NCBI GenBank assembly: GCA_904063045.1 | Contig: CAJFCJ010000009.1 | Location: 1,240,968 to 1,304,967 of the forward strand | Direction: 5' to 3' | Length of the DNA stretch: 64,000 nucleotides | Origin: Dimorphilus gyrociliatus | Lineage: Eukaryota; Animalia; Annelida | In this document: positions 1-64,000 of the stretch, in pieces | Layout: the number at the start of each line of letters is the position of its first letter | Numbering within the stretch: position 1 is the first letter of the stretch | Position numbers and translations under genes: made by a program | Notes under the pieces: generated by a model | Told to the model about the DNA's origin: nothing | Databases searched by the model: none | Seen by the model: only the letters and a program-made list of their open reading frames with translations

Positions 1-1903
1 AAGAGTGATTTAATATTTTAAAAATAAAAAATCTTTATCTATTCAAATACATTTATCAAAATTTTTTTGGTGTGACAAACAATATTATTTATAATTTTAG
101 ATATTGACCAATCTTGTTGTTCTTTATTTCTTTTTATTATACAACTATAAAGAGTATAGATGAATGGACAAGGAAATAAAATTGAATGATCTTTGAGATA
201 AGGATTGTTGGACAGTTTTTTTTTCTATTTAGCTCAATTGTTACATTATGTTACTCTTTAGTTGAGTGTTATTTATCTACGAAGCAGCATCTTCCTCTAC
301 AATCTAATGTAATGAGGGTATCTTTTATACTTGATCTTCTAATGGCTAGTTAAGTGTACAATCATATTAAAAGATATCTTTTTTTATACAAAATTTATTT
401 AAAAACTACAATGATAACAAAATGTCTGTGGAGCAATTGGAAGATGTAGAGGGGGAAAATCATTTCTTCTCATTCTCTTGTGTAAGAAAGAAATGTTGAA
501 GATTCTATTGAAGTTGTATTTCCGTTAGCAATAGGAAAGTTTATGACAATTTAATTGCTTCATTTATGCTATCAATTTCCGACATTTTTCTTTTCAATGT
601 TCCCAACGACTATCCGATATTGAAAAGAAACTTTGATAGTAAGCTATTGATTTATATATGTAAAACGACTCTATTACATTTTCATATATATTGACTTGGG
701 GTAAATAACTACCTCGACGTGGTTGTCAATAAAAAGTTTGAAAGGGCCAAAAACATAATTATCTCTTTTCCTTTTCTACAGAATTCCGAAGAAAGAACGA
801 TCACAATTTTACCTTTTTAACCCTAATCCTAACCGTTCAGTTGACAAGCTACTTCTCATTCTAGTTTTTCTAAGCAAATATTAAAACTTGTAGGCTTTCA
901 ATTAGATCTTATCTTCTCCACTAATTCTAGAATCAAAGAGTGAAATGAAATCTGAAGAATTAAGCTTTCTCCTTCTATTATTTCACAAAGTGTAGCCTAT
1001 AATCTAATTGTCATTTTTGTAGATATGGGAGAAAATTTTAACGAGTCAATCACTGGGAAGAGGGATTTGAGTGAAAAACGTTCTGAAGATTTCTCGTATT
1101 GTGTTAGTTTAATTAAGTTTTTCCACCTGTCTTTCACTCAAATAGATTTAAACACCAATGTTTCAAGATTTCAATGCAGAGTGGGCAACGAAACATTGGT
1201 CAAAGAGAGATTCATCTTCAATTGACGTTGAAGCATTTCTAAAATAAAAAGATATGTTGTTTCGTTAAAATCAGCAGATAGCACAAAGATGGTTAAAGAA
1301 AGAGGTTTAAAGCTAAAAGATATTTGATTCTTGAAGGAAAAGTCGTTCAGAAAAGGAACATTAGGAAAAGGTACAGCAGAAAAATTTAACAGTAATTCAA
1401 CAGATAACGACAGAGCTCTTGTATTAAAAGAATACAAGGAAATTACATGGGAAAAGCTTCTTGAATTATAATAGCATTAAAAAATCTGCAAGAGCAGCAA
1501 AAGATAATTCTCTGAAAATGTGAAATTTTTGTTCCCATCTTTAAGTTGAAAGTATACAAAATCAATAAAACGCTAATAAAATTAAGGATGAAAAAAGTTG
1601 TGGCGTTACTCTTTATTCTTATTTGCAATTGCTTTTTTCTTGAAAAAGAAATCTTAATGGCTTTCATCTTTGAACATATGGCTGAAGATGTTAGACAAAC
1701 ATCTGCAAAAGATATGAATACTAGACTATAAAAAAAACGAAAGAAGCAACACAAAACCCTTCCCTATTTGACTAAAAAGTATCTAAAAATATAAACTTTA
1801 AAACAAAATAATGATAGAAAAAAGAAAATAAAACATAGGCAACTGGCAACTTTTTCCAATAAAATACATAACAAGCGATATGGCAAACGATAGTAGAATA
1901 AAA

Positions 1904-3693
1904 TTATACATTTTTAACAATATAAAGCAAAGGGAAACTACACAGAACCCCTGAGAATATTCCCAAGATTAAAAAGAAGGCAGCCATCATTCCAGCTAAT
2001 CCCTTATGTTGGACTTCGACGTTTCTAAAATGAGAAATCAAAGTTAGATATTTGGATACAAGATGGCGTTCAAGTCAGTACCTTGGGGCATACATCATCG
2101 ACAAACTGGCAAAATAGCCACTTGTGTAGGACAATAAAATCGATCCAATTATGTAAACGTAATCATTGTTGAATAGTAATGGCATGTTGCTAGATCTTAT
2201 ACCATCGGGTCGAGCGTTGCAGAACATAAAAAATGGTATGAAAGCAATCCTCATGATGATAGGTATAAGAACGAATTTTGGTTTAGGCTGAAATGTATAA
2301 AAAATGGTCATCAATATGTAAATACTAGATACATTCATGAATTGGATAAGTGCTAGAGTCGGAAATTGGAATTAACGATCCGTTATCGTCCTCAATGGAA
2401 AATTTGTGTGATATTTTACCAGGAAAAAACATTAAAGAGATTTATATAATATTTATATATTATATTTTCCTAGTAACCGCCTTCTAGAGCGTCCTTTTAT
2501 CAATAATGTAATAAGAAAAATCAACTTACCCATCGAAAGAATTCTGTTGAAAGATTACCCAGTCCAGCGCAAAGGTTGAATATTAGAAAACATGCTATTG
2601 ACACATAGTACTTTTTACTTATCCAAAAGCTATCGCTAGATCTTTCAATTGAGCTTTGTAATGCGGGAAAACAAGAAAGTGAAACAAAATAGACAAGATA
2701 TACGCCTAGACAATGTCTCCAACATTGTTTCAAAACTTTGAAATAGGGAGGCCAACTAGATACCTTTTCCTCAACTTTTTCACTCTTTTCTGACTTTTCA
2801 ACCATTTCAGTGCCCTTACTCGACAAGTCATGGTAATAGTTAAAAAACGGTAGTAATTGGACAAGAAAGTAGGTGTCAAAGGCTATTAGGAGAACGAAAA
2901 TTGCTGCTAAAAAGTAAAAAATAGCAGCAGTTCGAGGATTTGGTGATAAATACTGAGTTAATAGATTTAAGAGCGCTGTAATAATCCCAGAAATGCTTGT
3001 ACCAATAAGAACCGAATTACTATATCTCATAGGTAAGAGAGCAGCTAAACCGTATACGCAATTTTGATATAGCCCACTAGCCAAATTCATGACAACTACT
3101 GTCACCATAGTAATCCAAAAGAATTCTGATTGCCATGTTGTGGAATCAACCATAGCCAAAATAATGGTAATGATGAATAGTAGTGTTATCATTATTAAAC
3201 TTAAAACGATCCTTAAGTGATTATTTCCTGATTTTGATGATTTTCTCTGAGACAAAACGTTCATTAAATTAATGAAAACGTTAGGCACCTGAGAAACAAC
3301 ACCAAGAAAATTTAGAAAAAATGTCCTGTAAGTATCGACAGCCGTATCAGTTCTAGGCGTCGTTATAAGGTTAGCAGAGGTTGTAGAATTTTCGGAGAAG
3401 TTGTAGGACTCGGCTACATCAGGACTTTTCAATTTAAACTTGGTAAAGTAATCATTAGCATTGATAAACATATTCCAAGGCATTAAAACAGCTACACCAT
3501 GTACTAGAAATATAAGGTATACAATATAATATTTATCTACTGGTTTCTTCATATCTGAGCTAGTTGATGAAAAAAATTGTTTCTCAGATTCTTCTTTTTT
3601 GTCGTTCATCAATAATTCGTTCTCAACCCCAGTACCAATGTTTTCGATTTTCAATGCCGAATGGCAGCCATCGCCAGAATTGTTTTTTTGCAT
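1904..3693 (-). CDS. Equilibrative nucleoside transporter (SLC29/ENT family), 3 coding exons (3693-2530, 2287-2081, about 2024-1904)
   Basis: ENT motifs: IFLVHGVAVLMPWNMFINA, QVPNVFINLMN, YSNSVLIGTSISG, FPALQSSI, YTSGYFASLSMMYAPR, GMMAAFFLILGIFSG. GT-AG introns join the ORF-track pieces in frame. Confidence 0.92.
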
Positions 3694-6033
3694 TCTTTGT
3701 TCTCTTTTCTCCTTCCTATTCTTTTAAATACTGAAAAAAGTAGTTCTAAATTAAGAAAACTTGAACTAGAATACATTAAACAGTACCTATCTACTGACAG
3801 ATTAAATGCTGTTTTATCATCAAATTTACGAACAACAGCTTTATTCTTTATTATTTTTTTTTGTCTCTCTCTCGCTCTCTCTCACTCTGTCTCTCCCTAG
3901 CAAAATTTTTCCGTGATACTAACTGCTGAATTATAACATTTATATAAATCATAGGCCGACTACGCTTACCTATATTATCTAAAACGTATTAAATGATAAA
4001 TCTTATATCCAAGAACAAAAAATTATTGATTACGTAATTGTTTAATATCAAATTCTATTAATTTAAACAATATTTTTTAATTTTTCCAAAGGCTATTGTA
4101 AAATCGGAGCTGTTACGAATTTACATACACTGGCAATCCGGGCTGATCGATGACAGGGAAACATAATCGATTAATTCAACACCATTCTATTCGTTAATTG
4201 ACGACAGATTGTAGTAAAATAACATATTAGCTTAAAATTTTCCTTTCGTAGACCTCCTAATAAGTCATATCATTCTGATATCGTATTTATCAATTTAAAA
4301 TACATTTTTATCTCATTCTATTTAAATATTATAATTTATCAATAGACTTAATTAAACTTTATTCGATATTATTTATAGATTTTTTCTATTTTTCCTTCCA
4401 ATTTTCTATCCTAAGAAAATATCAATAGAGAAAATTTTCATCAAACCAATGATTTATATTCTTATAAAAGTGTTATAAAAGGAAAAATTACGGCCGAAAT
4501 CATTCGTATTTGACGAATTAGAGAATGAATATTTTATCTATTATTAGATTATAGATACATATTTAAACCTCTTCCGTATATTACGTAATACTTTTATAAA
4601 ACTTAATATAACATTTACCTATATACTGCATACATATATATATATATATTCAAATATATATTCAATACTGTATATATTCCATTCGTAGACTAATAATCGC
4701 ATTTCCTGTTTATTTCTCCTTTTACAGTAATAATTAAGAAAATCGAATAAAAATATATAAATACAGAGAAAGTTGATTTTTTTTTATTCTGATTTCTATA
4801 CTTTTACAATAAAATGATTGATTTCATTGATATAAATACATATTCTTGTACTTGAATTTTCTTGTTGAAATAGCACAGACTATCCATTGTATTATTAATA
4901 TTAACAGAGATATATTTAGAAGCGTACTCTATATGCTTATAAGTAAATAAATTTTACCGCCAAAAAGTACGCTTCGTATAGAACGTTGAAAGAGCTTAAC
5001 AAAGACATTGGGAATTTTTTTTTCTCATTCTTAAAGTGTTTATATAAGGGACGTGTTTTAGATCGTAATTCTATCCTTTGGATTCTTGATTTTATCATAA
5101 ACAGATATAATAATCTTACTATGTTACATTTGACCCTATAAAAGAGACAAAGATTCTATTCTGTCATTTCAATTTTATTGATTAATTTATTAATATTCAA
5201 ATATTTCTTATAGTCTTCCCACATATTATATATTATTAATACTTAATCCAACAATACGATCATCGATTTACAAGAACTAAGAAAGCCACGTGCTTTTTCA
5301 GATTAGAAAAAATTACATATCTATTAAATACAGTAATTAAATAGATTTGATAATAATTTGATTAATATAGTTATTTTAATTATAGAATATTAGTTTAAGA
5401 CTTACATTGATATTTTTTAGGTAAATTTACAGAAATTCAACATCAGTCTCTCGCAACGGATAATCTATGGGGGAGGGCGAAAACAGGAACTGCTCAATTT
5501 CTGGCAAAACGGACTGCAGATGGCAATGCAGTCTGTTGTTCGACCGCAAGAATTTCACACGATAGATATTGTAGATATAATAAATAATCTAGGAAAGGTT
5601 TATATCGTGAAGAAAAATAGACCGCTCTAATATATCTTATTTGCTTGCATGTACCTCCTACGATATAATAGGTTTAGTTAAATTGGAAAATAAATAAAGT
5701 ATATTTATATTGTTTGTAAATGTATGTAGGGTGCAAGGAATACTGTATATACGCAGTCTCTTTCCTTTTTCTTTAGTTTGTAATCAGTGTTAATTGTTAG
5801 CAAAAGAAGTAGTACTATAATAAAGAGAAGACATAACATCCAAGATATGTATTTAATATAAATCACATAAATAACAATCTCTTAGTATTTCATTATACTC
5901 TTGTACTTACGCCGTAAAATTTTGTACATTTCCATCGGATTTCAATATCTGTGTATTACATAATAGAAGATTAAAACTAATTAACTCTTTTTTATAGAAG
6001 ATAGCTTACTCAAAAAAAAAACTTGAAGTCAAT

Positions 6034-9000
6034 TTATAAACGCAAAGCGGGTGGGGAAGAATCTTCGGGAACTTTCCATTGAAGCGTTCTACCCTGATCG
6101 TACAACTGTTGTAATATATCCTTAAACTTTTCAGGTCCGTCCTTCGATAATTCCAAATATTTTCTATACAATTTCAAAGCAGTTCTAGCATCTTCTATGG
6201 AATCGTGCACTGACGATTGAATATTTATACCTGTACAAGTAATATTTAATAATTTTTTATTAATTATTAAGTTTTATAATATATGTTTCTATATAGAAGA
6301 TATTATTTGAATACCTAAGAAGAACCAGGCTAAAAATTTCAAAGATAGCATTCTCTGTCTAGGAAGGTAGAAGAGTTCAACAGTATCGATAACTTGATCT
6401 TTTGGTACAATCAGATTGATAACACGAAAATCTTTCTTTAATCCATGACCGACAAATTTCACTCCTATATCTATCAAGTATCTCAATTTCAGATAAGTTG
6501 ATTTTAGAGTTGTTAGATGCTTTTTTGAAGAGGCAACGTTCAAATCTCCAGGTTCAATGCCAGAGAATTGTGTCAAATAATCAACAACTTGCTCTTGAGT
6601 TGATATATAGTCATCAATGAATGGTTCATCCATCATTGCTCCTTGACTAAAGTTTTAAAAAAAAAATCTAAAATTAACATACTAAATGCGTTAAAAATAA
6701 TCGACTAAATACACTTTGAAAATACGTACCCTCTTATACAAGTAACTCTAGCAACAGACATATGGGACGGTTTGATTGTAGATTTCGTCCCATCGCTTCT
6801 CAATTCTGCTTCTTCCTGATTTAAGGTCACAAATTCAGCGTCCAGGCCTACAATGTCACCTTCTTGTGGTATCTCGCTTTCGTCGAGTGGCGTAAAGTCA
6901 AGGATTTTTTGTTTGTCCAAATTAACCAGCGATGTATTTTCAAGCAAAACTTCATAGCTGATCGGATTTTTTGTTTCAATTTTATGTATCTCATCAACTT
7001 TCGAACGAATGTAATAAAGAACACAAGGAATTTTCCAATTATGTCCCAGAGATGTTGATACATTTTCATCGACAGGAGTTATAGCAAAATCGTTAAATAG
7101 ATGCCTAAATGGAATAAAGATAAGCGTTTGTTTTTTATATCATACTCGAGTATCAGTATTATAAAAATTACAAACCATTGACTAGCATTAATACCCTCTT
7201 TGACCAAATTATAAGAGTTCCCAACAAAAACATGATTCACAAAATGACCTCCTTTCAAGTGATCATTTATATGACAAACGCTCGAATGAAGGTCGTACGT
7301 AATCCATCCTTCCTCCTGTTTTATGTCGTCTTTGTTTCGTATTTCGTTAACAAATAATTCTCCATCATTTAAGCGAATCTGTAACCTCAAAGGAATCCAA
7401 CTTTCACCTTGCTCCATTTCACCAAATTTCGAAGCTCCCTTACTTCTTTCATCATGTCGAAATTTGCAATCTCTTCGAACACATGAATTTCCATATCTAC
7501 AAGCTGGACGATTGTATTTCAGCTCTTCATCAACCTTTGTTTCCATTTTTAGTAGCTGAAATTTAATAATAATAATAATATTTGCTTATAATCTAAAATT
7601 AAATCTGTCTGAAACCTTATGCTGTGTTTCCCAGAACTCATAATCTTTCTGACTTTCCGAATGGCAATTTAAAGCCAAAACGTCGCTTATATTCTTGACA
7701 AATAAACATCTCTGCCTCTGAAATTAACAAAAAAATTAGTTATTAACTTGTAAAATATTATTGATTATTTACTAACATGAGGTTGATATTTACTACAATT
7801 TGAACACCAAGTTGTTGTTGTCTGTTCAATTTGAACACTAGCCTTGAGTACATCAGCAAAACTGCTCTTGATATCTTTTGGTCCAGCAACAGAATTAGGA
7901 TAAGTAAGATCGAAAAAGAAAGATCTTCTATCCTTATCTGATTCTAAGCCACATTTACAAGTGAATCTATAAGGAATTAAATTTTTTATAGAGAACAATT
8001 AATTTAGAATTAAGATAACAAATCGTCTAAAACTAACAGATTATGCAATTCGCTACCAAATAGCTCGGTAATAATAGTTGAGTCCTCATCTCTCAATTCA
8101 ATGTTATTTTCGTCAACACTTGACTGCTTAAGAAGCTCTACTTGCTGAGCAATAGATCTTTTACGTGAACTTCCGGAAAGCTTTTGCTCTCTAAGTGCAG
8201 TTACTAATTCAGCGTGCAGATGAGTCAAACAAAAACGATGAAAACTCTGTATTAATCTAACAGCGTTGGGGGGTGGATCATCTCCAGATAAGACTATTTT
8301 CAGGGCTGCGGCTTCTGGCAAAGATCTAAATGCTCTAAGAAAATTCATAGGTTGGCAGGTATTTCCCTCCTTAAATCGAATTATATAGAAAATTAATATA
8401 AAAAAATTAATAAAGATAGCAAAAAATTAACCTGTATATCTTGCATATGGAAAAGAAAGCCCAATTCGCAAGATAGGCAGTGTTCCTTCGAACATAGATG
8501 ACTCTTAATTGCCTTACGAAAAGGATCAATAAAATATAAAGTTTGCAATAGAACATTGCAGTAAGAATTCGCTGTAAAAGCTTCAAGACCAGCAAATTTT
8601 GTTCGGTTATAAACCGAAAAGTCAAAGTCTTCAACACCCAATTTCGAATATTTAATTTCCACTTTTCTGTAACATTTTGGTATAAGAGATTCTTCTTCTT
8701 GTATACTTGTCGTTCTGTTTCTTCGATTATCATCCAATTTTGATGATGTTTTCAACTTGTATGGAACTTGATTACGCTTCATGTTTTTAGGCTTTGGGGC
8801 ATAACTAATACCTTGTCCACTTTTGATTGATCTTAACAGTTCGGGGTCCAGTGGGAGAGGTTTTCTATAGATCCGTTCAGTCCAATCATAAGGCCATTGG
8901 GAAAGTAATTCAACATTTGGCGCCGGCCATTCCATTGGGATGTACGCTAAAGATGTCAATTCACTGCTTACAGGTAAGTAGGGTTGTTGCGTTTTATCCA

Positions 9001-11081
9001 CAGGCTATAAATAGATTATGAATAGTTTTAGAAAATCAAAATTCATTGTTTTTAAACGTGTTACTTACCACAGCTAATTCAGTCTCAATGGAATTTGCAT
9101 TATACGGATATCGTTCACCGGAATTCGCCGAAGTGAATAAATGTAAATAACCTATAAAAGTTTTAAAAGGAAATAAAAAAAGGAATTCGAGTTAAAATAG
9201 TGATTAGTAAGCTAACCAGCTTGATCACCGAATATTAGATTTTGATAATTAGAGCTAATATCGAAAGCTGATATGCTGCTTGTTTGATTGTTTATTTGAT
9301 GAAAAGTTGGCAAAGTTTCAATGGACGCCTGTTCCATTACTTGAAATTGTCCGGCCTGTAAGTTATATTTGAAGACGTCATTGGAGAATTTAATGAAAAA
9401 TGGGTCGTATCAAAAACAGTAAAATGATACTTTAGAAAAGCGAATAATGAAAAAATTATAGCGTACTTACTTGTGACACAACGCATATTCTATCAGCAAA
9501 GGTTGGAACAAATCGAAGAAATATTGGATCGAGAGCGACAGGAATAGGAGCGAGAGATCTATTCATTCTCAAGTCGTATACCTTAAGAAATCTATCAACT
9601 GTGAGGGTGTTGGGCCTGCAGAATAATTATTAAAATTATATTAAATAGTCTCATAGAGAGAAAATAATTGTAAAAGATGAGAACTAAGACGGATAATCCG
9701 TCTAATCATAATTACGGAAAATAGATTGTACGAGAATTAAGGAGTCAAACCTTGTGGAAAATCCACATGTTACTAATTGGTTGCCGTGTACGTCAAAATC
9801 ACTCAGACAACCACTATGAGCATCGAAAGTAGTAACAACATTTAAAGTTGTTGGATCTCTAAAAACAACTTGGCCGTTGGGATTCCCGCAGCAAACATAC
9901 TGACTTGATCTTCTCATAAGTGCACATCCTCCTTCAATTTCCTTTAATAATCTTACGCATTGTCCAGTTTCGATGTCGTATTCTAAAAGGTGCGGATGGT
10001 GTCCACCGAACAAAACAGTTGAAACTCCCGTAGGTAATGCGCATAGCATATCATTCAATTCTGCACTTGCTAAATTTAATAAGCATCTTCCTGTTTTTTG
10101 ATAAACTCTAACCTGGATATTGTTGAAAAAAATCATAACAAAGATTAAATATACCTGTTATATACTTTAGACAAAATTATACAAGACCTTCACATTGAGC
10201 ACAAAATATAGCTTATATCAATTAAAAACAAAAAAATCTCCACTATTTGTTGAATGACTATTATATATACAGTATTATACTTACTACAAGTATATAAAAA
10301 CCGTTATGAAACAGTAATAATCTATTATTATTCAATTACTGCACTATCTTAAAAACACTAACACTATATATCAACAGTAGTGCGAAAAAATTCTAATAAA
10401 TAAAAAATAATACTTGCCAAGTCGCTAAGAAGTATAAGTACAGTTGATTCGTAGGTTTGAATAAATCTTACATCATGAAGAGTATCGTGAACTTGAAAAG
10501 ACGTATATTTATTCATCTCTGGGCCATAGTAGCTTGTGACATGACCGCATTGATTTCCCATCCATACGAGTTCTTCATGATCATCAAATCGAAGACTTGT
10601 TACTCCAAGATGATCACTTCCATCAACAATTATTGAATGTACTCGAACAAATTCTGCTGTTTCCAATCCATCATCTTTTACTGATTGAAAAAGTTAAAGA
10701 GTATAACAACTGCATTCATATTATATTAGTTAATCTGCCAACTTTGATGTAGAAAAGTGTTACTTATTAAAGCGATGGTGTATTCAATAGTAATACAAAA
10801 GAGAGTAATATTATGATTACACGGATATAAATAATTCAGAAACTTTTATGTTCTTAAATTTTCTAGAAATTATTACGTTTCAACACTAAATTAAAGAGAA
10901 ATATAAGATAAGTTCGCAAGTGAAATCTCCTTAACAATTATTTTGCAATACTTTTTTAGTAAAAAATTTATTAATCAAGACTTTTTTTATATTCCAATTA
11001 TTTACTTTTCAAATATTAGATTACTTACCTAAAGGATAACCATCCGGTATAATTTCGGCTCCAAAACTCATTACGAATATG
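6034..11081 (-). CDS. PAN2: PAN2 deadenylase catalytic subunit (WD40, pseudo-UCH, DEDD exonuclease), multi-exon
   Basis: [114 protein letters not shown]. Short first exon [14 protein letters not shown] at 11081-11029; stop TAA at 6034. Confidence 0.95.
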
Positions 11082-12041
11082 TAAACTCCTCAAAAAAGAG
11101 ATTAACTTGGTACTTTCACACTGAAAGAAAATGTTCTGTGATGTAATTATGGAATGTAATTTTAACACTATTCCAATGTACATTACATCTTTAACAGTCA
11201 CAAGAGTTTGTACTTTACCTACCCTAGAATATATTAAAGTGATTACTGCAATAAAACCATAAGCCTATAGAGGGCGCTTTCAATGTTATTTGAAACAATT
11301 TGTACCAAAACTTCTTAGTTGTTAAAGTTAGCTAGACAGTTAGAATGAATTTACGATTCAGAGATGAATATTCTAAATGAGTTGCATTTTCTGTATGATG
11401 AAACGCAGAAGATTCGTTAATTGATCTCTAATATAGACTCCTCAAATTCGAATGCTCTAATGAAATATTCATATTCTTTAATTGTATACTACTCAAACGC
11501 TATTTTTCATGATTTCTTTTTATCAATTACTATCGATTTCATCATTGTTTTAGTTAAAAGAAGATGTAAATACTTACTCGTAATTAGGAACTCGTTGAAA
11601 AGAGAGAAGAATTGCTGAATAAAGATCGGTGTGAGTCCTAGCGACTTGCGTTAAATCACAGACTAAAAAACTTATATATACAATATAAAAATTATTTTTT
11701 TTTAATTTTTATTTTTTCGTTAAGAATTAAATTTTAAAACAGCGTCTCTGTTTCTTCCTTTTTTTGACCGGAAGCACTATTGTTTTGTCTCTAGACTGGT
11801 TACACAGAGGTGCTTTTAAAAGTTTGGAGATAATTTTTTTTCAAAACATGCAATAAATCAAATATGCTAAATCAAGAATATTTTTCATTATAGTATTCGT
11901 ATTGATCCTAAACAAACCCGCAATTCAGTTCCTTTTCTCTGAGTTAAAAGAGATTTTCAAACAGTTTCCGGTCCGGCAAAACGTGAGCTATAGCAGACGA
12001 TTAGCCAAACTTTATAGCTTATTATTGGCATCTAAACTGAA

Positions 12042-14177
12042 ATGATGTATCGAATATATAACGCAATTCGCACTATAAAAATTCCCTTTACACGATCAAG
12101 TAGGTAGAAGTACATATAAATCAGTATTATTCTTCATATTCCTTATTCTGTTTTTCAATATCAATTAGAACGTTTGTCAAGTTCATTTTGTGCAAGATCT
12201 CATACATGTGGGGAATTGAATGACTCAAACGTTGGTGAAAGAGTTACTCTTTATGGGTGGGTACAATTTCAAAGAATGAATAAATTCTTAACACTTCGAG
12301 ATTCATATGGCTCAACACAAGTTATCTTACCTCCGAAATTTGCAAAGCTAAAGCCTGAAAGCGTAGTTAAAGTTAGTGGTTCTGTTGCTAAACGACCAGA
12401 AGGTCTAAGCAATTCCGATATGAAAACTGGGAATATTGAAATAATTGCTGATGATGTTGAATTGTTGAATGAATGTCCGCAAACTCCATTTTCAGTACAT
12501 GATAATAGGAATGTTAACGAAGATACAAGGCTTAAACATCGATATTTAGATATTAGATCTGCAGAAATGCAAAAGAGATTGCGAATGAGATCAAAACTTC
12601 TCTTTAAAATGAGAGAATTTTTATGTGAAAAACATAGTAAGAATTATTTTGTACGTTTGAACAGTGTGTCATAATCTATAAAAAATATCTTCAGATTTTG
12701 TTGACGTCGAAACACCGACGCTTTTCAGGAAAACGCCTGGAGGAGCCAGAGAATTTATTATACCAAGCCATACCGTACCAAATCACTTCTATTCTTTACC
12801 GCAAAGCCCCCAACAGTTTAAGCAGCTTCTTATGGTCGGCGGTATAGATAGGTAACTAAAAACTAATCTTATTAATTGGATTTTATAATTAAGTTAGTTT
12901 ACAGGTACATGCAAATAGCAAGATGCTATAGAGATGAGACAACTAGGCCTGATAGACAACCAGAATTCACACAGCTTGACTTGGAAATGTCCTTTGTCGA
13001 TAGCGAAAATATAATGAATTTAACAGAGGAAATGCTAAAATACTCTCTGCCATTTGAACTAGAGACGCCTATTCCTAGGTATGATTATGGTCAAGTTATG
13101 ATTGATTACGGAACAGATAAACCGGACTTGCGAATACCTTATAAAGTTTGATATCTCTTTTCGATAACTATTTCAAAATTACAAAATTTTTACAATTGAC
13201 AGATAGAAAATATTCCTCAAAGTATGCCAAAAATCAAGCATGAAACAATAAAGTTCATTAAACTTGAAGGAGCAACGGTAAGTTTCGTTTTGCAACTTTA
13301 ACTTTAAAAAAAAAATTGATTATTATTTTTGTTTTGTTTATCTCTTTGCAAATTTAGAACTATTTAGAGGAGCCCCAATTAAAAGAATTAATGAAGTATG
13401 CATCAGATTTTCAAGGACGTGTGAGTGATTATCTGTTATTAATTTTTATTTTTCTTAAATACTGTATGTCCTTTCGCCCTCTAGGAGTTTAGAATTCTTC
13501 AAACAAATGATGCTCAGAATTCTATACATAAGATATTTAACTCTAAACCGGAAGATATAATTCTTATGGCAACTGGTTCAGTGCCTCAAGTTTGCAGTTT
13601 ATTAGGAAACTTAAGAGTTGCTTCAGCTGACCTTCTTGAAAAAAGCGGTTGTAAAGTTCGAAGTAGTGATTATCGTTTTGCTTGGATCAAAAATTTCCCG
13701 CTTTTTGAGAAAAATGATGGAAAGTTTGAATCAGCTCACCATCCATTCACCGCTCCACAGGAAAAGGACGAGCATCTAGTTTATACCGATCCAATAATGG
13801 CCCGAGGTAATCACTACGATCTTGTTTTGAATGGATTCGAAGTTGGAGGTGGTTCGATAAGAAATCATAAGTCAACATTACAAAGATATATCATTGAAGA
13901 AATTTTAAAGGAGGACAGCAAAACGTTAGATCATTTATTGACAGCCCTAGATATGGGTGCTCCTCCTCATGGAGGTATAGCTTTGGGTCTCGATAGACTA
14001 GTTGCAGTTCTCTGCAATGTTACAAGTATAAAGGAAGTAATTGCTTTTCCAAAGACAAACGAAGGTCGCGATTTAATGTCATGTTCCCCTGCTCCATTAT
14101 CTAAAGAAGATGCAGATTATTATTTGAAAGACTATATTTCAAAGAAGCAGTCAGAAAAACCGAATACAACAACATAG
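12042..14177 (+). CDS. DARS2: Mitochondrial aspartyl-tRNA synthetase, multi-exon
   Basis: [50 protein letters not shown]...[46 protein letters not shown]. Basic N-terminal targeting-like exon starts at 12042. Confidence 0.95.
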
Positions 14178-14346
14178 TATATATAATTTCAATATTATTT
14201 CCTACAAGGATCTTTAACGTCTATACTATTTTGTTTTTTGCTATTTTCGAATGAAAAGGTCTTGATAACGAATAACTACGCGTACAAAATCCACGTGTTA
14301 ACATTGACAAACAGATATTACGATACATTGCCTTTACGAAAATAAT

Positions 14347-14994
14347 TTATAGGTCTTCCTTTGCACTCCTTTGAATTTTGATCAATTCAACTTCAAAGAT
14401 CAAAGTTGCACCGCCAGGTATTTTTGGTGGAGAACCGTGATCACCATATCCTAGATCAGATGGAATAACCAATTTTCTCTTTTCGCCTTCGCACATACTA
14501 TAATTAATAAATAAGTTACTCTTTTGCAAAAAGAATAATTAACGGAATAAGATCATTTTATCATATTGAACATTCGAGAACTCTTATGTTATGATATGCA
14601 TATCTTTGTAGCTATTGTCCAATTATTTGGAAAATTTGAAACTCACTTGAGCAATCCTTGATCCCATCCTTTAATAACTTGGCCGGCACCGAGGGTAAAG
14701 ACAAAGGGTTCATTTCTTGGGATACTACTATCAAATTCTGTTCCATCCTCTAATTTTCCCTATACAGAATATTTTTAAGATTGATGTATAGAGGTTGATA
14801 ATAAATCAGTTATAATAAATACGAACGGTATAGTGCATACTAAGAACATCGTTCTTTCGACTTTTCATTTTACATTCGCTAGGATCTATACGCTTCTTAA
14901 TGCCTATTTGTAGTTTCTTTTTCTTTTCGTCTGCTGAGCAAACGTTAAAGGCCATGACAGCTAAAATGGGTAAAAGTAATATTGCTGCTCTCAT
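14347..14994 (-). CDS. FKBP2: ER FK506-binding protein (FKBP2/FKBP13), 3 exons
   Basis: Signal peptide; [62 protein letters not shown]; C-terminal KEDL ER-retrieval-like signal. Confidence 0.92.
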
Positions 14995-15267
14995 TCTGCA
15001 AAAACAATAGAGTTTTATTATTTAATTATAAGATAGAAACGGTGAGATCACATCCTAGGATTACGCAGACAGTTAACTTTATTTGTGTTCAATGTTCACG
15101 ATAAAGCAAGAAAAGTATTTTCAATCTACGAAAAGAGAATATATTTATTACAATATGTACATCGATAAAACAAGATTGTCGTAAAAATGCTAAGAATATG
15201 GGAATAAAAAGCCTGAAATATTTGCGATGGCTAATGTTTCGATACAATAACATATATCCAGTTTTCT

Positions 15268-15867
15268 TCAAGCTTGCTCCTTTTCTTCGTGCTCACTTTC
15301 ATCTTTTGACTTTTCCTTTTCAACTTCTTCTGAGACGTTATCGTTCTTTTCATCTTTATCATCTTGTTTATCGTCCTCATTCTGTTTGCTCTCACCACCG
15401 TCAGTATTGTCGTCACTATCATCTGAATCCGATTCTTTTTGGTTTGGATTATTTTTTTTCATCATTTTCGCTTTCTTAATTCTGTTTTTCTTTTTAAGTC
15501 GCTTTGCTCTCTTCTTTGCTGTTCTCTCCTCTGCTTCACGTTCATTTCGTTCAAGTTTTTCCTTATACTCTTTATCTTTTTTTTCAATTTTTGCTTGAAC
15601 ATTCATATACTTTTCTCGGGCATATTGCCTACGTCTAACTGCCCTATATAAGTGAAAATCACCGGATCCTGCTCCAGCACTTGATCCCCAAACATTATTC
15701 ACAAATTCGGGTGGTTGAAAACATTTGGGTAACTTTGTGTTTTCTTCAATTTCTGGTATGACAACCTCCTTTTCAGGATTATTCATTAATTTCTCCAAAC
15801 GAATTCTCTGTACGTCATACGCTGTTTTGACCTTTCTCTTCTTCGGTTCCTCATCATCGGAAGTCAT
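15268..15867 (-). CDS. PRKRIP1: PRKR-interacting protein 1 homologue (DUF1168 family), single coding exon
   Basis: PPEFVNNVWGSSAGAGSGDFHLYRAVRRRQYARE, followed by a K/E-rich coiled coil and KRAKRLKKK. Confidence 0.92.
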   Translation of the reverse strand: MTSDDEEPKKRKVKTAYDVQRIRLEKLMNNPEKEVVIPEIEENTKLPKCFQPPEFVNNVWGSSAGAGSGDFHLYRAVRRRQYAREKYMNVQAKIEKKDKEYKEKLERNEREAEERTAKKRAKRLKKKNRIKKAKMMKKNNPNQKESDSDDSDDNTDGGESKQNEDDKQDDKDEKNDNVSEEVEKEKSKDESEHEEKEQA

Positions 15868-16741
15868 TCTGTTTGAGCAAACAAATTCTTCAAGTTTTCA
15901 ATCACTTTCACAATTATCTAAAGCTAACTAATTTAAATGATATCCTCTCCAAGAATTTGTTTGCTCTTTTTATGTTATGCTTTTAATTTTCTTGGAAATA
16001 TTTTGTATAAGTAAATGAACACTAATTTTTTTCTCTTTTTAGTATTTATAAAAAGAAACATGCTGATTGGAAACGTCAACAAATATACTTGATGGTAAAA
16101 ATATATGTTTGTTTGCGATTTAAAAGATAAAATGAATTTAAAAAATTCGTATTTAGATAGTAGATGATCTATAATGAAATATATTAATAAATGCAAGTGA
16201 ACATTGATTTCTTATAATATCGCTCAAAATTACTTCAAATCAAGTAAATACGTATTTCTTGGAAACTTGATCTCAACAACATAAACATTCGAAATCTTTT
16301 AAAACTATTGTAATAGAATTTTCAGAGAAAATAAACGATTTTATAGAGTTTTACCTTAAAATTTAGGCGGATATGACTTGTCAAACGCAACGGAAGTTTA
16401 CGTGTAGCGTAGTTGAATCGAATGAGTTTCTTAATGCGCGGCCGAACCTGATTCGCTGGATCGATCTGGATAAAAAGAGTTGTTATATCGTAAAACATCG
16501 AATCGATTTACACAATTGGATTAAACAAACTTTTCTCTTTTTAATCTTTTATGGAACTTAACAAATGTGTAATAAAACTAATAGAGAAATAAATAAATTT
16601 ATTTTAAAGTAAAAGGCTTTTAAAAATTATTTGGAGTTATTTTTTATATTATTTTATTTCAAATATCGTTATTGTTGCTTAAATTTCGATTCGCTTGTTA
16701 CTATATTTCGATTATAGTCTGCTAGAAGTTTCGATTGAGCA

Positions 16742-16755
16742 CATTCCACAGCAAC
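16742..16755 (+). promoter_or_regulatory. Possible RFX X-box upstream of the ciliary gene IFT46
   Basis: cattccacagcaac matches 11 of 14 positions of GTTNCCATRGNAAC, with an intact RGNAAC half-site, 11 nt before the ATG. RFX control of IFT genes is established knowledge; function of this site is unproven. Confidence 0.25.
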
Positions 16756-16766
16756 CGAAACCATTC

Positions 16767-18983
16767 ATGGCAGACGGCAGTAAACAAAATGTAAGTAAAT
16801 TACAAATCATCTTAAAAGTCAAAAGTTAGCTAAAATTACAGCTTCTTAACTAAACCTGTTATAAGTACTTTATTTAAACAATCACGATTACGGCTGAAAT
16901 TTATTATTGAGAAAGGATAATTGACATTTCCAGCCGTCTAAATCCCTCCTTAACCAACCATACGACGAATCGCTTGAAGTACCCGACGCCGAAGAAGTAG
17001 CCTCAATTTACACACCGACTCCACGTGTGCCTGGATTTGGAAGAGGAGGTGCTTATCTCACCTCATAATTTCACTCTTGCGCTTTTGCTTTTGGTGTTAG
17101 GCCTAGTTTATTTTGTAAAACTAAAAATATTTAAAAGTCTTAAATCTCTTTCCGTGTTTAAATGAATTTTCTAACTAGTACACACTTTGTAAAAGAATCA
17201 CATTCTAAATTTAGTGTAATGACTATTTTATTATATAAAGAGAGATTTTTGTTGTGGTCCTGCATGTTGATGTTTCTTTCAGTTGCAATTTCACGAAAAT
17301 CAACCTTTCGACGCAAGTGTTGAATTACCAATAGAAGATAGAAGAAGTATTCCGTCTATTACACCACCTCGACTATCGCCAAAGCTAACAGGTGATGGTT
17401 CAACAATTTTGGATAAGAAAATGACAATATAAAACAAATTACATTTCGTTCAGCTGTTTAATAATCATCTTGCTTGATCTGCTTTTCTCTTCTTTTACGA
17501 TTTTTCTCTTTAGTGTCAGGTGGTTGGTGTAAAAAATTAACTGAATTTTACATTGTACAGGCGATCAATATCGTGGAAATAACTCTCCGGACTTAAGAAT
17601 GAAGGAACCCGACGTATCTGATGATGAAATCGAAAGACCAAAAGCAGTAATTAGTTTATTTACAACCTAGTTAATCAATTTTTAAGTATCCAATAATTGA
17701 CATTTTAGAAGATTGGACAAACTACTGGCTATAATAAAGAAATAGACGCAGACGACTCAGACTCAACTGGAGAGGAGACTGATGATGACGACGACGATGA
17801 TGGAAGCAACGAAGCTATTGACGGGTAAGCTATTTATATTACTACGTATATAGAATATATAATAATATTTTATAGTTACTTAATAAACTAGTACAATCCA
17901 TAGACAATCAGAATTCAAATTGCTGCTTAATTATTTATCAAATTTCAAGTTAGCTACAGTCTTAAGCAAATTAAAAAGATTTATTACACATCAATAGTCT
18001 AGTGTGTATTATAGAACAGTATAATGTTTCTTTCTACAGCGCTTATGATCCGAAAGACTATGACCACTTAGAAGTTAGCGAGGATATTCGAGGACTCTTT
18101 CAATACATAACTCGCTATACTCCACAAACAGTTGAACTTGAACATCAGTTGAAACCCTTTATACCTGATTATATACCAGCTGTTGGAGATATCGATGCTT
18201 TTATAAAAGTTTGTCTTATTTATTGGTTGTTGTATTAACATTTTTGTATGATTATTTTCAAAAGGTACCACGCCCTGATGGACATAATGATAAATTAGGT
18301 TTACAAATTTTGGATGAGCCTTGCGCAAAGCAGAGTGATCCTATTGTCTTGGAAATGCATATTCGATCGAAATCTAAGCAGACTCATTCAAAATCAATGG
18401 CTATCAAGAGTATACCTAGCCGTGATATAAATGCTAAATCTATAAACAATTGGTGTCAAAATATAGCTGATATCCATAGAACTCGACCACCCCCAACTGT
18501 TCACTATACTCGAAACATGCCTAGTATTGATGCTTTAATGCAGGAATGGCCCCCAGAATTTGAAGAACTGTTAAAAGAGGTTTGTGTCATTTATACTTTT
18601 GATATTAATATATTAATATTCTTTATTCTATCGAACAGATTACTTTACCTTCGGCCGACATGGACTGTGATTTACCAAACTACATAGATATGATTTGTGG
18701 TAGGCCAATATCTTTCTTACGTTAGTTTTAAAAGTAATTCAATTTATCATCTTCTAGCAATTTTAGATATACCCATGTACAAAAATAGAGTTCAATCTTT
18801 ACATCTACTCTTTACGCTATATTCGGAATTCAAAAATTCACAGGTTTGTACATGCAATATGTTTGTAGCAACAAGTTTTACATAATGTTATATTTTTAAT
18901 AAAAACAGCACTTTAGAGGTTTGGCCGCTGACAATAAACTAGATAACGCTTTAAAGGATAACGAAGAAAGATTGGTGTTGTAA
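16767..18983 (+). CDS. IFT46: Intraflagellar transport protein 46, multi-exon, with two alternative second exons
   Basis: YDPKDYDHL, LFQYITRYTPQ, LKPFIPDYIPAVGDIDAFIKVPRPDG, LGLQILDEPCAKQSDPIVL, LMQEWPPEFEE, LHLLFTLYSEFKNSQHF; acidic N-terminus. Confidence 0.93.
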
Positions 18984-19704
18984 AAAAGATATGATGTCCT
19001 GTTCAATTTTTTCCATATTCAATCATTAGTCTCTTTCAGTGAATTGAATAAAGGATCCTGTTTATTTTTTTCTTTCTTTCTGTTTAGTATAGCAATTCCT
19101 TACCAAATTAATACAATTGCCGTTCATTTTTTGCCTATATCGTTTGACTTTACATTTTTTAAAATTAACTAAGGTTTGTACTAACTTGAAATACACACAC
19201 CTACAAAAGAATAAACTGAATATGCACATATACAATGATAATAAACTTTTTTTAGGTAATTAGGTATTTAGATGAGGTAATTTATATAAGTATGAGATAG
19301 GCTTATATTGAAACTCTTATTGGTTAAACACAACTGTATCAATAAGTATGTAAATAATACTACACTTCAAAAACGATCATATGTGCTAGATCATCGCGCC
19401 GTAGCATAAAGAAGTTTTGGTCGTCTGCTTTTATAGTTTTTTCCTGTTGTTTTTTGGCTTTTTATGGTGAAACTCTTTTAGACAAGTTAAGTATATCGAA
19501 AGTAAAATAAATACATTCTAATAGGTTTTAAAATTTTTCAAAGAGTTAACCTTGAGCAGACTTTTTGTTATAAGATATCTCAACTTATCTACGCGCCATG
19601 CCAGTAATTAGGTCTTTATGACCGAATGAATATTTTGTTTCTGGGTGGAATGAATAAAAATTAAAGATTACTTTTTACTTTATGATATAATATTTAATAC
19701 AGAA

Positions 19705-20607
19705 ATGGAGTTTGCTATTGGCGGTGTAGCAGCATGCGGAGCGGGGCTATTCACAAATCCGCTAGAAGTCGTCAAGACAAGGATGCAGTTACAGGGAGAA
19801 TTTCGGGCCAGAGGACAATATACAGTTCATTATAGAAATGTTTTCCACGCATTCTATACGATTGCTCAGGAAGAGGGGTTTAGAAGTTTGCAAAAGGGCC
19901 TAGTGCCGGCTTTGTATTATCAATTTTTCATGAATGGTTTAAGATTAGGAGTCTATCAGAGTTTGAATAATCTTGGTCTAAACAGAGATAGTGATGGAAA
20001 CATTAGCTTTCCGAGAAGTATAGCTGCTGGAGCTTTGTCTGGTGTTGTTGGTGCTGTTACTGGAAGTCCATTTTACTTGATTAAAACTCATCTCCAGTCT
20101 CAGTCGGCCGAGTCAATAGCTGTTGGACATCAACACAAACACGGGAGTTTTACCCAAGCCTTTAAGAAAATTTACAGCGAGAACGGTTTACTCGGTTTAT
20201 GGAGGGGCTCATCTGGAGCAATGGCAAGAGTTATGGTTGGATCTGGCGCACAATTATCAACATTTTCAACATGCAAACAATACATTGTTAACAAAGGATG
20301 GTTCGAAAGAACGAGTGTTTTAAACGCCCTGCTAGCATCTATGATGAGCGGAGTAGCTGTTGTGTTTTTTATGACCCCATTCGATGTTGTATCAACACGT
20401 TTGTATAATCAGAATGTAGATTCAAGTGGGAGAGGAATCTATTATAAAGGTTTTACTGACTGCTTTTATAAAATATTAAAAAATGAGGGACCATTAGCAT
20501 TCTACAAAGGATGGACAGCATCATATCTTCGTTTAGGACCGCATACTATACTTAGTTTAGTATTTTGGGATGAAATCCGAAAATTTAGTGCACGTTATCT
20601 TTATTAA
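19705..20607 (+). CDS. SLC25A35: Mitochondrial carrier SLC25A34/35 family, intronless
   Basis: Three carrier repeats ([30 protein letters not shown]); [18 protein letters not shown]; [15 protein letters not shown]. Confidence 0.88.
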
Positions 20608-20657
20608 AATATGACTATCTTTGCATATTTTAGCAATTAAAATTACGATGAAGAAAC

Positions 20658-21280
20658 CTATTTATTTGAACTTCTATAATCAATGCTTCTCAGGTTATCT
20701 AATGTTTTAACTGTTGGTAAACCATCACCCGGCAAATATAAAGAGGTCTTTTCGTTCTCAAGTATTTTTTCTGCCTCTTCTACAAATTAGTAGATGAAAT
20801 CAATAATCATTTCATTCAAATATTCATTCCCTATGAATTTAAACTAACCTCTTATTCTGTACATCTTTGATCCAAAGCAAAGATCATATTGATAGGCGAC
20901 AAGGAAAGTTAAAGGAATAAAAGGTGCAATTGCAGCTGGCTTCTTTGTTTTCATAAACCTTTATATTAGACCTCTCAATGAAATATAAGTAAACATAGAA
21001 GGAAAATACTTACCCAGCTAACATTCCTACAGAACAAATTCCATAGAATGATGAAAGCCAGTAAAACATCTCTCTTGCCCTGGCCAACTGCATTGCCATT
21101 TGTCTTTCTCTCATATAATTTTGCATCTGGATTTGTCTCTGTAGCTGTTATTAGAAATTAAGATAACTTTTATAAGAAATTGACAATCATTTGAAAAATG
21201 ATGATAAAAACCATAGTTTCCTGCGCAGCCTGCATCTTTTCAAAATTCTCATTCATTGCTTTTGAAACAAAAGACCCCAT
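20658..21280 (-). CDS. PLGRKT: Plasminogen receptor KT (C9orf46) homologue, 4 small exons, absent from the ORF track
   Basis: Spliced translation MGSFVSKAMNENFEKMQAAQETM / LQRQIQMQNYMRERQMAMQLARAREMFYWLSSFYG / FMKTKKPAAIAPFIPLTFLVAYQYDLCFGSKMYRIR / EEAEKILENEK matches the family motifs MRERQMAMQ and YQYDLxYG. Confidence 0.88.
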
Positions 21281-21718
21281 TTTCTACAAGAGAAACAAAT
21301 ACTGTATACTTTCAAGTTGTGTGAGCAAAGTGAGTTGTAATTGTTTTTAAGACTATAAGGTCACAAGGTGATTCCCTGTAGCTACTGCTAGTGACGTAAC
21401 AAGGTGTTTTCCAAAATTGGGAAATTATGAAAAATATATGACAAAAGTATTTTAAGCTATACTTCAGATTATATTATTTTATTATTTTGTAATTTTATCG
21501 TTTACGCATCCGGCTTTAATGGCAACAAGAGAAATAAGCTGCTGTGTTCAATTATTTTTCTTTTTTTAAACCGGATATAAACCAAAAACTGTGTTTTGAT
21601 ACTGATAACGACATCTATCGAGAAATTTTAAATTCAAGGGGTCAATATTTAGTTTAATTGTTAAATTTTTGCCTCTTGTCACTAAATTGAATACGGTTAG
21701 CTGTTGTAAATCAAAGAT

Positions 21719-22604
21719 ATGTCTGGAAAACGCTTAGTACTTAATAAAACAATTAAATCCCTTACTGCGTTGAGAGAAGGTAAGACAGGAGAAGAGAAAG
21801 AGAAGAGTTGAAATCTATTTATAAATTCTTTCTTAAATGACAGGCGATGCGGCTCCTAAAAAAAGTCCTGGAACCTTACGATTGTATAGTATGAGGTTTT
21901 GTCCATTTGCCCAGAGAACAAGATTGGTCTTAATTCATAAGCAAATTCCGTAATTTTCCAGCTAAACTTGAAATGTTCTAGATAAATATCTGTATTGAAT
22001 TTTCAGGCACGAAGTAGTTAATATTAACTTGAAAAGACGGCCAAAATGGTTTTGGCAGGAGAAGAATCCGTTCAGTCTTGTTCCAGTTATTGAAAAGGAT
22101 AAGATGATTATCTACGAATCAGTTGCATGCAATGACTATTTGGATGAAATTTATCCTCATGATAAATTGAACCCTATGGATTTACTTGAAAGAACGAAAC
22201 AGAAGATGTTAATGGAGTCCTTTTCGAAGGTGGTTTCCTTATTTTATCAAGTTATAAATATGAAAGATGACAAACAACAAGTGGCTAAATTACTTAAGAG
22301 AGCCTTATCACCATACGAGGCTGCATTAAGTGGGAAATACTTTGGAGGTTCAAACGTGTCTATGCTGGATTTGCACATTTGGCCTTGGTTTGAACGACTC
22401 CCTATAGTTTCTAGAGTTCTTGAAGAGGACGTGTTTGAAGGATTCCCAAAGATAAAAAAATGGAAAACAATTATGGAAGATTTACCATGCGTCCAACAAA
22501 CAGCATTTTCTCTAGAGGACCACGCAGAATTCTTTTCGAGCTTTTTAACAGGAGAACCAAACTATGATCACGCTCTAGAAACTGAATACATTGCTAAACT
22601 ATAA
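21719..22604 (+). CDS. GSTO1: Glutathione S-transferase omega, 3 exons
   Basis: [19 protein letters not shown] active-site motif; [48 protein letters not shown]. Confidence 0.92.
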
Positions 22605-22732
22605 TTTTGATAAGAAGTCAATTTCCATCATGATTTTACAATTTCATTTTAACATTTTGATTCACTTTGAGTGAAATTTATTAAAAATATTTCTATATAA
22701 AAAGATAACAGAAACGATAACAGCATTTTTTT

Positions 22733-25636
22733 TTACATTTTGTAAATAATTTTCATCTTGGATGCAGTTTTATTTAGGTTAGCAGAAATTTTAATTATCT
22801 GTGTTATGATATTCTCTAATCTCTTTTGATATTTATCAAGACGATTGAGCCATTCTACAGTAGGTTTAATACCTCTTTTCCAATTGATTAATGATTTAAT
22901 TTCTGCTATATAATGGTTAACTTGTGAAATAAGATTTTTAAGACATTTTCTTTGAGTTTTTGATTTCTTGCTTTTCCATCCAAAACCCCTACCATCAATA
23001 CCAATTAGCATATATGTAGTAGTTGTTACATATTCTCCTGCAAGACATAAATCCAAGGCTTTGAACAAGACTTTTGGAGCAATGGTTGTCAAATTTTCCC
23101 ACGATAATTGTTTCTGACTTAATTTATCGTATCTGGAATCTAAAGTCCATCTAGCTTTTATCCATTGTAAGAAACAATTCTTATCTATTTTTTTAAGCGC
23201 AAGAAAGCTATTCCATGAAGAACAAGCTTTTACAAGCATACTGTAGTCCATTGTTTTGTTGTCAACAAGTCTAACTCTTTCGAAATTGCTTGAATTCTTC
23301 GAATAACAGGAACCGTGTGAACCGCTATTATAATCTCTAAGACAACTCCAGCAAAATCCTCTTCCGCAGAAGCAGAACATATAATTACAGCCACCATTTT
23401 TTTGCATTTTTTTCTTGCAAAATGGACAAGATTTGACTTCAACTTCAAAGATTTCGTCTGATACTCCTCGAAGTTGAGATACTCCAAGAACTTTAGCTTG
23501 ATGCCAGAATATTTTGTTTTGTCTGCAAGTAGATGGCCAATGATAATCGTCGCCGCATTCAGTACACCATCGCATTTTGCAGGAGCATTCCATCATAGGC
23601 GATTTAACATTTCCTTCTATATTGGTAACTCGATTGCAAAGTGGACTTTGACAATAATACCAATTTCCATCTTTCGCTAGCATATCATCAACAATCCTTG
23701 TTTCCAAATTACAAAACTTTTCAAAGTTGAAAAATATAAAAAGTAATGGTAGTTCAACTTTTTGTTTACATTCATACATTGGACACGTAAAAAACTTTGC
23801 ATTTAATAAATGTCTTTGCCAACAATCTAAGCAGAACCAGTGGCCACACTTCAAAGACACTCCAGACTCAATATAATCATCAATTGTACAAATTTCACAT
23901 ACCATGTAAGTACTACTATTCTTTATTGGAAACTGAATTTCTTCAGTTTGTCCTCTAGTTGTCTCAATAGCAGTTTTTAACCAATAATCGTTCAATTTCA
24001 TTTGAAAGACTTCAGATACATTTAACGATTTACGAGAGGTATTAAAATAATCCATTACAAAATTACAAATTGGAATAATTTCATTCTTATCAGATGTTTG
24101 GTAGTTTATCTTCGACATGAAATATTCGTCTTCCGGCATGATTTCATTTGTAATAGTCACTTTAATAGTTTCAAGCATCATTTCCAAAGATAAGCAGTTT
24201 GTTTGAATATTCATAATTTGATTTTTGAATTTAAGATTTGAGCGCAAAACATATTTTATCTTGCAAGAATTATCTTCCAGCCAAAATGTAATATGAAGAA
24301 ATCCCCTGAGTTTATTTAAATTTGAACATGCACCAATTTCTTTGTAAATTTCTCTGATTTTATCAGAAAAATCTATTAAAAACATTGGAGGAGATGTTTG
24401 GCCGTTAATGACTAAAAAGTTACTGTCAGTACAGTCTTTTATAAAGTTTTCTTTGTCGGAATTGGCTATTGAAAATTCAAAGATATGATCACTTTTATCG
24501 TAAAATTCCGTTTTAGTTTCAACTATAGTAGGTTGTTCAACAACTTTATTATCAGTATCTTCTTTCATAGCATAAGAACTATTGTCCAAAACGATAAGTT
24601 TGTTTCTCTTTTCGTGTGAATCATTGAATTTATCGTAAGTTTGCAATTTCTTTTTCCTTTTGCGTTTTTCTCTTTTAGTTTTAACTTGAAAAGCAAAGCT
24701 GGCATAGGTAATATCAGCCGATGGTCGACGAAGATAATCGGAAATTTCTACACGAGATTCCTCTGTATGTGCAGGATAGTAAACTTCCTCTTTGCCTACT
24801 TTCATGGCATCTCGAAATCGTTTTGAACGTGGAATGCCTTTTCTCCTATGAGTATCATCTTGTTTGATAATCTTATTGCTCAAATTATATAAATCTTTGC
24901 GATAAATCCTATGTACACTTTTCTGATGAGAATCGAAAGGTCTCCTCCTACATATTTCATACAGAATTTCAACAGGTTTTCTCGACCCTTCATCATCATT
25001 ATCTTCATCTGCAGGTTGAGTAGTTTCTTTCTTTTTTGCCTTAAAATCGGTAAAGTAACAATATTTACTATTTTTAGGCGTTTTAATGTCACCATTCTCA
25101 TTACAGTACGATGTTACACTTGGAATAGTCTCCATAGCATGCGTTAATCCATTACCGGTCATGTAAAGTTCTTTTGGCTTTTTCTCAACGTACGTTACAG
25201 TGTAATTATCAGATTTTAAATTACTATCATCTCTTTTACTATTAAGGATTAAATCTGGTAATTTCCATCGATACTTTTTGTTTAAAGAGTATTCAGTATA
25301 AGACAAATTCAACATATCTTTTGGTTCATTGCAGAAATTAATATTCAATCCACCATCGTCCACGGCAAATTTTTCTGATTTTAACATTATGTCTATTTCT
25401 GCTTGGTCTCTTTTATATAAAAAAACCCATTTTATTAAACGATCCATAGTTTTCCTTTTGTGAAGATATTTGAATTTTCCATAATGGAGAGTATTACCCG
25501 TTCTTATTCCTAATCGATATTTTTTAACACGATTCCTTTTCTTTGATAAAGTATCTTCGTTTTCAAATAATTCTTGTGTTTTCCTGGAATGATGATAGGC
25601 TTTAAGATGATGGATGTGACGTCGTTGTTCAGGCAT
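22733..25636 (-). CDS. Intronless RING-between-RING (RBR, Ariadne-like) E3 ligase with a long uncharacterised N-terminus
   Basis: 967-aa ORF. RING1 CEIC..CGHWFCLDC..CPMYEC; IBR CQSPLC..CSC..CTEC..HWPSTC; RING2 CPFC..GGCNYMFCFC..FCWSC. Confidence 0.85.
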   Translation of the reverse strand: MPEQRRHIHHLKAYHHSRKTQELFENEDTLSKKRNRVKKYRLGIRTGNTLHYGKFKYLHKRKTMDRLIKWVFLYKRDQAEIDIMLKSEKFAVDDGGLNINFCNEPKDMLNLSYTEYSLNKKYRWKLPDLILNSKRDDSNLKSDNYTVTYVEKKPKELYMTGNGLTHAMETIPSVTSYCNENGDIKTPKNSKYCYFTDFKAKKKETTQPADEDNDDEGSRKPVEILYEICRRRPFDSHQKSVHRIYRKDLYNLSNKIIKQDDTHRRKGIPRSKRFRDAMKVGKEEVYYPAHTEESRVEISDYLRRPSADITYASFAFQVKTKREKRKRKKKLQTYDKFNDSHEKRNKLIVLDNSSYAMKEDTDNKVVEQPTIVETKTEFYDKSDHIFEFSIANSDKENFIKDCTDSNFLVINGQTSPPMFLIDFSDKIREIYKEIGACSNLNKLRGFLHITFWLEDNSCKIKYVLRSNLKFKNQIMNIQTNCLSLEMMLETIKVTITNEIMPEDEYFMSKINYQTSDKNEIIPICNFVMDYFNTSRKSLNVSEVFQMKLNDYWLKTAIETTRGQTEEIQFPIKNSSTYMVCEICTIDDYIESGVSLKCGHWFCLDCWQRHLLNAKFFTCPMYECKQKVELPLLFIFFNFEKFCNLETRIVDDMLAKDGNWYYCQSPLCNRVTNIEGNVKSPMMECSCKMRWCTECGDDYHWPSTCRQNKIFWHQAKVLGVSQLRGVSDEIFEVEVKSCPFCKKKMQKNGGCNYMFCFCGRGFCWSCLRDYNSGSHGSCYSKNSSNFERVRLVDNKTMDYSMLVKACSSWNSFLALKKIDKNCFLQWIKARWTLDSRYDKLSQKQLSWENLTTIAPKVLFKALDLCLAGEYVTTTTYMLIGIDGRGFGWKSKKSKTQRKCLKNLISQVNHYIAEIKSLINWKRGIKPTVEWLNRLDKYQKRLENIITQIIKISANLNKTASKMKIIYKM

Positions 25637-26441
25637 GATTGTTTCAGATGTTACTGTGTTCCTTACTTTTTTTCGTATAACTCTAAACTAAAAGACTGTA
25701 TGCTGCACCTTAAATAGATTAAACTATTGCGCAACTAGTTGTCAATACAGACGAGAGCTGATTGGCTACACCTAATAAACATTGCGTAACATTGTGTAAA
25801 TGTTGAGAGAATTTATCAATATGAAACAATTTCACATTAGATAAATAAAACAATAAATTTGACTTAGATTACGTAATAAAATATGATATTTAGACATTAA
25901 TTAGAATCTACATAAGCTAAATTTACAAATAAAACTCCAAAGAGTCAATATAAGACATTGGGACATTTTGCAGGGTTGGCAATTATAAGCGAAATTAAAC
26001 AACTATGTATTATTTAAGAATAGTAGATAATACATATTTTTAATATTATTATTATATTATCTTATCGATTAAAAGTCACGAATAACTATGCAAATTAGGC
26101 CTACACAAACGCCTATTCAAGATATGAATCATAGAGAAAAGTTGATAAAATTTTAAGATAAAAGAAATGCCTGATGATTATGCATAAAGGGAAAGATTAT
26201 ATATTTTTTTCCTCTTTTTTACCACAATTACGCTAATAACCTGAAAGCAGTTTACCGGAAATTAAAAGTAAAAAGGCTGTATGAGGATGGAGGAGATTCC
26301 TCTGAAGTTGCAAATGTTTCCTCACTTTGGAAGTTCAAGAAGAGAGGAAGGAGACATAGAGCGAAAGGGAGAGTGAGCGAGAGAGAGAGAGAAAAAAAGA
26401 CAGAGTTGATATTTTTTTTAAATGCAAATTTAAATGGAACA

Positions 26442-27914
26442 ATGGCGGACAGTAAAAACTATAGATCAATTAAATTTCAACAATTTCTATCTGACCTAAA
26501 TATTATTGGAATAAAACATATAACTAATGGAAAAAAGACATTGTGCAATCGTATTGTTTGGTTTGTACTCATTATCGGGGCATTTGCACTTATGCTTTAT
26601 CAAGTTCAAGATCGTATTCGTTACAATAAAAAATACGAAGCGGCTAGTAGATTACGGTTAAAATATTCGAAAGTACTTCGATTTCTAACTATAACAATTT
26701 GCAATGAAAACAGAATTGGAAGAAAGAAACTGTACAACTTAATTCCAAGTAATATCTTCTATTTCTAGATTTTCAATTATTATAAATGAGCTCATTTTTC
26801 ATTATCCTTTTCCTAAACAGGTGAAGCCATAATCGATGATTTTATTTTAGCTTGGTCATTAACACCTTTAAGCGAAGGAACTTCTATTATTATCAACGAA
26901 ACAAATAGAGTATTAGCAAATAATACAATGTATATATGGGCTGGTTTATACGAAATAGCATCTTTAAATATAACTGATGGAATACGTTTTGTATGATTCA
27001 TTAATATTAATATTTAGTTCATAATATAATCATTCAATTGTTTGTCTTTTCACGGTTAAACAGTGTGAATTTAAGCAAACGAATTGCTCTTTAAACGAAT
27101 TTATTTCTGTCCCAACAAACATGTGATTTTGTTTTCAATTTAATTCAAGTAAGTTATTTCTTTTTTTTTATAAAAAAATAAATTAACTTAATTAAATATT
27201 AAATAGAAAATTACTTCATAATTCGGGAGAATCGGTTTCAATTCTTGAACAAGGTATTAAACTTTCTCCAGGATTCCATTATAATTTGGGAATAGACGTT
27301 GAAACTATTAAATTATTACCATTTCCGTATGGAGACTGTTTGGATATGATTGGTTATAGAAGATCTTGTTGAATGCAAGTTACGTTTCAGAAAAGTGCGG
27401 CTGTAAAACGGAAGAACTCAACGATACTATTCAATTTTGATACCCTTACAGTATGTTGATGAAATATGCATACATTTCAATTTTAGCTATAAACTCTATA
27501 CCTGTTTGTGCTCCTTACAATATTAAATGTGCTATAGAAAAGAAGGAAGTCTTCTATAAAGACGAAATCTTTACGTACTGTAATTGCCCTTTTGAATGTA
27601 GAAATATAAGTTACAGGTTGACGACGTCCATGAATAAATTTAGCGATTTTCATATGAAAAGTTCCCAATTAAGGCGTCTAACTAGAAACGTTCCGGAAGA
27701 GGAAATTCTCAAGGATTTCATATGGTTAGATATATATTTTTCAACTTTGATTGTAAGAGAGAAAACAGAGAAACCTGCCTACACCTGGTTAGCTGTATTA
27801 TCGGATATAGGAGGAGCTTTTGGTCTTGTACTTGGAGCTACTCTATTTACGATAATAGAAATAATTGAATTTTTAATATTTTTAACTTATGAGCGTTTTA
27901 TTCTTAAAATTTAA
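26442..27914 (+). pseudogene. DEG/ENaC (ASIC-like) channel, apparently disabled
   Basis: TM1 RIVWFVLII and TITICNEN; GIKLSPG..LPFPYGDC; CNCPFEC; TM2 LSDIGGAFGLVLGAT. In-frame TGA at 27124-27126 replaces the conserved Gly before CFQFN; frameshift/stop at about 27370; further stop at 27438. Confidence 0.75.
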
Positions 27915-28085
27915 TTTATGCATATTGAAATAAACAGAATAATATAAAAATAAGCGTCCATTTTGACATATAGTATTAGAGTTTTGGGTTACCTCTTCAA
28001 CACTTTATTCACGTTTATTACAAATACTTGAGGATGGGAAAGGCAGCAAAATATTAATGGAGAAGAAGAAGAAGAAGATCTATAG

Positions 28086-28942
28086 TTACTCGGATTCTAA
28101 TGGTCTTTTTCGACTATTATCCTTATTTATAAAATTCGGATTCATAGCAAGCTCTTCTTGCATTTGTATAATTTCTTTTATTTGCTCATCAATCCGATCA
28201 ACTTGAGATTTAGGTCCAACGTTTGGGATATATCTTGCAAAAATATCATTGTATTTTACTGCAAAACTAGGCCTAATACTAAATAGATTTGAAATTAGGC
28301 TATATAATAATTCAGGATTATTAAGGAACGAATGATTTAATGAAAATCTAATAGAATTAAATAACGTTTCATTAAGTTTTCTATTAACAAATTCATCAAT
28401 GAATAAATTTAATAATAGATTTTTAAGATTTGTACATAATTTCAATTGGATATAATTCTTATCCATATAATAAAAGATTGGAATAATAGAACCAATACTA
28501 ATAATATATTTATGGAGTAAAAGATGGAAATATTCAATAAGTTTTCCATTATTTTCTTCCTAGATTTTTAAAGAAAAAACATTAATTAATTATTCATCTA
28601 ATTTACATATTTTATATGGCTAACTTTGAAATTTATTTCTAATTCTGCAAATGTTCCCTTTATATAAGATTCTATTGTATCTTTTAAATCTTTTAACAGT
28701 CTTTCATCCTTTTTCGAACAAACGCATTTATAAATAAATGTATAGATTTTTTCAAATGAGAATTCTTTGAAATTCGCTTGTTCATTTAATAAAATTTGTT
28801 CAATTATTATTTTTAAATTAGGCCAGAAGATCATATCATAGGTTTCATCTGAAATATAGCTTATCTCTTGTACTCTATTATCCCAAAGTTTAGATGAGAA
28901 TTTAACTTTTGTATTATTATTGCCTTCTTCAGTAAAATCCAT
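28086..28942 (-). CDS. CACUL1: CDK2-associated cullin domain protein (CACUL1/C10orf46-like), 2 exons
   Basis: FWPNLKIIIEQIL..SFEKIYTFIYKCVC, IPIFYYMDKNYIQLKL, IRPSF..FARYIPN, SRKRP. A 28624-28560 intron joins the two ORFs in frame. Confidence 0.75.
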
Positions 28943-29481
28943 AATAAATGGATGAAAAGAGAAAGAGGGAAGATAGGTAAAGAGATCGATTGACAGATTC
29001 TTGTTGTTTTTTAGTTTTTCAAATAATTATATGACATAGGCATATTTTCCTTTTTTTGTGCTATTATTGTTATTTTTAGAATTGGATTGAAAGATTATAA
29101 TTGAATGAAAGAGAAGAAAGAGAAAGCAATAGATGGATAGAATGAGAAAGAGGGAGAGAGAGAGAGACAAAGAGAAAGGAGTGGCTATAAAAGATTCTTT
29201 TAATCTTCTATTTCTTTTTCCTGTTATTTAGTTTATAGTTTATTCTTTTAAGATAACTATATTTTCTTTCAAACAATCTGTCCTTTTGTTTGATTATATG
29301 CTTTATAAATGTATATATCCGTTTAATACACAGTATGGTTTATGGTACACAGTAAAAGCCACTATGCTACAGATGGCGACAAGGAATCTTATCAGTTGAA
29401 ATACTGTTAAGAAATATAGATAGATAATATTATTGAACAAGGTTAAAGATTTAACTAGATCAAGTTAGTGAAAATAGGAAA

Positions 29482-30852
29482 ATGTTATTAGAAGCCTTAG
29501 AAATATTACAATCTGCTGGTGAAGATGAAAATACCTATGTTACCGATTTTGCCTTATATAAGGTCATTTATATATTAACTGTTTATGGACCAATATTTAT
29601 GGCTACTTTTCTGCTATCTCAAGAATATTTAGGTGAGCGATAGAAAAAAAACCGGTCAATCCTTTTAGTATCATTTGTTATAATAATAATAAAGAAATCA
29701 AACAATAGGGGAGAAGATAGCCTGTTTCCCTCCTGAGAATTTTACAGACTCTCAAGCGGATTCTGTAAATGAGTTTTGTTGGAATGGTGGATTTTGTAGT
29801 AGTTCTGCCGAGGAATTACAAGCTTTAAAGCAAGGAGTAAACGTTAGAACACTGTTTAGCCAACCGCATAGATACTATCCATTATATCTACCTTTACAAG
29901 CTTTAGTTATGATGTCACCAATTATCATTTGGAATGTTTTAACAAAATCAAAGTTATTAGCTATTTTAAGGGCGACAGAGGAATTTCTTGAAGATTTAAC
30001 ATCAATTGTTCAAGACAAGGATGATAAGGATACCATTAAATCTAGAGCCACGTCCCTTATCAAACAATTTCATAATACTTGCATCTCAGCGTCGGAAGAT
30101 ACCCAATTGGCAAAAATTTTAATGATACGTATCGGATGGGAATTCTGTTTAATAGTTGGGGGTATTTTCTTACAGTTTAAAGTTTTCAATCACAATCCTA
30201 AGCAATTTCATTGCTATCTTCCGATGTTTATTGATGAGGAAATAACTTGCACAGTACCAGTTTTAGATTTATTAGATGTTATTTGGAGTATTGCTGTTGC
30301 TTGCTTAGTCTTAGCGCTTGGCCTAAATTTGATGTTTGCTTACATAACTATGAAGATGCATTTTGAAATGTTTCAGCCATTATTCTTTAATAGTCTACCA
30401 TACGGTGATCAAGACGATTTTAACGAAGATATTCAATGGTCTGACAACTTTATACAGCATTCATACGAGCTGTTAGTGATGATTTTCGAAGAAAATAATG
30501 CAGTTATGACAAAAGCCTTTGTTCTTTCGGCAATGAAACCTCCAAACCAGGCAGTGGAGCAGGAAAAAAAGGTTAGGAAACTTTTACAGTCTAGAAAAAA
30601 AATTGAACAAAACAATTCCGCAAACTTAACAGGACCAGTAGAGAAGAGAATCTTTAAAACTGAGAGGCACCTACAGCCAAGATGCACTTGTCGAGATAAT
30701 ATTAAACCTACTATGGGTGATTATTCATTATTATCTTTTTGCTGCGTCTTATCAATGTGTATCTTTCTATGGCATATTGAATAATTTCTTTTTTCTTCTT
30801 TATAATATATATTTTCTTTTTAGACGAATCAGCATCTTTCTTAATCTATTAA
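29482..30852 (+). CDS. Pannexin-like large-pore channel (innexin/pannexin/LRRC8 superfamily), 4 TM; 3' end uncertain (30784 or 30852)
   Basis: Exon 1 (29482-29632) plus exon 2 (from 29709): DFALYKVIYILTVYGPIFMATFLLSQEYLGEKIACFPPENFTDSQADSVNEFCW, HRYYPLYLPLQALVMMSPIIIW, and second loop FHCYLPMFIDEEITCTVPV. Confidence 0.8.
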
Positions 30853-31508
30853 TCTTACTTTGCTAATTTATAAGGAATTGATATGAGTGCTTAGTTTTGT
30901 TTTTAATATAAAATTCTCTTTATAAAACTCTTTTTTCAAGTTTTCTTATCTTTCTCTCTCTCTCTCCCATTCTTTCTTTCTTTAACTCTATCTAAATCTT
31001 TATCTTTTCTCAATACGTATTAGTTTGTCACTTGACAAAAACTTTATCAATATATACCTTCACGCTTCTCTCTCCTAAGACGGAGGGAAGGAGGAGCGTA
31101 ATGAAAGGGAGGAGGGAATTAAATGAAAAGCAAGAAGCGCCCCCTGTGCTACAACAGCGAAAAAATTCCCTAATCGATGAACGGCGAGATCTCGGGGGCG
31201 TCTCGTTTTTCGACGCCTGCTAATTTTCCAGACACATACATACAATACATATAAGCATCACACTGCCGCTTTAAGAGTACTAGTAGAAGATTCTATTTAA
31301 TATTATAATTAAAGAAAACATAATGACAAAAATATAAAGGTTACATATAACTTTGGAAGAGAATTGCTCTAATTTTCTACTATTTATTGATAACAAATAT
31401 AAAACCCGAGCCATTTGCGGAAAATCGATAACTCTTCGAAAAAAATGCTTCATATTATGGAATTAACAATAGGATAGATTACCTTTCTCCTATTAAGATA
31501 ACCGCATA

Positions 31509-34500
31509 ATGGATAATATTGATTTGGCAATTTTTGATCCAACTTTATCCTCAAACACCGAAGAAAATAACATTGAAACTGTTGTTAAAAGTCAGGAAGA
31601 TCTGCTCAAAAAAATTGAAATTATCTCCAATAAGAACAGAAATGATAGGATTGATAAAAATTCTTTCAATGAATATCAAGTAAATTTTGACGACGTGGAG
31701 AAAAAGGAAGAAAATGCCAAAAGTTTATTTGATTTGTCGATGGAGAAAGAGATAAACAACTTTGAATCAGCTTTAGATAGTAGATCGAACGATCCGTGGG
31801 GAAACAATTCAGGTATTTCAATGTTAGATTACCTTGTTTTGTATCGGTGTTTGTATGATATTATAGTTATATATGTGCTTGAAATATCAATATATTCTTA
31901 TCATCATATAGCTTTGTGTTATGTTTTTATTGTTTCCTTTCTTCGAGCCGTATCTCCCTTCTAAATATATCATTAGTCAAATATATCTAATTATTGATCT
32001 TCTTTCGTAAGCAAAGAAGAACGAAATGATGCCACCCACTTAAAAAATACGTCAATCAATATTTAAGCGTAAAAAATTTTAGAGGGAACAATCATAAGCC
32101 TTAGCAGATGATAATCTAGCCTATCTTATTCTCTTCTTGGACAAACAAGACAAATACAAAAATACAATCATCTTTGCTTTCCCATCTTTTCCTCTATAAA
32201 AATGTTAATAAGGTCCTTTGTATTATAATGTAGTAGAATTTCGTTGTTGATTATTTTTTAATTATTGCGAATAGTAGAGAGGTTAAGGGATAAAAATCCT
32301 GGCATATTATTTGATATTATTGATTAAATAAAACAGAATTAAATTCTCATGGCAGATGTGCCATTTCTCAAAGATAATGTTACCTTCGCGTTTCTTTTTT
32401 ATAATTCCAATTCTCTCTTATATAGACTTGTGTTTCTTTTGTTTTTATTTCAAGGATCAAATGAGAAAAGCGACGAAAATCCTTTTGAGGATGATAAATT
32501 CGAAAGTGAAACCAATTCTGAATTCAATCCATTCGCAACCATCACTGAAGATAGTGAACCTTTCAATCCTTTTCAAACTATTCGAGAGGATGATAGCAAG
32601 TTATCGTTTAACGATTTTGAACATTCAATGCCGATTGTTAAAATTGGAGAGAATGTTGTCGAAACCAAACGTCAAACGATTATACCGCTTTTACCGCCTC
32701 CGCCTAAAGTAAGCAGGGAACCTACGATATCAGATGACGAGGAGACTGAAACAATGAATGATAGTGAGTCGGACGCCGGTCAGAATATTAGGGAAAATCC
32801 TTTTAATAAAGAATTATCGGTTGACGAACAGAAATATGCCGATTTTCAATCGATGATTGAGGCAAAACATAAAATTACAGAAAAACTACAAGGTACAACA
32901 AGCCTTAAAGTAGAGGACGAAGGGGAGGAGGAGGCTTTAGCCCCATTTTATATTCCATATACAGGAAATGGATGGAAGATGCTTTTAAGAATGCCAATGA
33001 AAAAGAAAATGACTGGAAATAGATATTGGAAAGAATGTTTTGTTAAAAAGAGAATTGTCAATAATATTCCAACAGTTACTATTTACGAGAAGGAAAATAC
33101 TCAGATTATATGTGAAATAGACTTGAAGCCAACATATCAACTTAGTGATATGAATCTTGAAGCCTTTGATCAATTCGGAAAATGTCATACTATAAAACTA
33201 TATAGTGTCCTTTATAGAGAACGTCTTGGGGTAAAGGCTGAACGAATAGCACCAACTTTAGGAGATATCGTCCGGGTTAAAGGTGAATCATAATAATTTT
33301 GATCATTAATTATTTAATTATTCAGTTGCTAAAAGACATATAGAAATCTATATTATAAATATAACTAAGCAAATCCGTTCCTATTCTTTCACACACAGCA
33401 CGAAAGCGGAAGTACATAAATTTTTCTCATATTCCAAATGTGATAATTTAAATGAAAGTAGGTCTAAAGTCTAAAGATTATTAAATTAACATTTTTATTA
33501 TACTAATTCACAGACATACAGTATATACATATATATGTAAACTATATATTATGTATGCAGCAGTCGCATATAAGCTATAAATATTCCTTATGAAAAAGGT
33601 AGGCCTACTAGTTAATTAAGTTATAAGAAAACATGAATAAAAAGAGATATTAATAATAATATCTATTAATAGATTTTGCGGGGAAGGGAAAAAAACAACT
33701 AAAGAAGCTATTTGTTAAAATCTAATAGTTCACAAACAGGCTGATAACCTATTAATAATGCATTCAAGCAATGATGATATTTATATAATGTTAATATATG
33801 CCAATACAGATTTAAAAGGTTTAAAGGATTTGGTACATAAACCAAAAACTACAATGATATTCGATCAACACGCTCAGAATAGTGAATTAGTGAAATTAGG
33901 ATGCCTAGATTATGAATCAATTAAAACTTTTAGCCGGCAAATAGAAGATGAAATGATGAAACTTCAACCTCTGGAAACTGCAAATCGTCAATCTTATACA
34001 ACAAATGAAATTACAATAGAAGTAATTGATGAATATTTTGCTCAGTTGGATACCGAGAATCGTATAGAATTTCATAAATCAAGAGTTAGGGTTTTTTGTC
34101 TCTCCTTTTTAAATGGTGATCCCTATTGCGAAATAGGAATGAACGATAGGAGTAGACAAGGTAAGGAGGTTGTTGGTAGGAAAGACATCATTCCAATAAA
34201 AACAGAGGAATGGATCAATATTGAACAAATGGAATTTCATGTGCTTGTTGACCTTGACGAATACGAAAAAACTAGATTAATTAAATTTAAACCGATGGAT
34301 GCTGTTCGATTTGAATTATTTAGGTTTAGGACAAGACAACAGTTGAACAAAGAGCTACCTCTTCAAGTTAGAGTATCCCTTATGATTACTGATGAAAAGG
34401 CTGAAATGAGATGCGAAGCGGTTGTCTCACAATTTTGGACAATGTCTAGGAAAGCTAACCAAACGCCTTGCCAGGACATTTGCATAAGGTTGCCGATTCC

Positions 34501-35108
34501 GGACGCTTGGGTCTATATGTTTAGAGTTGAAAAGAGGAAATGGAATTTTCACCAATCAGTCGGTTCAGTTCATTCAACTATAAGGAAACCAGGAAAAATT
34601 AAGGGATTAGAAAGACTAAGCCAATTGGCTCAAGGTGATTATTTCTTTATATAATTGAGTAAGATGCTAATTATTACTTTATCAATTCCTAATTCAAGGT
34701 CTCTTAGAGCCATCTTTAATAGAAGTTTCGTGCGGTCAGGCGAAATATGAAAATATATTTAAAGCTCTCGTCTGGAGGATCGAACAATTGCCGAGAATCA
34801 ATGAGGGAGCCTACAAACAACATTTATTAACTTGTACAATGGATTTTGGACCACATGATATTATACCAGATTCTTTTGATAAGCAGGCGTCAGTGGAATA
34901 TCATCAGAGCGACTCGTGCGTTTCTCTGGCTCAAGTCCGTTCTATAGGCGTATCTAGCCAGGACACAACCGATAAATGGGTTAAGTACACTGCTAAGTAT
35001 GAGTATCGAGTAGAAATTGATATTGATAGAAAGACAAACAAGAGTGGTCTTGTGGAAAAGTTGGGAACATCTAGTGATGAAGAGGGATCGGATACGGACT
35101 TGAAATAG
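31509..35108 (+). CDS. Stonin (Stoned B / STON2-like) endocytic adaptor, 4 exons
   Basis: Four NPF motifs and one DPW; GWKMLLRMPMKKKMTGNRYWK; mu-homology domain RVRVFCLSFLNGDPYCEIGMND, FKPMDAVRFELFRFR, IVWRIEQLPRINEGAY. Confidence 0.9.
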
Positions 35109-36487
35109 GACTCTTAATCCTATTTTATCTGTTATTACTTCCTATAAAATCATAATTATATGTATCTAGATGTCCTTTCTCGTGTTTTAGCCTATAGTGG
35201 GAAGCCTTACCCCTTTTAAAAAATAGAAGTCTTCGAATTAATCCTATGAGGAAATCGTGACAAATAGAGAAAAATCTTGCTAAAGGAAATAAAGAAAAGG
35301 TCATATTAAGACATCATACCGGAAGTCAATCTACATCTCTCTCTTAATTACTTTTTTTAGTCAAGTTTACCTGTGTACATGAATTTTCCCTTTATAATGA
35401 CCTACTTTTATCCAAAATATAATCTCCTCGTTCATTTTTTTCTCAATATGTCAATTCTATATATGTAATTTTACGGCAAATATTCAATTATGGAATTAGC
35501 TTATTGCTAAGTAAACATAAAAGCAAACTTTGATAATTAAAATAGAGGAAAAGCAGATATAGATAAGATAACAGTTATTATCAAATTATTCTTAAAAGTA
35601 TATATGAATATATAGAAATATGTATGTTTACACATCAGGCATCTTCCATATTGAACTCTATCGATTAGAATAAACAAAGAAAAGGTTTACACGAATCTTA
35701 CTTTCATGTATTAGTAAATAAGAATAAATAAGAAGAAATAACACAACCCATTAAAAGTAACGAGAGTATAATACGGGATACAAGTAAATATGCTTGTGGA
35801 ATATATATCCATATATCTTATTACATGTTTATACATCTTAGATGTAATTAATTTCCTACATGACTATATTTGTACATCTGGTCAAAAGCATATTCGCGAC
35901 TATTGAAAGGTGTTCTATAAATAATCTGGTAAGATTTTCCAACTAATTGGTATTTTTTTTCTTATACGAAAACAATAAAACAACATTTTCCATTTCTTCA
36001 GTTGTCTATTAAATTCATTTCGTGCCTCTGCTTGCAACTTTTCTCTTCTGTACCATTTATATACAATTACATTGAGATATTTATTCTCATTAGAAAGTAT
36101 AAAGAAAGCTTCAGTGGCATAGATTTCGATTAGTTTTAATCTTCGATGTTATTATTATTATTTTTAAAATTTATAAATATTTAAGCTCGTGGCTTCTGTT
36201 CTTCGAGGTTTGCTTTTAATTAGGTCAACAAAACAATATGAATAAATTATGTCATCATTTAGAATTACAAATTAGTTTCCTTTCCTTTTTTAATTTATTT
36301 GATGTGATCAGGTTTTCTTCAAATAACGACATAACTTTCTTTTACAGTTTCACTATATTCATAGTTTTGTTTAAGAAATAACATAATATAAATAGCACAT
36401 ATCTCTCTGTTGGCGACAAATGTTTAAAGTACTAATAACTTGATAAAATTATCAATAGTTCGCATATTCTAGTTGTGTTGTATTATT

Positions 36488-38440
36488 CTACGTTGATGGA
36501 TCTTGATAGGATGTTGACGATTCAATATCTTCCAATCGTTTTCTCAATTTATCTTCGAACCGTAAAATTTTTCGCTTCTCATCATCCACCTATACAGGAA
36601 TATCAAGTAAAAAAATAATAAATAACACCAATTTTGAAAGCAAACCATTTTGAGAGTATTATTGACATCTTCAACAGTCATTCTGTCAACATCAGACTTT
36701 GCTCGAGATAGTTTACTGCGACTTTGATCTCTTAGTTGTCGCTTAAACTTTAAAATGACGCTTTGACTTAATCCCGTTATTCTTGCGGTGAATGCATTGC
36801 AAAAAGTAATATTCGAAAATGCTGTTGAATTGTTTACAGAGGGAGAGAGAGAAAGTGAGAAAAAAAAAGCAATAATTTTTAAGCAAAATCTGTAACAAAT
36901 AATCTTACCAGAATTTGAATTTTGACACCCAATTATCATCTCTCTCATGACACTTTTTGGATTCGTTTCACTTCTTCTTACTAATAATTCTATTTCACTT
37001 TTGAATGAGGACGAAATCTATAAGAAATTAAAAAATATAGCATTCTTCATAGATAAAAAACATTTTCAACTTACAATATTGCACTTCCGAACGCAACAAG
37101 GTTTATCTTCAAAAGAACTATGCCTTGACCGATTTTTATTGACTGTCATTCTGTCAATATTCCTTTTCTTTAAGCATAAAATAAAATTAAGTTGATATAT
37201 TAATACACTTTAATATATTTTATCAAACCATTTTATTAGTTTTTTGTTTTCTATATAGGAAATTGTTCGAATAGTTTAGAATCTTTTTGCAAGCTGATTC
37301 ACACAAGTTCGCTTCAGTTTTCAGTATATGTCTCTTTCTTTGAACATATTCCATAAAACGATCACTGTGCCTATGGCCAGACCCCAAGCCTACTTTTATC
37401 TTTCCTCTAAATGATTGAAAATATACTTTATACATATCTATATATATATATATCGTGTTTACAGGTATAGTACATGTTAATTAGAATAGTTTTTGGACAT
37501 AGAAAACTAATAGCCATATTAAAAATTTTACCGCATTTCGTGATCGGCTGGAATTTCATAGCATTTCTCTTTGGATAGAGATTCAGCCTCCTTCATTAAA
37601 TTACATAAATCATTTATTCGAGTTTCTACTTTACCTATGGAAAAAATACGGTGTCTGAACAACATGTGAATAGTATTTCATAAAATATTAATTACTTTCA
37701 TCCCCGGTAACTATATACTTTTGAATACAATCGCAAGCTTTTTTTTGAAAGTACGGACAGCACAGTTTTTTTACTAAAAAATAAAAAACAAGAATAAATC
37801 TATTTATTGATAAAATAAATGTCAAAATTCTATAATAAATACCATATTCATTTTTCATCGATTCGTATAATGTCTGAACAAATTCGTTGCATGATTTAAT
37901 GTATTCCTCTTTACGCTTTTTAATCGCCTCTAAATCTTCAACTTTACTAGACAACTTTGCTTTCGTTGGCTTAGCTTTGTTACTTAAAACTTTTTAGAAG
38001 GGATAAATGTATAAATCTGTCACTTCTTTAAACACTTACTGCAGCTGTAGCAGTAGCAACTCGATTCCTCAATAGCTCTTTCTCGGTTTTTATACGGTCT
38101 CTTTGTCAAATTGAAAGTTGTAGAAGAACATAAACAACATTGGAAATCTTTACCTAATCAACGTAAAAATGTTTTACAGAATAAGATCCTTCTTTTATAA
38201 AATAGTATTATTATTCACCATTAGGTAATTTTTCAGGTCGCAAAGAATCACGTTTTAAATTTACAACCTTTTTAGTATTTTTTCTCGTCGAGGCTTCGAA
38301 TGTAGGCGATAATCGCTTGGCAGGGTTTCTCTTACGATTTGGTAATTGCTTTCTATGAACTGCGAAAATAAAGAACTCTTTAAAAGTAGGATAATAAACA
38401 AAGAAAAATTACTTGTATGATCCGATTGATATTGATCCAT
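36488..38440 (-). CDS. Uncharacterised multi-exon protein with two Cys-containing repeat-like halves
   Basis: Chain of GT-AG-bounded open exons: MDQYQSDHT / IHRKQLPNRKRNPAKR / KLCCPYFQKKACDCIQKY / GKIKVGLGSGHRHSDRFMEYV..LCESACKKILNYSNNFL / KPCCVRKC / FCNAFTARITGLS..DRMTVED / VDDEKRKILRFED. No family recognised; some junctions unresolved. Confidence 0.55.
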
Positions 38441-38850
38441 AAGTGCAAATTACATTTCTGTATTATCTTTTAGCGGAATGACAGTTTTATTTAATATCCT
38501 TTTTCATTGCGATCTCTATTCACGCATTTGGTGAGAAACTAGCTGGCTTTGTAAGTGCTGCTCTAATTATTTTTAAAAGTTCTAAAAATAGAACATTTTT
38601 ATATTATAAAATCCAGTAATACTATCCTTAAATAAGTATATACTATATATAATTTTTTTTACATTATTAATTTAGAAAAAAGACCTTCTATGGAAATAGT
38701 GAATAAAGAAGCTATTTTAATCAAATTATAACTTTAAGAATTGCGTAATATTTCTTAATTAGCTTTTAATGATGTATTCAATTTGAAACAAGAAATGAAA
38801 AGAATTTTATTATTATTTAATTAATTGTTGTTTTCTTCTATTTCAAATCC

Positions 38851-43001
<4,151 letters not shown>

Positions 43002-43401
43002 CTAGACGTAAAAGTTTTATTAATACGTCATTTTTTCAGGTATAAAATTTATTATAAAATGTATAAAAGTTTGTTTGAGTCAATGGCCTGAGTTATTTCA
43101 AAATTAAAGTGAAAGTATATAAAGTACGCGGTTAAATCAACAGGAAATGTTCGAATTTATGTTTACCGCAATATTTTGGCTTTCATCTCAAGAAATTTGC
43201 TTAATGCATCAACAACTATATTAAATAGCTTAGCAATTTTAGCCGTTTCTCACAAGCAGAAAATACTTGAGGAATAGAGTAATTAATAACAATATAGACA
43301 AATTGAGTGCGCGCCTGTAATACAGATTCGTATTTCCGGCTGTCGGGACGTGGCTGCAAGTTATCTGATAAATCAAATCTTGCTGTGCATTTATTTGCAG
43401 G

Positions 43402-44651
<1,250 letters not shown>

Positions 44652-45269
44652 AAATAAGAGCCACTCTAGGTTCTCCGAACATCAAATTCTAAATGTTGTT
44701 CTACTTTTGGATATAAAGATCAAACGTGTTCGGTCAACTCTGTTACTCAAATCCATGTACGTGAAAAAGAAATATTTTTTCAGCAATGTGTATGTAATAC
44801 AGTGAAAGTTGCGCTTCGATAACAGCTGCTTCATTTAGCTAGACAACAGCATTTATGATATTTTATTTATTCTTAAACCATTCTCTCTTAAACATCTTTT
44901 ATAAAGCATTAAAATTATGAAATTCCTTTTTTTATATATGTTTATCTATATATTTAAAAAGTTTACTCTAATCTGCAAACAAAACTTTCTTATCTCGCTA
45001 TCCCGCTTCGTTATTTAAAAACAGCATTTTCATTCAGATCAGGATTGCAGAGATAGATTTCGATATTTACTAATTTTGTTCTTTTGAATAAAAGAGATAA
45101 GAAAAATTATTAAAAAAAGAAAGAAATTAACAGATAAGAGAAATTGATTTCGGTATAATATAAAAAAAAACAAATTATATCATCATTATTTCGATTGATT
45201 TCTTGTATTTTCATCGTAATTTTAATCCAATTGTTATAACAAAACATAGAATTTTTCGTAAATAGTTTC

Positions 45270-48200
45270 TCAGGATTGAGGATAGCGTTGATGCTGCCTG
45301 TACATTCCATGTCCTGCATCAGAAAAAGTGCTGTAGCTATCATTCTGCCCCGTATTACTTAAATGTGATGTGTAGGGCGAGTAGTTAAATGTACCCGTAG
45401 ACGGATACATATGTGAATACTGCGTGGTGTAGGACATTGACTGAGCTCTGTATGCATTCGCATTCGGGTCGTACGTTGATTGCTGATGCTCAATATAAGA
45501 TTGCTGAGGTATTGCTGCGTAGGAAGAATAATAGCGTTGCTGTTGTTGAGGAATTTGATGATGTGATTGATGCTGATATTGTTGAAAATGTTTCTCTCTT
45601 TCGTATTGTTGCATTCGGTACTGTTCTTGTTGTCTTTGATGAACTGCTAATTGCTGTTGCTGCCGTCTCTTTGCCTGTTGAGCAGCCTGCTGGTTTTGAA
45701 TTTCAATCATTTTTGCCATGTTGCAACTTCCCTGAATCATATTTTGCTGCATAATTGGTGCGGGCCTGTAATGATTTTCCGTTATGATGCAGTCTTCTTC
45801 ATCTGCATTATTATTGATATTGGCTGCTTCGACAGCCATTTTAAGAAGATCAATGGGGGGAGCCTGAATCGAGCTAGTAACACTTAGATCGCACGATGAT
45901 TGTTTGTTCATATTATCGTTATGGCAAAAGTTAAACTCTGGAATTAAAAATGTATTGTTTATGGCTTGATCTTGCCTTTCTTCTTCCTCCTTTTTATCGT
46001 GAATACTTAGATTTAAAACCTCAGCCTTTTCCTCGTTACAATCAACGGTCATTAAGTTATTCTCCATCATATGATCATTCGGAGGAGTAGCCGATTGCAC
46101 ATTTTGAGGTGGATTAGGTGAACTGTACGTGTTGTCCTTTTGTCCACCTCCATTCACCATATTCGGTGATGCTGGCGAGAGAGCCCAAATTCCCTGTCTT
46201 TCCTCCTTAGCAGGTGATAATAATGCCAATTTCATTCCAACGTCTGCATAATCGGTTGCATGATCATTTCCAACCTTATCTCCGTATCTTTCTCCCTGAC
46301 TTTCTTTGGTGTTCTCTGTTGAGTCTGCTTCAGCTAGTATTTCTCGGATTTCTGGAATATTAAGTTTTTCTGATGCTTGACTAGAATTCAATAAATTTTC
46401 ATCAATCTTGTCTGCAGGCACCAAAGGTGGAATTTCCTCTGTATGACTAGACTCTGTTGTTGCTTCTTGGTCTCGTGTATTGTTTGGACTCTTCTCAAGC
46501 TGATTATACTCATCCCAATCGACTTTTTCACTATCGATCTTGTCGTTTTCCTCTTCGATATCATTTTTTTGTCCATCTTTGATTGATTCTGGTTCTGGTT
46601 CCAGTTCCGGTTCTGGTAATTCTTTAGCAGTTTGTACTTTTCGAGTTTTCTTTCTTTTAAGTAGTTTGAGCTTTCTCAATTTGTGTTCCTGGAGCCTTCT
46701 TCGTAGGAGGGTTTTTTTCGGCATAAAACGAGAATGCCTCATTCGATTAAAAGATTTACATCTTTTAGTTGATATATTCGCGAATACCACTTGTGTTTTA
46801 AGAGTGTCTTTTAAGTTTCTCTTTTCCTGAGCAGTTGATTTGGAGCAAAAATAATCGGCCTCGCCATCTGACATGCAGACGGTCGGTGTAATTTGATTAT
46901 CATCAATGTTTGCATCAATTTCGTTTCTGTCGTTAGCTGTCAACCTTATATTCTTATTTCGACCATATTGAATTCTAAAGCGATTTTTCCTTTTAAGCGA
47001 TTCCAAAATCGGTGAAGATTCTTTGATTTTCTTATTTTTTTTTCGAAGTTTTTCAGCTGTAAGAGCAGTCATCAAAGGTGATAATCTACACAAATTTCTC
47101 AAGTCAACCCGTGTACCTGTACTTGCGATAGTTTGTGGTACACGCAAATCTACCATTAACGGTTTTGGTCCCAATTCAATTTTTTCGTCATCGTCACTCT
47201 CCTCCAATAGTTCAACATGCTCACAAATAGCACCGTCATCCCGTTTACTTCCGGAACGTTTAGCTAAGGCAAGTTGTGATTTGTTCGGTCTTAAATCAAG
47301 AAAGACATGCGAATTTGATGAAGTTTTCAATTTTAACGAAGCTAAATTAGATGAAAATTTTTCGATATTATTTTCTGATTTTTCATCCATGTCGGAGACG
47401 CCGTCGAGTTGCGGAATAGTAGTATTTGAAATGTCTTTCTCTACCTCATCATTTTCTTCATCTTCTTCATCCTCCTCCCTCTCATCTTCTCTTTTTACGT
47501 GAGTTTTTTCATCGATGCTTTCGTCTTCTTCTTCGTCTTCATTGTGAGCTAATAATATACTGTCGCCTTCTTCCAATTGAAACATATCCTGGGCGTCAAG
47601 TTGCTTAAATGCTTCAGCATCACCGCTCTTCGCTTTACGTAACAAAATTTCTTTGCCTTCTTTGGCTTTCTGTAATTGTGTGGAGGAAAGGCGTTCAATA
47701 GTTTCCCTACTCACGACAGGCTCGTCACCGACTTCTAGCGCCGTGGCGTCAGGCGTCGACTGAATCGATGCGTCGCCACGGAAACGTTCAACTACTTCGT
47801 TCAAACGTTGTAAACCATCGGTATCATATTCATACTTTGATTGAATAGATGGTGTTCTACTCAAGGACGGTTTCGTCTTACCTTCTTCCTTCCAAATGTA
47901 TTCTAAAGCTGGATTTCTACCATTTAAACTAGATTCGTCAGCATTTGTAATATCTGTTGCAATAATATCAACTTCAAGTTGACAATACGATTGTCGATTT
48001 GCATCTTCTCTTTTCTTTGCTCGTTTTGCTTTTAGATAATCCATTCCGCGTAAATTGTAATCAATAAGAAATTGCAAATTATATGGTACATGCACTTGGT
48101 GAGGTTGAAAAACCGTGTTGAGAATGGCGCCCTCCAGTAATAATGTTGAGACACGTTTCAAATCAGCCGGATCGTATAAAAAAAGTTTAAAAAACACATT

Positions 48201-48563
48201 TTCCTCCCCGCTGTAGCCATACATACGGAATGCCCGAACAGTTTGCACACTATGAACTTTTTCCGAATTCTCCTGTTTAGAAGCGGACGATAAATTTAGA
48301 GCTTTTTCAACGCTATAAGCCAATAATCGGCCGTATTTTATAAGCTCTTCATCATCTTCCATATTTGGTGCAATTACGAATAAATAAGGCAGCACACCAT
48401 GAATATGAGCGCATACTTTTTCACCAGTTGCCGTTGAGCCAAAAATTCTTAGAACTGGAATGTTATGAACGATGCAATCATCCAATTCCCTTACAATAGG
48501 ATCATAATCAGGAATAGGAGAGGTTAGGTAATAGTCCATATAAACTATGCGTACATCGAACAT
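45270..48563 (-). CDS. REV3 (DNA polymerase zeta) N-terminal-domain protein lacking the exonuclease-like, polymerase and C-terminal Cys domains; intronless, about 1097 aa from MFDVRIV
   Basis: MFDVRIVYMDYYLTSP, PVLRIFGSTATGEKVCAHIHGVLPYLFV, FQPHQVHVPYNLQFLIDYNLRGMD, RQSYCQLEVD and NPALEYIW match the REV3 N-terminal domain. The rest is low-complexity and ends in TGA at 45270. Confidence 0.8.
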   Translation of the reverse strand: MFDVRIVYMDYYLTSPIPDYDPIVRELDDCIVHNIPVLRIFGSTATGEKVCAHIHGVLPYLFVIAPNMEDDEELIKYGRLLAYSVEKALNLSSASKQENSEKVHSVQTVRAFRMYGYSGEENVFFKLFLYDPADLKRVSTLLLEGAILNTVFQPHQVHVPYNLQFLIDYNLRGMDYLKAKRAKKREDANRQSYCQLEVDIIATDITNADESSLNGRNPALEYIWKEEGKTKPSLSRTPSIQSKYEYDTDGLQRLNEVVERFRGDASIQSTPDATALEVGDEPVVSRETIERLSSTQLQKAKEGKEILLRKAKSGDAEAFKQLDAQDMFQLEEGDSILLAHNEDEEEDESIDEKTHVKREDEREEDEEDEENDEVEKDISNTTIPQLDGVSDMDEKSENNIEKFSSNLASLKLKTSSNSHVFLDLRPNKSQLALAKRSGSKRDDGAICEHVELLEESDDDEKIELGPKPLMVDLRVPQTIASTGTRVDLRNLCRLSPLMTALTAEKLRKKNKKIKESSPILESLKRKNRFRIQYGRNKNIRLTANDRNEIDANIDDNQITPTVCMSDGEADYFCSKSTAQEKRNLKDTLKTQVVFANISTKRCKSFNRMRHSRFMPKKTLLRRRLQEHKLRKLKLLKRKKTRKVQTAKELPEPELEPEPESIKDGQKNDIEEENDKIDSEKVDWDEYNQLEKSPNNTRDQEATTESSHTEEIPPLVPADKIDENLLNSSQASEKLNIPEIREILAEADSTENTKESQGERYGDKVGNDHATDYADVGMKLALLSPAKEERQGIWALSPASPNMVNGGGQKDNTYSSPNPPQNVQSATPPNDHMMENNLMTVDCNEEKAEVLNLSIHDKKEEEERQDQAINNTFLIPEFNFCHNDNMNKQSSCDLSVTSSIQAPPIDLLKMAVEAANINNNADEEDCIITENHYRPAPIMQQNMIQGSCNMAKMIEIQNQQAAQQAKRRQQQQLAVHQRQQEQYRMQQYEREKHFQQYQHQSHHQIPQQQQRYYSSYAAIPQQSYIEHQQSTYDPNANAYRAQSMSYTTQYSHMYPSTGTFNYSPYTSHLSNTGQNDSYSTFSDAGHGMYRQHQRYPQS

Positions 48564-49603
48564 GTTGCGTTTTCTAGCTGTTGAATACAAATATGAGTAA
48601 TTAATCGAAGAATTTAACATACTACTTACCAAAGTTGGATCACTTTCAAACAGATAGCAAATTGTATAAATAAGATAAATTTTGTAAATTGACTCAACGC
48701 TACCAATCTGATTATGAGCATTCTTCGAAAAAAAACGTAATAATCGATTCTGTAGCAATATGTATACAAAACATGGCTGACAATGTTGATTTTTGCTACC
48801 GCCATCTGTAGTATTACTAAAAACTTTATCTAAATAATATTCTAATTTAGAAACAAGCTCTTAAAAAGTTATGCAAAGTTCCTAACAGAATTCTGATAAA
48901 ATACATCAAGTTCAGGTAAAGAAAATAAGACATAACGCTATTGTATATTTGTTTTATCTATATTTTCTGAGAATAAATTGTTTCTTAATAAAAGGATAAA
49001 TAAAATATGAATAATATCCTTTCACTTATATTATATTAATACTTATTGAGTACCATACATCAATAGGAAAAGAAGGAACGCCATTAACCTAAAATAGATA
49101 TGAGACAATATATATATATACAGATATACATAATATTTAAATGGCTTTATTATTACTAATATTATAAAAATATCAATGTTTTTAAATGAATAATTATACA
49201 TAATGAATAGAACTAATCCAGTATCTAATAATATTTTTTAAAACATCAGATTTTATTGATATTCTACTTTATGATGAATTACGTTATTTCAATTTATTAT
49301 TTCTTCCCCCTTCCAATAAAGTTATCTATCATTTAAGTACCTCTTTATTTATCTTCACTAATTTTAATGAGATTTTTATCTTCGTTTTATTCTTTTTCCC
49401 ATTACATGAACCGTTTTGAACCGAAATGCGAACAAATCTGTTGTTCTATATAAAAGAATCGTTGATTCTTAAATAATTTGAAAAGAGATTTAATAGATAA
49501 AAATTGATTAAAGTATTTTGTTAATCGACACTTAATAAAAGGTAACTCTTTCGTTTTGGAATATTTTTCAATTTCCAAGTAAAATTTGGACATTACGCGG
49601 TAT

Positions 49604-49694
49604 GTCACGTGATATGATCGTCTGCCATTTTGATTATATGATATATCTTTAAAAAGTTCCTCTTCGCTATGTTGACGTCAAGCTTTCACGTGAC
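49604..49694. promoter_or_regulatory. Cluster of two TCACGTGA E-boxes (CLEAR/USF-type) flanking a palindromic CRE in the divergent REV3N/WWP intergenic region
   Basis: gtcacgtga at 49604-49612, ttgacgtcaa at 49672-49681, tcacgtgac at 49686-49694, within otherwise AT-rich DNA. Confidence 0.45.
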
Positions 49695-50168
49695 CTACCA
49701 TCATGGAAGACTAAACATTTCGCTGCTTTAGTAAAGATTCGAGATTTCCAATTTATTGAAGCGATCGCTCACGTAAATCCTAGTATCAACATTGCTAATT
49801 TTATTTAATATATCACTGAAAGGGATTTTTAATTTGAAGAATCGGGTAAGCTATTCATTTGTCGATTTAAACTCCTATTCAAAATGGCGTTTTTATACAT
49901 AGTATTTCTGCTTTATCTTATCGTGATCGGGGTATTAGTCACGATTTAAATTAGTTCTAAGGTAACAATAACTTGCAAACCATTAAAAAGACATCTGATT
50001 TGATTAAAACCTACTTCAGGTGACGAGATCTTATTAAAAGTTGAAGAATATTTAAAAAAAAGGAAAAGAACTGGTAAGGAGATAACAACAACTTTCCTTT
50101 GAATGTTAATAACCAGGTCTATAATTTCTTGCAGTTTATTTTAACTAGGAGAAGTTAGTGTGTCTAAA

Positions 50169-54871
<4,703 letters not shown>

Positions 54872-56201
54872 AGATTCTTATAATAACTTATACAAAACAA
54901 AAAAAAACTATCAGTAATATACAAAAAACAAAAAAAAACAAGTACAGATATTAAATGTGGACTGCAGTTCAAGAGAATATATACTGTATATAACGGAAAC
55001 AGTTGATTGTTTTTCGTTTGCTTTTAAAAATATATATATAATTGAAGACCTGCAGACGCGAATATTGTGTTTACAAAAATTTTACACACTCGCTTGGGTA
55101 TGAATGAATGAATATATTTTGTGGCCGACAGTTAACATTTTTATAATATGACAATTTATTAAATGACTTTTAAATAGCGAAGCTATTGTTTGCACGTTAT
55201 GCGATATACATTACGATCTATTTGATTATAATAAAAACCTTTGTTCATTTTTGCAATTATTACGGAAAGATACAAAATTAAAGAAATCAGCTTCTTTTTT
55301 ATTTGTTTATATATTAATACAATCGAGTAGGTTAATCTCATTATTATTATTATTATAATCGTCATCATTGTCATTATTTCCTCTCTCTGGGTTTTTTCCC
55401 TCTCCCCTCCCCCTCCCCACATTTATTCTTAGTTCTCTTTCATAGATCATTTTGTCACGAATATTGTCTTTTTTAATTATTTTTAGTTTGCATGTTTGTC
55501 GTTTTAAATTTAATTTCTAGTGAAAACAACGAGTACTTATGAAAGCGGATAGATAGTGTTTCACTGACAATACACCATTCTCTTCAACATAACAAAGTCT
55601 ATAAAAATAGAAATCTTACAAAATAATTACCACCAGACAAGTTGATCTTGTACAAACAGATGTCACTACTTCTAAAGAGATTAGCTTAATGCTTATCTAA
55701 TAACTTTAATATGATAAATACTCTCTTGAAGATTTATCGTAGGTGAATATACTAATATATACATATATTAATATGAACACGAAAAGTACGATAGGTGGAG
55801 TGTTAAACTTTGATTAGTTGGGAAATGTTGAATAAGTGGGAGCAATGGGAAGGAAGGGGAATGTGTAAAAAGAAATTTATCGTCTTTTATATCAGTATCA
55901 GAGTGGAATTTTCTTTTATTAATAACTATCGATTACTTATAAACTGCTTTTCTTTCGCAATCAGTTGGAAAGGAATGCAAATTTGGTTGAATTTATTAAA
56001 TTCCCTTCAACTATAAGTTGAATTTGTACGCTTTGGAATTTCTGGTAAGACTAAAAGTTGATTCCATAGCAGAAATGTTCGATACAGAGAAATTTGACAT
56101 CAGTAACACTAAATGAAAACATTCTCCGGTAATTGCACTAGACGTCTGTTACAGCTGTAAAACACCGCAATAACACTCGAAGGTCCTCCATTCTCTTGGA
56201 A

Positions 56202-56301
56202 ATGAATATTCATAAGCTGGTTTCGGTGCATTGAGCAAAGAGTCTGATTTCCTGCTTTTATATTTGTAGTCTCGTTACTATTCATGAAAATGAATATTCA
56301 T
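56202..56301. promoter_or_regulatory. Two copies of the palindrome ATGAATATTCAT upstream of the TBH/DBH start codon
   Basis: aaATGAATATTCATaa at 56202-56213 and 56290-56301; resembles palindromic POU-dimer sites. Confidence 0.4.
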
Positions 56302-56361
56302 AAAGACGTTTAAGGAGGGTATCGACAGTCGTCCGTATCTTGTGCGACACGATAGAAAAGT

Positions 56362-56959
56362 ATGTTAAAACTTTTCAACAGACGATCTTTTATTCACTTC
56401 CTCATCCTCCTTAGCCAGTACCAACTAGGCTGTTTAGGACGTAGATCTCAGAACAATCTTCTAAGAACTTTATCGTTCCTAACAAAATCATCTTGGAATG
56501 ATAATTCCACAGAAGATAATGAGCAAAAAAGTCAATTGAAATCTTCGTCTGGAGAGCAGTTTCAATACGAAAATGACGTTATTCTAGATGGTCATAAACG
56601 TTTCCATCTGTTTTGGAATTTTGATAACGTCTTAGAAGAAGTTACTTTTGAAATAGAAGCAAAAATAAAGAAGGATCAATTCTTTGCCTTTGGATTTTCA
56701 GATTATGGAGAATTTATAAATGCTGATTATGCTATTTTGTGGACAGATAAAGATGGAAAACCACACTTTCAAGTAGGTTAAATTGAAGTATTTTATTCCA
56801 TAAAGAGAATATGGAAGATAATTAATTCCTACTTTGAGGTCAACTCTCTCCGTATGATTGTTCATTGTAGAAAGAATAATATTTTAAGGCAACCTTACTT
56901 TTACCTAATCAAAAGCCATTTTACTAGTCAAATTACTAGTATCCAATATATTAATACCT

Positions 56960-57002
<43 letters not shown>

Positions 57003-59003
57003 TTTGGGAATTGGCATACCTTATTCTCTTCTTTGACGCATGCGCAAGAATAAAACACTCTAATCTTTTCTCCCTCTTTTTCTCTTAGGACGCCCACACT
57101 GATCATTCTGGATTGATTCATGTGGATAAATCTCAAGATTATAATTTGCTTAATTTTACCACTAAATCCAATAAAGTTATATTAACGTTCAAAAGGTTCT
57201 ATGACACGTGCGACAACGACGATTATCTAATAGATGTAAGAATTTTGCTTTTCCATCCTTACCATAAATAAAATATATAATTGTTTTATTGAATATTCAA
57301 CAGTCCGGTACAACGCATCTACTCTATGCAGTTGGCATAGGCCACCCAAGATCTGCAGAGAATATTAATATAACTTCTCTAAGACCGTCCATGACTAGAG
57401 TTCAAATAATTAAAAGTGAATTAGTTGATCCCGAATTTCCAAAAGACACTGAAACTTTTGCAATGACTGTTGAAAATGTTAAAGTTCCTGCTGAGGAGAC
57501 AACTTATTGGTGTGTTGTTAAAAAACTGCCGAATATGTCGGAAAAGCATCATATTATTCAATTCGGTGGTAAGATTACGCCCACCAGCGAAGGAGTTGTT
57601 CACCATATGGAAGTTTTCCATTGTGACGCTCCTCCTGGAGTAGAAATTCCTCACTACGAAGGCAAATGTATTAAAGAGGGAAGGCCTAAGGGTCTAGAAA
57701 GTTGTAGAAATGTTATTGGAGCTTGGGCTATGGGAGCACAGCCCTTAACTTATCCAGAAGAGGCAGGATATCCGGTTGGAGGAAAAGATTCTAATCCTTA
57801 CGTAATGCTGGAGGTTCATTATAATAACCCCGATTTAATTAGCGGTATAGTTGATAGTTCTGGCATAGAGTTTCACGTTACGAAAACTTTGCGAAAGTAT
57901 GACGCGGGTATCATGGAACTTGGCTTAGAGTATACGGACAAATATGCTCTGCCTCCAGGCTTGAACCAGTGGGACCTTGACGGTCATTGTATTCCAGAAT
58001 GTACTAAAGTGGTAAATAAGACACTTACAGGCACACGTCGGACTTTTTGAGGTTAAGTTTATTTTTCATCAGGGTCTACCGGAAAAAGGCATAAAGGTCT
58101 TTGCGTCTCAGCTACATACTCATCTTACTGGAAGAAGAGCGTTTACAAAACATTATAGAAACGGAGTCGAATTACCGGAATTGAACAGAGACAATCATTA
58201 CAGTCCACACTTTCAGGAAATCAGGAAATTGAAGAGGCAAGTCACTGTTCTACCGGGAGATTCGCTAGTCACCACTTGTCAAGATCAAACGGCCAATAGA
58301 AGACGGATTACCTTGGTACGCGGGTTTTTTTAATATAATTTATTGTTTTTCCATTATTTGCAGGACAATTTTTTATTCAATAATTCAATAATTTCTTGAA
58401 AACCTCTGACCAGACATAAATTAAACAATCTAAAATAACTTTGAAATTTATTCAGTACACTTCCGGCGTTTCTGATTGGTTATTAAAGGTATTCTAATTT
58501 GCTTAAAATATTCAGGGAGGATTCGCTATATCCGACGAAATGTGTGTCAACTATATTCACTACTATCCGAAAGTAGATTTAGAAGTTTGTAAAAGTTCCG
58601 TAACAACAGAAAGCCTATACAAATATTTTAAATATATGAATGAGTAAGTCAGAGAGCTTTTTCCTAGAGTTGTTAAATATTCAATAGTCTCTTAGATACG
58701 CTTGGCAACCGACATCACCAAACAAAGGCATATCAGACAACTATAAATCGATAGAATGGAGTCCAGCAAATATAGACTTATTAAGAACATTTTACATCGA
58801 ATCTCCTTTGTCGATGCAATGCAACAAATCAGATGGAACTAGATTTGAGGTTTTCCTTTCTCGAATTTTCTATAAACTTTTCCCTTATTTTTTTCTTTTT
58901 TTTAACTTTAAAACTTTTTTCAAAACAGGGCGAATGGGAAGGGCAGAAAATCCCTGATATCCTATATCCGATACCGCCGAGAGAAAGACCCTGTTTAACA
59001 TAG
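56362..59003 (+). CDS. TBH: Tyramine/dopamine beta-hydroxylase (DOMON plus copper monooxygenase domains), multi-exon
   Basis: DOMON (FAFGFSDYGEFINADY); VVHHMEVFHC, GAWAMGA, YVMLEVHYNNP, FASQLHTHLTG, RDNHYSPHFQEIR, GGFAISDEMCVNYIHYYP. TBH versus DBH cannot be resolved from motifs alone. Confidence 0.88.
56965..56998. repeat. (AG)n microsatellite in TBH intron 1
   Basis: About 17 AG units. Confidence 0.9.
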
Positions 59004-59581
59004 ACTATTTATAGATGCTTCTAATTAGATAAAATAGTATAAATGAAATACATATATGAGTATTCTAACTTTTGAAATTGCGTGTTTTCCTGTTTTTATA
59101 AAAAAAAGCACACATTTCTAAAAATTCTCTTTTCTTTCTTAACAAAGCGTTAATTAAACATTAGAAGACTTTAATATCTATTAATATGCTATTTATTCTT
59201 AATTGGTCTTGATTTATTCAATTAGAATGGAGATATAATTTTACAATCGATAAATATAAACGATGTTTAAATATCAATTCATCCGAAGAAACTGGTAAAT
59301 AATAAACTACTTTTTTAACAAAGTTAACTTATAGATTATTAATAAAAACATAATAATAATTAATAGAAACGTTGCCTTACGTAAATTGCATGCTTCGTTG
59401 ATTGGATATACGAGCTGTATTTTAATAATTTAACAAGTTGATTAATTTTTAGAGATGCTCAAAAAATAGTCCACAACTCTTGTTGTAATTTAGACATACC
59501 CAAGGCCATAAATTGTTAAATTTCAGTACAAATTCGTGGCACTTCGAGTCGCTGCTTCTCAACGAAACTTAAACTTGAACA

Positions 59582-61300
59582 ATGCCTTCGTAAGTTTAAT
59601 ACTTAAAGTATTCTTTTTTCATATTGCTAATATATTCGGGTTTACACTCATTTGCAACATTTTTTAACAACGAAAAATGTTGCATCATCGCCATACATGA
59701 GTTGTCTTCCAAAAGTGTCCCAATTTTCCACTTCATATTTTGTCTATATTTAGAACATTATGGCTAAAACCTAGGAATGTATCGCCAAATGACGTAGACG
59801 AACCATTATGGGATCAAAAAACGTTTATGGGACGTTTACATCACTTCTTTTGGGTTACTGATTGGAGAACCGTCCCAACTTCAAATTCAAGGTTATTCGA
59901 GGCTAAACAATTTATCGAGGATTACAAGTAAGTCTTAAGAGTTTAGTATTTAGTTTAAGTGTTCTATTTTACAATTCTTTTATATTTAGATCAGGAAAAA
60001 TATCAGAAAATTACGACCAAGCGAAAATTCGCTATGAGAAAAAATTGAAGGAAAGCGCTTTTCATCCAGATTCTGGTGAATTGCAGAATAATATTGGAAG
60101 AATGAGCTTTCAAGTAATATTAAATATATTCAATAATCAATCTTACATTTAGTAATATTGTACAAAATATCTTTAGGTACCAGGAGGCATGGTTATAACT
60201 GGTGGAATGCTACAGTATTACAGGTAAATAGTAGAGTACTTTTGTACTTTGAACTCTCTCTTTCTTCATATCGTAAACACTAAACAGATCTACTGGAGCT
60301 GTTATTCTTTGGCAATGGATAAATCAGTCGTTTAATGCCTTAGTCAACTATACGAATAGGAATGCCGCTTCACCAATTACGACCACGTGAGACAATAGAT
60401 AAGGCTGATAACCTTGACATATTATATTTTACAAATCTTTTTTTTTTTCTTATAATTAACTATTTTTAAACAGTCAAATGACGATCGCCTATGCAAGTGC
60501 TACTTCTGCAGCCGTTCTAATAGCAGTTGGTTTGAAGGGCAGATTGGCAAGGGTATTTAAATATTGCTGACATAGCAAACAAAAATTCTCTTAAAACTAT
60601 TACTTATCATCATTTTTCAAAAAAAATAAAATAAAAGACTGTGTCTTCGCCTGTACTGCAAAGATTCGTTCCATGGTGCGCTGTTGCGGCCGCCAATTTG
60701 GTTAATATTCCATTTACTAGGCAAAGGTAATAAAGAACCATAAACTTTCTTTGCACGATAATTAAATTACCTTCTTTCTTTACAATAGAGAATTAGTAGA
60801 TGGAGTTATGATGTCTACAGAAGACGGTGAAGAGATTGCGAAATCTCGATTTGCAGCTGCAAAGGGTATTAGTCAAGTTGTAGCCGCAAGAATTACTATG
60901 GCCAGTCCTGGAATGCGTAAGTTTTTATTTGCCTGTAATAAGTATGTAATAAATATTAAAGTTAATAAATTCCCACGCAGTACTTTTGCCATTCATTATG
61001 GAAAGATTAGAAAAAAGACCTTGGTTCATGAGATATCCTAGAGGTCATATTGTCTTTCAGACCCTTGTCGTTGGGGCTTTGTAAGTTATTACATAATTTA
61101 TTGAATATTTCAAAATTATTAATTAATTACACTGTTCTAGTCTTACTGTTATGACACCAATTGGATGTGCAATTTTTCCTCAAAAATGTTCCGTATCCAT
61201 GGAAACATTAAAGTTTGTTGAAAAAGACGTTTATCAGTCAATAAAGAAGAATCATCCGGATAAATCTATTAGCCATTTATATTTTAATAAGGGATTATAA
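59582..61300 (+). CDS. Sideroflexin (SFXN2-like), multi-exon
   Basis: [85 protein letters not shown] stop. Confidence 0.93.
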
Positions 61301-61793
61301 ATAGGCGAGAGGGAGAGATAGTTTAAAAATTTGGTTTAGTCTAGACAAACAGTTAAAAAAATTAATGCTACTTGATTTTTACGTTTGAAACTAAAAGAGT
61401 GCTTAAACAGATGAATTATTGCTGAAACAAATACTACTTGAATATTATAGAGAACAAGTTATATGCAAAATTTTACTTAAAGTGCTTGTTATATGTTTGA
61501 AAATTTTTTGAAGTTGAAACAATATTATCATTGTTTGTTAGTTGTAAATGAAAAAGGTTATTCAAAACTGCAAATAAGACTTAAAGAGTTGCATTTACAA
61601 ATTATTTTGTTTTAAATAAAGTGAAACAATTTAGATAAACAAAAAAGGTTTGTAAGACTAATTGATGTATTCTCCAAATTACTGAATTCCACAATTCCAC
61701 AAGCAATTATAATATTTTAACAATTTAGCATATTTGATTATCTTGTCTATCTTAATTGATGACTTCTCAAAATTCAATATTTATCTCCACATA

Positions 61794-62621
<828 letters not shown>

Positions 62622-62799
62622 CTGAAAAAATTCTTTATTATCATATATTCATCAACCAAACATGCAAACTGCATAATTTTGTCCAACAAGGCACTGTTTA
62701 TCTTTGTACTAGACGTGTATTCAAGCTGAGCTGAACAGATCAATACTTAAGGCTTTTATGTGCTTTAAGTAGGATTTACAGCTAGATACTTTTATCGTT

Positions 62800-62871
62800 G
62801 GGGGTATAGCTCAGTGGCAGAGCATTCGACTGCAGATCGAGAGGTCCCCGGTTCAAATCCGGGTGCCCCCT
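62800..62871 (+). tRNA. tRNA-Cys(GCA) copy 1
   Basis: GGGGGTATAGCTCAGTGGCAGAGCATTCGACTGCAGATCGAGAGGTCCCCGGTTCAAATCCGGGTGCCCCCT; cloverleaf, GCA anticodon, A/B boxes, downstream T-run. Confidence 0.97.
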
Positions 62872-62949
62872 CTATATTTTTGCTTTTTTCCCCTTGTCTC
62901 TAACCCAACTTGAACTAAAATTGGTCGCAGTTCTTTTAGGACTTACTTT

Positions 62950-63021
62950 GGGGGTATAGCTCAGGGGTAGAGCATTCGACTGCAGATCGAGAGGTCCCTG
63001 GTTCAAATCCGGGTGCCCCCT
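62950..63021 (+). tRNA. tRNA-Cys(GCA) copy 2 (D-loop variant CAGGGGTAG)
   Basis: 72-nt cloverleaf with GCA anticodon. Confidence 0.97.
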
Positions 63022-63115
63022 ATGTTCTTTTTTGTTTATTGTAACAAATAATTACTTTTAATTTTCTTCCAGAGGAACTTTGGGAAAGAATCATTGACAG
63101 TGAAACTATTGCAGT

Positions 63116-63187
63116 GGGGGTATAGCTCAGTGGCAGAGCATTCGACTGCAGATCGAGAGGTCCCTGGTTCAAATCCGGGTGCCCCCT
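63116..63187 (+). tRNA. tRNA-Cys(GCA) copy 3
   Basis: 72-nt cloverleaf with GCA anticodon. Confidence 0.97.
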
Positions 63188-63281
63188 ATGTTCTTTTTTG
63201 TTTATTGTAACAAATAATTACTTTTAATTTTCTTCCAGAGGAACTTTGGGAAAGAATCATTGACAGTGAAACTATTGCAGT

Positions 63282-63353
63282 GGGGGTATAGCTCAGTGGC
63301 AGAGCATTCGACTGCAGATCGAGAGGTCCCTGGTTCAAATCCGGGTGCCCCCT
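63282..63353 (+). tRNA. tRNA-Cys(GCA) copy 4
   Basis: 72-nt cloverleaf with GCA anticodon. Confidence 0.97.
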
Positions 63354-63447
63354 ATGTTCTTTTTTGTTTATTGTAACAAATAATTACTTTTAATTTTCTT
63401 CCAGAGGAACTTTGGGAAAGAATCATTGACAGTGAAACTCTTGCAGT

Positions 63448-63519
63448 GGGGGTATAGCTCAGTGGCAGAGCATTCGACTGCAGATCGAGAGGTCCCTGGT
63501 TCAAATCCGGGTGCCCCCT
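63448..63519 (+). tRNA. tRNA-Cys(GCA) copy 5
   Basis: 72-nt cloverleaf with GCA anticodon. Confidence 0.97.
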
Positions 63520-63611
63520 AATTCTTTTTGGTTTTATAACAAATGATTTCTTTTAATTTTCTTTCAGAGGAATTTTGGGAAACGAATCATTGACAGTGAA
63601 ACTCTTGTAGT

Positions 63612-63683
63612 GGGGGTATAGCTCAGTGGCAGAGCATTCGACTGCAGATCGAGAGGTCCCCGGTTCAAATCCGGGTGCCCCCT
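63612..63683 (+). tRNA. tRNA-Cys(GCA) copy 6
   Basis: 72-nt cloverleaf with GCA anticodon. Confidence 0.97.
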
Positions 63684-63931
63684 TGAATTACTTTTTTCCT
63701 CTAGGCACTTTGAAAATTGTTTGGGATGACTAAACATTCATCTATGGTAATACAAATGCCTGTATCTTTTGCCAATGGCTTCGTATTTAGTAGGCGTTTC
63801 ACAATTAATGGCAAAATATTGTTTGAATTAATAGATTGGATCTGAGATGAACTCGCTGCCAAGAATTTTTAAAATTTTCTAATTTATCGCTTGGAAAACA
63901 GTTACTTAAATACTTTTAAATCGCTATCACT

Positions 63932-64000
63932 GGGGGTATAGCTCAGGGGCAGAGCATTCGACTGCAGATCGAGAGGTCCCCGGTTCAAATCCGGGTGCCC
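63932..64000 (+). tRNA. tRNA-Cys(GCA) copy 7 (cut by the window edge; D-loop variant CAGGGGCAG)
   Basis: Same sequence as the other copies, truncated 3 nt before its end. Confidence 0.93.

Follow-up and report, generated by a model that had tools for sequence, protein, structure and literature searches.

A predicted pannexin-like large-pore channel subunit in an annelid: a small family with a putative exitron and a conserved C-terminal membrane helix

Our analysis of a 64,000-nucleotide stretch of the genome of the annelid Dimorphilus gyrociliatus (hereinafter the window; G000:C9:1240968-1304967) points to a gene that most probably, at roughly 70% by our own estimate, codes for a large-pore channel subunit of the innexin/pannexin superfamily, which does not belong among the canonical innexins but is pannexin-like in its sequence profile and predicted fold. 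The new elements are the small annelid family that we define around this gene, an intron that behaves as an exitron, and a conserved tail-anchor helix.

Pannexins are, in the textbook view, confined to chordates and descended from innexins. The gene described here suggests that the pannexin channel type may be older than the chordates. As a tractable annelid with a tiny genome that holds both about 30 innexins and a pannexin-like gene, Dimorphilus makes the origin of the pannexins testable by phylogeny, synteny and physiology, and likewise that of non-junctional, large-pore channels of the ATP-release type.

Gene structure and transcription

The gene is situated in AT-rich DNA of about 30% GC, and its features are collected in Table 1. 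An RNA contig of 1107 nt, assembled from a public run, is 100% identical to it, covers exon 1 from position 29510 onward and precisely lacks intron 1. Thus, the gene is transcribed, and the exon join on which the original prediction depended is correct: the strings quoted in that prediction are all present, and they derive from two ORFs in different frames that are joined across this intron. The end that had been given for the gene, 30852, has to be revised, as it extends into the 3′ UTR beyond the stop of the long ORF; moreover, intron 2 and the hydrophobic helix at the C-terminus had both been missed.

Exon 1 translates as MLLEALEILQ...DFALYKVIYILTVYGPIFMATFLLSQEYL, followed by one base of a split Gly codon, and contains a hydrophobic segment at residues 23-47 by hydropathy. 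It is 88% identical to its equivalent in the related locus L045, and near-identical counterparts are furnished by the N-terminus of the Owenia protein P0011 (MLLEALEILKS...) and by a homologue in locus L031. The split Gly codon lies five residues upstream of the first Cys of the first extracellular loop (EL1). The translation of exon 2 opens with (G)EKIACFPPENFTDSQADSVNEFCW and runs to PHRYYPLYLPLQALVMMSPIIIW, its cytoplasmic C-terminal domain being conserved in the form LPYGDQDDFNE...HSYELL...EENN..MT...AMKP. The gene is single-copy, a search of the genome having recovered no paralogues, and the neighboring ORFs gave no Pfam match.

Table 1. Features of the gene, as positions in the window
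Feature	Positions	Strand	Remarks
Whole gene	29482-30784	+	transcribed and spliced
Exon 1	29482-29632	+	ATG, N-terminal helix, TM1; 50 codons plus one base of the Gly codon that follows
Intron 1	29633-29708	+	76 nt, GT..AG, phase 1; absent from the RNA contig
Exon 2	29709-30571	+	EL1, TM2, cytoplasmic loop, TM3, short EL2, TM4, cytoplasmic C-terminal domain
N-F-T sequon in EL1	29738-29746	+	from translation
PHRYYP at the start of TM2	29864-29881	+	occupies the place of innexin YYQWVP
EL2 cysteine pair C168/C180	30212-30250	+	C-x11-C, on a predicted beta-hairpin
Intron 2 (putative exitron)	30572-30632	+	61 nt, GT..AG; removed in the RNA contig
Tail of the long isoform	30633-30784	+	GPVEKR basic motif, linker, DY and hydrophobic C-terminal helix
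Hydrophobic helix of the tail	30710-30781	+	followed by stop TAA at 30782-30784

Superfamily membership and extent of the family

Exon 2 matches the Pfam Innexin profile PF00876, which covers pannexins as well, with 41.2 bits (E 1.6e-10; cut-off 25), the match being confined to the N-terminal half. When the 77.9-Mb assembly was searched in six frames with this profile, about 30 canonical innexins scored 120-330 bits and the gene was the lone outlier, at 47.8 bits. Across the family the scores range from 32 to 69 bits and across the pannexins from 28 to 33 bits; hence, by this measure, the family appears to be about as distant from the innexins as the pannexins are.

The architecture obtained from hydropathy and AlphaFold consists of an N-terminal helix and four TM helices; both extracellular loops bear a pair of Cys, and TM2 has a Pro. 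Among the individual positions, C5, C23, P70 and W74, together with C168 and C180 (the latter two in exon-2 numbering), are common to the family, the pannexins and the innexins. The short second loop with two Cys that the original prediction had singled out is borne out, C168/C180 being invariant in all three groups; a third Cys of EL1 (in GGFCSSS) is not conserved across the family. An AlphaFold model of exon 2 plus the tail from the window (pLDDT 83.4) predicts the EL2 strands at residues 166-169 and 177-181.

A HMMER search of 1.84 billion representatives recovered 49 proteins at E<=1e-3, with 19 of them at E<=1e-30, and about 35 of these representatives make up the family. The matches from outside it include nine on the side of the pannexins, namely five pannexins and four divergent proteins, but only two canonical innexins, of which one is a triple fusion; in the databases, canonical innexins generally far outnumber the others. 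The named members are three proteins of Owenia fusiformis, the products of genes in tandem, with the consecutive accessions CAH1796372-4, which carry the automatic UniProt label "Innexin" and are about 41% identical to the Dimorphilus protein, with invariant motifs. A sister subgroup, GA, was found in the same samples as the family. A search of a limited literature collection found no paper describing the family, which thus appears to be small, seemingly undescribed and, going by its named members, so far known in annelids.

We also considered whether the scaffold might be a contaminant or come from a deuterostome, a possibility that had been raised along with the original prediction, and rejected it: the same contig, which is of megabase scale, carries canonical innexins, with matches out to 2.64 Mb, and the gene shares the AT-richness and tiny introns of the genome and has annelid relatives in Owenia. 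Synteny with the GPHR gene, which adjoins the relatives in loci L031 and L033, was likewise discarded, as it does not hold here, where GPHR sits on contig C28.

Similarity to pannexins over the channel core

Judged by sequence profiles, language-model embeddings and predicted structures, the protein is nearer to the chordate pannexins than to the innexins over the whole channel core. In a phmmer search against the sequences of solved structures (PDB), the matches were pannexins only; the profile of the family retrieved frog Panx1 (E 2.5e-9), Panx3 (4e-8), human Panx1 (5e-7) and Panx2 (2.6e-5) from the same structure sequences, as against an E-value of 0.012 for the innexin INX-6. Profile-profile comparison with hhalign aligned the family to the pannexins with a probability of 98.8% (E 6.5e-17) over 250 columns, from TM1 to past TM4, and to the innexins of the genome with one of 96.8% (E 2e-10) over 91 columns of TM1-TM2, this alignment ending after TM2; pannexins and innexins compared with each other gave 96.7% (E 4e-10) over 88 columns. 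Counting columns conserved within the groups, 14 are the same in family and pannexins, about 8 in pannexins and innexins, and 5 in family and innexins, a distribution that favors the pannexin link only moderately.

The nearest clusters in the ESM Atlas, among those listed, are all chordate pannexins or pannexin-like (0.93-0.95). For structural searches a full-length fold was made on the Owenia orthologue (pLDDT 87.7), the model from the window comprising exon 2 and the tail. With the Owenia model, Foldseek placed Panx1/2/3 at ranks 1-42 (TM 0.49-0.64) and INX-6 at rank 43 (TM about 0.45-0.50); the model from the window returned the same order, both models having been built from alignments that hold pannexins and innexins.

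These measures have their counterpart in discrete sequence features. TM2 begins with PH(R)(Y/F)(Y/F)P in the family, with (P/Q)HK..P in the pannexins and with YYQW(V/I)P in the innexins, and phmmer aligns the PHRYYP region with HKFFPY of Panx1. Shared by the family and the pannexins are the motifs CF.P..F(S/T) and PH(K/R)xxP, extra residues following TM2 together with a helix there that resembles EE(F)L(E)D (EE(L/F)..(D/E) in the common motif), and L(F/Y)xxLP after TM4. The innexin signatures YYQWV and FPxVTxCDF, which are present in the consensus of the genome's own innexins, are absent here, just as the original prediction had it: PHRYYP stands in for the first, and the EL2 block FPxVTxCDF...YTVQCVLPIN is replaced by KQFHCYLPMFIDEEITCTVPVLD, with the motif KQFHCYLP.

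The comparison with the chordate pannexins (Panx1-3 and the amphioxus protein KAI8517230.1), which match the gene best in sequence profile, in embedding and in structure, can be summed as a shared Pfam family, four-TM fold and N-terminal helix, a phase-1 intron just before EL1, and a sequon at the position of N71 in Panx3 and N86 in Panx2. Yet the chordate proteins are only about 15-20% identical to the gene product and have a much longer EL2 than its C-x11-C loop, and the gene has features of its own, namely the cytoplasmic motif LPYGDQDDFNE..W...HSYELL, the C-terminal membrane helix and the exitron. With the canonical innexins (L001-L030 of the genome, and INX-6, PDB 5H1Q) it shares the superfamily, the 2+2 Cys arrangement, the Pro and Trp of TM2, and QxYxG-x-I-x-C and P..FT of EL1; it differs in lacking the YYQWV and FPxVTxCDF...LPIN of these proteins.

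The original prediction had also described the protein as possibly akin to an ancestor of LRRC8 (VRAC). This part is not supported: there is no match to PF12534 at E<=10, LRRC8 is missing among the PDB sequence matches, and its pore entries rank structurally below all pannexin entries, with INX-6 in turn below the pannexins and LRRC8. The gene, moreover, has no LRR domain; where LRRC8 carries LRRs, the tail of the present protein consists of a linker and a TM helix.

Extracellular loops, pore and predicted mode of action

By analogy, the subunits probably assemble as a ring of seven or eight around a wide pore. The predicted product is more likely a non-junctional channel in a single membrane than a gap junction, because its EL2 is very short, it has a sequon at the site of Panx3 N71 and it has none of the innexin loop motifs. 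The sequon had been adduced in the original prediction as a pannexin trait. It is indeed aligned by hhalign to N71-F-S of Panx3, and the glycosylation sites of the vertebrate proteins are N254 in Panx1, N86 in Panx2 and N71 in Panx3 (PMC3928549). However, only about 7 of the 13 members of the family retain it, and sequons in the loops are common among the innexins of non-chordates (PMC8769644); hence, we regard it as suggestive and not as diagnostic.

In another reading, the protein would build gap junctions as ordinary innexins do, and its likeness to pannexins would be functionally meaningless. This reading draws on seven innexins with loop sequons that belong to working gap junctions (PMC8769644) and on the intact 2+2 Cys framework of the docking loops. 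We consider it unlikely, since the EL2 is far shorter than that of innexins and without FPxVTxCDF...LPIN, the sequon falls on a site that is glycosylated in Panx3, and the channels that it most resembles in structure are non-junctional.

Among protostome proteins, the Group 7 innexins of mollusks (studied in Limax; PMC8049302) have been called pannexin-like on account of glycosylation sites in their loops. They are classed among the molluscan innexin orthologue groups, and by their description they are set apart from the present family, having longer extracellular loops as against its very short EL2 (PMC8049302).

At the positions of W74 and R75, the constriction of Panx1, the gene has Asp and Ser, the first of these being an acidic position throughout the family. 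Panx2 and Panx3 likewise differ from Panx1 at these positions. The roles of W74/R75 in Panx1 have been described (PMC7108861). Given the conserved acidic residue and the Ser at this site, we predict that the selectivity of the channel is likely a different one from that of Panx1, which prefers anions.

Phylogeny and intron position

The tree was computed, unrooted, from 53 sequences and 347 columns under the LG+C20+F+G4 model. It comprises 14 members of the family, four of GA, two of GB, which are "uncharacterized" amphioxus proteins, two of a further group, GC, 11 pannexins, 17 innexins of Dimorphilus and three arthropod innexin domains; the pannexin sample is without full-length Panx1, Panx2 and tunicates, the innexin sample without cnidarians, ctenophores, nematodes and mollusks, and LRRC8 is not represented. 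All canonical innexins come together in a single clade (100/100) that has a long stem, and the family falls outside it. The family and GA together form a clade (100/97), and the pannexins are weakly grouped with GB and GC (82/65). Thus, three clades, namely the innexins, the pannexins with their amphioxus relatives, and the family, meet at one node, and the unrooted tree accordingly makes no call on whether family and pannexins are sisters. A midpoint root would fall on the innexin stem and make them sisters, on the assumption of clock-like rates. The closeness to pannexins may instead reflect a long, derived innexin stem, which leaves the other two groups with shared ancestral states, or similar rates, and not common descent. 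The claim that this is a pannexin-type and not an innexin-type protein in a protostome thus stands for the resemblance, on the evidence of profile, fold and embedding, and for the position outside the canonical innexins; orthology with the pannexins, or a sister relationship to them, is more than an unrooted three-way split can support.

The weak grouping of GB leaves room for a reading in which the family and GA are orthologous to the two GB proteins (P0041/P0045) and all three represent a third ancient lineage, a paralogue of the pannexins that was lost in the other chordates. A tree in which the family, GA and GB form one clade is retained by the AU test (delta lnL 1.7, p 0.34), the attachment of GB to the pannexins is weak, and GB has the TM1-EL1 pattern LPVLMST...LLGSSIQCFP. 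Nevertheless, the best tree places GB with the pannexins, the family profile matches its two members (E 2e-6 and 2e-5) no better than it matches an amphioxus pannexin (2.4e-6), and GB is without the tail helix or the LPYGD motif; we therefore hold this reading to be improbable, though it fares as well as that of a gap junction.

Nesting within the innexins, which had been named at the outset as an outcome that would overturn the prediction, is rejected for those of the genome: holding the family together with these, to the exclusion of the arthropod innexins, costs a delta lnL of 51 (AU test, p 6e-5). This result weighs against the remaining alternative, which is the least probable of the three, namely that the gene is a fast-evolving, lineage-specific annelid duplicate of an innexin that lost its motifs, its likeness to pannexins being due only to relaxed constraint, convergence and the effects of long branches: the named members are indeed all from annelids, EL1 keeps the innexin-like QxYxG and P..FT, the PF00876 scores lie slightly above those of the pannexins, and long branches do meet in the tree, but the innexin clade has full support under a mixture model, the similarity to pannexins is not restricted to a few sites but takes in TM3 and TM4, the cytoplasmic loop, EL2 and the LP motif past TM4, and the family is old and conserved, as the divergence and the invariant motifs of its Owenia and Dimorphilus members attest.

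The position of intron 1 was tried as a discriminator between pannexins and innexins and rejected, as a phase-1 intron occurs in both groups. The canonical innexin L018, as would also suit an origin from innexins, has an intron at the identical position and phase, and in P0042, the amphioxus pannexin, an intron of phase 1 lies no more than one residue away. The intron is thus ancestral; it supports homology and does not discriminate.

Returning to the reading of a pannexin-like subunit, we propose, tentatively and with somewhat more confidence than we accord any of these alternatives, that a pannexin-type lineage existed beside the innexins in the bilaterian ancestor and survives in annelids. 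The pannexins of chordates would then be the remnant of an old paralogue rather than innexins that were altered once connexins had appeared, and it would be the innexin branch that chordates lost.

A putative exitron and a conserved tail helix

Intron 2 behaves like an exitron. When its 61 nt are spliced out, a change of frame brings translation to a stop after ...EQEKK-DQ, at a TAG at 30639-30641, for a protein of about 340 aa; when they are retained, the frame continues to the TAA at the end of the tail, yielding about 408 aa. The evidence on isoforms comes from a single RNA run, in the form of contigs, in which the spliced, tail-less form is seen. As the stop of this form lies 6 nt past the last junction, the exon-junction rule for NMD should not apply to it. 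Two transcript forms are thereby implied, one coding for 340 aa and the other for 408 aa, the latter adding the conserved C-terminal membrane helix.

We know of no described pannexin or innexin with a C-terminal membrane helix of this kind. The exitron may act as a switch between a channel with a tethered tail and a channel without it. In Panx1 the tail is removed by caspase cleavage. As a further part of the proposal made above, and no firmer than the rest of it, the membrane-anchored tail that the exitron can remove might be the counterpart of this cleavage at the level of RNA. A conserved tail anchor combined with its removal through an exitron is a fresh design, which could inform the understanding of how C-terminal tails gate pores.

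Comparison with a close relative (protein P0001, 89% identical; DNA locus L045, with an exon 2 that is 83% identical) indicates which parts of the locus are maintained. Identity is 38% in the 5′ flank, 45% with indels in intron 1 and 49% in the 3′ flank, conservation collapsing past the stop, as against 82% in the 61-nt stretch, which has an in-frame indel of 3 nt and keeps both splice sites. The codon changes comprise 101 synonymous and 24 non-synonymous ones in exon 2, and 10 synonymous and two non-synonymous ones in the TM helix of the tail; on this count against an 83%-identical relative, the gene is under purifying selection. Hydropathy places the hydrophobic segment of the tail at residues 334-357 (KD 1.87), and the predicted model has a helix at 335-356. 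A matching ending, with (D)(Y/F) and a terminal helix, is found in the relatives P0007/P0053, P0008, P0009, P0012 and P0039; together with the conservation of the codons of the tail helix, these like endings argue that the long form is a conserved protein.

Conservation of the gene neighborhood

The pannexin-like gene (29482-30784, +) is flanked by an upstream gene on the minus strand and a downstream neighbor with a GT..AG intron (see table). Neither the ORFs of the downstream neighbor nor the window's own ORF pieces of the upstream gene returned a Pfam match. The counterpart of the upstream gene at L045, the locus of the close relative, codes for a Cullin-like protein (weak match to PF00888), so the local gene order is preserved between the two species. 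At two loci from other organisms, L031 and L033, fragments of a Golgi pH regulator gene (GPHR_N) lie 2-4 kb upstream of a family member (P0002) and of a GA-subgroup member (P0183), respectively, each on the strand opposite to it; in Dimorphilus, GPHR sits on a separate contig, C28.

Features of the pannexin-like gene and its neighborhoods (window positions unless a locus is named)
Feature	Position	Strand	Remark
Upstream gene	28086-28942	-	
Counterpart of upstream gene	L045:1-439	-	Cullin-like
Third, unpaired EL1 Cys (in GGFCSSS)	29795-29797		
Downstream neighbor	31009-31810 and 32453 onward	+	transcribed in same run as pannexin-like gene
GT..AG intron of downstream neighbor	31811-32452	+	642 nt
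GPHR_N fragment	L031:3731-3889	opposite to P0002	annelid family
GPHR_N fragment	L033:1065-1217	opposite to P0183	GA subgroup

Variation within the annelid family

Dimorphilus has one copy of the gene, as against three paralogs in Owenia fusiformis (P0016, P0015 and P0011), which probably form a tandem array because their accessions are consecutive (CAH1796372.1-CAH1796374.1) and all fall on a single chromosome-scale record. The third EL1 cysteine is common to the close relative, and most other family members display a Trp at this position.

Divergent members of the superfamily

The innexin/pannexin superfamily includes two divergent Branchiostoma proteins annotated as "uncharacterized", P0041 (XP_078700995.1) and P0045 (XP_078701927.1), which differ from the amphioxus pannexin; their placement as sister of the annelid family is not rejected by the AU test (p 0.34). 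The pannexin side of the tree holds P0043 (354 aa) and its relative P0049, both from ENA contigs (e.g., sample ERZ26695794). P0043 matches Pfam Innexin above the cut-off (26.7 bits) and Connexin at 26.2 bits, under the cut-off of 31.3; these families are regarded as unrelated. Finally, P0038 (988 aa) combines three tandem arthropod-type innexin units in one chain; here the annotation probably reads through a tandem array.

What the first reader, a model, noticed from the sequence alone, without database searches (positions are those of the whole stretch)
45270..48563. Polymerase-less REV3: the Pol zeta N-terminal domain as a stand-alone gene (possible split Pol zeta)
Seen: the first ~255 aa carry the ordered REV3 N-terminal motifs. 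Acidic, basic (KKKNKKIK, RRRLQEHKLRKLKLLKRKK) and Q-rich tracts follow, then a stop at 45270. No B-family motifs (SLYPS, YGDTDS) or C-terminal Cys clusters occur in this ORF or anywhere I could read on the minus strand. Only about 620 bp of AT-rich DNA separates the stop from the convergent SURF4 stop. Established: animal REV3 is NTD, long insert, inactive exonuclease, polymerase, CTD in one chain, and the NTD packs against the catalytic core. Inference: either gene fission giving a two-chain (or trans-spliced) Pol zeta, or a duplicated NTD repurposed as a regulator or decoy. I know of no description of either in animals.
Basis: partly seen in the sequence, partly recalled or inferred. Interest (0 to 1): 0.8.

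Follow-up and report, generated by a model that had tools for sequence, protein, structure and literature searches.

The report
Pol zeta catalytic gene split in two
In this miniature annelid the gene for the catalytic subunit of the DNA-damage-bypass polymerase zeta is split into two separate genes on different contigs: one encodes the N-terminal domain plus a long spacer, the other the polymerase core. This is a genome-level version of the protease cut that splits the same protein in mammals.

Summary
Window 45270-48563 (-) is an intact, expressed 1097-aa ORF with REV3_N and POL3_N domains, a long disordered spacer and a real stop, and no polymerase domain.

The missing half exists once, on another contig (G000:C11:400034-403303). 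It has its own conserved ATG mini-exon, a Rev7-binding motif, the inactive-exonuclease domain, the SLYPS and YGDTDS motifs and the C-terminal Cys clusters. The N-terminal domain is single-copy, so this is a gene fission and not a duplicated decoy.

A relative with saturated synonymous divergence (dS about 1.6), assembled independently, has both halves in the same two gene neighbourhoods. It has the same stop position, and both halves are under strong purifying selection (dN/dS about 0.1). A spliced RNA contig runs without a break through the ORF, its stop and the 3'UTR. This argues against misassembly and against splicing or trans-splicing out of the ORF.

Mammalian REV3L is already known to work as two chains after Taspase1 cleavage. 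The worm keeps that cleavage motif (QLDG), the residues of the interface between the N-terminal domain (NTD) and the exonuclease-like domain (EXO), and a Taspase1 gene.

The most likely reading is a two-chain, possibly three-piece, Pol zeta. I found no earlier description of a split REV3 gene. Physical association of the two products is inferred, not shown.

The parts
45270..48563 (-). REV3N coding sequence: 1097 codons plus TGA stop at 45270-45272, in a single coding exon
   Evidence: ORF list. Pfam REV3_N and POL3_N. RNA contig colinear over 44616-48577. dN/dS 0.13 against the relative's orthologue, with the same C-terminus.
47529..48563 (-). Residues 1-345: REV3 N-terminal domain and the conserved stretch after it, including K49 of the NTD-EXO interface
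   Evidence: PDB match to yeast Rev3 23-218. Single copy in the genome. K49 lies in the G-x-K/R-x-C-x-H-x-H-G block shared with Xenopus and Physella REV3. dN/dS 0.08-0.10.
47391..47411 (-). Residues 385-391, QLDGVSD: Taspase1-type cleavage motif. Predicted cut after D387.
   Evidence: The motif and its context TIPQLDGVSDM are invariant in both dinophilid species. The human site is QLD/GTAD (PMC7144948). The same motif occurs in 50 of 79 long REV3 representatives against 1.4 expected by shuffling.
45273..47402 (-). Residues 388-1097: spacer with acidic, basic and Q/Y-rich tracts and conserved islands, ending in the conserved C-terminus ...RYPQS
   Evidence: dN/dS by region is 0.08-0.19, and 0.085 in the tail 941-1097. 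No BLAST similarity to the spacers of other REV3 proteins. No Pfam family.
45753..45803 (-). Residues 921-937, DEEDCIITENHYRPAPI: conserved island that resembles the start of the Rev7-binding motif of the catalytic half. It does not meet the Pxxx(A/P)P consensus. Function is speculative.
   Evidence: Nearly invariant between the two species. The motif scan is negative for the strict consensus.
48578..48629 (-). 5'UTR intron 2, 52 nt, GT..AG on the minus strand
   Evidence: Joint 48577^48630 in the RNA-derived contig of run X7. Ends read GTAAGT...AACAG. Donor and acceptor are conserved in the relative.
48750..49340 (-). 5'UTR intron 1, 591 nt, GT..AG on the minus strand
   Evidence: Joint 48749^49341 in the same contig, with only 30 nt on the far side.
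48564..48749 (-). 5'UTR exons: 48630-48749 and the first 14 nt of the main exon, 48564-48577. A further 5'UTR exon starts at 49341. They hold a 31-codon uORF and an in-frame stop before the main ATG.
   Evidence: Spliced mRNA model built from the joints.
44616..45269 (-). 3'UTR, at least as far as the RNA contig reaches. AATAAA lies 398 nt after the stop. The last 36 nt overlap the end of the SURF4 coding exon on the other strand.
   Evidence: The RNA contig is colinear from 48577 to 44616 with no mismatches. A contig cannot define the true poly(A) site.
44163..44651 (+). Last coding exon of the convergent SURF4 gene. It is the downstream neighbour and occupies the place where polymerase exons would otherwise lie.
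   Evidence: Pfam SURF4, E 1.5e-65. The same convergent arrangement is seen in the relative.

Best explanation
The ancestral single REV3 gene of this annelid lineage was broken inside the region coding for the long spacer, immediately upstream of the Rev7-binding motif. An earlier scan note names the species as Dimorphilus gyrociliatus. Two independent genes now exist.

REV3N is the gene in this window. It encodes the N-terminal domain, a Taspase1-type cleavage motif and a 710-residue spacer, and ends at a fixed stop.

REV3C lies at G000:C11:400034-403303. It has its own promoter region, shared head-to-head with an MFS transporter gene, and an 11-codon first exon that supplies the ATG. It encodes the Rev7-binding motif, the inactive exonuclease domain, the polymerase domain and the Cys-rich C-terminal domain.

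The gene split, its conservation, the expression of REV3N and the selection on both halves are shown. What follows is inferred. The two products reassemble without a covalent link: the N-terminal domain docks on the exonuclease-like domain, as the Taspase1-generated p70 and p300 fragments of mammalian REV3L do. Because mature REV3L is already a two-chain enzyme, the covalent link was dispensable, and the fission could be tolerated.
For: One NTD and one NTD-less catalytic half:
- The Pfam DNA_pol_B scan of the genome finds four loci. I read C7, C5 and C10 as the Pol alpha, delta and epsilon genes from visible motifs only. C11 is confirmed as Pol zeta: its last exon best matches yeast Rev3 1159-1497, E 9e-57, against 8e-34 for Pol delta.
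- Full-length REV3 queries map residues 1-260/400 to the window and about 683 to the end to C11.
- The NTD is single-copy.

REV3C looks functional:
- DFQSLYPS, YGDTDS and both Cys clusters are present.
- Purifying selection: exon 2 dN/dS 0.09, last exon 86% identical to the relative.
- FIITPQTSPP fits the Pxxx(A/P)P Rev7-binding consensus (PMC9926120) and aligns with the same block in other REV3 proteins.

REV3C is an independent gene: the ATG, the 33-nt length of the mini-exon and its GTAAGT donor are conserved in the relative, which has no alternative internal ATG.

Not an assembly artefact: the relative's Logan contigs show HECT/WW - REV3N - SURF4 - orphan ORF - AAA and STT3 - MFS - REV3C on a 103-kb contig.

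The REV3N stop is real:
- The C-terminus is identical in both species.
- dN/dS in the tail is 0.085.
- A 4112-nt spliced RNA contig runs colinear through the ORF, the stop and 654 nt of 3'UTR, with no internal joints.

Control: in two other eukaryotes the NTD ORF is followed on the same strand by exonuclease and polymerase ORFs.

Precedent for function in trans: human N70 and the C-terminal fragment stay associated, and separately expressed halves work together (PMC7144948). The p70/p300 heterodimer is the more active form and depends on K49, D2397, D2399 and R2431 (PMC13408197). The equivalents are kept here: K49 in REV3N, and DPD plus R at +32 in LSRVP in REV3C.
Against: - No direct evidence that the two proteins bind. 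The one complex prediction gave no answer (score 0.01).
- No RNA data were laid on REV3C, so its transcript structure rests on comparative evidence only.
- RNA support for REV3N comes from assembled contigs of a single run. Contigs drop rare isoforms and cannot show the true 3' end.
- REV7 was not located in the genome. The exon-wise HORMA scan found only MAD2.
- The relative's species is unknown, and the age and spread of the fission among annelids were not determined.
Confidence: 0.8

Rival explanations
1. One protein after all: the REV3N pre-mRNA is trans-spliced between genes to the acceptor of REV3C exon 2. The genomic split would then be repaired at the RNA level, giving a canonical full-length REV3.
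For: REV3C exon 2 begins at a good acceptor (TATTATAG|G), and the break lies exactly at that exon boundary. Contig-level RNA data cannot exclude rare chimeric transcripts.
Against: The RNA contig runs colinear through the whole ORF, its stop and the 3'UTR, with no joint or matching loose end inside the ORF. The last 157 residues and the stop position are conserved under purifying selection, which would be pointless if they were spliced away. REV3C has a conserved ATG mini-exon and donor that use this acceptor in cis. The genome paper found no spliced leaders in this species (PMC7854359).
Confidence: 0.04
2. Functional divorce: REV3C works as a Pol zeta without an N-terminal domain. REV3N has been kept for another job, such as a regulator, a scaffold or a condensate-forming Q/Y-rich protein, and is no longer part of the polymerase.
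For: The spacer and the Q/Y-rich tail are conserved (dN/dS 0.08-0.19), although they resemble no other REV3 spacer. This suggests a function of their own. Binding of the halves was not demonstrated.
Against: The NTD itself is the best-conserved part (dN/dS about 0.1). It keeps K49, and REV3C keeps the matching DPD and R residues shown to be required for NTD-EXO binding in human REV3L. In B-family polymerases the NTD is an integral part of the fold (yeast Rev3 structure matches).
Confidence: 0.12
3. Artefact: a misassembly or a chimeric contig placed the two halves of one ordinary gene on different contigs.
For: Only the general fact that large genes rich in low-complexity sequence are prone to assembly breaks.
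Against: Both halves lie deep inside megabase contigs and are flanked by other genes on both sides. A different species, assembled independently from three runs, shows the same two neighbourhoods. An RNA contig matches the window across the stop and the intergenic stretch with no mismatches.
Confidence: 0.02

Closest known systems
Mammalian REV3L p70/p300 heterodimer made by Taspase1 cleavage (PMC7144948; PMC13408197)
   Same: [quoted passage not shown] The QLDG motif, K49 and the DPD and R interface residues are all present here. The Rev7-binding motif sits on the catalytic chain.
   Different: Here the separation is written into the genome: two genes, two promoters, two contigs. The break lies about 710 residues further downstream, just before the Rev7-binding motif. 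The spacer is therefore encoded with the NTD rather than with the polymerase. If Taspase1 also cuts, there would be three pieces.
Canonical single-gene REV3/REV3L (yeast Rev3, 6V8P/7LXD; mollusc, arthropod, vertebrate and plant REV3 of 1600-4600 aa)
   Same: The same domains in the same order: NTD, spacer with Taspase1-type motif, Rev7-binding motif, inactive exonuclease, polymerase, Cys-rich C-terminal domain.
   Different: In all of those the domains lie in one polypeptide encoded by one gene. Searches show the usual colinear exon arrangement. Here no single gene encodes them all.
Split family-B DNA polymerases of archaea (Methanothermobacter PolB1/PolB2; the Nanoarchaeum split-intein PolB). 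From my own knowledge, not checked here.
   Same: A B-family polymerase encoded by two separate genes whose products must combine.
   Different: Those are archaeal replicative-type enzymes split elsewhere in the fold, between the exonuclease and polymerase parts, and one of them is rejoined by intein trans-splicing. Here the enzyme is a eukaryotic translesion polymerase split in a disordered spacer, and no intein is seen (Pfam).

Membership tests
REV3 / DNA polymerase zeta catalytic subunit | REV3-type N-terminal domain (Pfam REV3_N plus POL3_N) | tested here: met
   PF24065 E 9e-16 and PF24055 E 6e-16 in the window ORF. Yeast Rev3 23-218, E 3e-19.
REV3 / DNA polymerase zeta catalytic subunit | B-family exonuclease-like and polymerase domains (DxxSLYPS, YGDTDS) in the same polypeptide as the NTD | tested here: not met
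   No polymerase domain in the ORF or anywhere in the window. The domains are present in the separate gene on C11. The window gene alone is therefore only half of a REV3; the pair of genes together meets the definition.
REV3 / DNA polymerase zeta catalytic subunit | C-terminal CysA/CysB metal-binding domain (zf-C4pol) for binding POLD2/POLD3 | tested here: met
   It lies in REV3C, not in the window gene. The Cys clusters are visible in the last exon. PF14260 is recorded on the relative's orthologous ORF.
REV3 / DNA polymerase zeta catalytic subunit | Rev7-binding motif Pxxx(A/P)P preceded by a hydrophobic strand | tested here: met
   REV3C has FIITPQTSPP and the relative has YVITPKLPPP. Consensus from PMC9926120. 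The motif aligns with the equivalent block of insect, mollusc and other long REV3 representatives. No strict motif in REV3N. Binding itself was not tested, and REV7 was not located.
Taspase1-processed two-chain REV3L | Q-[LVIF]-D/G cleavage motif downstream of the NTD | tested here: met
   QLDGVSD at residues 385-391, invariant in both species. Human site QLD/GTAD, where D and G are essential.
Taspase1-processed two-chain REV3L | A Taspase1 enzyme encoded in the genome | tested here: met
   Two exons at G000:C6:3661738-3662699 best match human Taspase1. One covers residues 232-265, including the D/T autoproteolysis site (E 5e-9). The other matches with E 1.5e-4.
Taspase1-processed two-chain REV3L | NTD-EXO interface residues (human K49; D2397, D2399, R2431) | tested here: met
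   K49 in REV3N. DPD, and R 32 residues later in LSRVP, in REV3C exon 2, mapped through Xenopus REV3L and the human residue spacing.
Taspase1-processed two-chain REV3L | Actual proteolysis, and stable association of the fragments | not testable with these tools
   Needs biochemistry. The complex prediction of NTD against the exonuclease exon gave no answer.

The most novel reading that the evidence does not exclude
Pol zeta's catalytic subunit in this lineage is a three-piece protein. Taspase1 cuts REV3N after D387. This frees the NTD (1-387), which joins REV3C, and releases the 710-residue spacer (388-1097) as a free polypeptide that is covalently attached to neither half. The strong conservation of this free spacer would mean that the REV3 spacer, regarded as largely of undefined function in mammals, has an autonomous function that acts in trans and could be studied here in isolation. 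A corollary follows: the Taspase1 site of REV3 is ancient, shared by animals and plants, and is not a vertebrate innovation as recently proposed.
Probability: 0.35. Interest if true: 0.75.

Novelty: new variant of a known kind. Interest (0 to 1): 0.62.

Why it matters
Pol zeta is the main extender polymerase of translesion synthesis and a major source of damage-induced mutations. Two recent papers showed that mammalian REV3L is cut by Taspase1 and works best as a two-chain enzyme. One of them argued that this cleavage arose in vertebrates because of the large vertebrate insert.

A natural gene fission that has persisted between two species whose synonymous sites are saturated is independent evolutionary evidence on two points. 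First, covalent continuity between the N-terminal domain and the catalytic core is dispensable. Second, the spacer need not be attached to the polymerase.

The fission offers a compact natural system of about 1100 and 1000 residues, against 3130 in humans. It could be used to study assembly of the halves and the role of the spacer. The same QxDG motif occurs in REV3 of molluscs, arthropods, echinoderms, cnidarians, flatworms and plants. This suggests that two-chain Pol zeta may be the ancestral state, which would explain why the fission was tolerated.

Tried and rejected
- **Complex prediction**, REV3N 1-345 against REV3C exon-2 product 80-267: no answer (ipSAE 0.01). This is not evidence either way. 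Only a fragment of the exonuclease domain could be supplied, because multi-exon proteins cannot be given by reference.
- **Search for REV7**: the Pfam HORMA six-frame scan found one locus, even at E up to 10 (C12:1894286-1894759). Its exons read as MAD2 throughout. REV7 stays unlocated, and I had no tool-derived REV7 sequence to search with.
- **PDB search with the first 100 residues of REV3C**, meant to hit the REV7-REV3 peptide structures: no hits, even at E up to 10.
- **BLAST of the spacer** (residues 261-1097) against 80 or more long REV3 proteins: nothing at E up to 0.01.
- **Metatranscriptome runs X1, X3 and X6**: only short patches or low-complexity acidic-tract matches. They are not informative.
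- **NTD-only proteins P0011 and P0013** as possible further fissions: rejected. Their contigs carry the exonuclease and polymerase ORFs directly downstream.
- **Literature**: no paper holds REV3 together with 'gene fission' or 'split gene', and the one paper returned for 'polymerase zeta' + 'encoded by two' + REV3 is an unrelated Pol gamma study. The run accessions of the relative appear in no paper, so its species is unknown.
- **Duplicated NTD or decoy**: rejected, because the NTD is single-copy.
- **Misassembly**: rejected.
Full report
**Observation**

Window 45270-48563 on the minus strand encodes 1097 residues from an ATG to a TGA stop. Pfam recognises REV3_N (residues 1-55) and POL3_N (56-135) and nothing else. 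The best solved-structure match is the N-terminal domain of yeast Rev3, residues 23-218, E 3e-19. The acidic, basic and Q-rich tracts are as described, with one small misreading (RKKNKKIK, not KKKNKKIK). The convergent SURF4 exon ends 618 bp from the stop. Full-length REV3 proteins from other organisms match the window only with their first 260-400 residues, so no polymerase part is hidden in the 64 kb.

**Where the other half is**

An earlier scan note names the genome as Dimorphilus gyrociliatus. I did not verify the name independently. The assembly size of 78 Mb is close to the published 73.8 Mb.

A six-frame scan of the whole assembly with Pfam DNA_pol_B finds four loci. From the motifs visible in their reading frames, three look like the Pol alpha (C7), Pol delta (C5) and Pol epsilon (C10) genes. 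I did not test those three assignments further.

The fourth locus, C11:400160-403300, is Pol zeta. Its last exon matches yeast Rev3 1159-1497 with E 9e-57, against 8e-34 for Pol delta. Full-length REV3 queries map their residues from about 683 to the end onto it, and nothing of their N-termini. It carries DFQSLYPS, YGDTDS and both C-terminal Cys clusters. The N-terminal domain occurs only once in the genome, in the window. The genome therefore has exactly one NTD and one catalytic half without an NTD. That is a fission, not a duplicated NTD.

**Is the split real?**

Three lines of evidence say yes.

1. *An independent assembly of a relative.* Logan contigs from three runs of an unidentified relative carry both halves in the same neighbourhoods. 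REV3N is 69% identical overall, and synonymous sites are saturated (dS about 1.6). The first neighbourhood is HECT/WW ligase - REV3N - convergent SURF4 - orphan ORF - AAA ATPase. The second is STT3 - MFS transporter (minus strand) - REV3C, on a 103-kb contig.
2. *The end of REV3N is a conserved protein end.* Both species finish with the same residues before the stop. dN/dS is 0.13 overall and 0.085 in the last 157 residues.
3. *RNA.* Run X7 contains a 4112-nt contig that matches the window without mismatch from 44616 to 48577. It then skips two GT..AG introns on the minus strand (48578-48629 and 48750-49340). It is therefore derived from spliced RNA, and it shows one uninterrupted exon through the ORF, the stop and 654 nt of 3'UTR. 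In the spliced model the main ATG is preceded by an in-frame stop.

As a control, two NTD-only ORFs from other eukaryotes are followed on the same strand by exonuclease and polymerase ORFs. That is what an ordinary REV3 gene looks like in these data.

**REV3C is a gene of its own**

Upstream of exon 2 lies an 11-codon exon beginning with ATG (C11:400034-400066) and ending at an AAA|GTAAGT donor. The ATG, the 33-nt length and the donor are conserved in the relative, while the intron has diverged. The relative also lacks the internal ATG that D. gyrociliatus has in exon 2, so this mini-exon must supply the start codon.

The gene sits head-to-head with an MFS transporter gene about 400 bp away, with conserved CACGTG/CACATG elements between them. 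The genome paper reports no spliced leaders or operons in this species (PMC7854359). REV3C is under purifying selection: exon 2 has dN/dS 0.09, and the last exon is 86% identical to the relative's.

**Where the break lies**

REV3C starts a few residues before FIITPQTSPP (YVITPKLPPP in the relative). This fits the Rev7-binding consensus Pxxx(A/P)P preceded by a hydrophobic strand (PMC9926120). It also aligns with the equivalent block that lies 100-180 residues before the exonuclease domain in insect, mollusc and other long REV3 representatives.

The ancestral gene was therefore broken at the very end of the spacer. NTD plus spacer went one way. The Rev7-binding motif plus the catalytic core went the other.

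**How it most likely works**

Human REV3L is cleaved by Taspase1 at QLD/GTAD (residues 523-529). The N-terminal p70 and the catalytic fragment stay together in an active Pol zeta complex, and the two parts function when expressed separately (PMC7144948). A 2026 study shows that the cleaved heterodimer is the more active form. It also shows that binding needs K49 in the NTD and D2397, D2399 and R2431 in the inactive exonuclease domain (PMC13408197).

In the worm these features are kept:
- REV3N has K49 in the same conserved block.
- REV3C keeps DPD, and the arginine 32 residues later in LSRVP.
- REV3N has the cleavage motif itself, QLDGVSD at 385-391, invariant in both species.
- The genome encodes a Taspase1 orthologue with the D/T autoproteolysis site.

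I therefore infer a two-chain Pol zeta in which the NTD of REV3N docks on the exonuclease-like domain of REV3C. The fission was tolerable because the mature enzyme was already held together without a covalent link. The association itself is inferred. The only complex prediction I could run gave no answer.

**A further consequence**

If Taspase1 cuts REV3N, the spacer (388-1097) becomes a free polypeptide, unlike in mammals, where it stays on the catalytic fragment. It is nevertheless well conserved, with dN/dS of 0.08-0.19 and several nearly invariant islands. It resembles no other REV3 spacer. This is the basis of the three-piece reading in the novel case.

**By-product**

The motif is not confined to vertebrates. 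Fifty of 79 long REV3 representatives carry Q[LVIFM]DG within residues 301-800, usually as IPQxDGxxD, against 1.4 expected from shuffled sequences. Named examples include molluscs, insects, ticks, a sea spider, a spider, a crinoid, a jellyfish, Xenopus, fish and the plants Aquilegia and Amborella, and the flatworm Echinococcus. This contrasts with the statement that the site was acquired in vertebrate evolution. All of these species have a single-gene REV3, so the fission is derived.

**Novelty**

Full-text searches found no paper on a split REV3 gene, and the genome paper does not mention REV3. A two-chain Pol zeta is known at the protein level. A heritable two-gene Pol zeta, with the spacer assigned to the NTD gene, appears to be new. 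I rate it a new variant of a known kind.

**Limits**
- No reads were laid on REV3C.
- The RNA evidence comes from contigs of one run.
- REV7 was not found.
- The relative is unnamed.
- Binding and cleavage are untested.

Noticed in passing
P0017-P0165 (REV3 representatives); window 47391-47411: The Taspase1-type motif IPQ[LVIF]DG..D, 100-250 residues after the NTD, is widespread in REV3 of animals and plants. It occurs in 50 of 79 long representatives against 1.4 expected. This is at odds with the recent statement that the site is a vertebrate acquisition (PMC13408197).
   Followed up: partly
window 41647-42882 (-), and 38991-39515 (-): A 411-aa ORF with no Pfam family is 68% identical over 365 residues to a syntenic ORF in the relative. 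It lies upstream, on the same strand, of an AAA plus AAA_lid exon, so it may be the unrecognised N-terminal domain of an AAA ATPase.
   Followed up: partly
G000:C12:1894286-1894759 (L024): The only HORMA locus found by the Pfam scan reads as MAD2 over its whole length. A REV7 gene remains unlocated.
   Followed up: partly
window 44616-44651: The REV3N transcript contig reaches 36 nt into the SURF4 coding exon on the opposite strand. The two convergent genes therefore probably have overlapping 3' ends, unless the assembler merged them.
   Followed up: no
window 48630-48749 (-): The spliced 5'UTR of REV3N holds a 31-codon upstream ORF that ends before the main ATG.
   Followed up: no
L012:7790-7830 (G000:C11, about 399790-399830): Conserved CACATG and CACGTG (E-box-like) elements lie in the short divergent promoter region between the MFS transporter gene and REV3C. 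They are shared with the relative.
   Followed up: no
G000:C6:3661738-3662699 (L028-L030): A multi-exon Taspase1 orthologue with the conserved D/T autoproteolysis site (HD|TVGAV).
   Followed up: partly
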